Shown here: in pieces, positions 1 through 64,000 of the stretch
Layout of the letters: each line of letters opens with the position of its first letter
Position numbering within the stretch: position 1 is the stretch's first letter
NCBI GenBank assembly: GCA_963737655.1
Contig: CAVTTN010000002.1
Location: forward strand, 4,640,001 to 4,704,000
Direction: 5' to 3'
DNA length: 64,000 nucleotides
Source: an uncultured Planctomycetota bacterium
Lineage (GTDB): Bacteria; Planctomycetota; Planctomycetia; Isosphaerales; Isosphaeraceae
Program-made: the position numbers and the translations under genes
Notes under the pieces: generated by a model
Databases searched by the model: none
The model's input: only the letters and a program-made list of their open reading frames with translations
What the model was told of the DNA's origin: nothing

Positions 1-117
1 CTCGCCGCGTTCCTGTTCAGCGTGGGGGTGTACGGCTTCGCCCTGCTCGCGATGCTCATCCCGGCCGTGAGCGACTTCGACATCGCCCTCGGCCGGACCA
101 ACGCCATCCAGGGATGA
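1..117 (+). CDS. 3' end of a membrane protein (partial, possibly an ABC permease)
   Basis: Frame 1 reads LAAFLFSVGVYGFALLAMLIPAVSDFDIALGRTNAIQG*; hydrophobic; truncated by the window edge. Confidence 0.55.
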   Translation, partial: LAAFLFSVGVYGFALLAMLIPAVSDFDIALGRTNAIQG

Positions 118-120
118 TCC

Positions 121-191
121 CGTAGGGTGCATGAAATGCACCGGCTTCGATTGACGAGGGATCGAAGCCGGTGCATTTCCTGCACCCTACG
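121..191. repeat. GTAG-type REP inverted pair (REPIN-like hairpin) between convergent genes
   Basis: CGTAGGGTGCATGAAATGCACCGGCTTCGAT...ATCGAAGCCGGTGCATTTCCTGCACCCTACG, near-perfect 31-bp arms; partial copies at 43661 and 46501. Confidence 0.8.
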
Positions 192-645
192 GCGCCTTCC
201 TCAACGCGTCCGGCACGGGCTTCCCGGCCAGATAATAGACATATGCCGCGACGGCCCGCCGATCCTCCTCGGGCAACCACGCCTTCCAGCCGGTCATCGA
301 CGTGCCGGGAACCCCGTCGGCGATCACTCGGAGGACATCGGCCGGCGTCTCGCCATGTTTCCAGGGCCCGGAGAAGTCGCGGGGCTTCGGCGGGGCCATC
401 GTCGCCGAAAGCGGGCCGTCCCCCCGACCGTTCGGGCCATGGCAAGTCACGCACCGGCCCAGATACGCCTCGCGACCGGCCACGAGCAAGGAATCGCCCG
501 CGATCTCGGCCGGAGGGGGCCCCGGTTTCGGCTTCAGGAACGAATAGCCCCCCACGGCCGCCGCAAGCAGCAAGAGCATGCCGAGGAAGATCCACCGAGA
601 GGCCGCCGGGTCGATCCCCAGGTCGGCCGGCCGAGGCTCGTCCAC
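187..645 (-). CDS. membrane-anchored c-type cytochrome
   Basis: N-terminal TM helix, CVTCH heme motif, distal 'GTSM' Met; GTG start inferred. Confidence 0.85.
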   Translation of the reverse strand: MDEPRPADLGIDPAASRWIFLGMLLLLAAAVGGYSFLKPKPGPPPAEIAGDSLLVAGREAYLGRCVTCHGPNGRGDGPLSATMAPPKPRDFSGPWKHGETPADVLRVIADGVPGTSMTGWKAWLPEEDRRAVAAYVYYLAGKPVPDALRKAP

Positions 646-753
646 CTTACGTCCCTCCCGATGCGGGCCCCAGTCCGGGGCCCGCGACCGAGGGAGTGTA
701 GGCGGACGAGGGCCGGGACTCAAGCCGTCGGCCGACCGGCGATCGTCCGCGCC

Positions 754-1185
754 TCAGCGGCGGCCCTTCGCCTTCTTGGGCGTCGCCGGGTTGTTGTCCA
801 TGTTCATGGCGCGGGTGAAGTCCTCGTCCCGGTAGATGTGGACCGGGTCCATGCCCAGGATCATGTACTTGACCTCCTTCGGCCCGGGGTCGCCCTTGAG
901 GGTCAGGGTGACGTCGAAGGTCTGCGTCCCCTCGCCCGTGGACTCTCCGCGAACGGCATAGTCGATCAGGGCCTTGCCGGCCTTCCATTCGAAGTCCGTG
1001 GCCTCGATCTTCGCCCCTTCCGCTTGGAGGCTGGCGGCGGGCTTGCCCGCCTTCCAGGCGTCCAGCGCGGTCTGGAGCGCCTGGCGGGCGTCGGCGACCG
1101 AGGGTAAGGGGGCCGGCCCCCCCCCTCCGCAGCCGGCCAGGGCGATCACGAGGGGCAACGACCCGAGGATTCGTCGTCGGTTCAT
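754..1185 (-). CDS. lipoprotein associated with DUF1559 gene
   Basis: MNRRR...LAGC lipobox; 'ALQTALDAWKAG' motif; paralog at 3111-3618. Confidence 0.8.
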   Translation of the reverse strand: MNRRRILGSLPLVIALAGCGGGGPAPLPSVADARQALQTALDAWKAGKPAASLQAEGAKIEATDFEWKAGKALIDYAVRGESTGEGTQTFDVTLTLKGDPGPKEVKYMILGMDPVHIYRDEDFTRAMNMDNNPATPKKAKGRR

Positions 1186-1207
1186 CGACGGGGCTCCCGA
1201 TCGAGAT

Positions 1208-2266
1208 TCAATAGGCATCGCCGGGGATCACCTCGCCGCCGGACCGGGTGCCCAGGGCCCTCCACGTGGCCATCGCCACGCCGTTCTTGACGAACCGGAC
1301 CGAGCCGTCTCCCATCATCACGTTCACCCCGCCGGGGTGCTGGCTGCTGGGCGGGACCTGCATCGGCATGTTCGCCATCGATCCGGGGAAGCCCGTGCCC
1401 GCGCACGTCTTGCCGTTGGGCGTGGTCACGTGGTTGTACGACGTGCAGCACATCTCGCCCATGACCCAGCTCATCCCCTGGCGGCGAGTCAGCCGCGTGC
1501 TGGTCAGCGGGTTGAGCGCCTGGCACGCCTGGTAGGTGGCCGTCACGCCGTCGGGGACCAGGCTGATCGACCCGGACATGATCATCGAGTCCGACCGGGA
1601 GTCGGAGTCGTTCTTGTCGTTGCCCTTGATCTTCTCGCTGAAGAACGCCGTGCTGCTCAGGCCGTCGGTGATGTCGGCCATCCTCACGGCGCTCTGGTAG
1701 TAGAAGATCCCCTGCATCTGCTCGGCGGGGGCGACCGTCGAGGGGACCGACTCGCTGAGGTCGCACGCCCAGGACTGGAGGTTCCCCAGGTAATTGTTCC
1801 CCCCCGGCCACTCGCCCAGCAGCGACGAGCTGGCGTCCGACGGGCACAGGAACGCGCTGATCTGCACCCGGCAGGAGGTCGCGTTCTCCCGATTGGTGTT
1901 CTGATAGGCCGGCATGAACGGCACGTCCCCGGCCATCCCGGGCGTCTCGGGCGCGAGGCTGAAGTTGATGCTGTTGAATACGTTGCCCTGCTCGATGAAC
2001 AGAAGGAGCTGGCTATGGGCCGACCATCGCGCATAGGCGGAGGCGCCGGGATAGTTCAGGCCCTTGCCGAACGGCAGGACGCTGAAGGTGCTGACGTAGT
2101 TGTGCAGGGCCAGGCCGATCTGCTTCAGGTTGTTCGTGCACTGGGCGCGTCGGCCCGCCTCCCTCGCCGCCTGGACGGCCGGCAACAGCAGGGCGATCAG
2201 GATGCCGATGATCGCGATCACCACGAGCAGCTCGATGAGCGTGAAACCCCGGCGAATGCGGGACAT
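1208..2266 (-). CDS. DUF1559 family prepilin-type N-terminal cleavage/methylation protein
   Basis: [31 protein letters not shown]...[15 protein letters not shown] and C-terminal [16 protein letters not shown] (H-X9-DG). Confidence 0.95.
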
Positions 2267-2495
2267 GGGACGCCTCTCGATCGAAGAATGAGGAGATCGT
2301 GAAGGGATGCGCGAAGACGGAGGCCCGGTCGCCGCCGCCAGCCGCGAGGAGGGACCGGGGCGCCTGAGTCGGGATCACGGCCCGACGAGACGGGGCAACG
2401 ACCTGGCGACGATTCGTTCCCTGGTGGATGACGAATCGAGGCCATGTCGGCCCGCCGTCTCGTCGGGAGCGACGACGAGATGGGGCGGATGAGGC

Positions 2496-2904
2496 TCAGG
2501 AGGGGCGTCGAGGGGGGCGATCGACGTTGGAGGATCGGCCGATCGGATCGAGGGAGGGAGACGCCGCGAGGTGACCGACGGGGCGGCAGTCCCGATCCGG
2601 ACGGGGCGAGGTCTCGGCGAGGAGGTCCGGCCTCGGGGCCGGGGAGGAGGTCTCCGCCAGGGGGGACGGCGAAGGCCGGGAGCAGGCCGTCCCGTTGCAT
2701 TGCGGCGACGGGTGGCCCATCGGTGCCGGATCGCCGTCGAGGGCGCCGAGGCGGGCGAGGCCCTCCAGGTAGGCCGGGGCGTGCGACCGCTCGTCCGAGC
2801 ATCCGGCGCGTCGGCCGGGTCGTGCCGAGCATGGCCGCCCCGCAGAGGACGGCCAGGATCGCCAAGCGTGGGGACCGGAGGCCGCCGACGGCCCGGGAGA
2901 TCAT
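2496..2904 (-). CDS. small exported Cys/Pro-rich hypothetical protein (frameshifted)
   Basis: Signal-like N-terminus (RLAILAVLCGAAMLG) joins a second frame ending CNGTACS...DRPPRRPS. Confidence 0.4.
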
Positions 2905-3110
2905 CCCGCCTGGAACCTCGCTTGAAGGAGGGGGGAGAAGGCCGTCGGCCGGGCGTGGGCGGTCACGGCGCCAGGCCCGGCCTCGGCTCCGAGCAAATCT
3001 ACACTGGACCGTCCGCCGAGACAAGCGATATCCTGCTTGGAACGGGGGTCGGAGGGATCGTCGATCGGTCGAAACCCGGGCGAGTCCGACCCTCGGGAGA
3101 CCGTGGCTCC

Positions 3111-3618
3111 ATGACCAAACCATCGCCGGGCGCGGGCCCACCGGGTCGAGCGTCGTGCTGGACCGGGGCCCTGGCCCTTCTCCTGCTGGCTGGATGCGGC
3201 GGGGGGGAGCCGCCGCGATCGATCGTGCCCGACGCCCCGACCGGTCGGGCCGCCCTGGAGACGGCCCTGTCGGCGTGGCGGGCCGGGAAGCCGGCCGGCC
3301 GGCTCGACGTCGCCTCGCCCGGGATCCAGGTCATCGACACGTTCCGCGCCGGGCCAGTCGCTCCGGGGCTTCGAGATCCTCGCCGACGTCGCCTCGCCCC
3401 GGGCCCGGACCTTCAGCGTCCGCCTCAACCTGGCCGATCCCGAGGAGGCGCCCGTGGTGCGATTCCTGGTCGTGGGGATCGACCCGATCCTGGTCTTCCG
3501 CCAGGAAGATTATGAACTGATCTCGCATTGGGAACACAAGATGGACCCCGGAGACGAGAAGACGGCCGCCACGCCCGGCCTCGCCACCGAGCCCGGGGCC
3601 GGGGCATCCCCGAACTGA
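3111..3618 (+). CDS. lipoprotein, paralog of 754-1185 (one frameshift near 3350)
   Basis: LLAGC lipobox, 'ALETALSAWRAGKPA'; continues in another frame 'FLVVGIDPILVFRQEDY', matching 'YMILGMDPVHIYRDEDF' of the paralog. Confidence 0.75.
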
Positions 3619-3626
3619 GGTCGAGC

Positions 3627-5168
3627 ATGTCCGCGATCACCCCGCAGGACGGACAGGGCCCCTCCGACGATCGGGCCGTCCCTCTCCCGGGACGGCGGGC
3701 GAGGTGGCTCTGGGCCGCCCGGGCGGTCCAGGTCCGGCTCCGATTCCTGATCGCCCTGGTCGTGGCCTTCCTCGTCGTGGGCCGATGGGAGACGATCCGC
3801 GCCTACTGGGACCGGCTGACGGCGGCGTCATCGAATCGGTCCGACGACGGGGCCGTCTCTCCCGACACCGAATACTTCTGCCCGATGGACCCCGGCGTCC
3901 TCTCCGACTGGCCGAACAAGTGCCCCGTCTGCCACATGGCCCTGGTCCGCCGGAAGAAGGGGGACATGGGCCCCCTGCCCTCCGGGGTGCTCGCCCGGGT
4001 CCAGATCTCGCCCGATCGGTTGATGCTGGCCGGGGTCCGCACGGAGGCCGTCGGGTATCGCCCCCTGGAGCGCCGGATCGCCCTGGTGGGTGAGGTGGTC
4101 CGGGGGGCCGCGACCGGCGGCCGGCTCTCGGCGGAGATCGGGCCGGAGGAGGCATCGTGGCTCGTTGAGGCGCGGGCGGCGGAGGTCCGGCCCGACCCGC
4201 CCGACGGATCGGCCCCGACTCCGGCCCGGGTCGTCGTCATCGAGGGAGACTCCGGTCCCAGGCGGGTCGTGATCGAGTGGGCCGAGGCGCCCGGCACGCC
4301 CCGGGCCGGCCGGTTCGCCTCGGCCACGGTCCGCGTGCCGATGGCCGAGCGCGACCCGTTCCGCGGGATGCCCCGGGGGACGCCGGAGGTCCGTCCGGGC
4401 GAGCCCCGGTCCGTGTTCCTCTGTCCGGACCATCCTGACGTCGTGAAACTGGGGTCGGGGACCTGCCCGAAGGACGGATCGCCCCTGGTCCTCGCCGAGC
4501 TCGGCAAGGCGGAAAAAGTCGGATGGTGGTGCCCGATGCACCCCGCCGTCACGGCCGACTCGCCCGGCCGCGAGTGTGCCGAGTGCGGAGGGATGGCCCT
4601 GGTCCCGCGGGTCCTGCGCTTCAGCCCGCCCGGAGAGGTCCTGGCGGTCCCGGAATCGGCCGTGATCGACACCGGGGCGAGGACGGTCGTTTACGTCGAG
4701 CGGATGGCCGGCATGTTCGACGCGGTCGAGGTCCGCCTCGGGCCGAGGTGCGGCGGAGAGTTCCCGGTGGTCGAGGGCCTGGAGGCCGGCCAGAGGGTGG
4801 CGATGTCCGGGGCGTTCCTGATCGACGCCGAGACCCGGCTGAACCCGTCGCTGGCGGCGGGATACTTCGGGGCGACCCGGACCGACGCCCCCGCCCGGCC
4901 CGGCCCGGTCGCCCCGGCGCCGAAGGCCGCCCGGGCCTTGGACTTCACCGGCCTCTCGCCGGCCGATCGGGCCCGGGCGATCGAGCAGAAGGATTGCCCC
5001 GTCACCGGGAAGCCCCTGGGCTCGATGGGACCGCCGTTCCGAACGAGCGCCCGGGGGCGAGACGTCTTCCTCTGCTGCGACGGATGCGAGGACGCGCTCA
5101 AGGAGGAGCCCGAGAAGTATCTCGCCCGGATCAAGGTCCGGGCACGACCGCCGGTGGCACGCCCATGA
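3627..5168 (+). CDS. heavy-metal efflux RND periplasmic adaptor (CusB-like) with metal-binding motifs and C-terminal YHS/TRASH-like domain
   Basis: YFCPMDP..CPVCHM, CPDHP..CPKDG, WCPMHP..CAECGGM, VPESAVIDTG, SGAFLIDAE, CPVTG..FLCCDGC. Confidence 0.85.
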   Translation: MSAITPQDGQGPSDDRAVPLPGRRARWLWAARAVQVRLRFLIALVVAFLVVGRWETIRAYWDRLTAASSNRSDDGAVSPDTEYFCPMDPGVLSDWPNKCPVCHMALVRRKKGDMGPLPSGVLARVQISPDRLMLAGVRTEAVGYRPLERRIALVGEVVRGAATGGRLSAEIGPEEASWLVEARAAEVRPDPPDGSAPTPARVVVIEGDSGPRRVVIEWAEAPGTPRAGRFASATVRVPMAERDPFRGMPRGTPEVRPGEPRSVFLCPDHPDVVKLGSGTCPKDGSPLVLAELGKAEKVGWWCPMHPAVTADSPGRECAECGGMALVPRVLRFSPPGEVLAVPESAVIDTGARTVVYVERMAGMFDAVEVRLGPRCGGEFPVVEGLEAGQRVAMSGAFLIDAETRLNPSLAAGYFGATRTDAPARPGPVAPAPKAARALDFTGLSPADRARAIEQKDCPVTGKPLGSMGPPFRTSARGRDVFLCCDGCEDALKEEPEKYLARIKVRARPPVARP

Positions 5169-8100
5169 TCGACGCGATCATCGGCTTCTCGATCCGCCAT
5201 CGCGTCGCGGTGATCCTCGCCAGCCTGGTCCTGGCCGGGCTGGGGCTGCTCGGCCTCGCCGACGTGCCGATCGACGCCATCCCCGACCTCTCCGAGGACG
5301 ACGTGATCGTCTTCGCCGACTGGCCCGGCCACAGCCCCCGGGAGGTCGAGGATGGCGTGACCTACCCCCTGGCCCTGGAGCTCCAGGGCATCCGGGGCGC
5401 GAAGGCGGTCCGCTCGTCGAGCGACTTCAATTTCTCGATGATTCACGTGATCCTCGACGAATCGGTCGGCGTCGCCGAGGGGCGGCGACGAGTCGCCGAG
5501 AGGCTGGCCCGGGGCGGGGCGGAGTTCCCCCCCGGGGTGGTCCCCCGGCTCGGCCCCGACGCCCCGGCGACCGGCCAGATCTTCTGGTATACCGTCGAGG
5601 GGCCGGGGATCGACGTCTCCCGGCTCCGGGCGATCCAGGACTGGTCGGTCAAGCCCCAGCTCGCCGCGGTCCCGGGCGTGGCCGAGGTCGCCACCGTCGG
5701 CGGCGCCCCCCTGGAATATCAGGTCGAGATCGACCCGAACCGACTCAGGGCCCGCGGCGTGACCCTGCCGGAGGTCGTCGAGGCGATCGCCCGGGCCAAC
5801 GCGTCGGTCGGCGGCCACGTCGTCCACAAGGCCAACGCCGAATACCTCGTCCGGGGCGAGGCGTGGCTCGGTTCGGGATCGGGCGAGGGCACGGGGGACG
5901 TCGCGACCAGGGTCGTCCGGGACCTCGAAGCCATCCTCCTGAACGGCCCCGGAGGCCGCGCCGTCCGGGTCGCCGACGTGGCGAAGGTGGCCGTCGGTCC
6001 CGGGCCTCGCCGGGGGGTCCTGGAGAAGGACGGCGCGGACGCCGTCGGCGGGGTCGTCCTGATGGCCTCGGGCGAGAACCCCCTGGACGTCACCCGGCGG
6101 CTGAAGGCCCGGATTCGCGAGGTCGCCGCCGGGCTCCCCCCGGGCGTCTCGATCGTCCCGTTCTACGACCGCACCCCGCTGATCGAAGGGGCGATCGCCA
6201 CCGTCACGGGGACGCTGATCGAGGCCATTTTGACCGCGACGATCTGCGTCCTGGTGGTCCTCCTCCACCTCCGGGCCTCGCTGATCATCGCGATCACCCT
6301 GCCCCTGGCGGCCCTCGGGTCGTTCGCGATCATGGCGGCCCTCCGACGATCGGGCCTGGTGGAGATCCAGACCAATATCATGTCCCTGGCCGGGATCGCC
6401 ATCTCGATCGGGGTCCTCGTCGATTCCTCGGTCGTCGTGGCCGAGAACGCGATGCACGCCCTCCGCGAGCACTTCGGCGATCGGCCGGTCCGGGGGGACG
6501 TCCGACCGATCGTCCTGCCGGCGTGCCGGGCGGTGGGCCGGCCGATCTTCTTCTCGGTGGTGATCATGCTCCTCTCGTTCCTCCCGGTCTTCGCCCTGGG
6601 GGGGATCGAGGGGAAGATGTTCCGGCCCCTGGCGATCACCAAGACCCTGGCCCTGCTGACCGTCGCGGCGCTGTCGATCACGCTGGTCCCGGCCCTCTGC
6701 ACGATCTTCATCCGGGGTCGGCTGAGGCCGGAGATGGACAGCCCGATCGTCCGAGGGGTGGCCGAGGTCTACCGGCCCGTCCTGGCCTCCCTGCTCGTGA
6801 ACCCGGCCCCGCTGGTCCTGGTCCTGGGGCTCACCTTCGTGGTGGGGCTCGCGCCGGTCGGCAGCCGTCCGCTCCTGCTCTCGGCCCTGTTCCTCGCCCT
6901 GGTCGCCTGCGGGCTGACGGCGAGGACCCGGTGGGGGCGGCTCGGCGGGATGATCTCCCTGGTCGTCGCGGCCCTGGTCGCCGAATCGACGATGACCCCT
7001 CTGGGCCGGGAGTTCGTCACCCCCCTGGATGAGGGGATGATCATGGACATGCCCATCACCGTGCCCCGGGCCTCCGTGACCCAGTCCGCCGACGATTTGA
7101 AGGCCCGGGACATGGCCCTCTGCCGGTTCCCCGAGGTCGCGATGGTCGTCGGCAAGGCCGGGAGGGCCGAGACCCCCACCGACCCCGCGCCCATGGACAT
7201 GATCGAGAGCATGGTGGACTTCCGCCCCCGCGAGCTCTGGCCCCGGCGCTCGCTCCGGCCCGCGGACGCCCGCGACCTGGCCCGGGCCGTGCTCGACGCG
7301 CTCCAGTCCCGGGGCTGGATCGCCCCGGTCCGCGACCCCTCGGCGACGCTCGCCGCCGGCCTGGCGGAGATCCTCCCCCGCCTCGACGCCCAGATGCGCG
7401 AATTCGCTTATCTCAAGAACTCCGAATTCCTCCACGAGCACGCCGCCGAGCTCGGGCCGGATTCGCTCGACGGCGAGACGCCCCGGCGCCGGGAACTCTG
7501 GAGGGCCCACGTCGCGGCGCTCAATGCCGAGCTGGTCGGCCGGGCCGCCGACCTCTTCGCCCGGCTCGCCCTGGAGGAGTTCCTCGCCCGGGCCGGCGCG
7601 ACCGACCCGGCCGTCGGCGCCATCGTCGAGGAGATCCGCCGTCGCCGGGACCGCCCGCCCGCCGCATCGCGACCGTCCGAGGCCCACCACCACCAACATG
7701 GGATGAGCCGGCCGAGTGAGGCCCCGCCGATCCCCCCCCTGCCGCAGGTCGAGGCCCTCCAGGAGCAGCTCGCCTCGGCCTTCGCCCGACGCCTGATCCT
7801 CTGGCGCAAGGAGCGATCCGACCTGGTCGGCTCCGGCTCCGAGCTCGACCGCGCCGTGCAGATGCCCGGATGGTCGAACATCTGGACCATGCCGATCCAG
7901 AACCGCGTGGACATGCTCGCCACCGGCGTGAACACGACCGTGGGCGTCCGCGTCCTCGGCCGCGACCTGGATTCGGTGGTCGTGGCCTCCGAGCGGATCG
8001 CCGAGGCCCTGAAGCGCCTGCCCGGCGCCGCCGACGTGGTGGCCGACCCGATCCGGGGCAAGGGCTACCTGGAGATCCGGGCCGACCGCGCCCGCGCCGC

Positions 8101-9079
8101 CCGCCTCGGCGTGAGCGTCGGCGACCTGAACGACGCGATCGAGACGGCCCTGGGCGGACGGGTCGCGACCAGGACCGTCGAGGGGCGTGAGCGTCACCCG
8201 GTCCGCGTCCGATACGCCCGGGACTTCCGCCAGGACGAGGCCTCCGCCCGGGAGATCCTCGTGCCCACGATCGCCCGAGAACCCGACGGCCGCCCCCGGT
8301 TCGTCCGCCTGGGCGAGGTCGCCGACGTCCGGATCCTCGAGGGGCCGGCGACGATCAAGGGGGAGGCCGGCCGCGTCCGCAACTACGTCCGCCTGAACGT
8401 CCGGGGCCGGGACGCGGCGGCCTTCGTGGAGGAGGCCCGTCGCGAGGTCGCCCGGCGGGTCGTCCTGCCCCCCGACGTCACCGTGGACTGGACCGGCCAG
8501 TTCCAGAACGAGCACCGCGCCCGGAGGACGCTCGCGGTGGTCTTCCCCGTGGTCCTCTCCCTGATCTTCGGCGTCCTGTACTGGACCTATCGCGATCTGG
8601 CCGACGCGGCGATGATGCTCCTGGCCGTCCCGGGGGCGATCGCCGGCGGGATCTTCTTCCAGTGGCTCCTGGGCGTCCCCTTCTCCGTGACGGTCTGGGT
8701 CGGCTACATCGCCTGCTTCGGCATGGCGACCTCGACCGGGATCATCATGCTCGTCTACCTGCGAGACGCCGTGGCCCGAGCCGGAGGGCTGGACTCCCTG
8801 ACGGTCGAGGGCCTGCGGCTCGCGGTCCTCGACGGCGCCGCCAATCGGCTCCGCCCGAAGCTCTTGACCGAGGGGACGACGATCCTCGGCCTCGCCCCGA
8901 TGCTCTGGGCCGAGGGACCGGCCGCCGAGGTGATCCGCCCGATGGCCGCCCCGGTCCTCGGCGGCCTCCTGATCGCCGACGAGTTCATCGACCTGATGAT
9001 CCCCGTCGTCTTCTTCGCCTGGAACCGGCTGCGCCTCGCCCGCCGGGGGGCCTCGAGGAACGAGCCCGGCCCGGCCTGA
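5165..9079 (+). CDS. cusA: CusA/CzcA family heavy-metal efflux RND transporter
   Basis: DAIPDLS, LGPDAPATGQIFWY, PFYDRT, NIMSLAGIAISIGVLVDS, GKAGRAETPTDPAP, RLRPKLLT; start overlaps upstream stop. Confidence 0.9.
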   Translation: MIDAIIGFSIRHRVAVILASLVLAGLGLLGLADVPIDAIPDLSEDDVIVFADWPGHSPREVEDGVTYPLALELQGIRGAKAVRSSSDFNFSMIHVILDESVGVAEGRRRVAERLARGGAEFPPGVVPRLGPDAPATGQIFWYTVEGPGIDVSRLRAIQDWSVKPQLAAVPGVAEVATVGGAPLEYQVEIDPNRLRARGVTLPEVVEAIARANASVGGHVVHKANAEYLVRGEAWLGSGSGEGTGDVATRVVRDLEAILLNGPGGRAVRVADVAKVAVGPGPRRGVLEKDGADAVGGVVLMASGENPLDVTRRLKARIREVAAGLPPGVSIVPFYDRTPLIEGAIATVTGTLIEAILTATICVLVVLLHLRASLIIAITLPLAALGSFAIMAALRRSGLVEIQTNIMSLAGIAISIGVLVDSSVVVAENAMHALREHFGDRPVRGDVRPIVLPACRAVGRPIFFSVVIMLLSFLPVFALGGIEGKMFRPLAITKTLALLTVAALSITLVPALCTIFIRGRLRPEMDSPIVRGVAEVYRPVLASLLVNPAPLVLVLGLTFVVGLAPVGSRPLLLSALFLALVACGLTARTRWGRLGGMISLVVAALVAESTMTPLGREFVTPLDEGMIMDMPITVPRASVTQSADDLKARDMALCRFPEVAMVVGKAGRAETPTDPAPMDMIESMVDFRPRELWPRRSLRPADARDLARAVLDALQSRGWIAPVRDPSATLAAGLAEILPRLDAQMREFAYLKNSEFLHEHAAELGPDSLDGETPRRRELWRAHVAALNAELVGRAADLFARLALEEFLARAGATDPAVGAIVEEIRRRRDRPPAASRPSEAHHHQHGMSRPSEAPPIPPLPQVEALQEQLASAFARRLILWRKERSDLVGSGSELDRAVQMPGWSNIWTMPIQNRVDMLATGVNTTVGVRVLGRDLDSVVVASERIAEALKRLPGAADVVADPIRGKGYLEIRADRARAARLGVSVGDLNDAIETALGGRVATRTVEGRERHPVRVRYARDFRQDEASAREILVPTIAREPDGRPRFVRLGEVADVRILEGPATIKGEAGRVRNYVRLNVRGRDAAAFVEEARREVARRVVLPPDVTVDWTGQFQNEHRARRTLAVVFPVVLSLIFGVLYWTYRDLADAAMMLLAVPGAIAGGIFFQWLLGVPFSVTVWVGYIACFGMATSTGIIMLVYLRDAVARAGGLDSLTVEGLRLAVLDGAANRLRPKLLTEGTTILGLAPMLWAEGPAAEVIRPMAAPVLGGLLIADEFIDLMIPVVFFAWNRLRLARRGASRNEPGPA

Positions 9080-9109
9080 AGGCCGCATCGCCGGGACGTC
9101 GGCAAACTC

Positions 9110-9173
9110 AGCGGACGGGGTGGGATTCGAACTCACGGACGTTTTGAGGCGTCAGCGGTTCTCAAGACCGCCC
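9110..9173 (-). repeat. degenerate att site: 64-bp copy of the tRNA-Ser 3' part
   Basis: Matches 42963-43026 with 3 substitutions. Confidence 0.9.
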
Positions 9174-9580
9174 GAAGATCCCCCCAAGACGATGCTATCA
9201 GAAGACTTGCGGGACGTCGAGACCTCCCCGGAAGCGCCACGGTGAGCGCGGCTGGAATCCGACCAGGACCCCGCCCTGATCGCCGAGCGATGGGCCGACC
9301 TGCCCGAAGCCATCAAGGCCGGAATCCTCGCGATGGTCCGGGCCTCCGACCATCGGAAGTAAGCTTCACGGTCAATCCAAGCGCGGACCCTCCCCCTGGC
9401 CCCCTGGGAGGGTTCGGGCGAGGGCCGCATTACCGGCCCCCTGCCCCATTCGACGGGGGCCGAGCGAATCAGATGGGCCGATCGGTCGGGTGAGGATGGC
9501 GAGGGAGGAGAGGCGATCGAGACGGGACGAATTCGCGGGCGGGTTGACCCGGGCGCAAGAGTCCCCCGGTCGCCCGGGAG

Positions 9581-9700
9581 GTCGTACTGCCGGCGGATCA
9601 GCTCCCAGTTGATCGGATTCGTCTGCACCGCACGAAGATTCGCGTAGGCGTCCGGTCGGCCGACGTCCGGGCGGCGCAGCTTCTGTCTTGTGGATCGCCG
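9581..9700 (-). pseudogene. Tn3-family transposase fragment
   Basis: RQKLRRPDVGRPDAYANLRAVQTNPINWELIRRQYD resembles the Tn3 TnpA 'INWELI..QYD' segment. Confidence 0.6.
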
Positions 9701-9896
9701 GCAGTCGCTTTGAAGGAATCCGGAGCTGAGCCGCGGGGCTTGCATAGTCATCCGAGGCAAGGCGTAAGGAGTGACCGGCGTCCGCCGCTCGGGCTGGATG
9801 CGGCGGGACGCCGGTGGTCCTCAAGAATCCAGCGACTGCAGAGCCAGGAGCCGTCGCTCTGGCTGAGGGCTCGGTGATGACTGGCGGCGTTCGACT

Positions 9897-12091
9897 TCAT
9901 TTGAATGTGATCTTCGTCACGAAGGCATCGCTGGGCTCGATTCCTGCCGGTCGATGCAGTCCGTTGTGGTTGATAGGCGTTCCTGGTGGGGAAGTTCAAT
10001 GAATACGTGAACCCCGTGACGTACGCATTGCCCGAGCTGTCCACGGCGATGCCGTTGCCTTCATCCTCGTCGCTGCCGCCGAGATAGGTCGAGTAGATGA
10101 GCGACGCGGCCCCCGCCTGCGTAGGATTGATCTCGGCCACGAATGCGTCGGAAAAGCCTCCGCCAAACGTAGGTTGCAGGGCATTCGTCGTGGGGAAGTT
10201 GCTCGAGCCGGTGACGCCCGTCACGTAAATGTTCCCGTGGGTATCCACGGCGATGCCGCCGAGAGTGGTGTTCATGAACGGGGCCGCACCATCGACGCCG
10301 CCACTCAGGAAAGTGGAATAGACGAGACCGGTCCCCGCGGCGTTCAATTCCGTCACGAAGGCTGAGTCGGTGCCGATGGGGAACGTCCTCTGGTATCCCC
10401 CCGTGGTGGTTGGGAAATCGCTCGACGATGTCAGACCCATCACAGAGGCATTACCGGAACCGTCGATCGCGATCCGATAGCCCTTGGCAGCAGAATTGCT
10501 GCCGCTTCCACTGAGCTGGGCGCCGTAGACCAGTGCCGAACCCGTGGCATTCAGCTTCGCTACGAAGGCCCCGCCTTGGGTACCGGTCAGGAAAGCGCCC
10601 GGGGTTGTCGGGAAGTTTCCGTAGGAAGCGCCCGTCACGTAGGCGTTGTGGGAGCCGTCCACGGCGATGCCGTTCCCGAACGTGCCGGCCGGACCTCCGA
10701 GGAATGTGGAGTAGATGGGGGCCGATCCCGCCGGATTCAACGCGGTCACGAAGGCCTGGGGGCCACCTAGAGGGAGGACCGTCTGCAACGCCCCCGGAGT
10801 CGTCGGGAAATTGGTCGAGCTGCTGGTGCCCGTCACGTAGGCGTCGCCCGCGCCGTCCACCGCGATGCCGTTGGCATAGTCCTGCCCGCTGCCGCCGAGA
10901 TAGGTCGAGTAGACGAGCTTCGAACCGGTGGCGTTGAGCTTGGTCACGAAGGCATCAGCCCCATACGCGCCGCCGCTGGTCGTCCCGCCGGCAAAGGTGG
11001 CCTGCAGGGGGTTCTTCGTCGGGAAGTCGGTCGCCGAAGTCGAGCCTGTGACGTAGGCGTTGCCGGCGGAATCGACGGCAATACCCGAGGAGAATCCGCC
11101 GCCGAGAAAGGTGGAGTAGACGAGGGCCGAGCCCGCGGCATTGAACTTCGTCACGAAGGAGCCGTAGTTATCCGTCTTGATGAAGGTCCCCGATGTCTTG
11201 AAGGCCCCCGAAGTGGTCGGGAACTTCACCGACTCGGTCCAGCCGGTCACGTAAGCGTCTCCCGAGCTGTCCACGGCGATGCCCGTGCCCTGGGTCGAGG
11301 AATTGCCGCCGCCGAGGTAGGTCGAGTAGCTCAGGCTCATGACCGGGTCGATCACCAGCGCCTTGCCGTGGTCGTAGTGCCCGACCTGGAACCCCACCCG
11401 GCCGCCGGGTCCGATCACGAACCGGCTGGCCACCGACTGCCGGACGCCATCCACCATCTGGTAGGCGACGGGGGCGTGCTCGACCATGTCTCCGCCCGAG
11501 GTGTGCAGGACGAGGTCGCCCTGGGCGTCGAGCGATTTCCCCGTGACGCCGTCAAACGCCAGCCGGATGGTACCGGGGCTGGCGCCGGGCTGGACCACGA
11601 AGTCATATTCGAGCTGCTGCTGGTCGCCCTGGTAGACCAGGTTGATCCCGCGGTAGACGCCCTTGTAGGTGACCTCCGCGTAGTTGGCGATGTTGGTGTG
11701 ACCCCGCGACGAGCCGTTACCGGTGAAGTCGTTGCTCACGCCGGCCTGCTTGTCGAGGCCGACGGCGCGGGAGCCGGGATTCTGCGCCGACGATCTTCAT
11801 GGCGACGACGTTGCCGCCGCTGCCCTGCTGCACTTCCATCACGGCGCTCGTGGGCGTCAGGAACGCCGTGTAGCCGGCCCCCTGGGTCAGGAAGTTGACC
11901 CGGGGATCGGTCTGACCCTTGTTGATCTGGAAGCTCAGCGGGAGCTGGCCGTAGGCAGCGGTCAGTTGTGCCTGCGTGGTGGCATCGGGCACGGTGGTCG
12001 CGGCGCCGGCCGGTAGCGAGGAAAGACAGAGACGGCTTTCCAACGATTCGAGGGAAAGGAACTTCCGACTCAGTCGTTGTCTGCGAGTCAT
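9897..12091 (-). CDS. SBBP (beta-propeller) repeat extracellular protein (frameshifts near 11790 and 9945)
   Basis: SLESLESRLCLS N-terminal motif, YGQLPLSF..NKGQTD, repeated YSTYLGG...GIAVD..GNAYVTG.T.S.NFPT. Confidence 0.85.
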
Positions 12092-12186
12092 GGGAATGTC
12101 TCCTTCAAGAGAGCCGGTTGGCCAAAGCCTTGCGGCCTGGCCAACCGATGTCTCCGAGTTGCGGGGTGGTCGGTTCAGAACGTCAA

Positions 12187-14529
12187 TTACGAAATCGCAC
12201 CCGCCACGTTGAGGGCGTGGAAGAGGTGGTTGGCCTGCTTCTGGAGGGTCGGGTCGCCGTTGTAGAGCACGCCGCGGACGGTCTGCCGGTCGACCGCCTC
12301 CAGCAGTTCGTACACGTTCAGCGTGGTCTTGTTGGCGACACCGACGGCCGCGCCATCGGCACCGACGTCGAAGGAGTCGGCCCCCAGGCCGTCGGCCGAA
12401 ACGCTGAAGCCGTAATCCAGCCCGATCGTGCCGCCGAGCGATGATGTGGTGGCGTAAACGTTCAGGGCCGTCGCCAGCACCTGCGCCTCCACATTGGACC
12501 CGGGCAGGGCGCACTCAGTCTTGAAGAACGCAGCCACCTGATAATTGAACTGGTATTCAAGATTGTTGCTGCCCGCGCCGGCCCCGTAGAGATTGGGGAA
12601 GGCCGTGGACAGCCAGCTCGACAGCGCCGTTGAGTACGGCCCGCCGTTGAAGCCGTTGATAAGCGATTGACCATTCTTGCCGCGCCAGAAATCGATGTCG
12701 CCCGTCAGGCCGCCCTGAACAGCCCGGCCCAGGGAGACCACGGTGGCGGTGGAGAGTGTCGTCGCCGTCGTCGTGTTGCCGAGGATGTGGCTAATCTGGA
12801 TGCTGACCACATCCGTTCCGGGGTCGATGTAGGTGTGTGAACCCGTGACCGTGAGCGTCTTGCTCCCGGTGATGGTGCCGTCCGAAGTGCTGCCATCGCT
12901 CCAGGTGATGATGGCGGCGTACGAAGCCGCACTGCCGTACGGGTCGGCGTTCGTGAATTTCGCGACCGTGCCGGTGAAGAGAGCACCTGCGGTCGCACGC
13001 GAGTTGACGCCTGTGGCCGACAGCGCCGCCGGGCTGATCGTCAGGCTGGTGGTGCCCGCGCTCGTGCCGAATCCGGTAGTTCCGGCGCCCCCGGGCGACC
13101 CGCTGTAGGTCGCCGTGATGGCATGGCTGCCGGCGTTCAGCATCGTGATGCTGAAGCTCACCTTACCGTGGGCGTTGAGCGGCAGCGCGGGTCAGGGGCG
13201 TGCCACCTTCTTCAAAGGTGACGGTACCGGCGGTGATCGGTTTGCCGCCGCCAGTCACGGAGGCAGTACAGATCGCCGACTGGCCGTAGACCGAGCTGAC
13301 GGGGACGCTCACGGACGTGGTTGACACGTTAGCGTTCAGGAGCACGCTGAGGGTCCCCCCCCCAACACGCCCAGGTCGAGCTTGCCATCGCCGTTGAAGT
13401 CGCCAACCGACACGGTGTCAACAAACCCGGCAGCAGTGAAATTCTGTGCGGATTGGAAAGTGCCGTCGCCATCGCCGAGCAACACACTGACGTTGTTGCT
13501 GTTGTAGTCCGTCACGACCAGATCGGCCTTGCCGTCGCCGTTGAAGTCGCCGACAGAAAGGGAGCCAGGCTCTGCCGCAAGGGTGAAGCTCTGAGCGGGT
13601 TGGAAGCTGCCGTCGCCATTGCCGAGCAAGACGCTGACACTGCTGGGCCCTTGGCCAAGGGTGCTGGAAAGATTGGCCGTCGCCAGGTCGGGCTTACCGT
13701 CGCCGTTGAAGTCGCCGATCGTGACATTCGGGTAGTAACCGCCGACGACCAGGTACTGGGGAGACTGGAAGCTGCCGTCGCCGTTGCCCAGGAGCACGGT
13801 GACACTGTCGTCGGAGAGGTTTGCCGTCACCAGGTCGGGCTTGCCGTCGCCATTGAGGTCGCTCAGTGCCAGGTCGCCGGGATTGGACCCGTCGGCGAAA
13901 TCCTGAGCCGCCTGGAAGCTGCCGTCGCCGTTGCCCAGGAGCACGCTGACTGTGTCGCTGAACTCGTTCGCGACGGCCAGGTCGCGCTTGCCGTCGCCAT
14001 TGAAATCGCCCGCCACGATCGAGTCGGCGTACAACCCCGCCGCATACGTCGCTTGAGGCCGGAAGGTGCCGTCGCCGTTGCCGAGGAGGACCGACACACT
14101 GCTATTGAACGGGTAATTTTCGGTGTTTGCGACGGCCACGTCCATGCGGCCGTCGCCGTTGAAGTCACCCACCGCCACGCTTCCCTGACCTTGCCCGACC
14201 GGGAAGCTACCGACCGGGAAGGGCTGGGCTGTCTGGAAGGTACCGTCGCCATTGCCCAGTTGCACGCCGTCTGAGCCGCCCACGATGTCGGGCTTACCGT
14301 CCCCGTTAAAGTCTGCGACCGCCACTGAGGAAGGTGCCAGTCCAGTGGCGACACTGATCGGAGGGCTGAAGCTGACAGTGCTCAGGACGACCCGGTCTTC
14401 CAGCAAATCCAGCCGAGGCCGAAACCGCGTCGCCGCTCGGGGAGGCGGTGACCGGCGGCCGTTTCGTGCGACACGACCCGAGCGGCTGTCGGGGTGCAAG
14501 TTCTGTTGCTCATTGGTGAAGCACGTCAT
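12187..14529 (-). CDS. FG-GAP/VCBS repeat + Ig-like domain extracellular protein (frameshifts near 13350 and 13190)
   Basis: FRPRLDLLEDRVVLS motif; about 7 GDFNGDGK.DL repeats; downstream Ig-like 'GSHAITATYSG'. Confidence 0.85.
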
Positions 14530-14812
14530 TGGAGTCTCCTGCTGAGGGGTTGGTCCGCAGTCCAGGGAAATGGCCCGCGATCCCGGCGCGCAGACCGAGC
14601 GCCGGCGCGGTTCGGGCACTGCCGAGAGGCCGTGTCTCATCGGCCATCGATCTCTGATTCAAGGGAAATCCCTAGGTGCGCAGTCCACGGAGATGACTGC
14701 CACTTTGATTGGATCTCGAGTTCTGGGTCTTGGGTCCGGCTCCCGAGATCGTGGGTCTCGAAGGCGATCCAAAAATAAAGAACATATGTACTATCAACTT
14801 TATTTAATGTGC

Positions 14813-17521
14813 CTATTTCTGAGGCGATACTTGCTTGTTCTCCTTCCCGGACGGGGCCTCGAGCTTAAGGATCAGTTTCTTGAAATCCTCGCGACCGCGC
14901 AGCGCGTCGAGGTCCTTGTCCTCGGCCATGTGGGCGTCATCGCTGTATCCAGCCGCGACAGCTTGCCCGAGCCAGGTCATGGCCCGGTCGGCCTCGGCGG
15001 TGGCGGCCGTCGTGGTCACTTCCGACGGGTCGCTCGCACGCAGGACGGCGGCGGTGACGGCCCTCATGCAGGCCGCGTCGTACAGGCTCCCGGCGTCGGT
15101 GCGATTCAGTTTTTCCCACATCTCGGCGGTCGCCCGGCAGCCATCAGGATCCCGGAGCTTCGCGAAGTGCCGGAGCCGCAGGTTGACCACTTCCGCGATC
15201 AGGCGCGGATCGATGGCCTTTCCCGCGGAGCGCCCGACGCACTCGTCGATGATCGGCACGGCCTCCGCCCCCCGGTCCAGGTTCGCCAGGGTTGCCGCGA
15301 CCGCCCACATGCTGGCGAGCGTATCGGGATGGCCGGGACCGAGCTCGGCCCTCCGCAGCGCCAGCGTCTCTCGGTTGAGCTCGAGCGCCTCGGCATTCCG
15401 GCCCAGGGAGGCGTAACAGTTGGCGACGTTGCTCATGCTGAACAGGGTATCGGGGTGGTTGGCCCCGATGTGGGCCCTGCGCAATGCCAGCGTCTCTTCG
15501 TGGAGCTTGAGGGCCTCGGCATGCCGGCCCAGTTCGCCGTAGGTGTTGGCCAAGTTGTTCATGCTGGTCAGCGTGTCGGCATGGTTCGGGCCCAACCTGG
15601 CCCTTCGCCGCTCGAGCGTTTCCTGGTGGAGCTTGAGGGCGTCGGCGTAGCGGCCCAGCTCCTCGTAGCTATTGGCCAGGTTGTTCATGCTCGCGAGCGT
15701 GGAAGGGTGATTCGGGCCGAGTTTCGCCTTCCGCAGCGTGAGCGTCTCTTCGCCGAGGCGGAGGGCGTCGGCCTGCCGGCCCAGGGCGAAGTAGGCGACG
15801 GCCAGGTTGCTCGTGCTCGAGAGCGTGTCGGGATGGTCGATGCCGCGGTGCTTCATGAAGATCGTACGGGCCACCTGGTACTGCTCGGCGGCAAGCTGTG
15901 CATCGCCCAGGTACCAGAACGAGATGCCGAGCGTCATCCGCAGTCGGGCCTCGATGAGCGGTTGGTTCTTGAATCGCCTGTCCACGAACGGCAGCACGGA
16001 TTCGACGGCCGAACGGAGGGTGGCGTCGTGACCCAGGCCGCCGTCCTCTCCCTTGGGCCGTGCGGCGGCGAAGACCTTGTTCTCGACGAAATCGAGCACC
16101 GCCTCCGTATCGGCCGTACGGGCGAGGGCAATCTCCTTCGCCTCCTTCTCCGACTCTGCTGCGGCCAGGGCTTTTTGCTCATTGCCTTCCGCCCTTCTTC
16201 GCTGTTCGGCCTCGGACTGGCGCGCCCGATCGGCCCGCACGAAACCCCACGACGTCCCGATGATGCCGACGATCAAGACCAGCAAGACAGCCGCTCCGGC
16301 CAGCACCGGCCCTTTGTTCCGTTTTGCGAACTTGCTGAAGCGATACCATGACGACGGCGGGCAGGCCTGGACCGGCTCGTCATCCAGATACCGCCGCAGG
16401 TCGGCCGCCAGGCCGTTGGCCGTCTCGTACCGCCGGTTGCGGTCCTTCTCCAGCGCCTTCATCACGATCCAGTCCAGCTCGCCCCGCACCAGGCCGCTCA
16501 GCTTCCGCGGCTCGATGTGCCGGCATGCCGCGATGCTCGGCAGCTCCTCGGTCGTGCTCAGCCGCATGCTCGGGCGCAGCGATTCCTCCTCGCGGATCAC
16601 CCGGAGGATCTCGAGGAACAGCACCTCCTTCAGCCGCCTCCGCTCCAGCGGCGTCGAGCCGGTCAACAGCTCGTACAGGAGCACGCCCAGGCTGTAGATG
16701 TCGCTGCGGGTGTCGACGTCGAGCTGATTCAGCTCCGCCTGCTCGGGGCTCATGTATTCGAGCGTGCCGACGATCGCGCCGAACTCGGTGTAGAGCGTCT
16801 GGTCGGTCAGCCGCGGGCCGGTCGCCTTGGCCACGCCGAAGTCGATGACCTTGGGGACGGGTTTGCCGTCGTACAGGGCGATCAGGACGTTGGACGGCTT
16901 GATGTCGCGGTGGATGACCCCCTTCTGATGGGCGTGCTGCACGGCCTGGCAGACCGGGATGGCCAGCTCCAGCCGCTCGCGGAGCGTCAGCCGGCGGTCG
17001 TCGCAGAACCGGGTGATCGGGACGCCCTTGACCAGCTCCATGACGAAGTAGGGACGGCCCGCGTCGGTGGTCCCGGCGTCGAAGACCTTGGCGATGTTCG
17101 GGTGATCCATCAGCGCCAGCGCCTGGCGTTCGGCGCCGAAGCGGGCCAGCACCTGGCGGCTGTCCATGCCGGTCTTGATGAGCTTCAGAGCCACGGTGCG
17201 CCGCACCGGCTGGGTCTGCTCGGCCATGTAGACCGTGCCCATCCCCCCCTCGCCGATCACCTGGAGCAGCTTGTACGGGCCGATGACCGCGCCGGACGAC
17301 TCGGCCGGCGAGGACGAGGCCATCGAGGAGGTGGGCGAAGCGGGCGGGGATTCGAGGAAGGTGCCGGCCTGGAAGTGGGCGTCGACCAGCCTCTCGACGC
17401 GACGACGCAGTTCCTCGTCCGTGCCGCAAGCGCGGGCGACGAATGCGGCCCGTTCCTCCCCCGAGGCGATCTCGATCGCGCCGGAGAAGATGGTGTCGAA
17501 GCTGGGGTCGTCGCGAATCAT
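14813..17521 (-). CDS. serine/threonine protein kinase with TPR repeats
   Basis: [48 protein letters not shown] repeats. Confidence 0.95.
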   Translation of the reverse strand: MIRDDPSFDTIFSGAIEIASGEERAAFVARACGTDEELRRRVERLVDAHFQAGTFLESPPASPTSSMASSSPAESSGAVIGPYKLLQVIGEGGMGTVYMAEQTQPVRRTVALKLIKTGMDSRQVLARFGAERQALALMDHPNIAKVFDAGTTDAGRPYFVMELVKGVPITRFCDDRRLTLRERLELAIPVCQAVQHAHQKGVIHRDIKPSNVLIALYDGKPVPKVIDFGVAKATGPRLTDQTLYTEFGAIVGTLEYMSPEQAELNQLDVDTRSDIYSLGVLLYELLTGSTPLERRRLKEVLFLEILRVIREEESLRPSMRLSTTEELPSIAACRHIEPRKLSGLVRGELDWIVMKALEKDRNRRYETANGLAADLRRYLDDEPVQACPPSSWYRFSKFAKRNKGPVLAGAAVLLVLIVGIIGTSWGFVRADRARQSEAEQRRRAEGNEQKALAAAESEKEAKEIALARTADTEAVLDFVENKVFAAARPKGEDGGLGHDATLRSAVESVLPFVDRRFKNQPLIEARLRMTLGISFWYLGDAQLAAEQYQVARTIFMKHRGIDHPDTLSSTSNLAVAYFALGRQADALRLGEETLTLRKAKLGPNHPSTLASMNNLANSYEELGRYADALKLHQETLERRRARLGPNHADTLTSMNNLANTYGELGRHAEALKLHEETLALRRAHIGANHPDTLFSMSNVANCYASLGRNAEALELNRETLALRRAELGPGHPDTLASMWAVAATLANLDRGAEAVPIIDECVGRSAGKAIDPRLIAEVVNLRLRHFAKLRDPDGCRATAEMWEKLNRTDAGSLYDAACMRAVTAAVLRASDPSEVTTTAATAEADRAMTWLGQAVAAGYSDDAHMAEDKDLDALRGREDFKKLILKLEAPSGKENKQVSPQK

Positions 17522-17563
17522 GGCGATGTCCTGAGAGCGTGGGTTCCAGGCACAGTGCGAGTT

Positions 17564-18175
17564 TCAGGACGAAGAGGGATCACTCCGGCCGGAATTATTT
17601 TTCCAAGGGCCCGGTTCCTCGCCATCGGACAAGGCGTCATAGAGCCAGGCGCGCGCGACCGCCCAGTGCCGCTTGGCGGTGATCGGGGAGATGCCCAGGC
17701 ACGCGGCGGCCTCCTCGACCGACAGGCCCGCGAAGTAACGGAGCTTGACCACCTCCGCCTTGAGCGGCTCCTTCCCGGCGAACCTCGTTAACGCCTCGTC
17801 GAGGGCGAGCAGGTCGTGGAATCGGTCCTCGACGGGCAGGGCGACGGCGTCGAGCGGCATCCGCTTCCGATCTCCGCCGTGCTTGGGCCGTCGCTTGCGG
17901 CGGGCGTTGTCGACCAGGATGCGGCGCATGGCCTCGGCCGCGGCGCCGAAGAAGTGTCCCCGACTGTTCCAGTCCTGCCCTCGCTCGGGATCGAGCAGCC
18001 GCAGATACGCCTCGTGGACCAGGGCCGTGGCCTGGAGCGTCTGACCGGGCTTCTCCTGGGCCAGCCTCTGCGCGGCGAGTCGGCGTAATTCGTCGTAGAC
18101 CAGCGGCAACAGTTGCTCGGCGGCCCGGGGGTCGCCCCGCTCGATCGCCGAGAGGATCCGCGTCACTTCATTCAT
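17564..18175 (-). CDS. ECF RNA polymerase sigma factor, TIGR02999 family
   Basis: MNEVTRILSAIERGD...LLPLVYDELRRLA...TLQATALVHEAYLRL...AMRRILVD. Confidence 0.95.
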   Translation of the reverse strand: MNEVTRILSAIERGDPRAAEQLLPLVYDELRRLAAQRLAQEKPGQTLQATALVHEAYLRLLDPERGQDWNSRGHFFGAAAEAMRRILVDNARRKRRPKHGGDRKRMPLDAVALPVEDRFHDLLALDEALTRFAGKEPLKAEVVKLRYFAGLSVEEAAACLGISPITAKRHWAVARAWLYDALSDGEEPGPWKNNSGRSDPSSS

Positions 18176-18724
18176 CGAACACGCCGCCCCGATCCATCCG
18201 CTTGCGACGCAGCGGCGGCCCACCCTGGAGCACCGTGGCCCCGATTCGACTGAGATAAGTCCGCCACGAGGACGCGGATGATCGGTCCCAAGAGTAAACC
18301 CTGAGTCCCGAACAAGATAGGCGGGCGTCACTTCGCTGGACCGACCTCCAGGCGACGCGATCGCCCGTACGCGACGTGGCTCCGGTCGAGCTCAGGCCAC
18401 GAGTGTCAGCGTGAAATGGCGGCTCGTGACACGACTGTTGGGTCGACCCCTCGAAGGGATTTCAGTGGCGCTCGGTGAATGCTGGGCGACCATGGAAGGA
18501 ACCGGCTTTGGTTCACGGTCGGCAACTTCGGCGGCGGGCGTGTCAGCGCGTCGTGCACCACGTCTTGCAGAGGCGTGGTAGCATTTCCCGGACTCGAATC
18601 TCCTTCTCCGTAAGATGGATATGAAGACGCGACGCGGGAATCCGACAGGTCCCCTGGATCAAGGACCCAGGCGGCGCACGATCGCTCATAAGGGTACAGA
18701 ACGTTGCTGGGCGCGGAGCGTGGC

Positions 18725-18870
18725 TTAACGATCGACGAGGTCGTACACCCGCTCGACCAGCGCCGCGGCGATGGGAGAGGCGATCGACCACAGCGCCATC
18801 TTGTTCATCACGCAGGCGACGGTCATGCGGCGATCCGCGTCGGCGATCGAGCGGATCGCTCTCCGACCCG
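18725..18870 (-). pseudogene. C-terminal fragment of a beta-lactamase-fold serine hydrolase
   Basis: ADADRRMTVACVMNKMA...SPIAAALVERVYDLVDR* resembles the EstA-type hydrolase C-terminus; no N-terminus. Confidence 0.45.
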
Positions 18871-18941
18871 TCCCGGGCCCCGACCGCCCCTTTCCCCCGA
18901 GGCGATGGCGGCGATTGGCGGCCCGAGGCGGCCTCTGTCAC

Positions 18942-19005
18942 AGCGGAGGGGGTGGGATTCGAACCCACGGACGTTTTGAGGCGTCAGCGGTTTTCAAGAC
19001 CGCCC
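18942..19005 (-). repeat. att site: exact 64-bp copy of tRNA-Ser 3' part
   Basis: Identical to 42963-43026. Confidence 0.95.
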
Positions 19006-19023
19006 GGCGATCCCTCCAAGACG

Positions 19024-19194
19024 ATGCTATCAGACGACTTGCGGGGCGTCGAGACCTCCCCGGCAGCCCCACGGTTAGCGCGGCTGGAATCCGACCCCGA
19101 CTTCGCCCTGATCGCCGAGCGATGGGCCGACCTGCCCGAAGCCATCAAGGCCGGAATCCTCGCGATGGTCCGGGCCTCTGGACATCGGAAGTGA
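19024..19194 (+). CDS. small att-adjacent hypothetical protein (WADLPEAIKAGILAMV)
   Basis: 56-aa ORF; second copy at 9192-9362 has a TTA-to-TGA nonsense change. Confidence 0.45.
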   Translation: MLSDDLRGVETSPAAPRLARLESDPDFALIAERWADLPEAIKAGILAMVRASGHRK

Positions 19195-19897
19195 GGTTCA
19201 CGGTCAATCCAAGCGCGGACCCTCCCCCTGGCCCCCTTGGGAGGCTCCGGGCGAGGGCCGCATTACCGGCCCCCTGCCCCATTCGACGGGGGCCGAGCGA
19301 ATCAAATGGGCTGAGCGGTCCGGTGGGGATGGCGAGGGGAGGAGAGCCGATCGAGGCGGGACGAATTCGCGGGCGGGATGACCCCGGCGCAAAAGTCCCC
19401 CGGTCCCCCGGGAGGGGGCTGGCAGGAGTACGACGTTTCGGAGCCGAAGCCTATTCGAGCGGGCCGACCTGGACCGTTCGAGAAGGGGACTTCGCCGGCC
19501 CCTAGACAATATTATCTCCGAACCCGATCGGATGTCTACCGGACCGACGCCCAATCCCGGGCATTGATCCCCAGGTACCGGCCGAGGTGGCGGAGATTGG
19601 ACGTGGCCACGATGACCGAATCGTCCGGCCTTCCGAGCGTCGCGGCAAGGGCTCACCGGCAGTCTACCAGATCCCCCGTCATCCGCCCTTCATGGGGCCT
19701 GGCGACGATTCGTGACAGGCTGGGCGATTCGCCGCCCGGAGCATTCTCTCATAGCCCGTTCGCAGTCCTACCCACTCGGAAGTTTGGCGGATAATCTGGA
19801 GAGGGCATGGGCGACGCTCCGAGACGGGGCGTGAGTGGCCCCGGTCGACGGCAAGGGGGCTTCACACGAGGCCGCGCGGAAAGGCCGGTCGCTTCGA

Positions 19898-20452
19898 ATG
19901 AACGATGTCACCCGCATCCTCTCGGCCATCGAGCGGGGCGACTCGCTCGCCGCCGAGCGGCTTCTCCCGTTGGTCTACGACGAGCTCCGCGTCCTGGCCG
20001 CCCGGAAGCTCGCGCGGGAGAAGCCGGGACAGACGCTCCAGGCGACCGCCCTGGTCCATGAGGCCTATCTGCGGCTCGTCGGGGCGGAGGACCCGGGCTG
20101 GAATGGCCGGGGGCACTTCTTCGCCGCCGCGGCCGAGGCGATGCGCCGGGTCCTGATCAACCGGGCGCGGGACCGCGGCCGACTGAAGCGGGGCGGCGAT
20201 CGCGGCAGGGTCGACCTCGAGAACTTGCGCGACCCGTTCGAGGCCCGCGACGAGGACCTGCTCGACCTGCACGAGGCGCTCGATCGACTGGCCGCGGCCT
20301 ACCCCCGGCCCGCCGAGCTGGTGAAACTGCGATTCTTCGCGGGGCTGAGCCTGGCCGACGCGGCGGCGACGCTCGGGATCTCCGCGCGGACCGCCGACCG
20401 CGAATGGATGTTCGCGCGGGCCTGGCTGCGAGACGCGTTGGGCCCGACGTGA
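19898..20452 (+). CDS. ECF RNA polymerase sigma factor, TIGR02999 family
   Basis: MNDVTRILSAIERGD...TLQATALVHEAYLRL; paralog of 17564-18175. Confidence 0.95.
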   Translation: MNDVTRILSAIERGDSLAAERLLPLVYDELRVLAARKLAREKPGQTLQATALVHEAYLRLVGAEDPGWNGRGHFFAAAAEAMRRVLINRARDRGRLKRGGDRGRVDLENLRDPFEARDEDLLDLHEALDRLAAAYPRPAELVKLRFFAGLSLADAAATLGISARTADREWMFARAWLRDALGPT

Positions 20453-20552
20453 CGCGTGGCGGGGAATCCGGAAAGAGACGTGGCGGACTCCCGCCTTCGA
20501 TGGGGCACTTCAAGCGGGGGACACTTCGACTCCGGGAAGGACGGGATCCGCC

Positions 20553-23500
20553 GTGAACGACGCCGATCAGCATCTCCTGACGATCTTCTCGACCGCGCTG
20601 GGCGCGACCCGGCCGGGGAGCGGGACGCGTACCTGGACGAGGCCTGCGCCGGGGCCCCGGCCTCCGGGATCGGGTCGAGGCCCTCCTGAGGGCCCACGAC
20701 CAGCCCGGGCGGTTCCTGGAGCCCGGCGATGCGGCCACGGTCGATGCCGCCCAGGGCCCGCCAGCACTCGGCGCGGATCAGCCCGACGTCTACGCCGCCC
20801 CGCCCGACGGTCTCGGCGCGACGCCCGACGGTGTCGGCGCGACGATCGGCCCGTACCGGCTGCTCCAGGTCATCGGCGAGGGCGGTATGGGCACCGTCTA
20901 CCTGGCCGAGCAGACGGCCCCGGTGAAGCGGGCCGTTGCCCTGAAGGTCATCAAGCCGGGGATGGACACGGGCCAGGTCGTCGCGCGATTCGAGGCCGAG
21001 CGGCAGGCCCTGGCGATGATGGACCACCCCTCGATCGCCAAGGTCTTCGACGCCGGGGCCACCGCGGCCGGGCGGCCGTACTTCGTGATGGAATTGGTCA
21101 AGGGCGTCCCGATCACGGAGTACTGCGACACCGTCCACCTGACGCCGAAGGAGCGCCTCGAGCTCTTCATCCCGGTCTGCGCGGCGGTGCAGCATGCGCA
21201 CCAAAAGGGGATCATCCATCGTGACATCAAGCCGTCGAACGTCCTGGTGGCGATGCAGGACGGCAAGCCGGTGCCGAAGGTGATCGACTTCGGGATCGCC
21301 AAGGCGACCGAGCAGAAGCTCACCGAGCGGTCGCTATTCACGCAGCACGGAGCGATCGTGGGCACGCTCGAATACATGAGCCCCGAGCAGGCCGAGATGT
21401 CGGCCCTCGGAGTGGACACGCGGACCGACGTGTACGCCCTGGGCGTGATGCTCTACGAGCTGCTGACCGGTTCCACGCCCCTGGAACGCGCCCGGCTGCG
21501 GGAATCCGCCTACGCGGCGATCCTCAAGCGCATCAGGGAGGAGGAGCCGCCGAAGCCGAGCACGAGGCTGAGCGAGTCGGGCGATTCGCTCTCGTCGGTG
21601 GCCGCCCAGCGGAGGACGGAGCCGTCGCGGCTGACGAAGCTGGTGCGAGGCGACCTCGACTGGATCGTGATGAAGTCGATCGAGAAGGACCGCGTCCGTC
21701 GCTACGAGACGGCCAACGGGCTGCGCGCGACATCCGCCGCTACCTCGACGGCGACGCGGTGGAGGCCTGCCCGCCGTCGGCGTCCTACAAGCTGTCGAAG
21801 TTCGCCCGCAAGCACCGGGCGGCGCTGGCGACGGCCGGGGCGTTCGCGCTGCTGCTCGTGGCGGCCACGGCGATCAGCGTCGGGCTGGCCATGTGGGCGG
21901 ATCGCGAGCGGGGCCGTGCCGTGAACGCCGAGAAATTGGCGAGGGCGCAGCAGGCCCGCGCCGAGGACCGCGAGCAGATGGCGATCGACGCCGTGAAGCG
22001 GTTCCGCGACTCGGTCGCCGGCGAGCCCGAGCTGAAGAACACGCCTGCGCTGGAGGGCCTACGGAAGCGCCTCCTGAAAGAGCCTTTGACGTTCTTCCGC
22101 GCCCTGCGCGACCGCCTGCAGGCCGACGGCGACACCCGCCCCGAATCCCTGGCACGCCTGGCCGATGCCAGCTACGACATGGGCGGCTTGATTTACGAGA
22201 TCGGTGACAAGCAGGACGCCCTGATCGCCTATCGAGAGGCGCTGGCCGTCCGACAACAACTGGTCGACACCCATCCCCTCGCCCCCGAGTACCAGGACAA
22301 GCTGGCGAGGACCTACAACAGCATTGGCGCCCTGCTGAGGGAGACCGGTGAGCCATCTGAGGCGATGAAGGCCATCGAAGCGGGGCGGGCTATCTTTCAG
22401 GCGCTGGCCGATGCCCACCCCACCGTCTCCGAGATCCGTGGCTACCTGGCGGACAGCCACTACAACATCGGCCTCCTCTTGAGCGAGACCGGGAAGCCGG
22501 CCGAGGCGATGAGGGCTTACGAGTCGGCGCTGACCATCCGCCAGAAGTTGGCCGACGCCGACCCCTCCAACGACGGATTCCAAAGCAAGGTGGCGATCAG
22601 TCAAAATAGCATGGGTAGTCTGCTGAGCGAGACCGGAAGGTTGGGTGAGGCGCTGAAGAGCCTCGAATCGGGGCTGCGGATCCGCCAGAGGCTGGCCGAA
22701 GCCAACCTGTCCAACACCACATACCAGCACAACCTGGCGATGAGCCACTTCAACGTCGCCATCTTGCTGAGGACCACCGGTAGGATGCAGGAGGCGCTGA
22801 ATGAGTATAAGTCGGCACGGGCGATCCGGCAAAGGCTAGCCGACGCCAACCCCTCCGTCACCGCGTTCCAGAGTCACGTGGCCGGCAGCCACAATAACAT
22901 CGGCATCTTGCTGCGGGAGATGGGAAAACCGACCGAGGCGCTCACGGCCTTCGAGTCGGTCATAGCGATTCAGAGAAAGCTCGCGGACTCCAATTCCTCC
23001 GTGATCGAGTTTCAGAGCGGCCTGTCGGACGGATACGTCAACCTCGCCGGATTGCTTTACGAAACCGGGAAGCCGGCCGAGGCGATGAGGGCCTACAAGT
23101 CGGCGCTAACCATCCGCAAAAAGTTGGCCGACGCCAACCCCTCCGTCACCGCGCTCCAGAGCGCCCTGGCGACGATCCACAACAACATCGGCGGCCTGTC
23201 GAGCGAGACCGGGGAGCCGGACAAGGCATTGAGGGCCTACGAGGAGGCGCTGACGATCCGACGGAGGCTGGCCGACGACAATCCCTCCGTCATCGACTTC
23301 CAGTTCGCCGTGGCTTACATCCACTTCAACATCGGCAACCTGATGAGCGGGACCTCCAGGCCGGCCGAGGCGATGAGGGCCTACGATCAGGCGATGCCGA
23401 TCCTGAGGGCGCTCGTGCGCGATCACCCCGAATCGCCCGATTTCGCGAGCCTCCTGGGCGTGACCCTGAATAACATCGCCAACATCGACCTGGCGGCGAT

Positions 23501-24227
23501 GAGATTCCAGGATGCCCGCGATCGACTCCTCGAGTCGGCGAAATGGCAGAGCGTGGCCCTCGCCGCCGTCCCTACGAACCCGACTTATCGCGCCTACCAG
23601 GTCCACAACCTGGAAAGCGTCGTCATGGTGAGCCAAGCACTCGGTGATACGAAAGGTGTCATCGAGGCCGAGCGTGAGCTCCGGGAACTCCGGGATTCGG
23701 ACCCCTCGATGGCGGGCCTGGACGCCCGACTCGCGGCCATCATCCGTGGCGATCAACGACCCGAGGACGATGCCGAACGGCTGCGACTGGCACAGCGAGC
23801 CTTCGACAAGGCGCTGCACGCAACGGCCTCCCGGCTCAGGGCCGAGGCCCTCGCGTCTACGCCCGGGCTGGGCGACGATAGGAAGGCGCAACATCGCTAC
23901 GACGCCGCCTGCGCCGCCGCCCTCGCCGCCTGCGGCCAGGGTCAGGATGAGCACAAGCCCGACGAAGCCGGCCGAGTCGGGCTCCGCCGCCAGGCCCTCG
24001 ATTGGCTCCGGGACGAGCTGTCGGCGTGGAGGCGGGTCGCGATGACGGCCGAGCCAGGAAACAAGGAGGTCGTCGCGAAGACGCTCCAGCACTGGAAGAC
24101 CGACCGCGACCTCGCCGGCCTCCGCGACCCCGAGCACCTGGCCAGGCTCCCGGAGGAGGAACGCGAGGCGTTCCGGCGGCTCTGGGCCGACGTCGATGCC
24201 CTCCTGGCCAGGGCCGAGGGCCGATAG
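20553..24227 (+). CDS. serine/threonine protein kinase with TPR repeats (frameshifts near 20600-20670 and 21730)
   Basis: Kinase motifs [17 protein letters not shown] in 20887-21924; TPR repeats in 21759-24227. Confidence 0.9.
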
Positions 24228-24400
24228 CCCGCCGGCGTGGCGCCCCCACCGATTCATGACGCAGGCGACCGGGCCGCCCATCGCGGGCAAGCCGCGCGGT
24301 GGCCCGCGCCCGGGATCGCGGTACGTCAAGTCCCGTCCGGCATCCGAACGAGTCGATCCTCACGCATCGGTCACCCCCTCACCTCGAAAGGGCCAACGTC

Positions 24401-27400
24401 ATGGATACGAATTCCCGCGCGTCTCGCCGACTTCCCGATTTCATCCGCCGACGGCCAGCCGGCACCCGTTACCGTCCCTCGATGGAGCCGCTGGAGGCCC
24501 GCTCCCTGCTCACTACCTTCAGCGTGATCAACACCAACGACAGCGGCGCCGGCTCGCTCCGGCAGGCGATCCTGGACGCAAACGACACGGTCGCGTCCCC
24601 CGGCCCGGATACGATCATCTTTGACATCCCCGGCGCGGGTGTGCACACGATCACGCCGCAGTCGGACCTGACGATCACCGACCCGGTGACGATCGACGGT
24701 TACACCCAGCCCGGTGCGCGAGCCAACACGCTGGCGATCGGCAGCGACGCCGTGCTCCTGATCGAGATCGACGGGCTTGGCGACGCAAACGGCACCGGGA
24801 TCACCCTCGGCGGCGGCGACAGCACGCTCCGCGGCCTGGTCATCAATCGGTTCACCACCGGGGTCATCGCCGACTCCGATCGCAACGTGATCGCCGGCAA
24901 CTTCGTCGGCACCGACGCGGCCGGCGTTGCCGACCTGGGCAACCTCTTGAACGGGATCGTGATCGTATCGGGGGCGGGCAACCTCGTCGGAGGCGCATCG
25001 GCCGCCGCGCGGAATGTTGTTTCGGGCAACGTCGAGAACAATATCGTCGTGGGGGGGTTCGATACGAACTTCACGCCATCCCCCGCCAGGACGATCATCC
25101 AGGGCAACTATGTCGGGACGAACGCCGCGGGGACGAGCCGGGTCGAATCGGGGGGAGGCCAAATCGGAGGCGACGGCATCCTCCTGACTTCGGGGGACGG
25201 CACCGTCATCGGAGGAGCGTCGGCGTACGCGCGAAACGTGATCTCCGGTAACACGGGCAGGGGCATCTTCTGCCGTGACAACAATACCAATCTGACGATC
25301 CAGGGCAACTTCATCGGCGTCGACGCGACCGGGGCCGTGGCGCTAGGGAACCATCAGGTCGGAATCTCGGTGACGTCCGGCACCACCCCCGCCGACGGCT
25401 TCACGATCGGCGGCACCGCGACCGGGGCCGGCAACGTGATCTCGGGCAACACCGAGGAAGGCGTTTCCATCTCGGCTCGCGACCTGGTCTTCCAGGGCAA
25501 CTTCGTCGGCACCAACGCCGCGGGGACTGCGGTGATCGGCAACGGCTCGATCGGAGTCCACATCGCCAACGGCGGCAATCCGGACGGCCCGCGCAACGAC
25601 CTCATCGGCGGGACGACGGCCGCCGCAAGGAACGTGATCGCGGGGAACGGCGCGGGGCCGGGGACAGCCACCGGGGGCATCCTCATCACGGGGATCGACC
25701 TCGGGACCAAGCTCGTGCAGGGGAATTTCATCGGCACCCTGGCCGACGGCGTTACCCCGGCCGGCAACAACGGCTTCGGCGTCGAGGTCGCGGATCGGGC
25801 CACGATCGGCGGCACCGCGGCCGGTTCCGGCAACGTGATCGCCAACAACACGAGCGCCGGGGTGGTGGTGGGAGGGGACGGCTTCCCGCCCTATCCTACC
25901 GGGATTTCGATCTCGGGGAATTCCATCTACAACAACGTCGTGGCCGGGATCGCCCTGGGCATCAACCCGTTCACCAATGGCCCCCTCCCCCCACCTCCCA
26001 ACGACCCCGGCGACAACGACACCGGGGCGAACAACCTCCAGAACTACCCGCTTGTCAGCTCGGTCGTCCTCTCCGCCGGCGGCGCGATGGTAAACGGAAC
26101 CCTGAACAGCCAGCCGTCGACCGCCTACGCGATCGAATTCTTCTCGAACGTCTCGCTCGACCCGGCCGTGCCCAACGGGAGGCAGACGTTCCTCGGCACG
26201 ACCACGGTGACGACCGATGCGGCGGGCAACATCGCCTTCTCGGCCCAAGTGGCCGCTCCCCCGGCGGGCCAGTCGCTCGTGACGGCCACCGCCACCGATC
26301 CGGACGGCAACACCTCGATCTTCTCCATCATTCCGGCCATCGTCGTCGCCCCCGCCACGACCGCCGACCTCGCCGTCACGATCGGCGGCACGCCCGACCC
26401 GGTCGTCGCGGGGGCCGTCCTGTCCTACGCCATCACTCTCACCAACGCCGGACCCAACGATGCCCAGGGCGTGACGCTGACCGACGCGATCCCGGCCAAC
26501 ACGACATTCCTCTCCTTCACCGCCCCGCCCGGCTGGACGGCCACGACCCCGACCGTCGGCGGCGCGGGCAACGTCTCCGCGATCGTCGCGAGCCTGGCCA
26601 ACGGCGCGGTTGCGACCTTCACGTTGTCCGTGCGTGTCTCCCCCGACACCCCCGGCGGAGCGACCATCGCGGATACGAGCGCCGCGACCGCGACTACGGG
26701 CGACCCCAATCCGGCCAACAACTCCGCCACCGGTTCCGTTGGGGTCGTCACGCCCGTGGTCCCGACCGCCGACCTCGCCGTCACTGCGACCGCCGGCCCC
26801 GGCCCCCTGATCGTTGGCGACAGCGTCGTCTACACGATCATCGGCACGAATCTCGGGCCGGATGCGGCCACCGGCGCGGTCATGACCGACACGTTGCCGG
26901 ACGGCGTGGACTTCCTCTCGGCGAGCGTCGGGACCTTCGATCCCGCGTCCCGGACGCTCACGGCCAGCCTCGGCAACCTGGCGCGGGGTCTCGTGCGACG
27001 GTGACGATCACCGCGAGGGCCAACACTGCGGGGATGCTCACCGACATCGCCCACATCCAGGGCAACGAGGCCGACCCGGACCCGGCCAATAACTCGTCGT
27101 CCACGACGATCGCGGTGAACTCACCGTCTTCCCCGGCCAGCGTCGACCTCGCGGTGAATGGCCTTGCCGCGCCTGAACCGGTCGTGATCGGCCAGGAACT
27201 GACCTACACGCTAACGGTCGCCGTTCGCGGGGCGTCCGGCCCGGCCACCGGAGTGACCCTGGTCGACACCTTGCCGGTCGGGGTGGGCTTCGTCTCGACG
27301 AGCCGTGGTCAATTCGATCCGTCACGCCGCGCGGTCACGGCCAACCTCGGCACGCTCGCCGCCGGGGCCTCGGACACGGTGACGATCGTCGTGAGGCCCA

Positions 27401-28002
27401 CGACGGCCGGCGTGCTGGAGGATACGGCAGCAGCCACAGCCAACGAAAACGACCCTGACCTGGCCAACAATCGAGTCGTCGTCCCCAGCACGGTGGCGAC
27501 ACCTACACCCCTCGTCCCCGGCACCGTGGCGACACCTACACCCCTCGTCCCCGGCACCGTGGGGACGCCTACGCCCCTCGCGCCGGAGGCGTCGCCGATG
27601 GTCCTGAGCGTGCAACGCTTCGGCATCCACGAGCAGCTCACGAGGCTGGTGCTGCGCTTCAGCGCCGCGCTGGACCCGGCCCGCGCCCTGGACCCGCGAA
27701 GCTACCGCATCATCGGCCCCGGAGGCCGGCCGATCGCCGTGGACTCTGCCGTCTACGATGCGACGGCGAGGACCGTCACCCTGCACCCGCATACGCGACT
27801 GGACGTGCACCGTCGCTACCGTCTGACGGCCTACGGCACCGGAACGCGCGCGTTGGTCGGCACATCCGGCGTCCTCCTGGACGGTACTCGTACTGGTCGC
27901 CCCGGCAGCGACTTCGCAACGATCGTCGATCGGAGCGTCCTGGTCCTGCCTGACTCCACCCATACGGGCGTCCGGAGTCGCTCGTCCCGGGGCGGGTCTT
28001 GA
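24401..28002 (+). CDS. large surface protein: beta-helix repeats + DUF11 domains (frameshift near 26990)
   Basis: RPSMEPLEARSLL motif, NTNDSGAGSLRQAI, repeated NVISGN/QGNFIGT, ADLAVT...DP.PANN (DUF11). Confidence 0.85.
27481..27579 (+). repeat. 3 x 33-bp coding tandem repeat (VPxTVxTPTPL linker)
   Basis: Directly visible in sequence and translation. Confidence 0.85.
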
Positions 28003-28129
28003 TCTCCGAGCCACTCGGAGAGGTTGACTCCCGTTCGCGCGACCGGGGTGCGCCTTCTTGCGCAGTTGATGCACCCGACCTCACAGCCATTTGAAGGGGT
28101 CAGCACCTCGAGCCGCCCAGCTTGTCACG

Positions 28130-28494
28130 AATCGTTGCGGTGCACCGTCGTTGCTCATCTCGACCTTGTAGCTTCCTTGCTTCATCAGTTCCGGCGCCAG
28201 CAACATGGCCAGCCGCAACTGACCCGGGCCGATCAATCGGCCCAGGTTGCGTTTCACCTCGCTGTAGGCGGCGTAGTCATGGGCGAAGTTGCGGTTGATC
28301 TCCCGAGGCCGTCGCCACGTCGAACCGAGCGGTGATCAGCCGGAGGATCCCAGGGTCCGCCTCGGCCAGCTCCATCAGGAGATCCACCAGCTCGGCTTTC
28401 TTGCAGCGCATCGGCGCCGCGCACAGCGCGGCCGTCGGACCAGGTGGCTTCCGAGAGGGGACCACTTCGCGGGGCCGGGACCGGGCCTGGGCAT
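28130..28494 (-). pseudogene. degraded hypothetical protein
   Basis: Protein-like pieces in different frames: KAELVDLLMELAEADPGILR and DYAAYSEVKRNLGRLI...ELMKQGSYKVEMS. Confidence 0.4.
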
Positions 28495-28523
28495 GGCCTC
28501 GATTCCGTGTGGTGGTGCCTTCC

Positions 28524-30200
28524 TCAATGGGGATCAATTCGTACGGTCTGGCCCGAATGGTCAACGCTCAGACCAAGGGCGTCGCGGTAGTTCCACGGCA
28601 TCCAGCGCTCAGGACTGGCCGAGATCGCCTCGGCGTGCCGCTGCAGCCGGGTCAGGTAGTCGAACGGGTTGGCCCGGTTCAACTGGCAGGTGTAGATCAG
28701 GCTCATGAACAGTTCGCCGACACGGGCGCCATTCTGCGTCTCGTAAAATAGCGCGTTCTTTCGGTGCAGGATCGCCTTCTTCAACGCCCGCTCGCATAGG
28801 TTGTTGTCCAGCGGCGCACCGGCCCGACGCAGGAACAGCGTCAGCTCCTCCCAGTGCTTGAGCATGTAAGTGATCGCGCCGCCTAGGGCCGAATTGGGCC
28901 CGGTCCGCTTCTCCTCCAGTTGCCGCGTCAGCCAGTCGCGCAGCGCATGCATCGTCGGCCCGCTCGCTTCCTGATGGAGCCGCAGACGGGCCTCGGGCGA
29001 CAGCCGACGCTCCCGCGCCACGGCGTCGTTGCGATAGACCACAGCCAGCGATTCGAGCAGGTGGCGGCACGGCTCGGGAAATCGATCATGGACGTCGACG
29101 AACCGCCGCCGGGCATGGGCCAGGCACTGCGCCAGGATCGGCTCCAGCTCGGCCGGCAGGTTGCGCGAGAGCGCGTCGCACATCTGGATCGGTGGCGGCA
29201 ACGTCTCGGCGCGGTGCTTGAGAACCTCCGCGAGGTTCTCGCCCGCGTGCCGGCGGCCGCTGAAGAACAGCGCGACCCGGCGGCCGTCGCGCAGCGCCAC
29301 CACGCCGGAGGTGTACAGGCCCCGGCGCCGATCGGCGTCACTCAGGTCTTCCGCGGCACCGTCCGGGACCTCGTGCCGGCCTCGTTCCCCCATCAGCTCG
29401 AGGATCTTGACCGTGGTGTCGTCGTTGTGCACCACCTCCCCCTGCGCCGCCTGACGGATCAACTCCGCGAACGCCGGGGCCAGGTCCACCGCGACGACCC
29501 GCACGATGTCCCACTGGGTCGAGGCCGGCAGCGGGACGCCCAGGTCCCCCTGCAGGCCATCGAGCCGGTTGAACGGCAGTCCGCTTCCGTATTTCAAGAG
29601 CCCGATCATGCTGCCGGCCGTGGCGTCGTACTTCCTGCCGCCGGCCGCTGCGGGCGCGGGTGCGGTGAAGACCCGGCCGCAGAGATGGCATCGCAGCTTT
29701 TGCAACCGGTAGACCTTGGCCGCCAGCGGCGGCGGCCCGGTGATCCGCACGAGCACGCCCGGGGCCTTGTCATAGACGATGCCCTGACCGCAGTCGGGAC
29801 ACGCTTCGCCCGCACGGAGCGACGGGTGCACAACGTCGATCTCCGTGCCACATGTGTATGAGTCGGCTCCGTTGCGTCCGTGACCCTTGGAGGCCGCGGC
29901 GTCCGATTCGTCGCCGCTCCCATCGCCGGCAGCCGATCCGGTCTCGGCGGCGGCATCGGGCGTCTTGATCTTCGGCCCCACCACGGCGTCGGTCTTCTCC
30001 GTGCGCGCCCCGAAGAACAGCTGGCGGAGCCGGCGAATCGAGGTGTTCTTGTCATCCACCAGGTCGGACACGTAGGCGTACGACGCGAAGACCGCACGGA
30101 TCAGCGCGGGGTCCTCCTCGTCGAGCGCTTGCTCGACGCGGCGCAGGACGTCCTCCAATCGGGCGCTATCCACCTCGACGAGCTCCGGCGCGTTTCGCAT
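28524..30200 (-). CDS. tnpC: IS66 transposase TnpC
   Basis: LRQLFFG..TEK, zinc ribbon CPDCG..CHLCG, HNDDT, CLAHARRRF, DNNLCERAL, WMPWNY. Confidence 0.9.
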   Translation of the reverse strand: MRNAPELVEVDSARLEDVLRRVEQALDEEDPALIRAVFASYAYVSDLVDDKNTSIRRLRQLFFGARTEKTDAVVGPKIKTPDAAAETGSAAGDGSGDESDAAASKGHGRNGADSYTCGTEIDVVHPSLRAGEACPDCGQGIVYDKAPGVLVRITGPPPLAAKVYRLQKLRCHLCGRVFTAPAPAAAGGRKYDATAGSMIGLLKYGSGLPFNRLDGLQGDLGVPLPASTQWDIVRVVAVDLAPAFAELIRQAAQGEVVHNDDTTVKILELMGERGRHEVPDGAAEDLSDADRRRGLYTSGVVALRDGRRVALFFSGRRHAGENLAEVLKHRAETLPPPIQMCDALSRNLPAELEPILAQCLAHARRRFVDVHDRFPEPCRHLLESLAVVYRNDAVARERRLSPEARLRLHQEASGPTMHALRDWLTRQLEEKRTGPNSALGGAITYMLKHWEELTLFLRRAGAPLDNNLCERALKKAILHRKNALFYETQNGARVGELFMSLIYTCQLNRANPFDYLTRLQRHAEAISASPERWMPWNYRDALGLSVDHSGQTVRIDPH

Positions 30201-30320
30201 CCCGGCGACCGGCGGAAAAGATTGACGTCGCCGACCGTCTCCCCGGGGCCGCCTCGGCATGGCATCCAGGCTCCAGTGGAGCAAGGCGGAGGCCATCTCG
30301 CAAGAGTCCAGGACGGCGGG

Positions 30321-30683
30321 TCAGGTCAAAGGACCCACCGGCCGCCAGTCGGCCGCCGCGCCGGTTCGCGTCGGGTCGCCGGCCGAGAGCAGGACCGCCA
30401 GCTGATGCGCGGCCAGGCGGTGGGCCGTGCCCTCGGCGGCCGAGGGCCACCACGGGAGGCGGCCTTGCGAGAGCCGCTTGTGGCAGAGCCAAAATCCCTG
30501 GCCGTCGTACATGAGCAGATTCAGCGCCGTCGCCCTGCGATTGCGGAAGACGAAGTCGGCACCGGCGAACGGGTCGTGCTGTAGGATCTCCTGACAGAGC
30601 CGCGCCAGGCCGTCGATCCCGCGGCGAAAATCGGCCGGCTCGACGGCGACGAGGATCTTCATCTGAGGTGTGATCTGGAGCAT
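30321..30683 (-). CDS. tnpB: IS66 accessory protein TnpB
   Basis: DFRRGIDGL, FVFRNR, YDGQGFWLCHKRL. Confidence 0.9.
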   Translation of the reverse strand: MLQITPQMKILVAVEPADFRRGIDGLARLCQEILQHDPFAGADFVFRNRRATALNLLMYDGQGFWLCHKRLSQGRLPWWPSAAEGTAHRLAAHQLAVLLSAGDPTRTGAAADWRPVGPLT

Positions 30684-31075
30684 CACCGGGCGTCCCAGAA
30701 GCTGCGCAACAGCGCCTCGACATCGGCCGCATCGTAGCCCACCAAATGCATGCGCATGGTGGCCCCGGATCCGTTGTCCAGCTCGAGCCGACACTCCTTG
30801 CCGACCAGGACCGGCGAAGGCAGCTCGACGAACGCAGGGCCGCTCGACCGCGGTCCGCTGGCATCCGGCTCGGTCCGTTCCTTCAAGCGGTAGTAATCGA
30901 GGCCGAGCGCCGCGGCGGTGCGACTGACCCCATGAACTTTCGCCAGCCGGGCGGCCATCGCCCAAAGCACTTGGGGAATCCGGCCGCCCGCCTGCCCCTG
31001 CCTCCGCCACGCCTGAAACCGGTTCCGCCCACGCTCCAGATCGGGCGGTAACTGCTCACGCTTGCTCGTGCCCAT
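30683..31075 (-). CDS. IS66 TnpA-like HTH protein
   Basis: RIPQVLWAMAA..GVSRTAAAL, PAFVEL; position upstream of tnpB. Confidence 0.75.
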   Translation of the reverse strand: MGTSKREQLPPDLERGRNRFQAWRRQGQAGGRIPQVLWAMAARLAKVHGVSRTAAALGLDYYRLKERTEPDASGPRSSGPAFVELPSPVLVGKECRLELDNGSGATMRMHLVGYDAADVEALLRSFWDAR

Positions 31076-31615
31076 CGCGGTCCTCCAAGACGAGGACCGC
31101 CACCCTAGCGGATCAGCCAGAAGAATTCATGCACGCTTGCCGGAAGGACACGGAGCCTCTGGTCCTGCTCGTCGTCGGCCTCGCCGGTCGCGTCTCGCAT
31201 CGACGACGCCATCGGTCGCGCCCCCGGAGTCGTGCCCATCGGTCGGGCTCGTCGTCGTCTCCACCGGTCGTGCGCCGCGTCGTCGGTCTCGCGGGTCGGG
31301 CTCGTCGTCGTCGCGGGTCGCGCTCCTGGTCTCGTCGTCGTGGGTCGTGCGCGTCGTCGTCCTCGCCGGCCCGTCGGCCATGCCCTTGTCGGCGCGTGTC
31401 GTCGGTGCCAAGATGGCGTGGTCGGTCCGTGGGCGCCTCCGAGATGCCGCCGCCTCCCCGTGAACTCTTCGCGCCGGCGGTTCGGCATCGGTTGATACTA
31501 TGTGGGCGTGATCATCGATCGGCCCGCATCCCCCCCGGCCCCCGCGACGACGGGGACGGCCCGATCCGGCTCGGCGGGGCTTGCGGCCGGGCGCCCCGCC
31601 TCCGACCCGTCGCCC

Positions 31616-32968
31616 TCACGACGGCGGGGATGGCGGCGACTTCGCCACCAGCTCGTAGCCCAGCGACCTCGCCTTGCGCCGCAGCGAACGCTCCTGCTTC
31701 CGCCTCACCTCCGCCTCGTACTCCGCCAGCGACCTCGACACGTACTCCTCGCCGTGCCTGAGCAGCCGGTACACCAGCCGCGACAGCTTGTGCGCCGTCG
31801 CCGTGATCGCCCCCCGGCCGCCGATCCGGCCCTTGATCCGCCGGTAGAACTGGCCCGTCGCCGTCGCCGTCCGGCCCGCCGCCTGCGCCGCCATCCGCAG
31901 CGCCTGCCCCACCCGGTCCTTGCCCCGGCGCGGCGTGCGACGCCGCTCGGTCTTGTTGCTCCGGTCGGTCCGCGGGCAGAGGCCCAGCCAGCTGGCGAAG
32001 TGCTTCTCGCTCGGGAACCGCCCCACGTCGCCGCCGAGCTCGGCCAGGATCACCGTCGCCGTCGTCGCGTCGATCCCCTCGATGGCCGTCAGGTCCACGC
32101 CGATCGCCCGGGCCAGCTTGGCCGGGGCGTCGAACCGCACGTCGTTGGCCTTGCGGCCCCTCTTGCGCGGCCTCGGGGCGACCGGCCCGCCCCCGGAGCG
32201 GTCGGGCAGGCGGTCCAGCTCCTCGGCGATCCGGGCGTCGCACTCGTCGACCTGGCGGTGGAGGTAGTGGTACAGGTCGGACGCCTGCTTCAGGGCGAAC
32301 AGGTGCTCGGGCCGCCAGGTGCCCTCCAGGGCCCGGGCGATCTCCGCCTCGTCCCGGGCGCACCGCTCGTGCCGCAGCGCGGCCAGCTTCGCCGGGTGGC
32401 GCTCGCCGGCGAGGATGGCGGCGATGATCGCCGTGCCGGTGACGCCCGTGATGCTGCTGACGACCTCGGTCAGCTTCACATTCATCTGCTCCAAAGCCTT
32501 CTGCATGTGCTGGACGTGGTGCGAGGCGTACCGCACGAGCATCTGCCGCTGCCGCCAGTAGCCGCGCAGGGCCAGGACGGCCCCGGGCGGGCGGAAGGAC
32601 GGGCGGAGCAGGCCGCAGGCGTGGAGGCGCTGGAGCCACTGGCAGTCGAGCCGGTCGGTCTTGGGCCGGGCGCCGCAGTGGCTGGCCTGGCTCGGCTCGA
32701 TGAGGAAGACCTCGAAGCCGCGCGATTCGAGCAGCTCGAACAGGGGGATCCAGTAGACGCCGGTGGACTCCAGGACCACCGAGGTGACGCCCTCGGCCCG
32801 GAACCAATCGGCCAGGGCGTGGAGGTCGGCCGAGCAGGCGCCGAAGGTGCGGACCCGTCCGGGCCCGACGCAGGCGACGTGGTTGTCGGAGTGGACGTCG
32901 ACGGCGGCGGCGTGGGGGTGGACGACCGGCAGGGACGCGTCGGGATCGGGGGGCGTGCGGCGACTCAT
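31616..32968 (-). CDS. IS110 family DEDD recombinase/transposase
   Basis: AAVDVH, VVLESTGVYW, KTDRLDC, IEGI...ILAELG..RFPSEKHFASWLGLCP...S, ATAHKL. Confidence 0.95.
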   Translation of the reverse strand: MSRRTPPDPDASLPVVHPHAAAVDVHSDNHVACVGPGRVRTFGACSADLHALADWFRAEGVTSVVLESTGVYWIPLFELLESRGFEVFLIEPSQASHCGARPKTDRLDCQWLQRLHACGLLRPSFRPPGAVLALRGYWRQRQMLVRYASHHVQHMQKALEQMNVKLTEVVSSITGVTGTAIIAAILAGERHPAKLAALRHERCARDEAEIARALEGTWRPEHLFALKQASDLYHYLHRQVDECDARIAEELDRLPDRSGGGPVAPRPRKRGRKANDVRFDAPAKLARAIGVDLTAIEGIDATTATVILAELGGDVGRFPSEKHFASWLGLCPRTDRSNKTERRRTPRRGKDRVGQALRMAAQAAGRTATATGQFYRRIKGRIGGRGAITATAHKLSRLVYRLLRHGEEYVSRSLAEYEAEVRRKQERSLRRKARSLGYELVAKSPPSPPS

Positions 32969-32999
32969 GGCGAGGGCTCCGGCGGGTGGGGGGCCAAGC

Positions 33000-33175
33000 C
33001 GTCGCGGGCCGAGAGGGGGTCCGGGGACGAGGTAGTCTCCCCGACGGGAACGTCGCGGGGCCGTGTTGACACGGCGCCGCGGGTCACCAATGATGGGGCC
33101 ACGGCCTCTCGGGCCAGGCTAACCTGCGGGCGGCGAGCACCAGGGAGATGACGGCCGGGAGGCTCGCGACGGCGT
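33000..33175 (-). ncRNA. putative IS110 bridge/seek RNA
   Basis: Non-coding region containing a target match (CTAACCTG, 33119-33126) and an element-end match (CTCCCCG, 33037-33043); conserved in two mini-elements; boundaries approximate. Confidence 0.7.
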
Positions 33176-33256
33176 GCCCCAGCGTATCGCGCCCGGTGGT
33201 CGGGGCCACCCCCGGTTCACGTCCGTCGGGGAGCGGTCGCAGGCCGCGCGGAGAGT

Positions 33257-33352
33257 TAACCTGGCGCTGCAGCGGACCCGGCCACGCGGGCGGTTCTGGG
33301 AATGCGGATGTCGCTGGGATGTGGCCGGGTCCGCTGAGCTTGGCTGTTAGGC
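33257..33352 (+). other. integron attC site 1
   Basis: TAAC-N5-GCTGCAGCGGACCCGGCCAC...GTGGCCGGGTCCGCTGAGC-N6-GTTAGGC; imperfect palindrome with extra base in L''. Confidence 0.9.
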
Positions 33353-33374
33353 GGCGTCAGCCGAGCGTGGGGGC

Positions 33375-33806
33375 ATGATGGGCATCGAGCACGTTGACGG
33401 GACCGTCCCCCATCGGACGCGGAAGATGCCCTTTGTGCGCTTCCGCCTTCGCACGCTGATCGCCGTGGTCGCCCTGCTCGCCGGGCTGCTCGCGACATGG
33501 CGAGCCGTCTCCTATCACCTCGCTTACGCTCGCAAGGTCGAATACTCCCGGGATTGGGCGAGGAGCAGCCTGCTCGCGGCGGAGTCCTACCGCAAGCGGG
33601 CTTCCGAACCGGACTGCCCGGCGAAGGATGCCGCCGAGTTGCGATGGCTGGCCAGGAAGGAGGAGCTGATCTCGCGGAGATACGCCGAGATCGCCGCTCA
33701 GCCTTGGCGCCCCTACCCGACGGCGAGTGCCCCTCTTCTGACGCGCCAGGACTGGGACCAGCTCGGAGCCTTCCCGGGCCGGCCACCCGCCCAAGCCGGG
33801 CGCTGA
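33375..33806 (+). CDS. gene cassette ORF, membrane-anchored hypothetical protein
   Basis: Fills the space between attC1 and attC2; RFRLRTLIAVVALLAGLL N-terminal anchor; start may be 33426. Confidence 0.75.
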   Translation: MMGIEHVDGTVPHRTRKMPFVRFRLRTLIAVVALLAGLLATWRAVSYHLAYARKVEYSRDWARSSLLAAESYRKRASEPDCPAKDAAELRWLARKEELISRRYAEIAAQPWRPYPTASAPLLTRQDWDQLGAFPGRPPAQAGR

Positions 33807-33964
33807 TCCGAGTCCATCAGCCTTCGGTCGAGACGCTCTCCTCTTCGTGAACTCTTTGGCTGGGAACGGCCATCGACGCGCGACACTACCCCAACCCCAG
33901 GCTTTGTGGCCGGGCAGCGGCGAGGTCCGGGTAGCAAACCGACGGATTCAAGAGCGGCGGACGA

Positions 33965-34130
33965 GGCGCGGGCCGAGAGGGGAGTCGGTTACGCTTGCAG
34001 TCTCTTCGACGGGAACATCCCCGCGAGTCGGCTCGCGGGGCGTCGCCAATGACCGGATCACGACCTCTCGGGCCAGGCTAACCTACGGGCAGGGAGCACC
34101 AAGGTGGAGACGGCCGGGAGGCCCGCGCCA
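33965..34130 (-). ncRNA. putative bridge RNA of mini-element 1
   Basis: CTAACCT (34078-34084) target match; CTCTTCG (34002-34008) own-end match; upstream TTGCCC-N17-TAGCCT. Confidence 0.65.
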
Positions 34131-34135
34131 CACTC

Positions 34136-34164
34136 AGGCTACGCCGCGCCGGGTCGGCGGGCAA
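34136..34164 (-). promoter_or_regulatory. candidate sigma70-type promoter for the mini-element RNA
   Basis: TTGCCC-17 nt-TAGCCT; identical at 34936-34964; equivalent GTGGCC-17-TACGCT at 33181-33209. Confidence 0.5.
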
Positions 34165-34221
34165 GTCGTCCCCGACCCCCGTTCACGCCCCGTCGGGAGC
34201 GGACGAAGGCCGCAGGATGGT

Positions 34222-34318
34222 TAACCTCGCGCTGCAGCGGACCCCGCACCGCCGCGGCGTCTCTCGTGGTATCATCATCTTCTCGGCGGTGCGGGTCCGC
34301 TGAGCTTTGTCGTTAGGC
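34222..34318 (+). other. integron attC site 2
   Basis: TAACCTCGCGCTGCAGCGGACCCCGCACCGCCG...CGGCGGTGCGGGTCCGCTGAGCTTTGTCGTTAGGC. Confidence 0.9.
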
Positions 34319-34335
34319 GGCGTTCATCGCGGGGG

Positions 34336-34650
34336 GTGCGCATGCCCGATCCGAGTTCGCTCCTGATCTTCAGCGAGGACGAGGCGCGGCCGCTTGAGGC
34401 ATACAATCGCTTCGTCGGGACGCTCCCCCCGGAATTGCAGCAACAGCTAAGGGCGGTGCTGATGAGCTATCTGGGCGCTTACGGCCCCGTGGAGACTCTG
34501 GAGCGATTCCGCGGCCGTACCCTCGCCCAAGTGCTGGAGGATTACCATCCGCCCAGCGAGCCGCCGGTCGTGAAGTCCGGCGAACTGGACGGGGTGCGTT
34601 ATACGCTGGACGATCGGCCCGGTTCCGGTGGCAACCCCGCCTCTTCGTGA
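34336..34650 (+). CDS. gene cassette ORF, hypothetical protein
   Basis: Starts just after attC2; its original in-frame stop is the TAA of attC3 once the mini-element is removed. Confidence 0.75.
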   Translation: MRMPDPSSLLIFSEDEARPLEAYNRFVGTLPPELQQQLRAVLMSYLGAYGPVETLERFRGRTLAQVLEDYHPPSEPPVVKSGELDGVRYTLDDRPGSGGNPASS

Positions 34651-35021
34651 ACTCTTTGGCTGGGAACGGCCATCGACGCGCGACACTACCCCAACCCCAG
34701 GCTTTGTGGCCGGGCAGCGACGAAGTCCGGGTAGCAAACCGACGGATTCAAGAGCGGCGGACGAGGCGCGGGCCGAGAGGGGAGTCGGTTACGCTTGCAG
34801 TCTCTTCGGCGGGAACATCCCCGCGAGTCGGCTCGCGGGGCGTCGCCAATGACCGGATCACGACCTCTCGGGCCAGGCTAACCTACGGGCAGGGAGCACC
34901 AAGGTGGAGACGGCCGGGAGGCCCGCGCCACACTCAGGCTACGCCGCGCCGGGTCGGCGGGCAAGTCGTCCCCGACCCCCGTTCACGCCCCGTCGGGAGC
35001 GGACGAAGGCCGCAGGATGGT
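34642..35021 (-). mobile_element. 380-bp non-autonomous IS110-derived element, copy 2
   Basis: About 3 substitutions vs copy 1; inserted at GCC^TAAC of attC3. Confidence 0.85.
34765..34930 (-). ncRNA. putative bridge RNA of mini-element 2
   Basis: Same motifs as copy 1, shifted by 800 bp. Confidence 0.65.
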
Positions 35022-35117
35022 TAACCTCGCGCTGCAGCGGACCCGGCCACGCGGGCGCGTTATGATCGTGCGGAGCATCCCGGTATGTGGCCGGTCCGCT
35101 GAGCTTATGCGTTGTAC
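35022..35117 (+). other. integron attC site 3
   Basis: TAACCTCGCGCTGCAGCGGACCCGGCCAC...GTGGCCGGTCCGCTGAGCTTATGCGTTGTAC; R' deviates from GTTRRRY. Confidence 0.85.
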
Positions 35118-35231
35118 CTCGTCGGTCGGGCCCTCGCGTGGGTCTCCGGTAAGACGCTCCGAATGGAAGGGGACGGGTGGAGTTTCGAGAGTTTTCGGCC
35201 CGTTCTCCCCGCTGCTATCAGGGCTGGATTC

Positions 35232-35516
35232 TCAAAACCGGACCCGGCCCAGGACGACGAAATCGGTCAGGGCCCGGCCCATCACGGCCCCCCGCTCGGC
35301 ACCCAGGACGGCCCTTGCGAACGGCTCGAACCCGGGCTCGCCCGCCCGGCCCCTCTGGAGCCATCGGTAGAGCGTCGAGGCCCCGACGCCGGACGCCTCC
35401 GCCGCGGCCTCGCGGGACTTCCCCTCGGAGATCGCCGCCACGATCGACAGGGCGGCCCCGGGGGTGAACTTCGAGGGCCGCCCTCCCCTATGCTGCTTCG
35501 GTTTCGCTCTCGGCAT
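35232..35516 (-). CDS. small HTH protein (terminase small subunit-like N-terminus)
   Basis: GGRPSKFTP...REAAAEASGVGASTLYRWLQRG. Confidence 0.6.
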   Translation of the reverse strand: MPRAKPKQHRGGRPSKFTPGAALSIVAAISEGKSREAAAEASGVGASTLYRWLQRGRAGEPGFEPFARAVLGAERGAVMGRALTDFVVLGRVRF

Positions 35517-35524
35517 GGCCCGGT

Positions 35525-35830
35525 TCACCTCTGCCTCGGGCCGATCTTGTCCGTCCACTTGCCCCGGTAGTCGGCCAGCCATCCGGCGATCACCGCGTCC
35601 ATCGCGTCGGCGTCGGGCCCCTTGAGCCGGGCCTGGAGGTCGTCCAGGGCCGCGGCGCCGTCGGTGCCTCGGGGGACTTCGACCACCCCGGAGCGGATCG
35701 TCAGGACCACCCCGGCCCGCTCGCACTCGGGCCTTCCTCGGGTCACGGCCAGGGCGTGGAGGAGCTGCCCGCGCCTCGCCCCCCCGGCGGCCCGCTCCAG
35801 GCGCCCGAGCCTGCCCTGGAGACTCGCCAT
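35525..35830 (-). CDS. hypothetical protein
   Basis: MASLQGRLGRLERA; RBS GGAGG; in operon with neighbours. Confidence 0.55.
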   Translation of the reverse strand: MASLQGRLGRLERAAGGARRGQLLHALAVTRGRPECERAGVVLTIRSGVVEVPRGTDGAAALDDLQARLKGPDADAMDAVIAGWLADYRGKWTDKIGPRQR

Positions 35831-35855
35831 CAAGTTGCCTCCCCAGGAACCCCGG

Positions 35856-36068
35856 TCAGTCGATGATGCCGTGCCGCCTGAACGCCGCGACCATCAGCCG
35901 GGCGGCCTCGACGTCGCTCCGGTCGAAGGCATCCGCCACGGCCAACAGCTCCTCATTGGTCAGGGCCCGGATGCCCCGGAGATACTTCCGCCGGGACAAC
36001 CTGCGGACGATGCCGACGGGGCTCCAGGAGTCCTCCAGGCGCCGGACGCGCCCCTCGGCCCGGCTCAC
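35856..36068 (-). CDS. hypothetical protein
   Basis: VSRAEGRVRRLED...LTNEELLAV; operon context. Confidence 0.45.
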   Translation of the reverse strand: MSRAEGRVRRLEDSWSPVGIVRRLSRRKYLRGIRALTNEELLAVADAFDRSDVEAARLMVAAFRRHGIID

Positions 36069-36480
36069 GACTCGTCTCCCCCTCGTGCTTCTGGTCGGCC
36101 GCGACCTGCTCCAGGAAGGCGATCCGGGCGTCCAGCTCGACGTGGGTCCGTAGCTTGACGGCGGAGTCCAGGACGGCGACAGCGGCCCGGAGCCGGATGG
36201 CCGGGGACGGGTCGGCCAGGAGCTTGTCGAGGGCGGCGGTGGCCCTGGCGGCAGAACGGGCGAGCCGACCGACGGACCGCTCGAAGATGTCGCCACGAAC
36301 CCGGGCGACATAGGAGCAGAACTCGGGCTTGTCCAGCCAATCGTAGACCGTCCGCTCGCCGGCCTTGACCGCCTTGGCCGTGGCCCGGACGGGCCTGCCC
36401 GAGGCGAGCAGCAGGGCGGCCCTCTGCTGCTTGGGGGTCCAGTCTGCGGTGGCATGCGGTGGCATGCGGAAATCTCGCAT
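35953..36480 (-). CDS. HTH protein, phage/terminase-small-subunit-like
   Basis: TPKQQRAALLLASG...AKAVKAGERTVYDWLDKPEF...IRLRAAVAVLD...ELDARIAFLE. Confidence 0.6.
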   Translation of the reverse strand: MRDFRMPPHATADWTPKQQRAALLLASGRPVRATAKAVKAGERTVYDWLDKPEFCSYVARVRGDIFERSVGRLARSAARATAALDKLLADPSPAIRLRAAVAVLDSAVKLRTHVELDARIAFLEQVAADQKHEGETSREPGRGARPAPGGLLEPRRHRPQVVPAEVSPGHPGPDQ

Positions 36481-36721
36481 CAGATCGATAACCGGCCAAC
36501 CTCTGCATGCTTGATCGTACAAGCCAGGTTGCGGTTCGTCCAATGGCGACTTGGCCGCCCACCCGCTCGCCGGTCCGATGGACGGAAGCGGTCGGAGGCC
36601 ATAGAGTGGGAAGCATCGGGTCGGTCTCGGGGGTGGCCACCCCCGGGCCTCACGGTCCCGGTCGTCGCGTCGGCCCCACTCCGCCGCGACGGGCGGGACC
36701 GGCCCGAGAGGAGTGGGGAAC

Positions 36722-38120
36722 ATGCCCGAACCCTGGCATCGGCCTCTGGCCGTGCTGCGCGACGAATTCGCCCGACGCTCGGCCGACCTCCGGCATCTGT
36801 TGGTCAGGATCGAACGGAATTCCTACATCGTGCCCCCCGAATGGTGGCAGGCCAGGCCCGGCGAGGAATATTCGCGCCGGGGCCTCCCCGACGAGGCCAT
36901 GTGGCGGATCGAACCCGGCGGGCGCGCCCCCCGTCCGGTCATCATACAACAGACCGAGGACGGTTCGTCCTTCATGTGGAAGCACACGTTCTATGGCCAT
37001 GCCCCCGAGGCTCGAGACTTCTTCATCGACCTCGCCTACCGGGCGTTCCGATGCCTCGCCTCCGCCCCCGCAGGTGAATTTGCACGGCTCGCGGAAGTCC
37101 TAAGAATGTCCATCGATCCGCCGGACCTCGACTACCATAGCCCGGATCTTTGGTGGTTGCGTGCGGTTCACGAGATTGCACGGCGGCGGCATGAAGGCTC
37201 CTCCCTCTGGTCACTCAGCGGGCCGTCCAGTCAATTCCATAGCGTGGAACAAGACCTCCAGTCCCAACGACGTGCCCGAGAGCGAGGGGAAACGGTCGGT
37301 TACGACTTCGGCTACTCGATCCTGCACGGACGTTTTCACTTGCTCGGCGGAGGCCATCGACCTCACCCTCAAGGCCGCCCCGCCCCAGCATTACCCGGCG
37401 ATCGACCGATTCGCCTTCCGGTTTCTCCTGGAGACGATCGATGGCCGTTACTTCCTGTTGGGTGCTCTGCATGATTCTTGGGAGCGCTCCGGGGAGGGAA
37501 CTGGCCCGCCCCAATTTCAGTATCGAGAGATCGCCGACGACGCCGCCCTCGCCTTGCTCGTGGAATCGGGGCTCGCCGACGACCTATCGATTCATCTCCG
37601 AGACGTCCTCGAATGGAACCTCGATCCTTCACGATTGGGTGAACGCGCTGGCTTGTCGGTTGACGCGGGACCAGTGATCCCATCGATTCCGACCGAAGGT
37701 GGAACGGTCCGTCCGCTCAATCCGACAGGGGCCCGCTCTCAGGCCGAAGCGGGCGACTCGCGGGAGGAGGGCGAAGAGCCCGGGCGGGGAGCCGATCTTC
37801 CGGGGATCAGCGCGGCGCCGGGCCTCCCGTCGCCAGATGAGGCCCCGGGCTCCAGCCTCAGGACCCGGTCGAAGCCCGATTCTTTGAACCCGGGCGTGAA
37901 AGCCGTCGCCGCCGCTTACGCATTGCAGGAAGAGGGGTTACCGGTGTCGCTCAAAGCCGCCTGTGAACGCGCAGGAGTGGATCGGAAGAACGTCCGGGAG
38001 CGATACCCGGAGCAAGTCCGCGTGATTCGAGCCCTATCCGCCCCCGATGGTGACGCACGGCGGGGGACGATCGATCGGAGGAGCGGGAATATCGACGCTG
38101 GATATGAGGACGACGAATAG
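36722..38120 (+). CDS. hypothetical protein with C-terminal HTH-like segment (frameshift near 37330)
   Basis: Two overlapping ORFs 36713-37474 and 37161-38120; ends SLKAACERAGVDRKNV. Confidence 0.5.
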
Positions 38121-38275
38121 GCCCCACCCCACGAAAACACCCCACGGAATTTTCTTGTAGCCCGGAAATCAAGGCGAATGGATGACCCTCCACCCCCCAC
38201 GGCCCCCCCACCCCGCCGGTAGGTCGTGGCCGTCGCGATTGTGACGATGGCCCCGCCCCGGGAGACCCGTGGATC

Positions 38276-38467
38276 ATGGCCAAAGCCCGTCCGCCCGATG
38301 ATTTCAACAACTCCCCGATCGCGTGGTTCGCCGAATTTCTGCATGCTTTGGATGGACGAGACGTCGAGCAAGCCGCCCGAGCGAAGGCCGAACTGACCCG
38401 CTTGGGCTGGACTTTCCGGTATCGGAAGCCCCGCCCCGAGGCCGATGGCCAGGCGGTGGCCCGATGA
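38276..38467 (+). CDS. small hypothetical protein
   Basis: SPIAWFAEF...AARAKAELTRLGW; first gene of the replication operon. Confidence 0.55.
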   Translation: MAKARPPDDFNNSPIAWFAEFLHALDGRDVEQAARAKAELTRLGWTFRYRKPRPEADGQAVAR

Positions 38468-38765
38468 CTCCCCGTCCCGGCCGCCGGACCCGACCGACCG
38501 CCAATCTGATCCAAGAGGCCAATCGACCAAAGGCGGCCGAACCGCCCCTCGGGGCGCCCCCCTCGGACCTGACATCCCTGCCCTGGGCGGTAGGCTCACG
38601 GTCCGCCTGGACGAATTACCCGCTGCCCTCGGAGTGTCGCGGCGGACCATCGAACGCGAGAGGTCCGCCGGCCGATTCCCCAAGCCCGACCTGACGATCG
38701 GGAAGATGCCGCTCTGGCAGCCCCAGACGATCCGAGATTGGATCGCGGGGGGTGGGCGTTCATGA
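38445..38765 (+). CDS. AlpA/excisionase-like HTH regulator
   Basis: LPAALGVSRRTIERERSAGRFPKPD.TIGKMPLW...TIRDW. Confidence 0.75.
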   Translation: MARRWPDDSPSRPPDPTDRQSDPRGQSTKGGRTAPRGAPLGPDIPALGGRLTVRLDELPAALGVSRRTIERERSAGRFPKPDLTIGKMPLWQPQTIRDWIAGGGRS

Positions 38766-39994
38766 TCCGCCCCTATGACGCCTGGATCCTCGCCCGCCTC
38801 GTCTGCGGCCATTCGCTCAACGGCGAACTGGAATCGGTTTCCCCGGCCCTACGGGGAATCGCCGATCATCTGGCCGGGCTTCCCGACGAAGACCGCCAGA
38901 CGGCCCTCGGGGGATTCCGTTGCTCGCCCGCGATCGACGGCCCCGCCTTGATCAAGGCGATGACCGCTCACCACCCCGATGGACCGGCCCCCGAGTCGGT
39001 CCATGAGCGATGCTATGCAACCCTCGACGACATCGCCCGGGTCGTCGCCGATCAAGCGTGGCTCTGGGGAGACTGGCTCGCCCGGGGCGTCCTGAACGTG
39101 GTGGCCTCCGAGCCGGGGACGGGCAAGACCCGATTCGGACTGGACCTGGCCCGTCGGCTCTGGTTTGGCTTGTCGTGGCCTGACAACCAATTGAATGTGA
39201 TGCCCGGGGGGACGCGGACCCTGTGGATTCAGGGCGACCGCAACTTCGCCGAGATGCTCCAAGCCGCCCGCGACTTCGGACTCCCCGGCGACGCCGTGTC
39301 CCTGGGATCGGCCCCCGACGACCCGACCGGGGCGCTCGACCTGGACGACCCGGGAACGCTGGCGGCCATCGGGGGGAGGATCCAGGCCGCCGCCCCGGCC
39401 CTCGTGGTGATCGACACGGTAGGCATGGTGACCGATCGGAACCTCTGCCGCCCCGAAGAAGCCCGCGCATTCTTCGCCCCGATCATGGAACTTGCCGCGA
39501 GGACGGGCGTGGCCTTCCTCGGTCTGACCCATTTGTCGAAGGACAAGGAGGCCCTGGGTCGGCGGATCGTCGAGAAGGCCAGGGTGGTCATCAAGATGAC
39601 GCAGCCCGATCCCGAAGGCAAGAAGGACCGCCGGAGGTTGTGGGTGGACAAGTCCGCCGTTGTGAAGCCCCCGCCCTTGGGGATCACGATGGGGGACGCG
39701 GGCAACAATTACGACTTCACTCCGCCGACGGAGCCCGAGCCGAATCGGGGGGGACGGCCGCCGGAGAAGCTCGGCAAGGCCATCAAGTTCCTGGCGGAGA
39801 AACTGACCGAGGGAGACCGCAAATGGTGCGATCTGGTCAACGAATGGGAAGCGCTCGGGGGGGCCAAGGGGACCCTCTTCAATGCCTGCAAGGCGATGGT
39901 CGACGACGGTCGGATGGTCGTTGATGAGTCCAAGAAGCCCAAGTTCTGCCACCTGGTCAAGGACTCCGAGGAAGGTCAAGAACACGGTTCCTGA
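38762..39994 (+). CDS. AAA family ATPase (RepA/AAA_25-type helicase)
   Basis: WLWGDWLARG, Walker A SEPGTGKT, Walker B LVVIDT, LTHLSK. Confidence 0.85.
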   Translation: MIRPYDAWILARLVCGHSLNGELESVSPALRGIADHLAGLPDEDRQTALGGFRCSPAIDGPALIKAMTAHHPDGPAPESVHERCYATLDDIARVVADQAWLWGDWLARGVLNVVASEPGTGKTRFGLDLARRLWFGLSWPDNQLNVMPGGTRTLWIQGDRNFAEMLQAARDFGLPGDAVSLGSAPDDPTGALDLDDPGTLAAIGGRIQAAAPALVVIDTVGMVTDRNLCRPEEARAFFAPIMELAARTGVAFLGLTHLSKDKEALGRRIVEKARVVIKMTQPDPEGKKDRRRLWVDKSAVVKPPPLGITMGDAGNNYDFTPPTEPEPNRGGRPPEKLGKAIKFLAEKLTEGDRKWCDLVNEWEALGGAKGTLFNACKAMVDDGRMVVDESKKPKFCHLVKDSEEGQEHGS

Positions 39995-40101
39995 CGGTTC
40001 TTGACCCTTGAAGAACCCTTTTCGTGAGCGTCAGGAACCCCGCCCCCCTATGGAGAACCGGGTTGTTGACCCGAACCGAGGCCCTCCGAGACCCGCGAAC
40101 G

Positions 40102-41276
40102 ATGAAACTCCCTGCCCCCGGACGACACCGGATCGACTGGCAAACCGAGCGCGAGCGGATCGACCTGGCCGCCGTCGCGACCCGCCTACTCGGCCCCGCC
40201 CCGGGACGAAGGGGGATCGTGGCCGGAAGCTGTGGTGGTCCTGCCCCCTCGGGACGCACCCCGACGCGAATCCGTCCTTCGCGGTCGAAACCGGCAGGCC
40301 TTTCTGGCGGTGTTTCGGCTGCGGCGAGTCGGGGGACGCCGCGAACCTCGTGATGAGCCTGGAGTCGTTGACGTTCCCCGAAGCCCTGGACTACCTGACC
40401 GGCGGTGCGACTTCCACAAAGCCGCGAGGCCCGAGCAAAGCCGCCCCGAGACCGGCGAACAAGGCCCTGGCCGGCCCATCCGGGATGCCCGAGGCCGACG
40501 CCCTGGCCCTCGTGGAAGCCGCCGCCGCCCGGCTGTGGACCCCCGAGGGGGCCGACGGAATGGCGTATCTGACCGGCCCCGAGCGCGGCCTGGCCCCCGA
40601 GACGATCCGGGCGGCCCGGCTGGGGTGGACGCCTCGGGCGGAAGGGGTGGCGTGGAGGCCGCCCGGCGTGGTCGTTCCGTGGTTCGTGGGCGAGCGTCTT
40701 GCACTGGTCAAGATCCGGCCCCCGGACGAGTGGAGGAAGCGATTCCCGCCTGAGAAGCGCCCTCCGAAATATCTGGAGGCGTTCCGCGATCCAGCTCGCG
40801 TCGTCTGCTACCCCGGCCTATCGACGATCCGCGCCGGCCTTCCCCTCATCGCCGTGGAGGGGGAGTTCGATTGCCTTGCCCTCGGGGAGGCTCTGGACGA
40901 AATGGCTAGCGTGGTGAGCCTGGGAAGCGCCTCGGCCGAGCCGACCCCCGACATCCTCGGCCGGTTCCTGGCCGCGAGCCCGTGGTTCATCGCCACGGAT
41001 GCCGATCCGGCGGGGGAACAGGCCGCCGCCAGGTGGCAAGCCTACCCCCGGGCTCGGCGGGTCCGCCCTCCGGCCCCTTACAAGGATTGGACCGAGGCCC
41101 GCAACGATGGCGTGAACCTCCGCCGCTGGTGGGGGGACATCTACGCCGGCAACGACCACCCTCAGCTATTCACCGATGAGGAAGCGGCCGAGTGGCGGTG
41201 GGGACCGGCCGTCGGGGACGGTTCGCCCGGGATTATCGTTCCCGCGATACGTCGGACGGAGAGCCCGGAAAAATGA
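40102..41276 (+). CDS. DNA primase: CHC2 zinc finger + TOPRIM (frameshift near 40215)
   Basis: CPLGTHPDANPSF...WRCFGCG.SGD, VEGEFDCL, ATDADPAG, KDWTE. Confidence 0.85.
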
Positions 41277-41381
41277 CCCAATTGGGTTAGTGAACTATTG
41301 TAACATAACCCGAACGGGATATAATCCGGGTGAGGTGGAGGAGGAACGGGGCGAGGATCGGACCGAGTGGGACCTACCTCG

Positions 41382-41650
41382 ATGGCCAAGGAAGAGACGA
41401 ACCCACCGACGATGACCGGGACGATCCGCGAGACGATCCTGGCCCGGTCCCTGACCGCATACCGGGTGGGTCAGGCGATCGGGACTCGTTCCCATGTCAT
41501 CCAGAGATTCCTCAACGGGGAGCGAGACCTACGGGCGCGACCCTCAACAAGCTGGCCGCCGCCCTCGGGTTGACGCTGACCCAGACGGAGGCCGGTCATC
41601 CCGACCTGAAAGGAGCAGCGGATGGCGTCGTTCCGCAAGATCGGTCGTAA
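41382..41650 (+). CDS. XRE-family HTH regulator (frameshift near 41535)
   Basis: LTAYRVGQAIG...IQRFLNGERD joined to TLNKLAAALGLTL. Confidence 0.7.
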
Positions 41651-43079
41651 TTGGTTCTTCCGGTATATCACCGCGGAGGGCATCCAGCGCGAACGAAAAG
41701 GGTGCCCCGACCGTCGGGAAACCGAGGCGATGGCGAACGCCTGCGAAGCCGAGGCGGCCCGGATTCGGTCCGGCCTCTCGGACTCGAAGGAAGAGGCCCG
41801 CCGCCGGTATGAGTCGCGACCGCTCGCCGATCACCTGGCCGAATGGCACAAGGCGATGCTCGCCCAGGCGGCGACCCCGAAGCATGCCAATCAGTGTCGA
41901 GGGCGGGTCGATTCGCTCCTGAAGCTGTCCAGGTCGGATCGCGTCTCCGACCTGACGGTCTTCAGGGTCCAGACGGCCCTCGGCATTCTCCGCGACAAGG
42001 GGGACGGCCTGGCCCTTCGGACGCTCCACCACTACGTCCGCAACGCCAAGGCGTTCTCCCGATGGCTCTGGCGGGACGGGCGGACGACGGAAGACAAGCT
42101 CGCCCATCTCCAACCCCCGGCGAACCCTGACACGGACCGCCGCCGCGAGCGTCGTGCCCTGACACCCGAGGAAGTCTCGGCCCTGCTCCGAGCCGCCGAA
42201 TCCGGCCCCGTGGTCTTCAAGATGTCCGGCGTCGATCGGGCCGCCATGTACCGGCTGGCCCTCGGGACGGGATTCCGAGCCGGCGAGTTGCAATCGCTCC
42301 GGCCCGAATCCTTCGACCTGGACTCCGACCAGCCGACCGTGACCGTCGAGGCCGGGCACTCCAAACGCCGCCGTCGCGACGTCCAGCCGATCCGGGGCGA
42401 CCTGGCCACGTCCCTCGGTCGATGGCTCTCCGGGAGGCCCGCCAAGGCCGCGCTATTCCCCGTATCGAGCTACCACACGGCCGAGATGTTCCGTGCCGAC
42501 CTGGAACGGGCAGGAATCCCCTTCCGGGACGACTCGGGGCGAGTGGCCGACTTCCACGCCCTGCGACACACCTTCGTCTCGACGCTGGCCCGGAGCTCCG
42601 CCTCGGTCAAGGTCGTCCAGACGCTCGCCCGGCACTCGACGCCCGTCCTGACCCTCGGGACCTACACGCATTTGGGATTGTGCGACCAGAGGGCCGCCCT
42701 GGAAGCCCTGCCCGCCGAGCAGCCCCCCGGCCCCGGGGCCGAGTCGGCGACCCAGGCCGCGACAGGAACGCATGGCCGTATGAACAATCATCCTTCCCTA
42801 CGCCTTCCCTACGGAGGGGACGGGACAGGGCGGATTGTGTCGGAGCCTGACGGTTCGGGCGAGGCGAGCACCCTCGAATTTACCGGATCGTCGTCGAACC
42901 ATAACCCCCTTACAAAGTCGGCAGTTGTCGCGTCGAGTCGGTCCCTGTCGGACCCTGACGGAAGCGGAGGGGGTGGGATTCGAACCCACGGACGTTTTGA
43001 GGCGTCAGCGGTTTTCAAGACCGCCCCGATCGGCCACTCCGGCACCCCTCCGATCGGTCGACTCGACTCGATTCATTGA
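41622..43079 (+). CDS. tyrosine recombinase/integrase
   Basis: GTGFRAGEL (R), HSKRRR (K), DFHALRHT (HxxR), LARHS..LT..Y; frame reads through the att/tRNA. Confidence 0.92.
   Translation: MASFRKIGRNWFFRYITAEGIQRERKGCPDRRETEAMANACEAEAARIRSGLSDSKEEARRRYESRPLADHLAEWHKAMLAQAATPKHANQCRGRVDSLLKLSRSDRVSDLTVFRVQTALGILRDKGDGLALRTLHHYVRNAKAFSRWLWRDGRTTEDKLAHLQPPANPDTDRRRERRALTPEEVSALLRAAESGPVVFKMSGVDRAAMYRLALGTGFRAGELQSLRPESFDLDSDQPTVTVEAGHSKRRRRDVQPIRGDLATSLGRWLSGRPAKAALFPVSSYHTAEMFRADLERAGIPFRDDSGRVADFHALRHTFVSTLARSSASVKVVQTLARHSTPVLTLGTYTHLGLCDQRAALEALPAEQPPGPGAESATQAATGTHGRMNNHPSLRLPYGGDGTGRIVSEPDGSGEASTLEFTGSSSNHNPLTKSAVVASSRSLSDPDGSGGGGIRTHGRFEASAVFKTAPIGHSGTPPIGRLDSIH
42965..43051 (-). tRNA. tRNA-Ser(TGA)
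   Basis: GGAGGGGTGCCGGAGTGG...GCGGTCTTGAAAACCGC...long variable arm...GGGTTCGAATCCCACCCCCTCCG; CCA not encoded. Confidence 0.95.
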
Positions 43080-43468
43080 CCGACCTCGTCCAGGACCTCC
43101 TCGGAGACGAAGATCGGGACGTCCACCGTGACGGCCACGGCGATGGCGTCGCTGGGTCGGGAATCGACCTCGATGATCTCGCCCTCGTGCTTGATTCGGA
43201 GCTTGGCGTAGTAGGTGTGCTCGCGGAGCTCGCTGATGTAGATGTCCTGCAATTCGCCTCCGAGCAGCTCGATCGTGTTCGCCAGGAGGTCATGGGTCAG
43301 GGGGCGGGGCGTGGACTGGCCCTTGACCCGGCGGTCGATGCTCGTGGCCTCGAACATGCCGATGACGATCGGGAACGTGCGGTCGCCCTCGACCTCGCGG
43401 AGGTAGATGATCTGCTGGTCGTTGGTCTCGGAGATGATGATCCGGGACAGTTCCATCTGCACGGCCAC
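43073..43468 (-). CDS. bifunctional nuclease family protein (DUF151)
   Basis: FPIVIGMFEA, PRPLTHDLL, DSRPSDAIA. Confidence 0.9.
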   Translation of the reverse strand: MAVQMELSRIIISETNDQQIIYLREVEGDRTFPIVIGMFEATSIDRRVKGQSTPRPLTHDLLANTIELLGGELQDIYISELREHTYYAKLRIKHEGEIIEVDSRPSDAIAVAVTVDVPIFVSEEVLDEVGQ

Positions 43469-43671
43469 GGCGTTCCCCTCGTCGGTCCGGCCCGCCTCGT
43501 CGGCTCGGGCCCGGGGGCGAATGTCTCTTTCGATGATAGAGGGCCCGGCGCGGGGCGTCAACGCGGGGGATCGGCCTGGCGGGGCGAGTGCGGGTTCGGG
43601 GCGGCTTGTCGCGAGGATTGGGGGTTGTGGGCGGCCTCTCGGCCGCCTCTGGTGGGGGTCTTTCCTGCACC

Positions 43672-46494
43672 CTACAGGGCTTCGATTCGCTTGAGGACCG
43701 CTTCTCTCTGCGCGGAGAGTTCCGCTTCCTTGGCCGTCTGGGCGGCGACGACCTCGGCCGGGGCCCGGGCGACGAACGATTCGTTGCCGAGCTTCGCCCG
43801 GATCGCCCCGAGCTGCTTGTCCAGGTCCGTCAATTGCTTCTTCAGCCGGGCGGTTTCGGCCTTCTTGTCGATCAGGCCCTCCAGGGGGAGGATGACCTCG
43901 ACCTCCGCCAGGATCGCCGAGGCCGATTCCCCGGGGCGTTCGGCCTCCTCGGCGATCGTCAACGACGTCGCCCCGGCGAGGCCCGCGATCAGAGAGCCTC
44001 CCGATCGCAGGCGGTCGGCCGCCCGGCCCTTCGCCACGAGGATCGGATGGACCTGCGCCTCCTTCGGCAGGTTCTTCTCGGCCTTGAGGTTGCGGATCGC
44101 CGACACCACCTCCCGCCAGAGGCCCACCACGGCCGCCGGCTCGTCGTCCGGAGACATCGGATACGACGGCCATTCCGCGATGCAGACGCTCTCCTCGGCG
44201 GGCTTCGGCGAGGGGAACCCTCGGCTCGGTGCGACCGTGCCCAGGGCCTGCCAGACCGCCTCCGTGACGAACGGCATGATCGGGTGGAGGAGGCGGCAGA
44301 GGCCGTCGAGCACCGCCGCGAGCACTTTTTGGGCGGTCGGGCGCGCCTCGGGCTCCTTCAGGCGGGCCTTGAGGAACTCGACGTACCAGTCGCAGAAGTC
44401 GTTCCAGGTGAAGTCGCGGAGCCTCTTCGTCGCGTCGGCGAAGTGGAAGGCGTCGAGGTCCGCCGTGGCGTCGGCGGCGACCCTGGCGAGCTCGCCGAGG
44501 ATCCAGCGGTCCTCGATCGGCAGGGCCTCCACCTCGATCGGCCCCGGCTCGTACCCTTCCAGGTTCATCATCGCGAACCGCGAGGCATTCCAGAACTTGT
44601 TCGGGAACGTCCGGCCCTGCTCGAACCGCTCGGACGTGTTGACCGATCGGCCGTCGGGAAGCGTGGTGGCCTCGACCGGCATCCGAAGGTCCTGCGTCTC
44701 GGTGGCGGCGGAGGCGAGCGTGAACCGGAGGGCATCGGCGCCGTAGAGGTCGATGATGTCCACCGGATCGATGCCGTTGCCGGCGCTCTTGGACATCCTT
44801 TTCCCATTGCCGTCCTGGATCACCGGATGGATCACCACGTCCTTGAACGGCACGTCCCCCATGTTGAACTGGCCGAAGATCACCATCCGGGCCACCCAGA
44901 GGGTGATGATGTCCCGGGCCGTCGAGAGCACGCTCGTCGGGTAGTAGCCGGCGAGCTCCGTCGTCGACTCGGGCCACCCGAGGGTCGAGTGGGGCCAGAG
45001 CGCGGAGGAGAACCAGGTGTCGAGGACGTCGGGATCTTGCGTCAACACATGATCGGGCCCGAGGGCGTCGGCGGCGAGGTCCTCGCCGTCCGAGCAGACG
45101 AGCCAGCCTCCGGAATCGGCCGGCTGCCAGGCGATGTCGGGGCGATCGCCGAACGCTCGCCGCAAATCGGCCTCGGTGCAGGTGGCGCAGTGCCAGATCG
45201 GGATGCGGTGGCCCCACCAGAGCTGACGGCTGATGCACCAGTCGCGCTTCTCGCCGAGCCAGTCGAGGTAGCTCTTGGCGTAGCGGTCGGGGTGGATCTC
45301 GATGGCGCCGGAGGTCACGGCGTCCATCGCCTGCTGGGCGAATCCGGCGGTGCCTTCGGGCCCGTCGCCCATCTTCACGAACCACTGATCGGAGAGGTAC
45401 GGCTCGATGGGCGTCTTGCTGCGGTCGGAGAGTCCCACGCGGTTGGTGTAGGGCTCGACCTTCGCGAGCAGGCCGCCGGCTTCGAGGTCCGAGACCACCC
45501 GTTTCCGCACCTCGCGGCGGTCGAGGCCGGCGTAGGGGCCGGCGTTCTCGTTGTAGGTGCCGTCGGGGTTCAGGAGGTTGATCATTTCGAGATGATTGCG
45601 GAGGCCCGTGGCGTAGTCGTTCGGGTCGTGGGCCGGGGTGACCTTCACGCAGCCCGTGCCGAACTGGGGATCGACCAGGATCGCGTCGCCGATGATCGGG
45701 ATGTTTCGGCCGATCAGGGGGAGCGTGACGGCCTTTCCCAAAAGATGCTTGTATCGCGGGTCCTCGGGATGGACGGCCACGGCGGTGTCGCCGAGCATGG
45801 TTTCGGGCCGGGTCGTGGCCACGAGGAGGCTCTCGTCCGAGCCGGCCACGGGGTAGCGGATCGTCCAGAGGTGCCCGGCCGTCTCCTGGTACTCGATCTC
45901 GTCGTCGGCCACGGCCGTGCGGAGGTGGGTGTCCCAGTTCACCAGCCGCTTGCCCCGGAAGATCTTGCCGGCGGCGAAGAGGCGGAAGAACGTCTCGCGG
46001 ACGGCCCGGGCGCAGATCGGGTCGAGGGTGAACCGGGTGCGGTCCCAGTCGCACGAGCAGCCCATCAGCTTCAACTGGCCGAGGATGCGTTTCTCGTATT
46101 CATCCTTCCAGGCCCAGATTCGTTCGACGAGCCCCTCGCGGCCGACGTCGTGGCGGGTCTTGCCTTCTTCCTTGCGCAGGCGGGTCTCGACGACGGCCTG
46201 GGTGGCGATCCCGGCGTGGTCGGTGCCGGGCATCCAGAGGGCGTCGAACCCCTGCATCCGCTTCCAGCGGATCAGGATGTCTTGCAGCGTGTTGTTGAGC
46301 GCGTGACCAAGGTGGAGGGCGCCGGTCACGTTCGGCGGGGGGATCACGATGCAATACGGCCGCTTCGGCTCGGCGGGGGCGTGGAAATAGCCCTTTTCGA
46401 GCCATAAGGCGTAGTAACGACGCTGGGCGTCGGCCGGGTCGTACTGCTTGGGGAGATCTTGGAGGCTCATTCCGGGTCCAGTGGCGTCGGGCAT
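43672..46494 (-). CDS. valS: valine--tRNA ligase
   Basis: PPPNVTGALHLGHA, GTDHAGIATQ, DWCISRQLWWGHRIP, RMSKS, C-terminal coiled coil. Confidence 0.97.
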   Translation of the reverse strand: MPDATGPGMSLQDLPKQYDPADAQRRYYALWLEKGYFHAPAEPKRPYCIVIPPPNVTGALHLGHALNNTLQDILIRWKRMQGFDALWMPGTDHAGIATQAVVETRLRKEEGKTRHDVGREGLVERIWAWKDEYEKRILGQLKLMGCSCDWDRTRFTLDPICARAVRETFFRLFAAGKIFRGKRLVNWDTHLRTAVADDEIEYQETAGHLWTIRYPVAGSDESLLVATTRPETMLGDTAVAVHPEDPRYKHLLGKAVTLPLIGRNIPIIGDAILVDPQFGTGCVKVTPAHDPNDYATGLRNHLEMINLLNPDGTYNENAGPYAGLDRREVRKRVVSDLEAGGLLAKVEPYTNRVGLSDRSKTPIEPYLSDQWFVKMGDGPEGTAGFAQQAMDAVTSGAIEIHPDRYAKSYLDWLGEKRDWCISRQLWWGHRIPIWHCATCTEADLRRAFGDRPDIAWQPADSGGWLVCSDGEDLAADALGPDHVLTQDPDVLDTWFSSALWPHSTLGWPESTTELAGYYPTSVLSTARDIITLWVARMVIFGQFNMGDVPFKDVVIHPVIQDGNGKRMSKSAGNGIDPVDIIDLYGADALRFTLASAATETQDLRMPVEATTLPDGRSVNTSERFEQGRTFPNKFWNASRFAMMNLEGYEPGPIEVEALPIEDRWILGELARVAADATADLDAFHFADATKRLRDFTWNDFCDWYVEFLKARLKEPEARPTAQKVLAAVLDGLCRLLHPIMPFVTEAVWQALGTVAPSRGFPSPKPAEESVCIAEWPSYPMSPDDEPAAVVGLWREVVSAIRNLKAEKNLPKEAQVHPILVAKGRAADRLRSGGSLIAGLAGATSLTIAEEAERPGESASAILAEVEVILPLEGLIDKKAETARLKKQLTDLDKQLGAIRAKLGNESFVARAPAEVVAAQTAKEAELSAQREAVLKRIEAL

Positions 46495-46500
46495 CGTGTA

Positions 46501-46522
46501 GTAGGGTGCATGAAATGAACCA
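46501..46522. repeat. partial GTAG REP
   Basis: GTAGGGTGCATGAAATGAACC, near-identical to 122-142. Confidence 0.6.
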
Positions 46523-46575
46523 TCTTCTCCGGGCCTCGGTCGATCATCAAGGCCACCGCGGACGGAGAGGCCGGG

Positions 46576-46977
46576 TCAGCCCATCATGGCGTAGACCGTC
46601 GCGATCAGGATCAGGATGCCGACGGCGAACCGGATCAGGGCCCGTCGCCACCTCCATCGGAGCCGGTCGGGGACGGAGAGGAGCATCACGATTCCGCTGG
46701 TCCCGCACAGGAAGCCGCGGAGGGCCGGCCTCCAGACGAGGCTCGTCGAACTGTTCCGACCGAACGGCCCGCCGGGATGCAAAGAACGGAATCGGACCAT
46801 CTTCCCGGCCTCGATCAGATCGAGCCCCCCGAGGAGGACCAGCCCGCCTCCGTAAAAGCCCGCCATGACCAGCGGCAGGTAGCGAAGGCCGAAGAACCTC
46901 GGGCGAGGTTTGGCCGGGGGCGCCTCCGGGGCGGCCTTCGGGGCCTCGAACGGGTTGATCGGGGCCTCCTCGTTCAT
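46576..46977 (-). CDS. hypothetical membrane protein
   Basis: INPFEAP motif followed by three hydrophobic segments. Confidence 0.65.
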   Translation of the reverse strand: MNEEAPINPFEAPKAAPEAPPAKPRPRFFGLRYLPLVMAGFYGGGLVLLGGLDLIEAGKMVRFRSLHPGGPFGRNSSTSLVWRPALRGFLCGTSGIVMLLSVPDRLRWRWRRALIRFAVGILILIATVYAMMG

Positions 46978-47690
46978 CACGGCTTCCTCGCCCCGAACGC
47001 TGCGAACGTGGTGTTCATGTGGAGGACGTCCACCTCGGCGAAACCCGCCTCTCTCAGCCGATCGAGCTGAAAACGGAGCGATTGCGGGGTGTCTTCCTTC
47101 TCGATGTAGGCGAAGACGGAGTCGCGGTACGAGGCGTCACGGAACCCGGTGAGATAGTCGCCGTATCGCTCCCGCTGGAGCTTTTCGACGGCCTCGATCT
47201 CGTGCTTGACCATATCGGCGATCCAGACGGAGCCCCCGGGCCTCAGGCTTCGGAAGAAGGCGGCGAAGACGGCCCGCCATTCGTCGTCGGTCCTCAGGTG
47301 GTGGAGGACCATCGCGGCCAGGATCACGTCGAATCGCCCCTCGCCCAGGTCGATCGAGCGGACGTCCCCCTGGATCGTCTCGACCCGACCTTGCGTCGTC
47401 GAGGACACCCGCCCGTGGGCGCGATCCAGCATCGGAAGGCTCAGGTCGATCAGGGTGCAATCGAGCCCGGGCAGGCGCTCCAGGAGCTTCAGCGAGTAAT
47501 TCCCCGCCCCGCAGCCGACGTCCAGGAGCGATCGGGCATGCGGCGAGGTCGCGGCGGCGGCACTCGCGATCAGGTCGAGCATCAGCGGGGAATCGATCGT
47601 GGCGGTCTGGCCGGTCTCGAGGTTCGAGAACCGTTCGACGTCATGGTCGAACCGTTCGCGGATCTCGTCGAGAGAGGATTTCTGGTTCAT
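46977..47690 (-). CDS. class I SAM-dependent methyltransferase
   Basis: LLDVGCGAG, IDLS, FDVILAAMVLHHL, LRPGG. Confidence 0.9.
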   Translation of the reverse strand: MNQKSSLDEIRERFDHDVERFSNLETGQTATIDSPLMLDLIASAAAATSPHARSLLDVGCGAGNYSLKLLERLPGLDCTLIDLSLPMLDRAHGRVSSTTQGRVETIQGDVRSIDLGEGRFDVILAAMVLHHLRTDDEWRAVFAAFFRSLRPGGSVWIADMVKHEIEAVEKLQRERYGDYLTGFRDASYRDSVFAYIEKEDTPQSLRFQLDRLREAGFAEVDVLHMNTTFAAFGARKP

Positions 47691-47696
47691 GGGTGC

Positions 47697-49031
47697 TCAA
47701 CTCGCCGCGAGCGCCGCCCCGGGCTTCGGGGCGACCATCGCCGGGGCCTTTCCGTAGGTCAGCGTCCTCCAGAGCCATTCCATCGGGCCGAACCGGAAGA
47801 ACGACATCCAGATGTTACTGTAGACGACCTGGACGGCGTAGATCCCGAACGCGATCAGGACCCCCGCCGCCGGGCCGACCCTCGCGTAGTAGCCCAGGCC
47901 GTAGCCGTAGAAGAGGAACGAGGCGATCACCGATTGCATCAGGTAATTGGTCAACGGCATCCGGCCCACGCTCGCCAGCGGGGCGAACAGCGGCCGGAGC
48001 GCGGGGCGTCGCGAGAGCAAGACGATCGCGCAAACATAGAACGCCGCCAGGACCGGCCGGTTCAGGACGTAGAACATCCCGGAGAGCAGGCCGAGGACGG
48101 TCGGCGTCTCGCTCCCGTGGTCCTGGAGCAGCGAGAACGCCGCGAACGCCGGGGCGAGCACGAACCCGACGATTCCGGTCCACACCGCCGCCCGGCGGAT
48201 CGTCGGCAAATGGCGGTCGAGGTCCTGGAACAGCCGACGGCGCCCGGCGAGGAAGCCCAGGACCATCGTCGTCCCCAGGATCGGCCAGAACCACGCCTCG
48301 CCGTGTTCGAGGTAGCCCTCCCGCGTCTCCCGGAAACGTTCCTTCACCGCCAGGGGGTAGGAGCCCAGGCCCTCGACGTGCCTCGGGGGCGTCGGGGCCG
48401 TCTTCGTGAAGGGGGCCACGAAGTCGTCATACGAGCCTTTCCCAAAGACCCGCAACTGGTTCTCGGCGCGCTCGCGATAGTAGGACGGCGGATGCTCCCG
48501 GGGCTTCTTCTGGACGAACTTCCAGGTCTCGTAGCCCATCGGCAAGACGAGCAAGAGCACCGCGATCCCCCAGAGCCAGCGGTCCGACAGCTTGCGGACG
48601 AACAGCAGGGGCAGGCCGATCAACGCGTAGATGTGGAGGACGTCCCCGTTCCAGATCAAAAGGCAATGCGCCACGCCCATCGCCAGGAGGACCAGCAACC
48701 GGCGGACGTAGATCCCCGCGAACGGGGCGCCCTTGCCCTCGGCGCGCTCCAACTGGATCGCGAACCCCAGCCCGAACAGGAACGAGAACAGCGAGTTGAA
48801 CTTGCCCGAGCCGAAGAGGTCCACCAGGAACATGGCCAACTGGTCGCGTCGGTGGGGATAGAGGTCCTCCCCGGCCGCATAGAAGAAGAAGGGCATGAAG
48901 AAGCCCTGCAAGTTGATCACGCAGATCCCCAGGAGGGCGAACCCCCGGAGGATGTCGAGCGTCTCGATCCGCTCGCCCGGCTGGGTCGGCCCGAACGACG
49001 GCGGCCTCGGGTCGTCGGCTAATGTGGCCAT
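47697..49031 (-). CDS. DUF418 (YeiB-like) membrane protein
   Basis: DILRGFALLGI, KFNSLFSFLFG, GRMPLTNYL, FGPMEWLWR. Confidence 0.9.
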   Translation of the reverse strand: MATLADDPRPPSFGPTQPGERIETLDILRGFALLGICVINLQGFFMPFFFYAAGEDLYPHRRDQLAMFLVDLFGSGKFNSLFSFLFGLGFAIQLERAEGKGAPFAGIYVRRLLVLLAMGVAHCLLIWNGDVLHIYALIGLPLLFVRKLSDRWLWGIAVLLLVLPMGYETWKFVQKKPREHPPSYYRERAENQLRVFGKGSYDDFVAPFTKTAPTPPRHVEGLGSYPLAVKERFRETREGYLEHGEAWFWPILGTTMVLGFLAGRRRLFQDLDRHLPTIRRAAVWTGIVGFVLAPAFAAFSLLQDHGSETPTVLGLLSGMFYVLNRPVLAAFYVCAIVLLSRRPALRPLFAPLASVGRMPLTNYLMQSVIASFLFYGYGLGYYARVGPAAGVLIAFGIYAVQVVYSNIWMSFFRFGPMEWLWRTLTYGKAPAMVAPKPGAALAAS

Positions 49032-49119
49032 CGGCGCGCCTCCTGGCGCGGAAATTCGTTGTGAGGCGAGAGTTGATCAGGCAGAACACGTCGAAAACCC
49101 GGTCGATGCGACCCCTCGA

Positions 49120-49187
49120 GTAGGCCCGACTTCAGTCGGGCCTACGAAGCGCAATCCCCTGGTAGGCCCGACTGAAGTCGGACCTAC
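49120..49187. repeat. pair of 26-bp GTAG REP palindromes (second REP family)
   Basis: GTAGGCCCGACTTCAGTCGGGCCTAC and GTAGGCCCGACTGAAGTCGGACCTAC. Confidence 0.8.
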
Positions 49188-49248
49188 TCCATCCCTCGAC
49201 CTCCCCGGAGTCACGACAGAGTCCAACGAAAATTCGAAAGCCTCCCCG

Positions 49249-50823
49249 TCATCCGGATTTCTCGTCCCTGGAGAGCTTGTGCTCGATCGCATCGACGAGG
49301 GCGAGCCAGCTCGCGGCGATGATGTTCTCGCTGACGCCCACCGTGCCCCAGACCGAATCGGCGTCCTTGGACTCGATCACCACGCGGACCCTCGCCGCCG
49401 TGCCGGCCCGTTCGTTGATCACGCGGACCTTGTAATCGACGAGCTGCATCTCCCGGAGCCGGGGGAAGTGGGCGTCGAGGGCCTTTCGCAGGGCGCCGTC
49501 GAGGGCGTTGACCGGCCCGTCCCCCTCGCTGACGGTGTGCTCGACCGACTCGCCCACGCGGACCTTCACCGTGGCTTCGGTCAGGGGCGTGCCGTCGGGG
49601 CCTTCCTCGACGCTGACCCGGTAGCTCAGCCTCTCGAACCACGGCCGATAGCGGCCGGCGATCTTCTGGACGAGCAGGAGGAACGACGCCTCGGCCGCCT
49701 CGAACTGGTAGCCCTCGTTCTCCAGGTCCTGGACCCGGTCCAGGACGCGAGACAGGAGCGCCTGGTCCCCTTCCAGCCCGTATTCGCCGAGCTTCTCGGC
49801 CACGTTGGACTTGCCCGAGAGCTCGCTGACCAGCACCCGGCGCTCGTTGCCGACCAGGGTCGGGTCGATGTGCTCATAACTGCTGGCGATCTTGCGGACG
49901 CCGTGGACGTGCATCCCGCCCTTGTGGGCGAACGCGCTCGAACCGACGAACGGCTGGCCCGGCCGGAAGTTCATGTTGGCCGTCTCGTACACGTAGCGAG
50001 ACACCTCGGTCAACCGGGCGAGGCTGCCGGGCCTCAAGAGCTCGTAGCCGCGATACTTGATCGCGAGGTTGGCGATCGCCGAACCCAGGTCGACGTTGCC
50101 GCACCGCTCGCCGATGCCGTTGATCGTCCCCTGGACCTGCGAGGCGCCCCGGAGGACGGCCGCCAGCGTGTTGGCGACGGCCAGGTCGCCGTCGTTATGC
50201 GTGTGGATGCCGATCGGGACGTCCGAGATCGCGCGGACCGCGTCGACGGCCCTGGCGACCTCCTCGGGCAGGGCCCCGCCGTTGGTGTCGCAGAGGATCA
50301 GCCACCGGGCCCCGGAGTCGGCCGCCGCCTTCAGCGACTTCAGGGCGTAATCGGGATTGTGCTTGAAGCCGTCGAAGAAGTGCTCGGCATCGTAAACGAC
50401 CTCGGGGACGTTCGCGGCCAGGAACGCCACCGAATCGGCGATCATCTTGACGTTCTCTTCCAACGACACGCCCAGGACCTCGCGAGCATGGAGGTCCCAG
50501 CTCTTGCCGACGACCGTGATCACCTCGGTCCCGGCGGCGACCAGGGCCTTCATCCCGCCGTCGTCCTCGGCCGAGATGTCGCGACGGCGGGTCATCCCGA
50601 ACGCGGCGATCCTGGCGTGGGCGAGGTCCAGGTCGCGGACGGCCCGGAAATATTCCGCGTCCTTGGGGTTGGAGAGCGGATAGCCGCCCTCGACGTAATC
50701 GACCCCCAGCTCATCGAGGCGGACGGTGATCAGCAGCTTGTCCTGGAGCGAGAAGTTGACGCCCTCGCCCTGGCTGCCGTCTCGCAAGGTGGTGTCGTAG
50801 ATCGAGATGCGGGTCATGAACAA
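49249..50823 (-). CDS. cimA: citramalate synthase
   Basis: YDTTLRDGSQGEG, YDAEHFFDG, LCDTNGG, HTHND, AFAHKGG, GYQFEAAEASF. Confidence 0.9.
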   Translation of the reverse strand: MFMTRISIYDTTLRDGSQGEGVNFSLQDKLLITVRLDELGVDYVEGGYPLSNPKDAEYFRAVRDLDLAHARIAAFGMTRRRDISAEDDGGMKALVAAGTEVITVVGKSWDLHAREVLGVSLEENVKMIADSVAFLAANVPEVVYDAEHFFDGFKHNPDYALKSLKAAADSGARWLILCDTNGGALPEEVARAVDAVRAISDVPIGIHTHNDGDLAVANTLAAVLRGASQVQGTINGIGERCGNVDLGSAIANLAIKYRGYELLRPGSLARLTEVSRYVYETANMNFRPGQPFVGSSAFAHKGGMHVHGVRKIASSYEHIDPTLVGNERRVLVSELSGKSNVAEKLGEYGLEGDQALLSRVLDRVQDLENEGYQFEAAEASFLLLVQKIAGRYRPWFERLSYRVSVEEGPDGTPLTEATVKVRVGESVEHTVSEGDGPVNALDGALRKALDAHFPRLREMQLVDYKVRVINERAGTAARVRVVIESKDADSVWGTVGVSENIIAASWLALVDAIEHKLSRDEKSG

Positions 50824-50932
50824 TGCGGCCCCGTCGTCCCCGGCTCGGAAGGTTCGCCTCGACGCCGCCCCGATCGTAGCAGAGGAAGCGCGGGCCTGAA
50901 CAGTCCGACGGACACGCCCGGGGCCGCCAGGT

Positions 50933-51912
50933 TCACGACCCGGCCGGAGATCGGCCGGGGCGACGACGGACCAGCCGGGACGCTCCCAGCCCGCCCAGGC
51001 CCAGCAAGACCCACGAGGAAGGCTCGGGCACGGCGTTCACCCCGGCCCGATACCGCATGGCCCCGTTGTAACTGAAGGTAAGCTTGTTGGAACCCCGAGC
51101 GAGCGTCGGGAACAGGGTCGCCGTGACCGTCACATCGCTCGTCAACGTGTGGACGCCATCGACATCCGAGACCAGTCCTGCGAATTCCTGGTCGATCACC
51201 GCGTCATTCAGGCCGAGCGACGGGTTGCTCTGGAAGCTGAAGACGGAAGAACCTGGATCGGCTGAGTCGGCCGTCCAGGAGAAGGACCAGAACGCCCCGG
51301 CGGCGTGGGTCGCCGGATCGGGCGTCAGGCTGGAGGTGAAGGTTCCCTGAATGCTCGCCTCGGCCTGAACCATGTGCGGGTCGGTCCCAAGGGCGGTCAA
51401 CTGCATGCCCTGCTCGAATTTCAGGGTGATCTCGACCTCCGGGAGCTTGCCGGGCGAGACGTGGAGGGTCTGGCGGGAGGACTCATCGACCCGGGACATC
51501 GAGCCGGCGTGCTCCCCGAAGATCGGCGTCAAGCCGGTGCGGGAGATCGCGGCGATCGTCCCGGCCGAGTCCCAGCGACCCGGCGCATTGTTGAGGACCG
51601 AGGCCGGGCTGGCGATCAACCCGATGCCGGGGTCGGTCGCGGAAGTCCTCGAGACCCCCGCTGCGATCGGCGCGGGCGAGCCGCCGGTATTGGGTGCTGT
51701 GGTCTGGACCCGGGCGCCTTCCCCATGTTGTCCGATGCCTCGGCCGTGAGGAGCAAGCGGCCGGTGGGCCCGACGACCGCATGGCCTCCCGGTCCCGTGA
51801 AGCTCGAGGAGACGCCGCCCCCAGAGCTGGCGATGTCGTAATCGGCTTTCGCGGGAGCGGGCAGGAAGGCTCCCAGGGCCAGGAGCAGGACCGGGGCGCG
51901 AGATCGCATCAT
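50933..51912 (-). CDS. PEP-CTERM sorting domain protein (frameshift near 51720)
   Basis: Signal peptide in 51616-52062 frame; C-terminal VPEPSSWVLLGLGGLG..RRR. Confidence 0.75.
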
Positions 51913-52179
51913 ATCTCCCCTTTCTGCGGCCTGGGACTCGCCCTCGACCCGGCCCGTCTTCCGACGAGGGGACCGGACCGGCGGACTCGCCGGCCAGGGC
52001 CCTTGCCGTTCGGGCGTCGGGCGAGCGAGAATCGGTCCCCCGAGCTTCATCCTCGGGGACACTCCGCGACGCTCGACTCGGGCGTCTCGGCTTCGCTTCG
52101 CCGACTATCGCCGTTGGAGCGGCCGAATTCAAGTGTCTTTTGAATTCTTAGTTCTTTCCAACCCTCGCCGATCACCGCG

Positions 52180-52863
52180 GTGACCTCGATGGCCACATCC
52201 TCGCCAGAAATCCCGATGCTCCTGGCCGCGGTCCGGCGGGAGGCCGCCCGCGCCGAGTTCCCGATCGACCGGCCCGTTTATGAGAAGGCGGGGAAAGACC
52301 CGCTCGACCCGATCCTCTTCGGCGGGTCGCTCGAGGCCCCCGTGGCCGTCCTCGGCCGGGACCTGGGCAAGGACGAGGTCGCCCACGGCCAGCCGTTGAT
52401 CGGCGCGGGAGGGCGGCTGGTCCGCCAGGGGTTGTTGAAGGCTCGAGGACTTTCGCCTTCGAAGGCCGAAGACCCGTGGCTCGAATCGGCCTTGAAATTC
52501 GCCTTGCTGACCAACACGGTGCCGTTCAAGCCGCCGGGGAACAAGGCGTATCCCGATCGCGTGAAGGAGCGGTTCCGCCCGTTCGTGGCCGAGCTGCTGG
52601 TGGGCTTCTGGACGGGAGATCGCGTCCTGACCCTCGGCACCGAGGCCTTCCAGTGGTTCGCCCGATACGCCGATCCGGGAGCCTCCGAGGCATTCTGGGC
52701 GAGGGAAGATCGCTACGAGGCCGATTTCCCGTGCACGGTCGTGGCCGGTGCGCAGAGCAAGCCCGTGATCGTGGCCCCCCTGCCCCATCCGTCGCCCTTG
52801 AACCAGCGATGGTACGCGAAATTCCCGGACCTCCTGGCGGCCCGGCTGGCAAATTCGGCCTGA
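52180..52863 (+). CDS. uracil-DNA glycosylase family protein
   Basis: GQPLIGAGG, LTNTVPFKPPGNK, PLPHPSPLN. Confidence 0.85.
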   Translation: MTSMATSSPEIPMLLAAVRREAARAEFPIDRPVYEKAGKDPLDPILFGGSLEAPVAVLGRDLGKDEVAHGQPLIGAGGRLVRQGLLKARGLSPSKAEDPWLESALKFALLTNTVPFKPPGNKAYPDRVKERFRPFVAELLVGFWTGDRVLTLGTEAFQWFARYADPGASEAFWAREDRYEADFPCTVVAGAQSKPVIVAPLPHPSPLNQRWYAKFPDLLAARLANSA

Positions 52864-52974
52864 ACGGACCGCGGCGAGGATTTCGCCGAGAACGAGGTTC
52901 TTCGGGGTTGCCGAACCGTTGGGTGGACGGTACGTTATGAGCACGAGGGGCTCTCGTTTTCCCGGGAGGTCGAA

Positions 52975-53397
52975 GTGCGTAAAGTCCAGATGGTCACCGA
53001 CCGTGAGCTGGAAATCTTGAAGGTGCTCTGGGTTCGGGGCAAGGCGAGCGTCCGGGAGGTCCAGGAGGACCTGGTCAAGTCGGCCGGCCCGGTCGCCTAT
53101 AGCACGGTGCAGACCCTCCTGAACATCATGGAAGAGAAGAAGGGGCTGGTCCGCCACGTCGTCGAGGGTCGGACGTTCATCTACGTCCCCAAGAAGAGCC
53201 CGGATCGCACGATCCGCGAGCTGACCCAGAGGTTCGTCGATCGGGTCTTCGACGGGGCGTTGGACCGGGTGATGGTCGCCCTGCTCGACACCAAGAGCCC
53301 CAGCCCGGAGGAGTTCGAGAAACTCCGGGCGATGATCGACGAGGCCCAGCGCCAGACCGAGGCCGGAGGCGCGACCGCCCCGGCGACGCCGGAATAA
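52975..53397 (+). CDS. BlaI/MecI/CopY family repressor
   Basis: ELEILKVLW..G.ASVREV...AYSTVQTLL...FVDRVFDG. Confidence 0.92.
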   Translation: MRKVQMVTDRELEILKVLWVRGKASVREVQEDLVKSAGPVAYSTVQTLLNIMEEKKGLVRHVVEGRTFIYVPKKSPDRTIRELTQRFVDRVFDGALDRVMVALLDTKSPSPEEFEKLRAMIDEAQRQTEAGGATAPATPE

Positions 53398-53521
53398 TTC
53401 CGATCGATCCGATCGGCCGGACGGGCTTCCTCAGGGCCCGCCCGGCCCGACGGTTCGCCCCAGGCACGTCCGCCCCCTCCTTCGAGGGGATGGGCCGTCG
53501 TCGGCGGGAGGCGTTCGGCCC

Positions 53522-54943
53522 ATGGGCGGAGTGGTCGATCGGCTCGGGATGCTCCTGCTCGACGGGGCGGTCGCGACGACCCTCCTGGTCGGCCTCGTCG
53601 CGCTCGGGATGATCGCCTGCGGCCAGCCGGCCCGCCGCCTGTTCCTCGCCCGGGGGGCGATCCTCGCCTCGCTGGCCGTCGTGCCGTTGGCCGCCTTCGC
53701 GCCGATCCCCCGCTTCCCCCTGGCCGAGCCGATGTTCGCCCTCGCCCCTCCGGCCGAGGCCGGGCGCGGGGCCGACGAGCCTCGCCCCCCGAGACCCGGG
53801 CCGCTCCGCCCGCGGTGGACTCGCGGGCTGGTGCTGACGAGCCTGATCGGGACGACCTCGGGCCTGATCTGGCTGGCCCTCGGCTGGCTCGGGACGGTCC
53901 GGCTCGTGGCGGGCACCGTCGAGGCGTCCCCGGAGAGCCTGGCGGTCTTCGACGCCCTGCCGTTTCGAGGCCCGGCCCGCCGACCTCGGCTCCGGGTGAC
54001 CCCTCGGCTGGCCCGGCCGGTCTTGCTCGGGTTCGTTCGCCCAATCATCCTGATCCCGACGGATCTGGACCAGCCCGACGCCTCCGGGCCTCTCCGCCTC
54101 GGCCTCCTCCACGAGCTGGCCCATGCCGGCAGGCTCGACCCCCTGTTCGCCACGATGGGCGCGCTGGCCCAGGCCCTCTGGTTCTTCGTCCCTCCGGTCT
54201 GGTGGGTCCGAAGGCAGATGAGGCTCGACGCCGAATTCCTGGCCGATCGGCTGGCCACCGACGGTTTCGGCCCGGCGGTCTCCTATGCCTCCGGACTCGT
54301 CGGGATGGCCGCCCCCGACGGGGTCGCGAACCCCGCCCCAACGCTCCTTCCGGGCCCGCCTTCTGCCGGCTCGGCGCTGTTCCAGCGGGTCTTGATGCTC
54401 GTCCGGTGCCCGTTCCCGGTCGAACCTCGACCGCCCTGGGCCTGGCGGCTCCTGATGGTTCCGATCCTCACCGGAGGAACGGTCCTGGCCTCTGGGATCA
54501 CGCTTCGAGGGATCGCGACGTCCTTTCACCAATGCTTCGGCGGCGGTCCGAGACACGATCACGGCCGGTTCACGATCGCCAGGCTCTCGCTCCACCCGCC
54601 CCAGCCCGGCCCCGATGGCCAGGTCCGCCCGTTCACGCTGGTCCCCCACCTTCCGGATCGGTTCGAGCTCACGGTGAACGTCTGGGCCGCCCGGGCCGAC
54701 CTGCCCCAGATCGCCCTGGCCGGTCGATGGCTCGGCCCGGCCGAGGTCGAACCCGAGGACGCCGCCGGGGAGGAGTCGTTCCACGAGGTCCGGCTCGTCC
54801 GAGAGGGCGCCGGCCTGGCCCTCTGGGTCGATGGACGCCTCGTCCCTCCGGGGCCTCGCGACCTCCCGCCGACCCCGTTCCTGACCGTCCAGTCGGCCCC
54901 TCCTCACTCGGTCCGGCTCCGCGATCTCACGCTGGTCTGGTGA
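53522..54943 (+). CDS. M56 family (BlaR1-like) metallopeptidase
   Basis: PVLLGFVRPIILIP, HELAH, LWFFVPPVWW, EFLAD; follows BlaI. Confidence 0.85.
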   Translation: MGGVVDRLGMLLLDGAVATTLLVGLVALGMIACGQPARRLFLARGAILASLAVVPLAAFAPIPRFPLAEPMFALAPPAEAGRGADEPRPPRPGPLRPRWTRGLVLTSLIGTTSGLIWLALGWLGTVRLVAGTVEASPESLAVFDALPFRGPARRPRLRVTPRLARPVLLGFVRPIILIPTDLDQPDASGPLRLGLLHELAHAGRLDPLFATMGALAQALWFFVPPVWWVRRQMRLDAEFLADRLATDGFGPAVSYASGLVGMAAPDGVANPAPTLLPGPPSAGSALFQRVLMLVRCPFPVEPRPPWAWRLLMVPILTGGTVLASGITLRGIATSFHQCFGGGPRHDHGRFTIARLSLHPPQPGPDGQVRPFTLVPHLPDRFELTVNVWAARADLPQIALAGRWLGPAEVEPEDAAGEESFHEVRLVREGAGLALWVDGRLVPPGPRDLPPTPFLTVQSAPPHSVRLRDLTLVW

Positions 54944-55060
54944 TCGAGCCGCGCCGACTCGGCCGGGAATCGCGGTTGACGGTTCCGGCCCCGGCGGCGA
55001 TAACGCGGCCCGATCTCGGGAGCGCGCCGCGACCCGTCCGGCCCGGGAGGCCGCCTCGCC

Positions 55061-56620
55061 ATGACGCCCGCCGATCCCTCCTCGTCCTCGACCCGACCGG
55101 CCTCCACCCGCCCGAGCCGGGGGCTGCGACGAGTCCCCGTCAGGGCCGAGCCCGGCGGCCGGGCCCTCGATGCGCTGGGCCTCGGGCTGGTCCTCGTCGG
55201 CCTCGCCCTGTGCCTCCGGGCCACGTCCCGATTCGGGCTCGCCCCTTCGATCGGCCTGATCCTGCCGGGGCTTCGGCTCGTCGGCTCGAAGCCCTATCGA
55301 ACTCGGGCTCTCGCATTCCTCGGCAGGAGGCTCGCCGAGGTCTCGGCCTTCGCGAACGGGGGCGGCCCGGTGCCGTGGCTGGCGGCGGTCGTGTTCGTGG
55401 CCATCCCGTTCTTCCTGATCGACGCGTCCAACGGCCGGACCCTCGGCGCCGTCGATACCAAGCCCGTGATGATGACCGCCGCGAGCCTGGTCCGCGACGG
55501 CGACCTCGACGTCTCCGAATTCGGCCGGGACGGGCGATCCAGCCTCCTCCTGGACCGCATCGGCCGGCTCTTACCCTGCTTCCAGAGAACCGGTTCGGGC
55601 ATCTACTCGGCGTTCCCGCCGGGGATGCTGCCGTTCGCGGCGCCGGTGGCCGGGCTCGCCCGGCTCGTGGGGACGGACCTCGATTCCCGGCTCGTCCTGA
55701 TCCGGCTGGAAAAGGTCGCGGCGTCGGCGACCGGCGGGCTGGTCGTGGCCCTGTTCTTCCTGAACGCCCTGTGCCTGGGGCCCCCCCGGGCGGCGGCGGT
55801 GGCGACCGCGTTGCTCGCCTCGGGATCGGCGATCTTCACGACGGTCGGCCTGGGGATGTGGCAACACGGCGGGGTCTCGGCGTGGCTGCTCGCGGCCCTC
55901 CTGGTCGAGCTCAAGACGCGAGGGACGCCGACCCCTCGCGGGGTGATCGCCCAGGGGATCGCCTGCGGGATGCTCCTGACCTGCCGGCCGACGGCGGCCG
56001 TCCTGGTCGTCGGGTTCGGCCTGTGGGTCCTGCTCCGAAGCCCCAAACGGGCCGTGGCGATGGCGAGCGTCGCCGTGGTGGCGTATCTCCCGTGCGAGGC
56101 GCTCTATCTGAGCGTCTACCGCAACCCGCTTGGCCCGGCGACGATCGCCATGAACGCGTCGGGGCCATTCTGGAACTTCGGCCGGCTCGAAACGCTCGCC
56201 GGGGTGTTGGTCTGCCCGGCCCGGGGGCTGTTCGTGTATCAACCCTGGGCGGTCCTCGCGGTGGCGGCCGTCTTCCTCCGCAAGCCGAACGCACCGAATG
56301 GGTTCCGGGCGTTCGTTCTGGGCGTCTCGGCGGTCCACATCGCCTTGATCGCCGCGTGGCACGACTGGTCGGGCGGCTATTGCTGGGGTTCGCGACTGCT
56401 CACGGAGATCGTCCCTCTTCTCGGCTTGCTCGCCGTCGGGCCGATCGGCGGGATGCTCCCATCGCGATGGGGGCGGGCCGCCCTGGTGATTCTGGGCCTG
56501 CTCGGCGCGGCGGTCCACCTGCCGTGTGCCTATCTCGACGCCAACCGATGGAATTATGTGACGGACCACGACCGCGATTTGTGGTCGTGGAGCCGCGCCC
56601 CCTTTCTTTATCGGAAGTGA
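55061..56620 (+). CDS. polytopic membrane protein, GT-C glycosyltransferase-like
   Basis: Multiple TM helices; WQHG, PARGLFVYQP, WSGG..WGSRLL motifs. Confidence 0.6.
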   Translation: MTPADPSSSSTRPASTRPSRGLRRVPVRAEPGGRALDALGLGLVLVGLALCLRATSRFGLAPSIGLILPGLRLVGSKPYRTRALAFLGRRLAEVSAFANGGGPVPWLAAVVFVAIPFFLIDASNGRTLGAVDTKPVMMTAASLVRDGDLDVSEFGRDGRSSLLLDRIGRLLPCFQRTGSGIYSAFPPGMLPFAAPVAGLARLVGTDLDSRLVLIRLEKVAASATGGLVVALFFLNALCLGPPRAAAVATALLASGSAIFTTVGLGMWQHGGVSAWLLAALLVELKTRGTPTPRGVIAQGIACGMLLTCRPTAAVLVVGFGLWVLLRSPKRAVAMASVAVVAYLPCEALYLSVYRNPLGPATIAMNASGPFWNFGRLETLAGVLVCPARGLFVYQPWAVLAVAAVFLRKPNAPNGFRAFVLGVSAVHIALIAAWHDWSGGYCWGSRLLTEIVPLLGLLAVGPIGGMLPSRWGRAALVILGLLGAAVHLPCAYLDANRWNYVTDHDRDLWSWSRAPFLYRK

Positions 56621-56722
56621 GGCGAATCTGCGCGAGGACCGGTCCATCCCGGTCGTCCAAGAAAGGGACTCTTCGGACGAATCCCCCCTGAATCGCACCC
56701 TTGGACCCGGAGGACCACGACC

Positions 56723-57415
56723 ATGAACCGCATCCGGACGATGATGCTCGCCTCGGCGGCTCTCGGGCTGATCGGCCCGGCGGCGCGGGCCCAGTTCGGC
56801 GGAGGGGCTCCGAATCCCGGCGGTATTGGCCGCTATCAAATGCACATCTCGGCAGACAATCGCATCTTCGTGATCGACTCCGTCACCGGGCAATGCTGGA
56901 GCAAGCAGCTCACCGGCTCCTGGGAAAACCTGGGCAGCCCGGCGGCGGCGAAGGCCGCTCCGGCCAATCCGGCGCCCGCTCCCGGAGCGGCCGAGGCCCC
57001 GAAGCCGGGCGGAGAGAGCGTCAACGGCCAGGCCGTGACGACCGGCAATCCCCAGTTCACCCTCACCTGGGACACCAAGACCGACCTGGACCTCCACGTG
57101 ATCGAGCCGGGCGGCAAGGAGGTCTACTGGGAGCAGCGCAACGGCGGCAAGGGCGGCTCGATGGACGTCGATGACGTGGACGGATTCGGGCCCGAGAACA
57201 TTTTCTGGCCGGAGGGGCCTCCGGGCACCTACAAGTGGTTCGTCCAGTATTACGGAGGGTTCGGCGCGAGGAACGTCCCAACTCGCTGGAAAGTCCGAAT
57301 CCGCCAGAACGGGCGGGAGTCGGTGGTCGAGGGGACCCTGGAGCAGCTCGGCCAGAGGAGCCGGACGGCCTCGGTCGAATTCGCCCCCGAGAAGCCGGCC
57401 CCGGCGGCGAGATGA
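56723..57415 (+). CDS. exported YfaP/DUF2135-like protein
   Basis: Signal peptide; LTWDTKTDLDLHVIEP, DVDDVDGFGPENI. Confidence 0.8.
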   Translation: MNRIRTMMLASAALGLIGPAARAQFGGGAPNPGGIGRYQMHISADNRIFVIDSVTGQCWSKQLTGSWENLGSPAAAKAAPANPAPAPGAAEAPKPGGESVNGQAVTTGNPQFTLTWDTKTDLDLHVIEPGGKEVYWEQRNGGKGGSMDVDDVDGFGPENIFWPEGPPGTYKWFVQYYGGFGARNVPTRWKVRIRQNGRESVVEGTLEQLGQRSRTASVEFAPEKPAPAAR

Positions 57416-57581
57416 TCGCGAAGACCGGCCCGGAGGCCGATTCGCCCGAAGTTCGTCTCCGCGAAATTGATCCGTTCGGATAACCTACCCCGATCCCGGT
57501 CCTCCTCGGCATGCGTTTCGCAACGATGGGTGGCCGGGCCCCGGCCGCCCGAGCCGGCCGGGATCGGGGAGGGTCCGTCTC

Positions 57582-60500
57582 ATGAAGGGTCTGTCCGGTG
57601 GCTGGCGGTGGGTCGCCCTGGGGGGCGTCGCGGTGGTCGGGGTGGCGATCGGAGCGATGCTCTGGATCGTCCCCAGGGTGATCGCCGGTCAGGTCCGTTC
57701 GCGGTATGACGGCCAGGTGAACATTTCCGGCTGGTGGATCGGCGGGTCGTCCTCGGGTGTCAAGGGGCTGACGCTCCACGAATCGAGCGACCCGACTTCG
57801 CCGGTCTGGGCCCGGGCCGAGGCCGTCGAGACCGATTTGACGATCGGCGGCCTGCTCTCGGGCCGGACGTCGCCGAAGAAGATCACCCTGGTCCGCCCGG
57901 CGCTCGTCTTCCGGATCGATCGCGACGGCAGACCGCTGACTCGCCCCTCGATCAGGGGCGGAAGCGGTCAGGCCGGGGCGATGCCCGAGGTGATCGTCCG
58001 GGACGGGACCGTCACCCTGAAGCAGGAAGGGCGGCCCGAGATGGTCGTCGCCGGGGTCTCGGGACGGCTCGGCCCGCCCGATGCCGACGGCTCGGAGAGC
58101 TTCCGGGCCGATTCCGGCGACTCGACCTGGGGCGCGTGGGAAGCCACGGGCCAGTTCGCCCCGGGATTCGCCACGGGCCGGATCACGCTCAAGAGCGTCT
58201 CGGGACTGGTCGCCGACGCCGACAAGACGGCCCGCATCCCGTTCGTGCCGAAGGAGGTCTGGGACCACGTCCGGCCCTCGGGTCCGATGGGCGTGGCCAT
58301 GACCGTGACCCTCGGCAAGGCCGCAACCGTCGTCACCGATCTGAGCTACGGGGAGACGACGCTCGGACTGCCCAGCCTCGGCCTGGTCACCACCGGCACG
58401 ACGGGCGGGATGACCATCGAATCGGCCATCGTGACGTTGAAGGGGATGCGGGGCCAGAGCCTGGGCGGGGAGGTCCGGGCCGACGGCACCCTGGATTTCT
58501 CGAAGAATCCCTCGCAATTCGACCTCACGCTGGGCCTCGAAGGGATCGACGTGACGAAGGCCCCGACGAGCTGGCAGTTGGGCGAGGCCGAGATCACCGG
58601 GAAGCTCTCGGGGCGGGCCGACCTGGTCGTCGCCCTGAAGGAGAGCGGGGCCGACCTGACCGGCTCGACGGGCCAGGCGACCGTCTCCGGCGGGTCGATC
58701 GGCGGCATACCGATGAAGTCGATGAAGCTCGCCATGAAGGCCGAGGGCGACGACCTCCAGTATAAGACGGCCGAGGAGCGGGGCGCGATGCTCGACCGCC
58801 TCGCGCCGATCTTCCTCGCCATTCAGGCCCCGGCGTCGAAGGACGACGCGAAGCCCACTCCCGAGAAGAAGGCCGGCGGCTTGATCCTGCCGAAGACGAT
58901 CTCCACGAGCGTGGAATTCGAGGACGTGGACCTCGTCCAGTTGATCGCCCGCGCCGAGGCGATGGGGATTCACCTGCCGGTCCCGGTGGCGGGCAAGCTG
59001 TCCCTGAAGGCCAATGCGACGATCCCTCTCGGGGCCTTGAAGGACGTGAAGCAGTACGCCTTCCACGGCGAGGCGACCCTGAAGGGGGCGGCGATCGACA
59101 ACGTGGACCTGGGACGGGTCTCGGCCAGGCTCGACCTGGAAAACGGCGTCCTGGACCTCACCGACTTCCGCGGCCGGATCGTCGATCGGCCCGACGGAGG
59201 GACGGCCAACCCTCCGCCTCCGACCGAGGCGGAAAAGCCCGATGCGCCCCTGCCCCCGGGCGGGTTCCTCGGCCGGGTCCATGCGGAGATCAGCCCCCAG
59301 GGCGCCCTGACGGCCCATTTCGAGGGGAACGCCCTGCCCGTGGGCGAGCTGGCGGCGCCCGCCCTGCCCCATCCCAGCCCGCTTTCGGGCCTGGTCACGT
59401 TCCACCTGGACGCCTCGGGCCAGGTGGCGAAACTCTCCGACACGTCCCAGTGGACGGCCTCGGGCCGGGCCGAGAGTCGGAAGATCACCTATCGAGGGAC
59501 CGTCCTGGACGCCTTTTCCTCGACCTTCCAGCTCAAGAACGATCACCTTGAGATGCCCGACATGGCCGCGACCCTGGGAGGCCAGCCGCTCAAGGCGGGG
59601 ATCGCCCTGGGGCTGGCCGCCCCGAATGACTTCTCGGCCCATCTGGACGTGGCCGGCTGGGACCTCTCGGATATCCTGGCCTTCGTCCCCTCCGCGCCAG
59701 ACCGGCCCCCGTGGCGGGCAAGGTCACCGCGAAGGCGGAGGCGAAGGGGACGTTGCAGCCGTTCGACGTGACGAGCAACGGCCAGGGGCATCTCCTCGGG
59801 TTCCGAGCCGGCCCGGTCCCCCTCGGCAACATCCCGTTGAAGTGGGAGACCAGGGGGGACGTGATCGCGATCTCCGCCACCGAAGCCCGGCCGTTCGGCG
59901 GCGAGGTCTCGGCCGAGGCGACTGTCCCGGTGAAGGGGGACCGGCCGATCTCCGGGACCCTGACGATGAAGAAGGTGGACGTCGCCCAGCTCTCGGCGGC
60001 GACCGGAGACAGCGGGCTGAAGCTCTCGGGCAAGGCCGACGGCAAGGCCTCATTCACGATCCGGCCGAACCCCCCGGCCGGTCAATCGCCGATCGTGGCC
60101 GAGGTCAGCCTCCGCGCCCCCGATCTGACCGTCCAGGGCATCCCGGCCGAGGGGGTCCAGGCGACCGTCTCGCTGCACGGCGGGGCGCTGAAGTACGACC
60201 TGTTCGCGCAGAGCCTCGGCGGCAAGATCAAGTTCACCGGAGACGTGCCGCTCGGGGCGACATCGCCGTCGGATCGGCCGGAGATCAACGCGACGCTCCA
60301 GGCCGTGGGGTTCCGCCTGGAATCGCTGTGGAAGCCCCTGGGCATCTCCGGGGCGGTGGCGAAGCTCCGGGGGCTGGCGGCGATCGACGCGAATTTGCGG
60401 ACCCATCGCGACAACCCCGACCTCCGGGCCCGCGGGATCGCCGAGGTCCGCGAACTGGCCTGGGGGCCGAACTTTCCGATCGGCTCGATGAAGGGGACCG

Positions 60501-61564
60501 TGACGATCTCGCCCCAGGGCTGGGCGGTCTCCCTGATCGCCGCCGAGATCCTCGGGGGGACGGCCCAGGGCGAGCTCTCCGGGGGGCCGGAGGTCGAGGG
60601 GGTCCGACCCATCGATTTCCGCCTGGAAATGGACCGCGCCTCGCTCCGCCGAGTCCTGGCGTTCGCGCCCGGAGTGGCCGAGCAGGTCGACGGCTCGGGG
60701 ACGGTCCGGGCCTCGGGCCGGCTGGGCGAGACGTTCCGGGCCGACGGCGAGGCGATCGTGCCGGTCGGCCGGCTGTTCGGGATGCCCGTGGCGGACCTCC
60801 GCGCCCGGCCGAGCTCCAGTATTCGCCCGGGGGCGGGCTCGGCAGCCTGAACGTCCGGCGATGGTCGGCCCGGTTCGCCGGAGGACGGATCGCCGGGGAC
60901 GCCAAGCTCGGGCTCGGCAACGAACGGACCTTCGCCGTCGATGCCACGCTCGCCGCGGTCGATCTGGAGAGCCTGATCCGCCTGTTGACCGAGGTCAGGA
61001 AGCCCGCCTCGGGCAAGATCTCCGGCAAGGTCGCCCTCCAGGGACCGGACCTCGATCGCGCCGAGCGCTATCGAGGCCGGATCGACCTGGACCTGGACGA
61101 TGCCTCCCTCGTCGACCTCCCGCTCTTTCGCGGAGCTCGACCGGTTCCTCGGCGCCGCCCGGGGCGGAGTCTTCGAGGACGGCGACCTCCACGCCTCGAT
61201 CGCCAATCGCCAGATGCTGGTCGAGGAATTCACCCTGGTCGGCCGCCTGGTCCAGCTCCACGCCACCGGCACGGTGGGCTTCGATTCGAAGCTGGACCTC
61301 GAAGTCCTCATCAACACCAACCAGATCATCTCCCAGACCGGCCAGGCGCTGGCGGGGATCATCCCCAGGGCCTCGGGGGGAGGCCGAGACGCCGCCGGGT
61401 CCGCCCGGTTCGCCGGCTTCCTCGCCAATCGCCTGCTCAAGTTCCACGTCGGGGGGACGCTCTCCGCCCCGTCGGTCAACTTCGACCCGACCATCGCCGT
61501 CGGCGAAGGGGCCGTCGGCTTCTTCGCCGGAGTCCTCAAGCTCCCCCTGGAATTGCTGAGGTGA
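57582..61564 (+). CDS. AsmA-like envelope protein (frameshifts near 59705, 60810, 61125)
   Basis: N-terminal TM anchor, long repetitive beta-rich sequence, C-terminal HVGGTLSAPSV. Confidence 0.75.
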
Positions 61565-61626
61565 GACGGAGTCGGGACCGCCACAACGCCAGAATCCTGG
61601 CGTCCCGGCGGTTCTTCCTCCCGGTC

Positions 61627-62463
61627 TCATCGCATCCGGGTGGCCCCGTTATCGACCATCGCCGGACGGCCCGTGAAGGCGCCGGCCCGTCGGGTTTGAT
61701 CGACGATCTGGACGAACCCGGCGCGGGTTTCGGCGGGGATCTGGGCCTGCTTCGTCGCCACGGACTTGGCCCAGTCGGGATAGGTCTCGACGAGCCGGCC
61801 CATCAACGAGACGAACATCCCGGCCTCCTGGACCTGGTCTTCCAGGAGCTTCTCGATCAGGGGGCGGAGCGTCACGCCGACGGCCTTCCACCCCCGCGAA
61901 TCGACCCTCACGAACGCCTCGACCTCGTGGCGGACCCACAATTCCCCGTTCGCCGCCTCCTTCTCGCGGAAGAACCCGGTGCGGACGATCAGGACGATTC
62001 GCCCCTGGAGCCTCGCGCCGCCCCGGGGGGCGGAATAGTCGAGGTCGCACAGCAAGATGTTCAGCCGGGGGGATCGCAACGCATACTCCCACGTCGCCGA
62101 AGTCCCCGCGCCGTCGGTCCCCTGGAAGCGGTTGGGCCCGACCTGTTGAAGCTTCGCCGAGGTCGGCCCGAGGTCTTGCCAGAGCGCCAGGGTCAGCGCC
62201 GGCTCGCTGAGCAACTTCATGTACAGCCGAGGGTTGCACGGGAACGTATCGGGCTTGCCCTGGCGATGGAAATGGGCGTCGCGGATCACCTCGGCCACCG
62301 GGTCGCGCAGGGGAGGCGCGACCTGATCGAGCGGGACGACCGCCGCCGGGTCCACGCGGCGGACCCCGGCCCGGGCGTCGTCATCGCGGCCGGGAAGCGG
62401 GGCGAGAACCCCGACGATCCCGGCCAGGACGCCCATCCATCGCCTTGAGGAGCGGGGATTCAT
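61627..62463 (-). CDS. exported hypothetical protein
   Basis: Signal-like N-terminus, high GC3 codon pattern. Confidence 0.65.
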   Translation of the reverse strand: MNPRSSRRWMGVLAGIVGVLAPLPGRDDDARAGVRRVDPAAVVPLDQVAPPLRDPVAEVIRDAHFHRQGKPDTFPCNPRLYMKLLSEPALTLALWQDLGPTSAKLQQVGPNRFQGTDGAGTSATWEYALRSPRLNILLCDLDYSAPRGGARLQGRIVLIVRTGFFREKEAANGELWVRHEVEAFVRVDSRGWKAVGVTLRPLIEKLLEDQVQEAGMFVSLMGRLVETYPDWAKSVATKQAQIPAETRAGFVQIVDQTRRAGAFTGRPAMVDNGATRMR

Positions 62464-62890
62464 CGAGCCCTCCGTGGAGCAGTCCATCCGCTATCGATGA
62501 AGGCCCGAGCCGACCCGGCATCCTCGTCCGAGGGCCTCGCGCCATGCCCCTTCCATCGGCCGGAATCGGCCCTGTCCTGTCGCCGAAGCCGACAATCCGG
62601 GCAATTTCCGAGGTCGTCGCGAAAGCGGGGGATCTGGGCAAAATCCCCGATGCGCCCGGCCGCTCCGCGAACCTCGGCCGGCGGATTTCGACGAGTTCCG
62701 GGGTCGCGAAACGCGGCCCGGAAGTCGGCCCGCTCGGGCTGGTCATCGCCGGCAAGGGCCTCGGTCGGGCCATCGCCCGAAGGGAATGCCGGGCGAACTG
62801 GCCTTGTCGCCCTCGGCGATGGGGTTAGGATGTCGCGCCATGATGGGCAAGGGCGTCGAACGGATTCGGCCGAAGAGGGAGGATGCCTCC

Positions 62891-64000
62891 ATGACGGGAC
62901 GTCGTCGGATCAGGGCCTGGATCGTCGCGGCGGGGGTCCTGGGGATCGCCGGGGTCGGGTTCCTCGGGTTCAAGAGCCTGGGGGGTCGCCGGGGCAAGCC
63001 CGGCGCCTCCGGGGCGACGGCCGAGGCGCCTGCCGAGAAGGCGCAGGGCCTTCGGGGGCTGGCGTCCTCCGTGGTTCGGGGCGACGGGCTCGCCCTGGCC
63101 ACCTTGAAGGCCCGGATCGAGGCCGACGCCAAGGCCGGCAACGCCCAGGCGTTGAAGCCCGACGAGGCCGCCGACTGGTGCGCCGTGATCGCGGGCCTGC
63201 GTTCCGGGTTCCCGCGATTCTCGCCCTATGGCCGGGCTTCGGCCCTGGGCGTGGTTTCGGCGATCCTGGAGAAGTTCCGGATCTCGCCCGCCCCGGTCGT
63301 CTGGAGGAACGAGCTCCTCGGGCCGTCGGCCGACCTGCTCGGGTCGGCCCTGGCCGATCAGTCCCCCTCGGTCCGCATCGCCGCGATGGCGGCCCTCAAG
63401 GACCTCTGGAACTGGACCCCCGGCTACGAGCTGAACAAGTCCGACCTCGAACAGATCGGCGCGTGGAAGGAAGGGTTTGGCCCGGGAGTGATCCGCCGGC
63501 TGAGCGACCCCGAGCCCGAGTCCCGGGCCTCGGCCGTGGCCTGCCTCGGCGCCCTGAGGGTCCCCCAGATCGCCGGACCCGCGGTGGCCCTGCTCAAAGA
63601 CAAGGACCCCACCGTCCGCGCCCAGGTCTTGCTGAGCTTCCTGGATCGCCCCCTGATCCTGACCGAGGAGGCGATCCTCCCCTTGCTGAACGACCCGAGC
63701 CCGGTCGTCGCCCCGCTGGCCAAGAGGACGTTGAAGGCCCGAGGGCTCTCCGACGACCTGATCGGCCTGGCGAAGTTCATCGTCCACCCCCGGGCCGACC
63801 TCCGCCTCTCGGCCATCGGCATGCTCAAGGGCCGGACCGACATCGACCCGGTCGTCTGGCTGTCATATCTCTCCAACGACGTCGAGGAAACCATCCGCCA
63901 GAAGGCGATGGAAGCCCTCTCCGCGAACAACGGCCCCGAGGCCCGGACCCGCCTGACCGAAATGGCCCTGGGCGACCCCTCCGCCGCGATCCGCAAGCAG
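62891..64000 (+). CDS. HEAT-repeat protein (partial, runs off window)
   Basis: MTGRRRIRAWIVAAG TM anchor; repeats L.D..P.VR..A (LADQSPSVRIAA, LSDPEPESRASA, LKDKDPTVRAQV). Confidence 0.8.
   Translation, partial: MTGRRRIRAWIVAAGVLGIAGVGFLGFKSLGGRRGKPGASGATAEAPAEKAQGLRGLASSVVRGDGLALATLKARIEADAKAGNAQALKPDEAADWCAVIAGLRSGFPRFSPYGRASALGVVSAILEKFRISPAPVVWRNELLGPSADLLGSALADQSPSVRIAAMAALKDLWNWTPGYELNKSDLEQIGAWKEGFGPGVIRRLSDPEPESRASAVACLGALRVPQIAGPAVALLKDKDPTVRAQVLLSFLDRPLILTEEAILPLLNDPSPVVAPLAKRTLKARGLSDDLIGLAKFIVHPRADLRLSAIGMLKGRTDIDPVVWLSYLSNDVEETIRQKAMEALSANNGPEARTRLTEMALGDPSAAIRKQ

What the first reader, a model, noticed from the sequence alone, without database searches (positions are those of the whole stretch)
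31455..35117. attC-targeting IS110 plus transposase-free mini-elements that retain a bridge-RNA-like region
Seen: three consecutive attC sites are each interrupted at the same base (CC^TAAC of R''). attC1 carries a full IS110 (31455-33256); attC2 and attC3 carry near-identical 380-bp elements. These share the IS terminal motif CGTGAACTCTT, a subterminal GTTCACG, and blocks of the IS 5' non-coding region (GGGCCGAGAGGGG, CGGGAAC, CCAATGA, CCTCTCGGGCCAGGCTAACCT, GAGCACCA, GACGGCCGGGAGGC), but have no ORF. Known: IS110 recombinases are programmed by a bispecific bridge/seek RNA, and IS1111-attC elements target attC sites. Inference: the minis are RNA-only parasites that supply their own guide to a recombinase in trans. 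This element has its non-coding region upstream of the transposase, unlike the IS1111 layout. I cannot confirm from here that such elements are undescribed.
Basis: partly seen in the sequence, partly recalled or inferred. Interest (0 to 1): 0.93.

Follow-up and report, generated by a model that had tools for sequence, protein, structure and literature searches.

The report
Gene-less jumping elements carrying own guide
These 380-base elements have no protein gene but carry a guide RNA that spells out both their landing site in integron gene-cassette arrays and their own end, so they probably borrow a larger jumping gene's enzyme and steer it to copy themselves.

Summary
Observation confirmed and extended. 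The 380-bp element has 28 copies in this genome (15 identical). All sit at the same base of an attC start (CC^TAAC), as do 8 of 8 copies of the IS110. A filled/empty cassette pair shows precise insertion with no duplication. The shared region is a two-loop bridge RNA on the minus strand. Across distinct relatives, the target guide matches the insertion flank in 30 of 37 (shuffled mean 2.7) and the donor guide matches the element's own end in 24 of 29 (shuffled mean 3.3). The key point: the minis' donor guide (CGAAGAG) and end differ from the helper IS's (CGGGGAG) and changed together. Mini RNA fits mini ends perfectly and IS ends with two mismatches. Best reading: self-guiding parasites of the IS110 recombinase. 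Expression, binding and movement are untested. The kind is known: MITEPpu9/ssr9 of ISPpu9 is an RNA-only IS110 module, but was read as regulatory. A private donor guide was not found in print in my searches. This scan has noted IS110 minis and attC-targeting IS110s on other DNA. New variant of a known kind; interest 0.7.

The parts
31455..33256 (-). Full IS110-family element (helper, IS-A), inserted CC^TAAC in R'' of attC1, antisense to the cassettes
   Evidence: 6 intact + 2 internally deleted copies in the genome, 8 of 8 at the same attC base
31616..32968 (-). 450-aa DEDD recombinase; motifs at D24, E67, D105, D108 and S337 present
31455..31465 (-). IS right end: GTTCAC motif followed by the donor site read by the donor guide
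32998..33173 (-). IS bridge RNA (predicted, closed by a terminal stem), upstream of the recombinase gene
33119..33125 (-). IS target guide AGGUUAG (pairs with CTAACCT of attC)
33037..33043 (-). IS donor guide CGGGGAG (pairs with the IS end)
33066..33094 (+). Sigma-70-like antisense/outward promoter TTGACA-17-AATGAT; the minis lack its -35 box
   Evidence: 1 found, shuffled mean 0.1
33181..33186 (-). Putative -10 box of the IS RNA/transposase promoter
   Evidence: TAnnnT at this place in 29 of 40 elements against 18 of 160 control windows
33215..33220 (-). GTGAAC motif about 35 bp inside the left end, inverted to GTTCAC at the right end; probably protein-read (inferred)
33257..33352 (+). attC1 (its first three R'' bases lie at 31452-31454, left of the IS)
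33375..33806 (+). Cassette ORF, 143 aa, no Pfam or NCBIfam match
33842..34221 (-). Mini-element 1 (commonest haplotype, 15 of 28 copies identical)
34136..34164 (-). Mini 1 internal promoter TTGCCC-17-TAGCCT; weak consensus match, below the scan threshold, but boxes and spacing are kept across the mini lineage
33965..34129 (-). Mini 1 bridge RNA, about 165 nt, two guide loops
   Evidence: (120 bits)
34078..34084 (-). Mini 1 target guide AGGUUAG
34002..34008 (-). Mini 1 donor guide CGAAGAG, matching the mini's own end and not the IS end
34222..34318 (+). attC2
34336..34650 (+). Cassette ORF, 104 aa; its stop was the TAA of R'' and is now a TGA in the first 9 bases of mini 2
   Evidence: sequence directly
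34642..35021 (-). Mini-element 2 (3 differences from mini 1, none in a guide); promoter 34936-34964, RNA 34765-34929, target guide 34878-34884, donor guide 34802-34808
35022..35117 (+). attC3, last of the array, degenerate R'

Best explanation
The 380-bp units are non-autonomous IS110-family elements that encode a working bridge RNA of their own. Steps. (1) Shown: they are mobile units inserted precisely at one base of attC. (2) Shown comparatively: the RNA has a target loop and a donor loop, each with a 7-nt guide in a CCCG-N-guide frame; the target guide reads core plus attC (CTAACCT) and the donor guide reads core plus the element's right end. (3) Shown: the minis' donor guide and right end differ from the helper's at the same two positions and match each other. 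(4) Inferred: an internal promoter makes the RNA from every chromosomal copy. The RNA loads onto the 450-aa recombinase made by the full IS, and the complex then copies minis and not the IS, because mini RNA has two mismatches to the IS end. The IS RNA could read mini ends only through two G-T wobbles. (5) Inferred from the family: movement goes through a circle joined at a 2-bp core (CT in the target, TT in the donor, + strand). The left end is probably recognised mostly by protein, through the GTGAAC motif. The result is a SINE-like parasite that outnumbers its helper 28 to 8.
For: 28 copies, all at CC/AC^TAACCT. 35 of 88 attC-like hits are occupied, 27 by minis and 8 by the IS. One cassette occurs filled and empty with no duplication. 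Occupancy follows the guide: 33 of 49 cassette ends with a perfect match are occupied against 0 of 21 mismatched (Fisher 3.4e-8; sites not fully independent). Natural reprogramming: target guide exact at the flank in 30 of 37 elements (26 different guides; permutation mean 2.7, max 9 in 5000) and donor guide exact at the end in 24 of 29 (14 guides; mean 3.3, max 9). Structure: 87.1% of cells paired, 112 cells with two-sided changes against 35.3 shuffled. The mini lineage forms its own clade (92/92, below the starring threshold) beside the helper clade. It occurs in G003 and L061, where the RNA is more conserved than the 3' tail (0.89 vs 0.69; 0.78 vs 0.62). In L061 guide and end both changed C to T. 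0 of 93 transposase-linked RNA hits (redundant) carry the minis' guide. The only PF02371 hits in the genome are 6 IS-A and 2 of a second, 33%-identical IS110. Bridge RNA works in trans and donor mismatches are poorly tolerated for IS621 (PMC11208160, passages).
Against: No expression, binding or recombination data. The mini promoter did not pass the consensus scan. Only two of the four guides are clear: the left target guide covaries weakly (12, 14, 17, 12 of 29 against about 7.5 expected) and fits poorly in these two elements, and no left donor guide covaries. The IS guide can pair with the mini end through two wobbles, and single wobbles occur among the 5 of 29 inexact ends. RNA-less 90-bp minis of the second IS110 exist in 3 copies here, so RNA in cis is not a general need. 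A relic in G002 joins a transposase fragment to a mini-type end, so a lost autonomous parent is possible. A 7-nt guide alone does not explain attC exclusivity: 74 of 92 free CTAACCT sites lie outside attC.
Confidence: 0.72

Rival explanations
1. The minis are ordinary MITE-like passengers moved by the helper's protein and the helper's RNA through wobble pairing. Their own RNA is regulatory (a sponge for the IS antisense RNA, as proposed for Ssr9) or inert.
For: The IS donor guide pairs with the mini end with two G-T wobbles. The IS carries an antisense promoter that the minis lack, as ISPpu9 has Asr9, and Ssr9 was shown to hybridise with Asr9 (PMC8450116, passages). RNA-less minis of the second IS110 move in this genome.
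Against: A sponge need not keep a donor guide matched to its own end, yet guide and end covary in G000, G003 and L061. The two internally deleted IS copies, whose ends fit the IS RNA perfectly, are single-copy while the minis reached 28.
Confidence: 0.15
2. The minis are deletion derivatives of a sister autonomous IS with the same end. They were moved by that sister's protein and RNA, now lost or unassembled, and the guide-end match is simply inherited.
For: A relic in G002 (L224) joins an 81%-identical transposase fragment to a mini-type right end. The mini's 3' tail resembles right ends of other full elements. Marker completeness of G000 is 87.7%.
Against: 15 of 28 copies are identical, so movement is recent. 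The genome is nearly one contig, and 28 of 28 occurrences of the mini-type end are minis. 0 of 93 transposase-linked RNA hits carry that guide. The relic can also arise by deletion within an IS-mini tandem such as L061.
Confidence: 0.09
3. The copies spread passively, by integrase-driven cassette duplication or gene conversion, or are an assembly artefact.
For: One cassette with its mini occurs in two arrays, and a 1287-bp mini-attC-cassette-mini block is duplicated.
Against: Left flanks are otherwise all different. A filled/empty allele pair exists. The lineage occurs at attC sites in another species (G003).
Confidence: 0.03

Closest known systems
MITEPpu9 (ssr9 module) and ISPpu9 of Pseudomonas putida KT2440 (PMC12288879; PMC8450116)
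   Same: Protein-free module flanked by the IS ends, with a sense RNA of about 180 nt related to the IS 5' region. AG core on the transposase strand. Long left box with an inverted repeat and short right box in the same GTT-nn-7mer register. Antisense promoter in the full IS. Tandem IS-mini copies (L061 here). Circles of the module need the transposase.
   Different: Those papers read Ssr9 as a regulatory sponge; none of the 11 'bridge RNA' passages shown calls it a bridge RNA. The target here is attC, not REP. Minis outnumber the helper 28 to 8, against 8 to 7. Here the guide-end covariation is shown. Protein relatedness to ISPpu9 was not tested.
IS110-group bridge-RNA recombinases (IS621, ISEc21; PMC11208160, PMC11187229, PMC13626964)
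   Same: DEDD plus serine recombinase, upstream non-coding region, target loop then donor loop, left guide before right guide, CT-type core, no added bases.
   Different: 450 aa. RNA on the strand opposite to the CT core. 7-nt right guides dominate and left guides are weak or absent. Internal -10 box rather than a junction promoter (inferred). No Rfam match.
IS1111-attC group (ISPa21, ISPst6, ISKpn4, ISPa25)
   Same: RNA-guided insertion near the 5' end of attC, antisense to the cassettes (PMC3001079 and PMC11187229, passages).
   Different: Non-coding region upstream, not downstream. 450 aa against 330-350 aa. Only a 6-7 bp inverted motif. No RNA-carrying minis were mentioned in the passages seen. 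The exact base used by that group was not seen.
PATE-like IS200/IS605 derivatives that encode omega RNAs (10.1101/2023.03.14.532601, passages)
   Same: Protein-free elements that keep a guide RNA for a protein supplied in trans.
   Different: There the RNA guides a nuclease and does not carry out transposition. Here the RNA would define both donor and target of the move itself.
Group IIC-attC introns (PMC3001079, passages)
   Same: Bottom-strand insertion in attC. An outward promoter toward downstream cassettes, like the one in the full IS.
   Different: Retroelements with their own protein; unrelated chemistry.

Membership tests
IS110 family (full IS) | DEDD RuvC-like domain plus Tnp domain with catalytic serine | tested here: met
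   PF01548, PF02371; NF033542 above cut-off; motifs located
IS110 family (full IS) | Site-specific insertion without added bases, 2-bp core | tested here: met
   8 of 8 at one base; filled/empty pair shown for a mini
Bridge RNA | Structured RNA with two loops in the non-coding end | tested here: met
   control (a) does not correct for kinship and helix 4 was added by me
Bridge RNA | Target guide covaries with target | tested here: met
   30 of 37 against 2.7 shuffled
Bridge RNA | Donor guide covaries with donor | tested here: met
   24 of 29 against 3.3 shuffled
Bridge RNA | Left target and left donor guides pair with the bottom strands | tested here: inconclusive
   weak signal for the left target guide, none for the left donor guide
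Bridge RNA | RNA is expressed, binds the recombinase and is needed for recombination | not testable with these tools
   needs bench work
IS1111-attC group | Inserts near the 5' end of attC, antisense to cassettes | tested here: met
   description from PMC3001079
IS1111-attC group | Long non-coding region downstream of tnp | tested here: not met
   RNA lies upstream; criterion from PMC11187229
IS1111-attC group | Transposase of 330-350 aa and long sub-terminal inverted repeats | tested here: not met
   450 aa; only a 6-7 bp motif, 4 and about 35 bp from the ends
IS1111-attC group | Falls in that clade in a transposase tree | not tested
   no named member was among my sequences
MITEPpu9-like non-autonomous IS110 elements (minis) | Both IS ends, no transposase, multiple independent insertions | tested here: met
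MITEPpu9-like non-autonomous IS110 elements (minis) | Carries a sense RNA related to the IS 5' region | tested here: met
   about 70% identity; model R1 hits 28 of 28 minis, though built partly from them
MITEPpu9-like non-autonomous IS110 elements (minis) | Forms circles only when the transposase is present | not testable with these tools
   needs PCR or reads from the strain
MITEPpu9-like non-autonomous IS110 elements (minis) | Homology of RNA and transposase to Ssr9 and ISPpu9 | tested here: inconclusive
   only end boxes and primers were seen; their layout fits; no alignment was run

The most novel reading that the evidence does not exclude
There is a general class of 'guide-only' IS110 satellites, bacterial DNA counterparts of SINEs. 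They reprogramme a borrowed recombinase with a private donor guide, so that it moves them and not its own element, and they can retarget independently, even to the helper's own end. MITEPpu9 would be an unrecognised member: its end differs from ISPpu9's only in the 7 bases that are the donor-guide site here, and a published ssr9 primer shows a target-loop-like motif whose 7-mer equals the ISPpu9 end. In integrons such satellites fill many attC sites and open an integrase-independent route for cassette exchange.
Probability: 0.45. Interest if true: 0.85.

Novelty: new variant of a known kind. Interest (0 to 1): 0.7.

Why it matters
It would be a natural case of trans-acting bridge RNAs with orthogonal donor specificity: one recombinase and two RNAs, each moving its own element. 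That gives a ready test of how far a bridge recombinase tolerates a foreign RNA and which donor bases matter. It offers an explanation for open points in the ISPpu9 work (why ssr9 sits behind the IS, why orphan copies were reported outside REP sites, why one circle is about 1800-fold more abundant). It also shows RNA-guided parasites occupying about 40% of a genome's attC sites, with at least one cassette moved as a mini-bounded block. The subfamily's many natural guides (26 target and 14 donor guides among the elements tested) are a resource for genome engineering.

Tried and rejected
Rfam: 0 matches to E 1 over 31000-35500. No RNA holder listed among public runs. The one DNA run laid (X1) holds a relative of the IS but has no cover over mini 1 and only short pieces on mini 2; no circle joint was listed. 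Metagenome pattern scan: 3 of 3 hits were chance. Viral scan: 10 of 10 hits matched only the pattern itself. Phylum-wide search for the mini end: 67 of 401 genomes match, but none of the 30 loci fetched held the RNA. Family-wide donor-loop pattern: 5 of 121 genomes, of which 3 were chance. Plasmids: no DNA match to the mini; best protein matches 50% or lower and unnamed beyond 'IS110 family'. A five-genome integrase search added nothing. The + strand 125-codon frame was rejected as a gene. My first donor-guide parser mis-assigned many rows and was replaced; 4 guide labels in the tree are still mis-parsed and were not used as counts. Sub-terminal GTTCACG as a guide: rejected, since it lies outside the RNA. 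A need for the attC hairpin: not supported, since a relative in G002 sits in a non-attC site that matches the guide (L017). Whether a mini-filled attC still works with the integrase is open: folding loses 4.7 and 2.4 kcal/mol for attC1 and attC2 and keeps the inner stem. ISfinder could not be consulted.
Full report
What is there. The window holds a three-cassette integron array without an integrase. Each attC is split at CC^TAAC: by an 1802-bp IS (31455-33256) and by two 380-bp elements (33842-34221, 34642-35021). The IS encodes an intact 450-aa IS110 recombinase on the minus strand; its only PDB relative is IS621 at E 7e-11. The array is cut on the left by an IS66 element. It lies inside an integrative element whose integrase abuts a tRNA-Ser. 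The genome is G+C-rich. Many close relatives of the protein come from records titled Planctomycetota, though the four best hits carry other labels, so a planctomycete host is inferred.

Genome census. The mini has 28 copies in 10 haplotypes, 15 of them identical. All 28 are followed by TAACCT.GCGCT. 26 have a full attC hairpin, one has half of it and one only 12 bases. The IS has 6 intact and 2 internally deleted copies, 8 of 8 at the same base. One integron integrase passes the cut-off. A profile built from 27 attC sites gave 88 hits: 27 with a mini, 8 with the IS and 53 free, a few of them partial or doubtful. One cassette occurs both filled and empty, and removing the mini restores the empty allele (one unrelated 1-base difference inside attC), with no duplication.

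The RNA. Read on the minus strand, the shared region is closed by a terminal stem (mini 33965-34129; IS 32998-33173). An alignment of 37 relatives gives two loops with the same frame, UGGUG...CCCG-N-7 nt. For a 30-pair structure, 87.1% of cells pair, and 112 cells change on both sides against 35.3 in shuffles; slid controls pair 33-47%. The shuffle control does not correct for kinship, and I added one helix by eye. A TAnnnT box lies 57-72 bases upstream of the target guide in 29 of 40 elements, against 18 of 160 control windows. In the mini lineage TTGCC(C/T)-17-TAG(C/T)C(T/C) is kept while the spacer drifts. This promoter did not pass the consensus scan, which found only an antisense promoter inside the IS RNA. 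The minis lack that promoter's -35 box.

The guides. From 113 parsed RNA hits I kept 41 distinct elements; 37 had enough left flank and 29 enough right end. The first six bases of the target guide occur exactly at the left junction in 30 of 37 (permutation mean 2.7, maximum 9). The donor guide occurs exactly after GTT-nn at the right end in 24 of 29 (mean 3.3, maximum 9). These sets include the window's own elements. Both IS and mini carry AGGUUAG, the complement of CTAACCT. After collapsing duplicates, 33 of 49 cassette ends with CTAACCT are occupied and 0 of 21 with a mismatch. In IS621 terms (PMC11208160) these are the right target and right donor guides around a CT core on the + strand. 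The left target guide shows only a weak signal and the left donor guide none. The 7-mer is not the whole story: 74 of 92 free CTAACCT sites lie outside attC, so flanking bases or selection against insertions in genes must add to it.

The new point. The IS donor guide is CGGGGAG and its end is CTCCCCG. The mini guide is CGAAGAG and its end is CTCTTCG. Each pairs 7 of 7 with its own end. Mini RNA on the IS end has two mismatches; IS RNA on the mini end has two G-T wobbles. The same lineage occurs in G003 (4 hits, 83-86% identity; those with an assembled flank are at attC) and in L061. In L061 a mini sits directly behind a full IS, and guide and end have both changed C to T. In a tree of 51 RNA regions these minis form one clade (92/92) next to the helper clade (joint branch 95/87). 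The RNA is better conserved than the tail. None of 93 transposase-linked hits has the mini guide. The commonest mini shares an 18-base tract at the RNA 5' end with some local helper copies, which the variant minis lack, suggesting exchange with the helper (inference).

How widespread. Model R1 hits 27 of 121 genomes of the family. Among loci I fetched (30 returned plus 20 chosen, not all hits), other transposase-free elements that keep the RNA and both ends occur in G014, G019, G064, G065, G084, G088, G101 and G139, some in several copies. Those I could read keep their parent's donor guide. RNA-retaining deletion derivatives are therefore common; a private donor guide is the rarer step.

Effect on the integron. 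The insertion replaces the first bases of R'' and weakens the R-box by 2-5 kcal/mol, while the inner stem stays. A 1287-bp block running from one mini's start to the next mini's end is 99.6% identical in two arrays with different flanks on both sides. A cassette thus moved between minis, by homologous recombination or as a composite element, without following integrase boundaries. The two blocks' minis are different haplotypes, which favours recombination.

Comparison with print. MITEPpu9/ssr9 is the closest precedent (PMC12288879: abstract, introduction, sections 13, 15, 17, first part of 18, passages, and part 1 of 3 of the supplement; PMC8450116: passages, section 16, one supplement row). 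The authors show transposase-dependent circles and call ssr9 selfish, but read the RNA as a sponge. Their Table S2 shows that the IS and MITE right boxes differ only within the last 7 bases after GTT-nn, which is the donor-guide site here. Their primer circ-ssr9-F shows CCCG-N-7mer-NN-TGG, my target-loop frame, with a 7-mer equal to the ISPpu9 end. That suggests Ssr9 is a bridge RNA aimed at the IS end. It is a lead from primers only; if that motif is the donor loop, it would argue the other way. The L061 mini's target guide likewise resembles its helper's end with a 2-base insert (one case). Other papers seen: PMC11187229 and PMC11208160 (passages), PMC13626964 (abstract, section 4), 10.1101/2025.10.25.684509 (abstract), PMC3001079 and 10.1101/2023.03.14.532601 (passages). 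Tetu and Holmes 2008 and Post and Hall 2009 were seen only as reference entries. Searches listed no paper on a non-autonomous IS110 with its own donor guide; I read listings, not full texts, for most. The library lacks most subscription papers, ISfinder was not available, and bioRxiv supplements are closed. This scan's earlier notes record IS110 minis and attC-targeting IS110s in other genomes and none matching this sequence.

Verdict. Real, recently active and well supported by comparison. It works like a bridge-RNA system with the RNA in a parasite. The full IS belongs to the IS110 group with an upstream RNA, not to the IS1111-attC group. The minis are a new variant of the MITEPpu9 kind. Probability that the minis guide themselves: about 0.72. 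Interest 0.7.

Noticed in passing
G000:C2:4847050-4848545 and 283792, 1672884, 1969639, 5876303, 5881645, 5884879, 6778253, 1121500: Nine attI-like sites but one integrase. A second IS110 (33% identical) with a related target loop (guide GUGUUAG) sits at the GTTAG crossover of one attI-like site, so two RNA-guided ISs hit opposite strands of the integron's core motif.
   Followed up: partly
G000:C2 about 689480, 1121400-1121470, 4298430-4298510: Three 90-bp ends-only minis of the second IS110, with no RNA.
   Followed up: partly
attC loops genome-wide, e.g. window 34255-34275: An extended -10-like motif (TGnTAnnnT or close) in the central loop of 38 of 85 attC sites, against 1.8 in shuffles (max 7). 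The attC sites may carry promoters for the next cassette.
   Followed up: partly
window 34642-34650 and 31455-31463: Both element ends place a TGA in frame with the displaced TAA of R'' (third codon), so cassettes that end in R'' gain only two residues.
   Followed up: no
G000:C2:1678862-1680148 and 1976598-1977884: A mini-attC-cassette-mini block duplicated between arrays with different flanks.
   Followed up: partly
L061:1800-2215: A mini in tandem behind a full IS, with a longer target guide that resembles the IS end.
   Followed up: partly
L224 (G002:C15): A transposase fragment joined to a mini-type right end.
   Followed up: partly
window 31141-31454: The first cassette is a relative of a roughly 332-bp cassette present 10 times elsewhere in the genome, whose attC (TAACCC) is never invaded; here it is cut by IS66.
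   Followed up: partly
window 9110, 18942, 42963: Three copies of a 64-base tRNA-Ser segment mark tandem islands; integrase, primase-like and AAA genes lie at 38738-43079.
   Followed up: no
L034, L036, L037, L043, L056: Relatives with guide GGUGGAG insert just after a conserved structured repeat that looks like the end of another mobile element.
   Followed up: no
G000:C2:1975837-1976216: One mini is a recombinant: variant-type 5' half and common-type 3' half.
   Followed up: no

What the first reader, a model, noticed from the sequence alone, without database searches (positions are those of the whole stretch)
33037..34808. Guide motifs co-vary with each element's own end while the target guide stays fixed
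Seen: at the same position in the non-coding region (AGT-[7 nt]-RCGGGAAC) the full IS has CTCCCCG (33037-33043), identical to its end junction (31454-31460). The minis have CTCTTCG (34002-34008, 34802-34808), identical to theirs (33841-33847, 34641-34647). A second motif, CTAACCT (33119, 34078, 34878), equals the reconstructed attC target CTAACCT. Both end in AG on the RNA strand. Inference: these are donor and target guides with natural compensatory change, so the minis are independently programmed rather than simple deletions of this IS. The opposite-strand guides are not clearly identifiable (CCACCT vs expected CCGCCT is tentative).
Basis: partly seen in the sequence, partly recalled or inferred. 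Interest (0 to 1): 0.88.

Follow-up and report, generated by a model that had tools for sequence, protein, structure and literature searches.

The report
RNA-guided mini-transposons with own guides
A jumping gene and its gene-less miniature hitch-hikers each carry a guide RNA that spells out their own end and a shared landing site in integron cassettes, and the guide's wiring suggests that this family pastes itself in as a folded single DNA strand.

Summary
The motifs are the 3' guides of the donor and target loops of an IS110-family bridge RNA (about 180 nt, minus strand). Across homologs the donor guide equals the element's right end (38/40; 36/38 in a second set). The target guide equals the insertion flank (27/38; 17/25). 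The genome holds 8 IS copies and 28 minis, all in attC R'' boxes reading CTAACCT; 0 of 29 mismatched attC sites are occupied. The minis form their own clade (99/98), shared with other genomes, so they are not deletions of this IS. They presumably borrow its transposase. The missing opposite-strand donor guide does not match the end beside the core. It matches, in the same sense, a segment about 25-30 nt inside the left end, beyond a palindrome centred between the subterminal repeats (138/222 vs 72 expected; replicated in two further sets). The simplest reading is that the circle junction folds as one strand and both guides read that hairpin; this is inferred, not shown. ISPpu9/MITEPpu9 has the same end layout, and IS1111-attC elements target attC, so the kind is known. 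I found no report of the self-matched mini guide or the displaced guide.

The parts
31454..33257 (-). Full IS110-family element, 1804 bp, inserted in the R'' box of an attC site (CT at one junction, TT at the other)
   Evidence: 6 full and 2 partial copies in the genome with identical junctions
31616..32968 (-). DEDD/Ser recombinase, 450 aa (D24, E67, D105, D108, S337)
   Evidence: Pfam PF01548 + PF02371; NCBIfam NF033542, 251 bits; alignment to IS621
31454..31460 (+). IS right end (core + 5 nt) read by the IS 3' donor guide
31461..31465 (+). Right-end subterminal inverted repeat (5 bp)
   Evidence: covaries with the left-end repeat in 35 of 40
32995..33174 (-). Predicted bridge RNA of the IS, about 180 nt, closed by a terminal stem; ends inferred
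33037..33043 (-). 3' donor guide of the IS (CGGGGAG)
33092..33098 (-). 5' donor guide of the IS (CCCCATC); matches left-end segment M, not the end beside the core
33117..33118 (-). Handshake dinucleotide after the target guide
   Evidence: equals the first two left-end bases in 39 of 65 elements vs 14.2 permuted; only 1 of 2 in this copy
33119..33125 (-). 3' target guide (AGGTTAG), complementary to attC CTAACCT
33145..33151 (-). 5' target guide position (TCATCTC); poor fit to the attC flank here
   Evidence: family-wide signal
33181..33186 (-). Candidate -10 element (TACGCT)
   Evidence: TANNNT at this distance in 72 of 89 homologs vs 4 and 0 in control windows
33215..33219 (-). Left-end subterminal inverted repeat, about 37 nt inside the end
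33225..33231 (-). Segment M (CCCCGAC), matched by the 5' donor guide
33233..33247 (.). Left-end palindrome; C-GNA-G loop on the + strand
33258..33352 (+). attC site 1 (remainder after insertion; R' box 33346-33352)
   Evidence: integron integrase elsewhere in the genome
33375..33806 (+). Cassette ORF, 143 aa, no family hit
33841..34222 (-). Mini 1, 382 bp, no recombinase gene
   Evidence: 28 copies in the genome at 87-100% identity
33841..33847 (+). Mini 1 right end read by its own 3' donor guide
33960..34129 (-). Predicted bridge RNA of mini 1 (3' donor guide 34002-34008, 5' donor guide 34051-34057, 3' target guide 34078-34084, 5' target guide 34104-34110; -10 candidate 34136-34141)
34181..34213 (-). 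Mini 1 left-end repeat (34181-34185), segment M (34192-34198) and palindrome (34199-34213)
34223..34318 (+). attC site 2
34336..34650 (+). Cassette ORF, 104 aa; its stop codon now lies inside mini 2
34641..35022 (-). Mini 2, 99.2% identical to mini 1 (guides at 34802-34808, 34851-34857, 34878-34884, 34904-34910)
35023..35118 (+). attC site 3, degenerate R' box

Best explanation
An IS110-family bridge recombinase system of the ISPpu9-like subgroup, with a parasitic mini-element lineage. SHOWN by sequence comparison: each element carries a two-loop RNA whose 3' target guide reads the attC R'' box and whose 3' donor guide and handshake bases read that element's own ends. The minis are an old separate lineage with a changed right end and a compensated guide. 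The 5' donor guide covaries with segment M inside the left end. INFERRED: the RNA is made from a promoter in the left end and loads the IS-encoded recombinase. Mini RNA steers the borrowed enzyme to mini ends; the IS guide could still read mini ends through G-T wobble, whereas the mini guide meets IS ends with A-C mismatches, which would favour minis. One strand (window +) is cut 3' of the core dinucleotide and exchanged. In the circle this strand folds at the left-end palindrome and the subterminal repeats, leaving a bubble in which both donor guides pair with the same strand; replication completes the insertion. Confidence is about 0.9 for the guide and parasite part and about 0.55 for the folded-donor step.
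For: Donor guide = end: 38/40 and 36/38. Target guide = flank: 27/38 with 28 distinct guides, and 17/25. Handshake = left-end start: 39/65 vs 14.2. All 36 insertions have CT at one junction and TT-AACCT at the other. Occupied attC 35/35 CTAACCT; empty 17 matched, 29 mismatched, p 3.5e-10. Mini clade 99/98, AU p 1e-86. 5' donor guide vs M: 138/222 vs 71.5+-6.4, 92/150 vs 62.0+-5.3, 28/42 vs 18.7; 151 vs 121.5+-5.2 within groups sharing a 3' guide, and 68/108 vs 37.7 among proteins under 70% identical. No pairing with the end beside the core. Mismatches favour wobble with the + strand, 23:6 and 18:2. Palindrome centred between the repeats in 51/61 vs 8% in shuffles; C-GNA-G loops on the + strand 16 vs 3; stem G-T on the + strand 9 vs 1. 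Single-strand excision and top-strand ssDNA integration are reported for other IS110s (10.64898/2026.08.31.748434; 10.1101/2025.10.25.684509).
Against: No expression or activity data were obtained. Anchoring M on the mirror image of the core (227/420) did not beat anchoring on the repeat (251/420; 13 wins, 16 losses), so that test does not single out folding. At the first base inside the repeats, G-T favours the other strand 17:0. Fold energies barely differ by strand (21 of 36), and the minimum-energy folds of this window's junctions do not give a clean bubble. Mutating the ISPpu9 A-box palindrome did not stop circle formation (PMC12288879 section 17). The two donor guides show offset RNA-RNA complementarity (z 6.1), and the consensus fold pairs part of the 3' donor guide in a non-covarying 4-bp stem. 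The 5' target guide fits the attC flank poorly (0/5 for the IS in the family register). Only 4 representatives remain below 55% identity, where the M signal is not significant (p 0.16).
Confidence: 0.72

Rival explanations
1. The guides and parasite status are as described, but the donor is ordinary double-stranded DNA. Segment M plus the left repeat is a separate inverted half-site bound by the donor loop, for example to position the complex or repress the nearby promoter, and recombination needs only the 3' donor guide (half-match).
For: M is tied to the repeat at 6-7 nt in 56 of 60 elements, at least as tightly as to the mirror position. M lies just upstream of the candidate promoter. Half-match reactions are reported for IS621. 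The ISPpu9 palindrome mutant still circularises.
Against: It does not explain the conserved palindrome, its centring in 51/61 junctions, or the strand bias of loops and wobbles.
Confidence: 0.25
2. The minis are passive cargo moved by the IS RNA; their own RNA is a relic, or a regulatory sponge as proposed for Ssr9.
For: Ssr9 was dispensable for ISPpu9 transposition and was proposed as an RNA sponge (PMC12288879, PMC8450116). The IS guide could read mini ends by G-T wobble (inference).
Against: The mini guide tracks the mini end in two states (CGAAG in this genome and G003, TGAAG in L001). Scaffold, target guide, handshake bases and -10 candidate are intact.
Confidence: 0.1
3. The minis are simple internal deletions of this IS, and the matches reflect chance or local duplication.
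For: Deletion-type minis that keep the parent guide exist in other lineages of the family (L205, L222).
Against: The tree and AU test reject it; RNA-region identity is 68% and right-end identity 51%; covariation holds over 14 distinct donor guides.
Confidence: 0.02

Closest known systems
IS621 bridge RNA system (IS110 group; PMC11208160, PMC13626964)
   Same: DEDD/Ser recombinase; RNA in the upstream non-coding end; two loops; core dinucleotide; handshake bases after the 3' guide; natural guide-end and guide-target covariation.
   Different: 450-aa protein, only distantly related (E 7e-11). Guide order is reversed relative to the gene strand (core AG/AA on that strand). The 5-bp repeats are placed asymmetrically (7 and about 37-41 nt from the ends). 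The 5' donor guide matches a displaced same-strand segment rather than the end beside the core.
ISPpu9 and MITEPpu9/ssr9 of Pseudomonas putida (PMC12288879, PMC8450116)
   Same: AG core; 43-bp left box with palindrome and 16-bp right box ending in a matching repeat; a transposase-less element with a ~180-nt sense RNA; mini end differs from the IS end in the last 5 nt; tandem IS+mini arrangements (also seen in L001).
   Different: Targets REP, not attC. The sections read do not identify Ssr9 guides or guide-end covariation and leave the palindrome's role open. A published ssr9 primer suggests its donor guide matches the IS end rather than the mini end (weak, primer only). The ISPpu9 protein and RNA were not available for direct comparison.
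IS1111-attC group (ISKpn4, ISPst6, ISPa25; passages of PMC11187229)
   Same: RNA-guided insertion at a fixed position in one end of attC sites; top-strand match precedes bottom-strand match in the RNA.
   Different: Those have the non-coding region downstream of the gene and 330-350-aa proteins; here it is upstream and the protein is 450 aa, so attC targeting looks independently acquired.
Integron attC recombination (PMC3458562, abstract opening only) and CazIS110-1/IS621 single-strand routes (two preprints)
   Same: One-strand exchange with replicative completion; a folded single strand as substrate (integron); ssDNA circles that can integrate (CazIS110-1).
   Different: In the passages read, the IS110 preprints describe no self-folding donor read by both guides. 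The integron reaction is protein-directed, not RNA-guided.

Membership tests
IS110-family bridge recombinase | DEDD RuvC-like domain plus C-terminal domain with catalytic serine | tested here: met
   motif reads S-N rather than S-G
IS110-family bridge recombinase | Structured RNA in a non-coding end with target and donor loops | tested here: met
   42-pair consensus, 19 pairs with two-sided changes; target loop open; donor loop only partly resolved
IS110-family bridge recombinase | Guides covary with target and donor | tested here: met
IS110-family bridge recombinase | The two donor guides pair with opposite strands on either side of the core | tested here: not met
   5' donor guide shows no signal with the end beside the core and matches a displaced same-strand segment
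IS110-family bridge recombinase | RNA expressed, bound and required; circular intermediate formed | not testable with these tools
   no sequencing run was listed
IS110 group (vs IS1111 group) | Long non-coding region upstream of the gene; protein in the 395-455 aa class | tested here: met
   289 nt upstream vs 162 nt downstream; 450 aa (ranges)
IS1111-attC group | Non-coding region downstream; 330-350 aa transposase | tested here: not met
IS1111-attC group | Inserts at one fixed position in attC | tested here: met
   36 of 36 junctions; occupancy
ISPpu9-like subgroup | AG core, ~43-bp left box with palindrome, ~16-bp right box | tested here: met
   against the published boxes; here the core is AA at the left end and AG at the right
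ISPpu9-like subgroup | Transposase similarity to ISPpu9 | not tested
   no tool returned the ISPpu9 protein
MITE (non-autonomous IS derivative) | Short, multicopy, no transposase, ends shared with an autonomous partner | tested here: met
   28 copies of 382 bp sharing the repeats and scaffold
MITE (non-autonomous IS derivative) | Mobilised in trans by the partner's transposase | not testable with these tools
   inferred from shared repeats and co-occurrence; shown only for MITEPpu9 circles

The most novel reading that the evidence does not exclude
A widespread IS110 subgroup (homologs in Planctomycetota, Proteobacteria, Cyanobacteria and others, probably including ISPpu9) uses a self-folding single-stranded circle junction as its donor, both donor guides reading one strand. 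It is parasitised by RNA-only minis that reprogramme the donor guide so that borrowed recombinase serves their own ends. This would be an RNA-guided integrase wired for ssDNA donors.
Probability: 0.5. Interest if true: 0.9.

Novelty: new variant of a known kind. Interest (0 to 1): 0.77.

Why it matters
It bears on an open question: whether IS110 circles move as single or double strands. This subgroup gives a sequence-encoded, directly testable prediction. It offers an explanation for the unexplained 43-bp palindromic left box of ISPpu9. It supplies a natural orthogonal pair (one enzyme, two donor specificities, one target) and shows how a gene-less element can hijack an RNA-guided enzyme by changing two guide bases. 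A recombinase that takes folded ssDNA donors would interest genome engineers. In this genome 35 of 81 scored attC sites are occupied, which may affect cassette shuffling.

Tried and rejected
Rfam gave only a tRNA. Folding the whole non-coding region put the donor guide in a stem with a 5' segment; that segment lies upstream of the conserved -10 candidate, so the pairing is probably an artefact of including untranscribed DNA. Single-sequence folds were not better than shuffles (z -1.6 and -0.5) and did not place the guides cleanly in loops. Canonical pairing of the 5' donor guide with the end beside the core was rejected. The mirror-anchor test was inconclusive. The donor-side handshake signal was weak (3 of 79 for both bases). 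The viral collection gave no relative. No sequencing run was listed, so no RNA holder could be examined. G023 hits were unrelated coding sequence. Possible extra elements at C2:819745 and 4298600 showed no RNA scaffold. Earlier-findings look-ups by place and by sequence were blank. No protein fold or complex was predicted.

Full report
Observation. Every motif is at the stated coordinates, in aligned positions of the three elements. Short matches alone are common in this window, so the case rests on homologs and on the rest of the genome.

What the locus is. 31616-32968 (minus strand) encodes a 450-aa IS110-family recombinase with the DEDD residues and the serine that aligns with the catalytic serine region of IS621. 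The genome holds 6 full and 2 partial IS copies and 28 minis of 382 bp. All 36 read flank-CT at one junction and TT-AACCT at the other. Two pairs of minis share a left flank, so some copies may have been duplicated with their cassette. The flanks are attC sites: empty sites read GCCT-AAC with a GTTAGGC partner about 92 nt on, and an integron integrase over the TIGR02249 cut-off lies beside one array. The window's array has no such gene.

The RNA. On the gene strand the left end holds two loops of parallel design. A 41-sequence alignment gives 42 consensus pairs, 19 with two-sided changes; both target-loop guides and the 5' donor guide are unpaired, while part of the 3' donor guide falls in a 4-bp stem without covariation that the minis break. 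A TANNNT element lies 24-36 nt upstream of the first loop in 72 of 89 elements, against 4 and 0 in control windows, giving RNAs of about 180 nt (IS) and 170 nt (mini). Expression is untested.

Covariation. First set: 66 of 79 genome loci parsed, plus 8 own or related elements, collapsed to 48 guide sets. The 3' donor guide equals the right end in 38 of the 40 with an end candidate (permuted 5.1); both misses are G-for-A. A nine-copy group missed by that anchor also matches. The 3' target guide equals the flank 6/6 in 27 of 38 (permuted 1.7; 28 distinct guides), and the subterminal repeats covary in 35 of 40. Second set: 52 of 80 metagenome loci parsed, 46 new guide sets; 36 of 38 and 17 of 25. 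The 5' target guide pairs with the other flank family-wide (91/190 vs 48.6; 54/165 vs 36.6) but poorly in this genome. The handshake bases equal the first two left-end bases in 39 of 65. Anchors were set after viewing the first set, and relatives are not independent.

Target test in the genome. Of attC hits with E at most 1e-5, 35 are occupied (one of 36 was not recovered) and all rebuild to CTAACCT. Of 48 empty hits, 2 with a TT core were dropped; 17 match and 29 do not (p 3.5e-10). Thirteen of the mismatched sites share one variant and several are near-copies, and the profile was built from occupied sites. None of 37 CTAACCT sites outside attC and guides is occupied, so more than the 7-mer is read.

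Origin of the minis. In a tree of 31 left-end regions, minis from this genome, G003 and L001 form one side of a 99/98 branch; grouping this genome's minis with its IS is rejected (AU p 1e-86). L001 carries an IS of this clade followed directly by a mini whose guide and end both read TGAAGAG. Deletion-type minis that keep the parent guide occur in other lineages. The RNA model hit 21 of 121 family genomes.

The displaced guide. The 5' donor guide shows no pairing with the end beside the core. A scan found instead same-sense identity with segment M, 12 to 6 nt before the left repeat (z 10.3; 138/222 vs 71.5). This replicated at the fixed register in the second set (92/150 vs 62.0) and in plasmid homologs (9 of 10 parsed, 6 distinct guides, 28/42 vs 18.7 using the better of two registers). 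It holds within groups sharing a 3' guide and among proteins under 70% and under 60% identity, but not among the 4 left under 55%. Mismatches favour wobble with the + strand (23:6 and 18:2). Between core and M lies a palindrome centred between the two repeats of the modelled circle junction in 51 of 61 cases (8% in shuffles), with C-GNA-G loops on the + strand in 16 stems against 3 (the stability of such DNA loops is recalled, from no call). If the + strand folds, M's complement lies opposite the end and both guides pair as in IS621. The + strand is also the one read by the 3' guides, whose IS621 counterparts hold the strand cut first (PMC13626964). The invariant CT/TT junctions fit single-strand transfer. 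Against: the mirror test did not beat the repeat anchor, one wobble position favours the other strand, the two donor guides show offset complementarity to each other, and an ISPpu9 palindrome mutant still forms circles.

Comparison with print. Seen: PMC11208160, passages. PMC11187229, section 6 and passages. PMC12288879, abstract, sections 4, 13, 17, 18, passages and supplement parts 1-2 of 3. PMC8450116, passages and a supplement search. PMC13626964, abstract and sections 4 and 11. 10.64898/2026.08.31.748434, abstract and sections 3, 6, 9. 10.1101/2025.10.25.684509, part 1 of 5 and passages. 10.64898/2026.08.14.744561, passages. PMC3458562, abstract opening in a listing. Tetu and Holmes 2008 and Post and Hall 2009 only as cited references. 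Nine searches turned up no report of a mini with a compensated donor guide or of a displaced donor guide. The library lacks most subscription papers; figures (such as Extended Data Fig. 10 of PMC11208160) and preprint supplements could not be seen and may bear on this.

Verdict. The system works like an IS621 bridge recombinase and is a member of the IS110 family by protein and RNA, but it fails the canonical donor-pairing feature. MITEPpu9 and the IS1111-attC group are precedents for its two most visible traits. The surprise lies in the self-matched parasite guide and the displaced fourth guide. Interest 0.77; new variant of a known kind.

Noticed in passing
window 34336-34650: Insertion removes the TAA of the attC R'' box that ended the cassette ORF, but the element's right-end repeat supplies an in-frame TGA two codons later; the IS end would do the same.
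   Followed up: no
L230:1890-2200, L186:1950-2250, L011:3970-4320, L001:1816-2213: Elements sit directly after another element's right end. In L230 and L186 the downstream element's target guide matches the upstream element's end at 6 of 7 positions, so some members appear to target sister elements.
   Followed up: partly
L076; L193, L197, L202, L205, L222; L146, L152: Other lineages carry GGTTAG- or TGTTAG-type target guides; L076's junction looks like the attC R' box on the other strand. This suggests repeated acquisition of attC targeting.
   Followed up: partly
G000:C2:290834, 291157, 292905, 293672, 1118571, 1119605, 5893735: Solo right-end remnants, some with other 5-nt ends (CGAGG, CGGAG), without RNA or left end; possibly older lineages.
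   Followed up: partly
G000:C2:4847285-4848403: A second IS110-family gene, 34% identical, near an attC array, with a target-loop-like motif upstream.
   Followed up: no
window 28277-31100: IS66-family element (Pfam DDE_Tnp_IS66) next to the cassette array, followed by a low-complexity GTC-rich stretch.
   Followed up: no
window 35200-43079: Phage- or ICE-like block with AAA, primase and tyrosine recombinase genes overlapping a tRNA-Ser(tga) at 42964-43051.
   Followed up: no
L095:1440-2000: In G002 a recombinase gene fragment is fused to a mini-type right end, like the ssr9-'tnp hybrid of P. putida.
   Followed up: no
plasmid collection: Homologs at 43-50% identity occur on many Citrobacter, Enterobacter, Bradyrhizobium and other plasmids.
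   Followed up: partly
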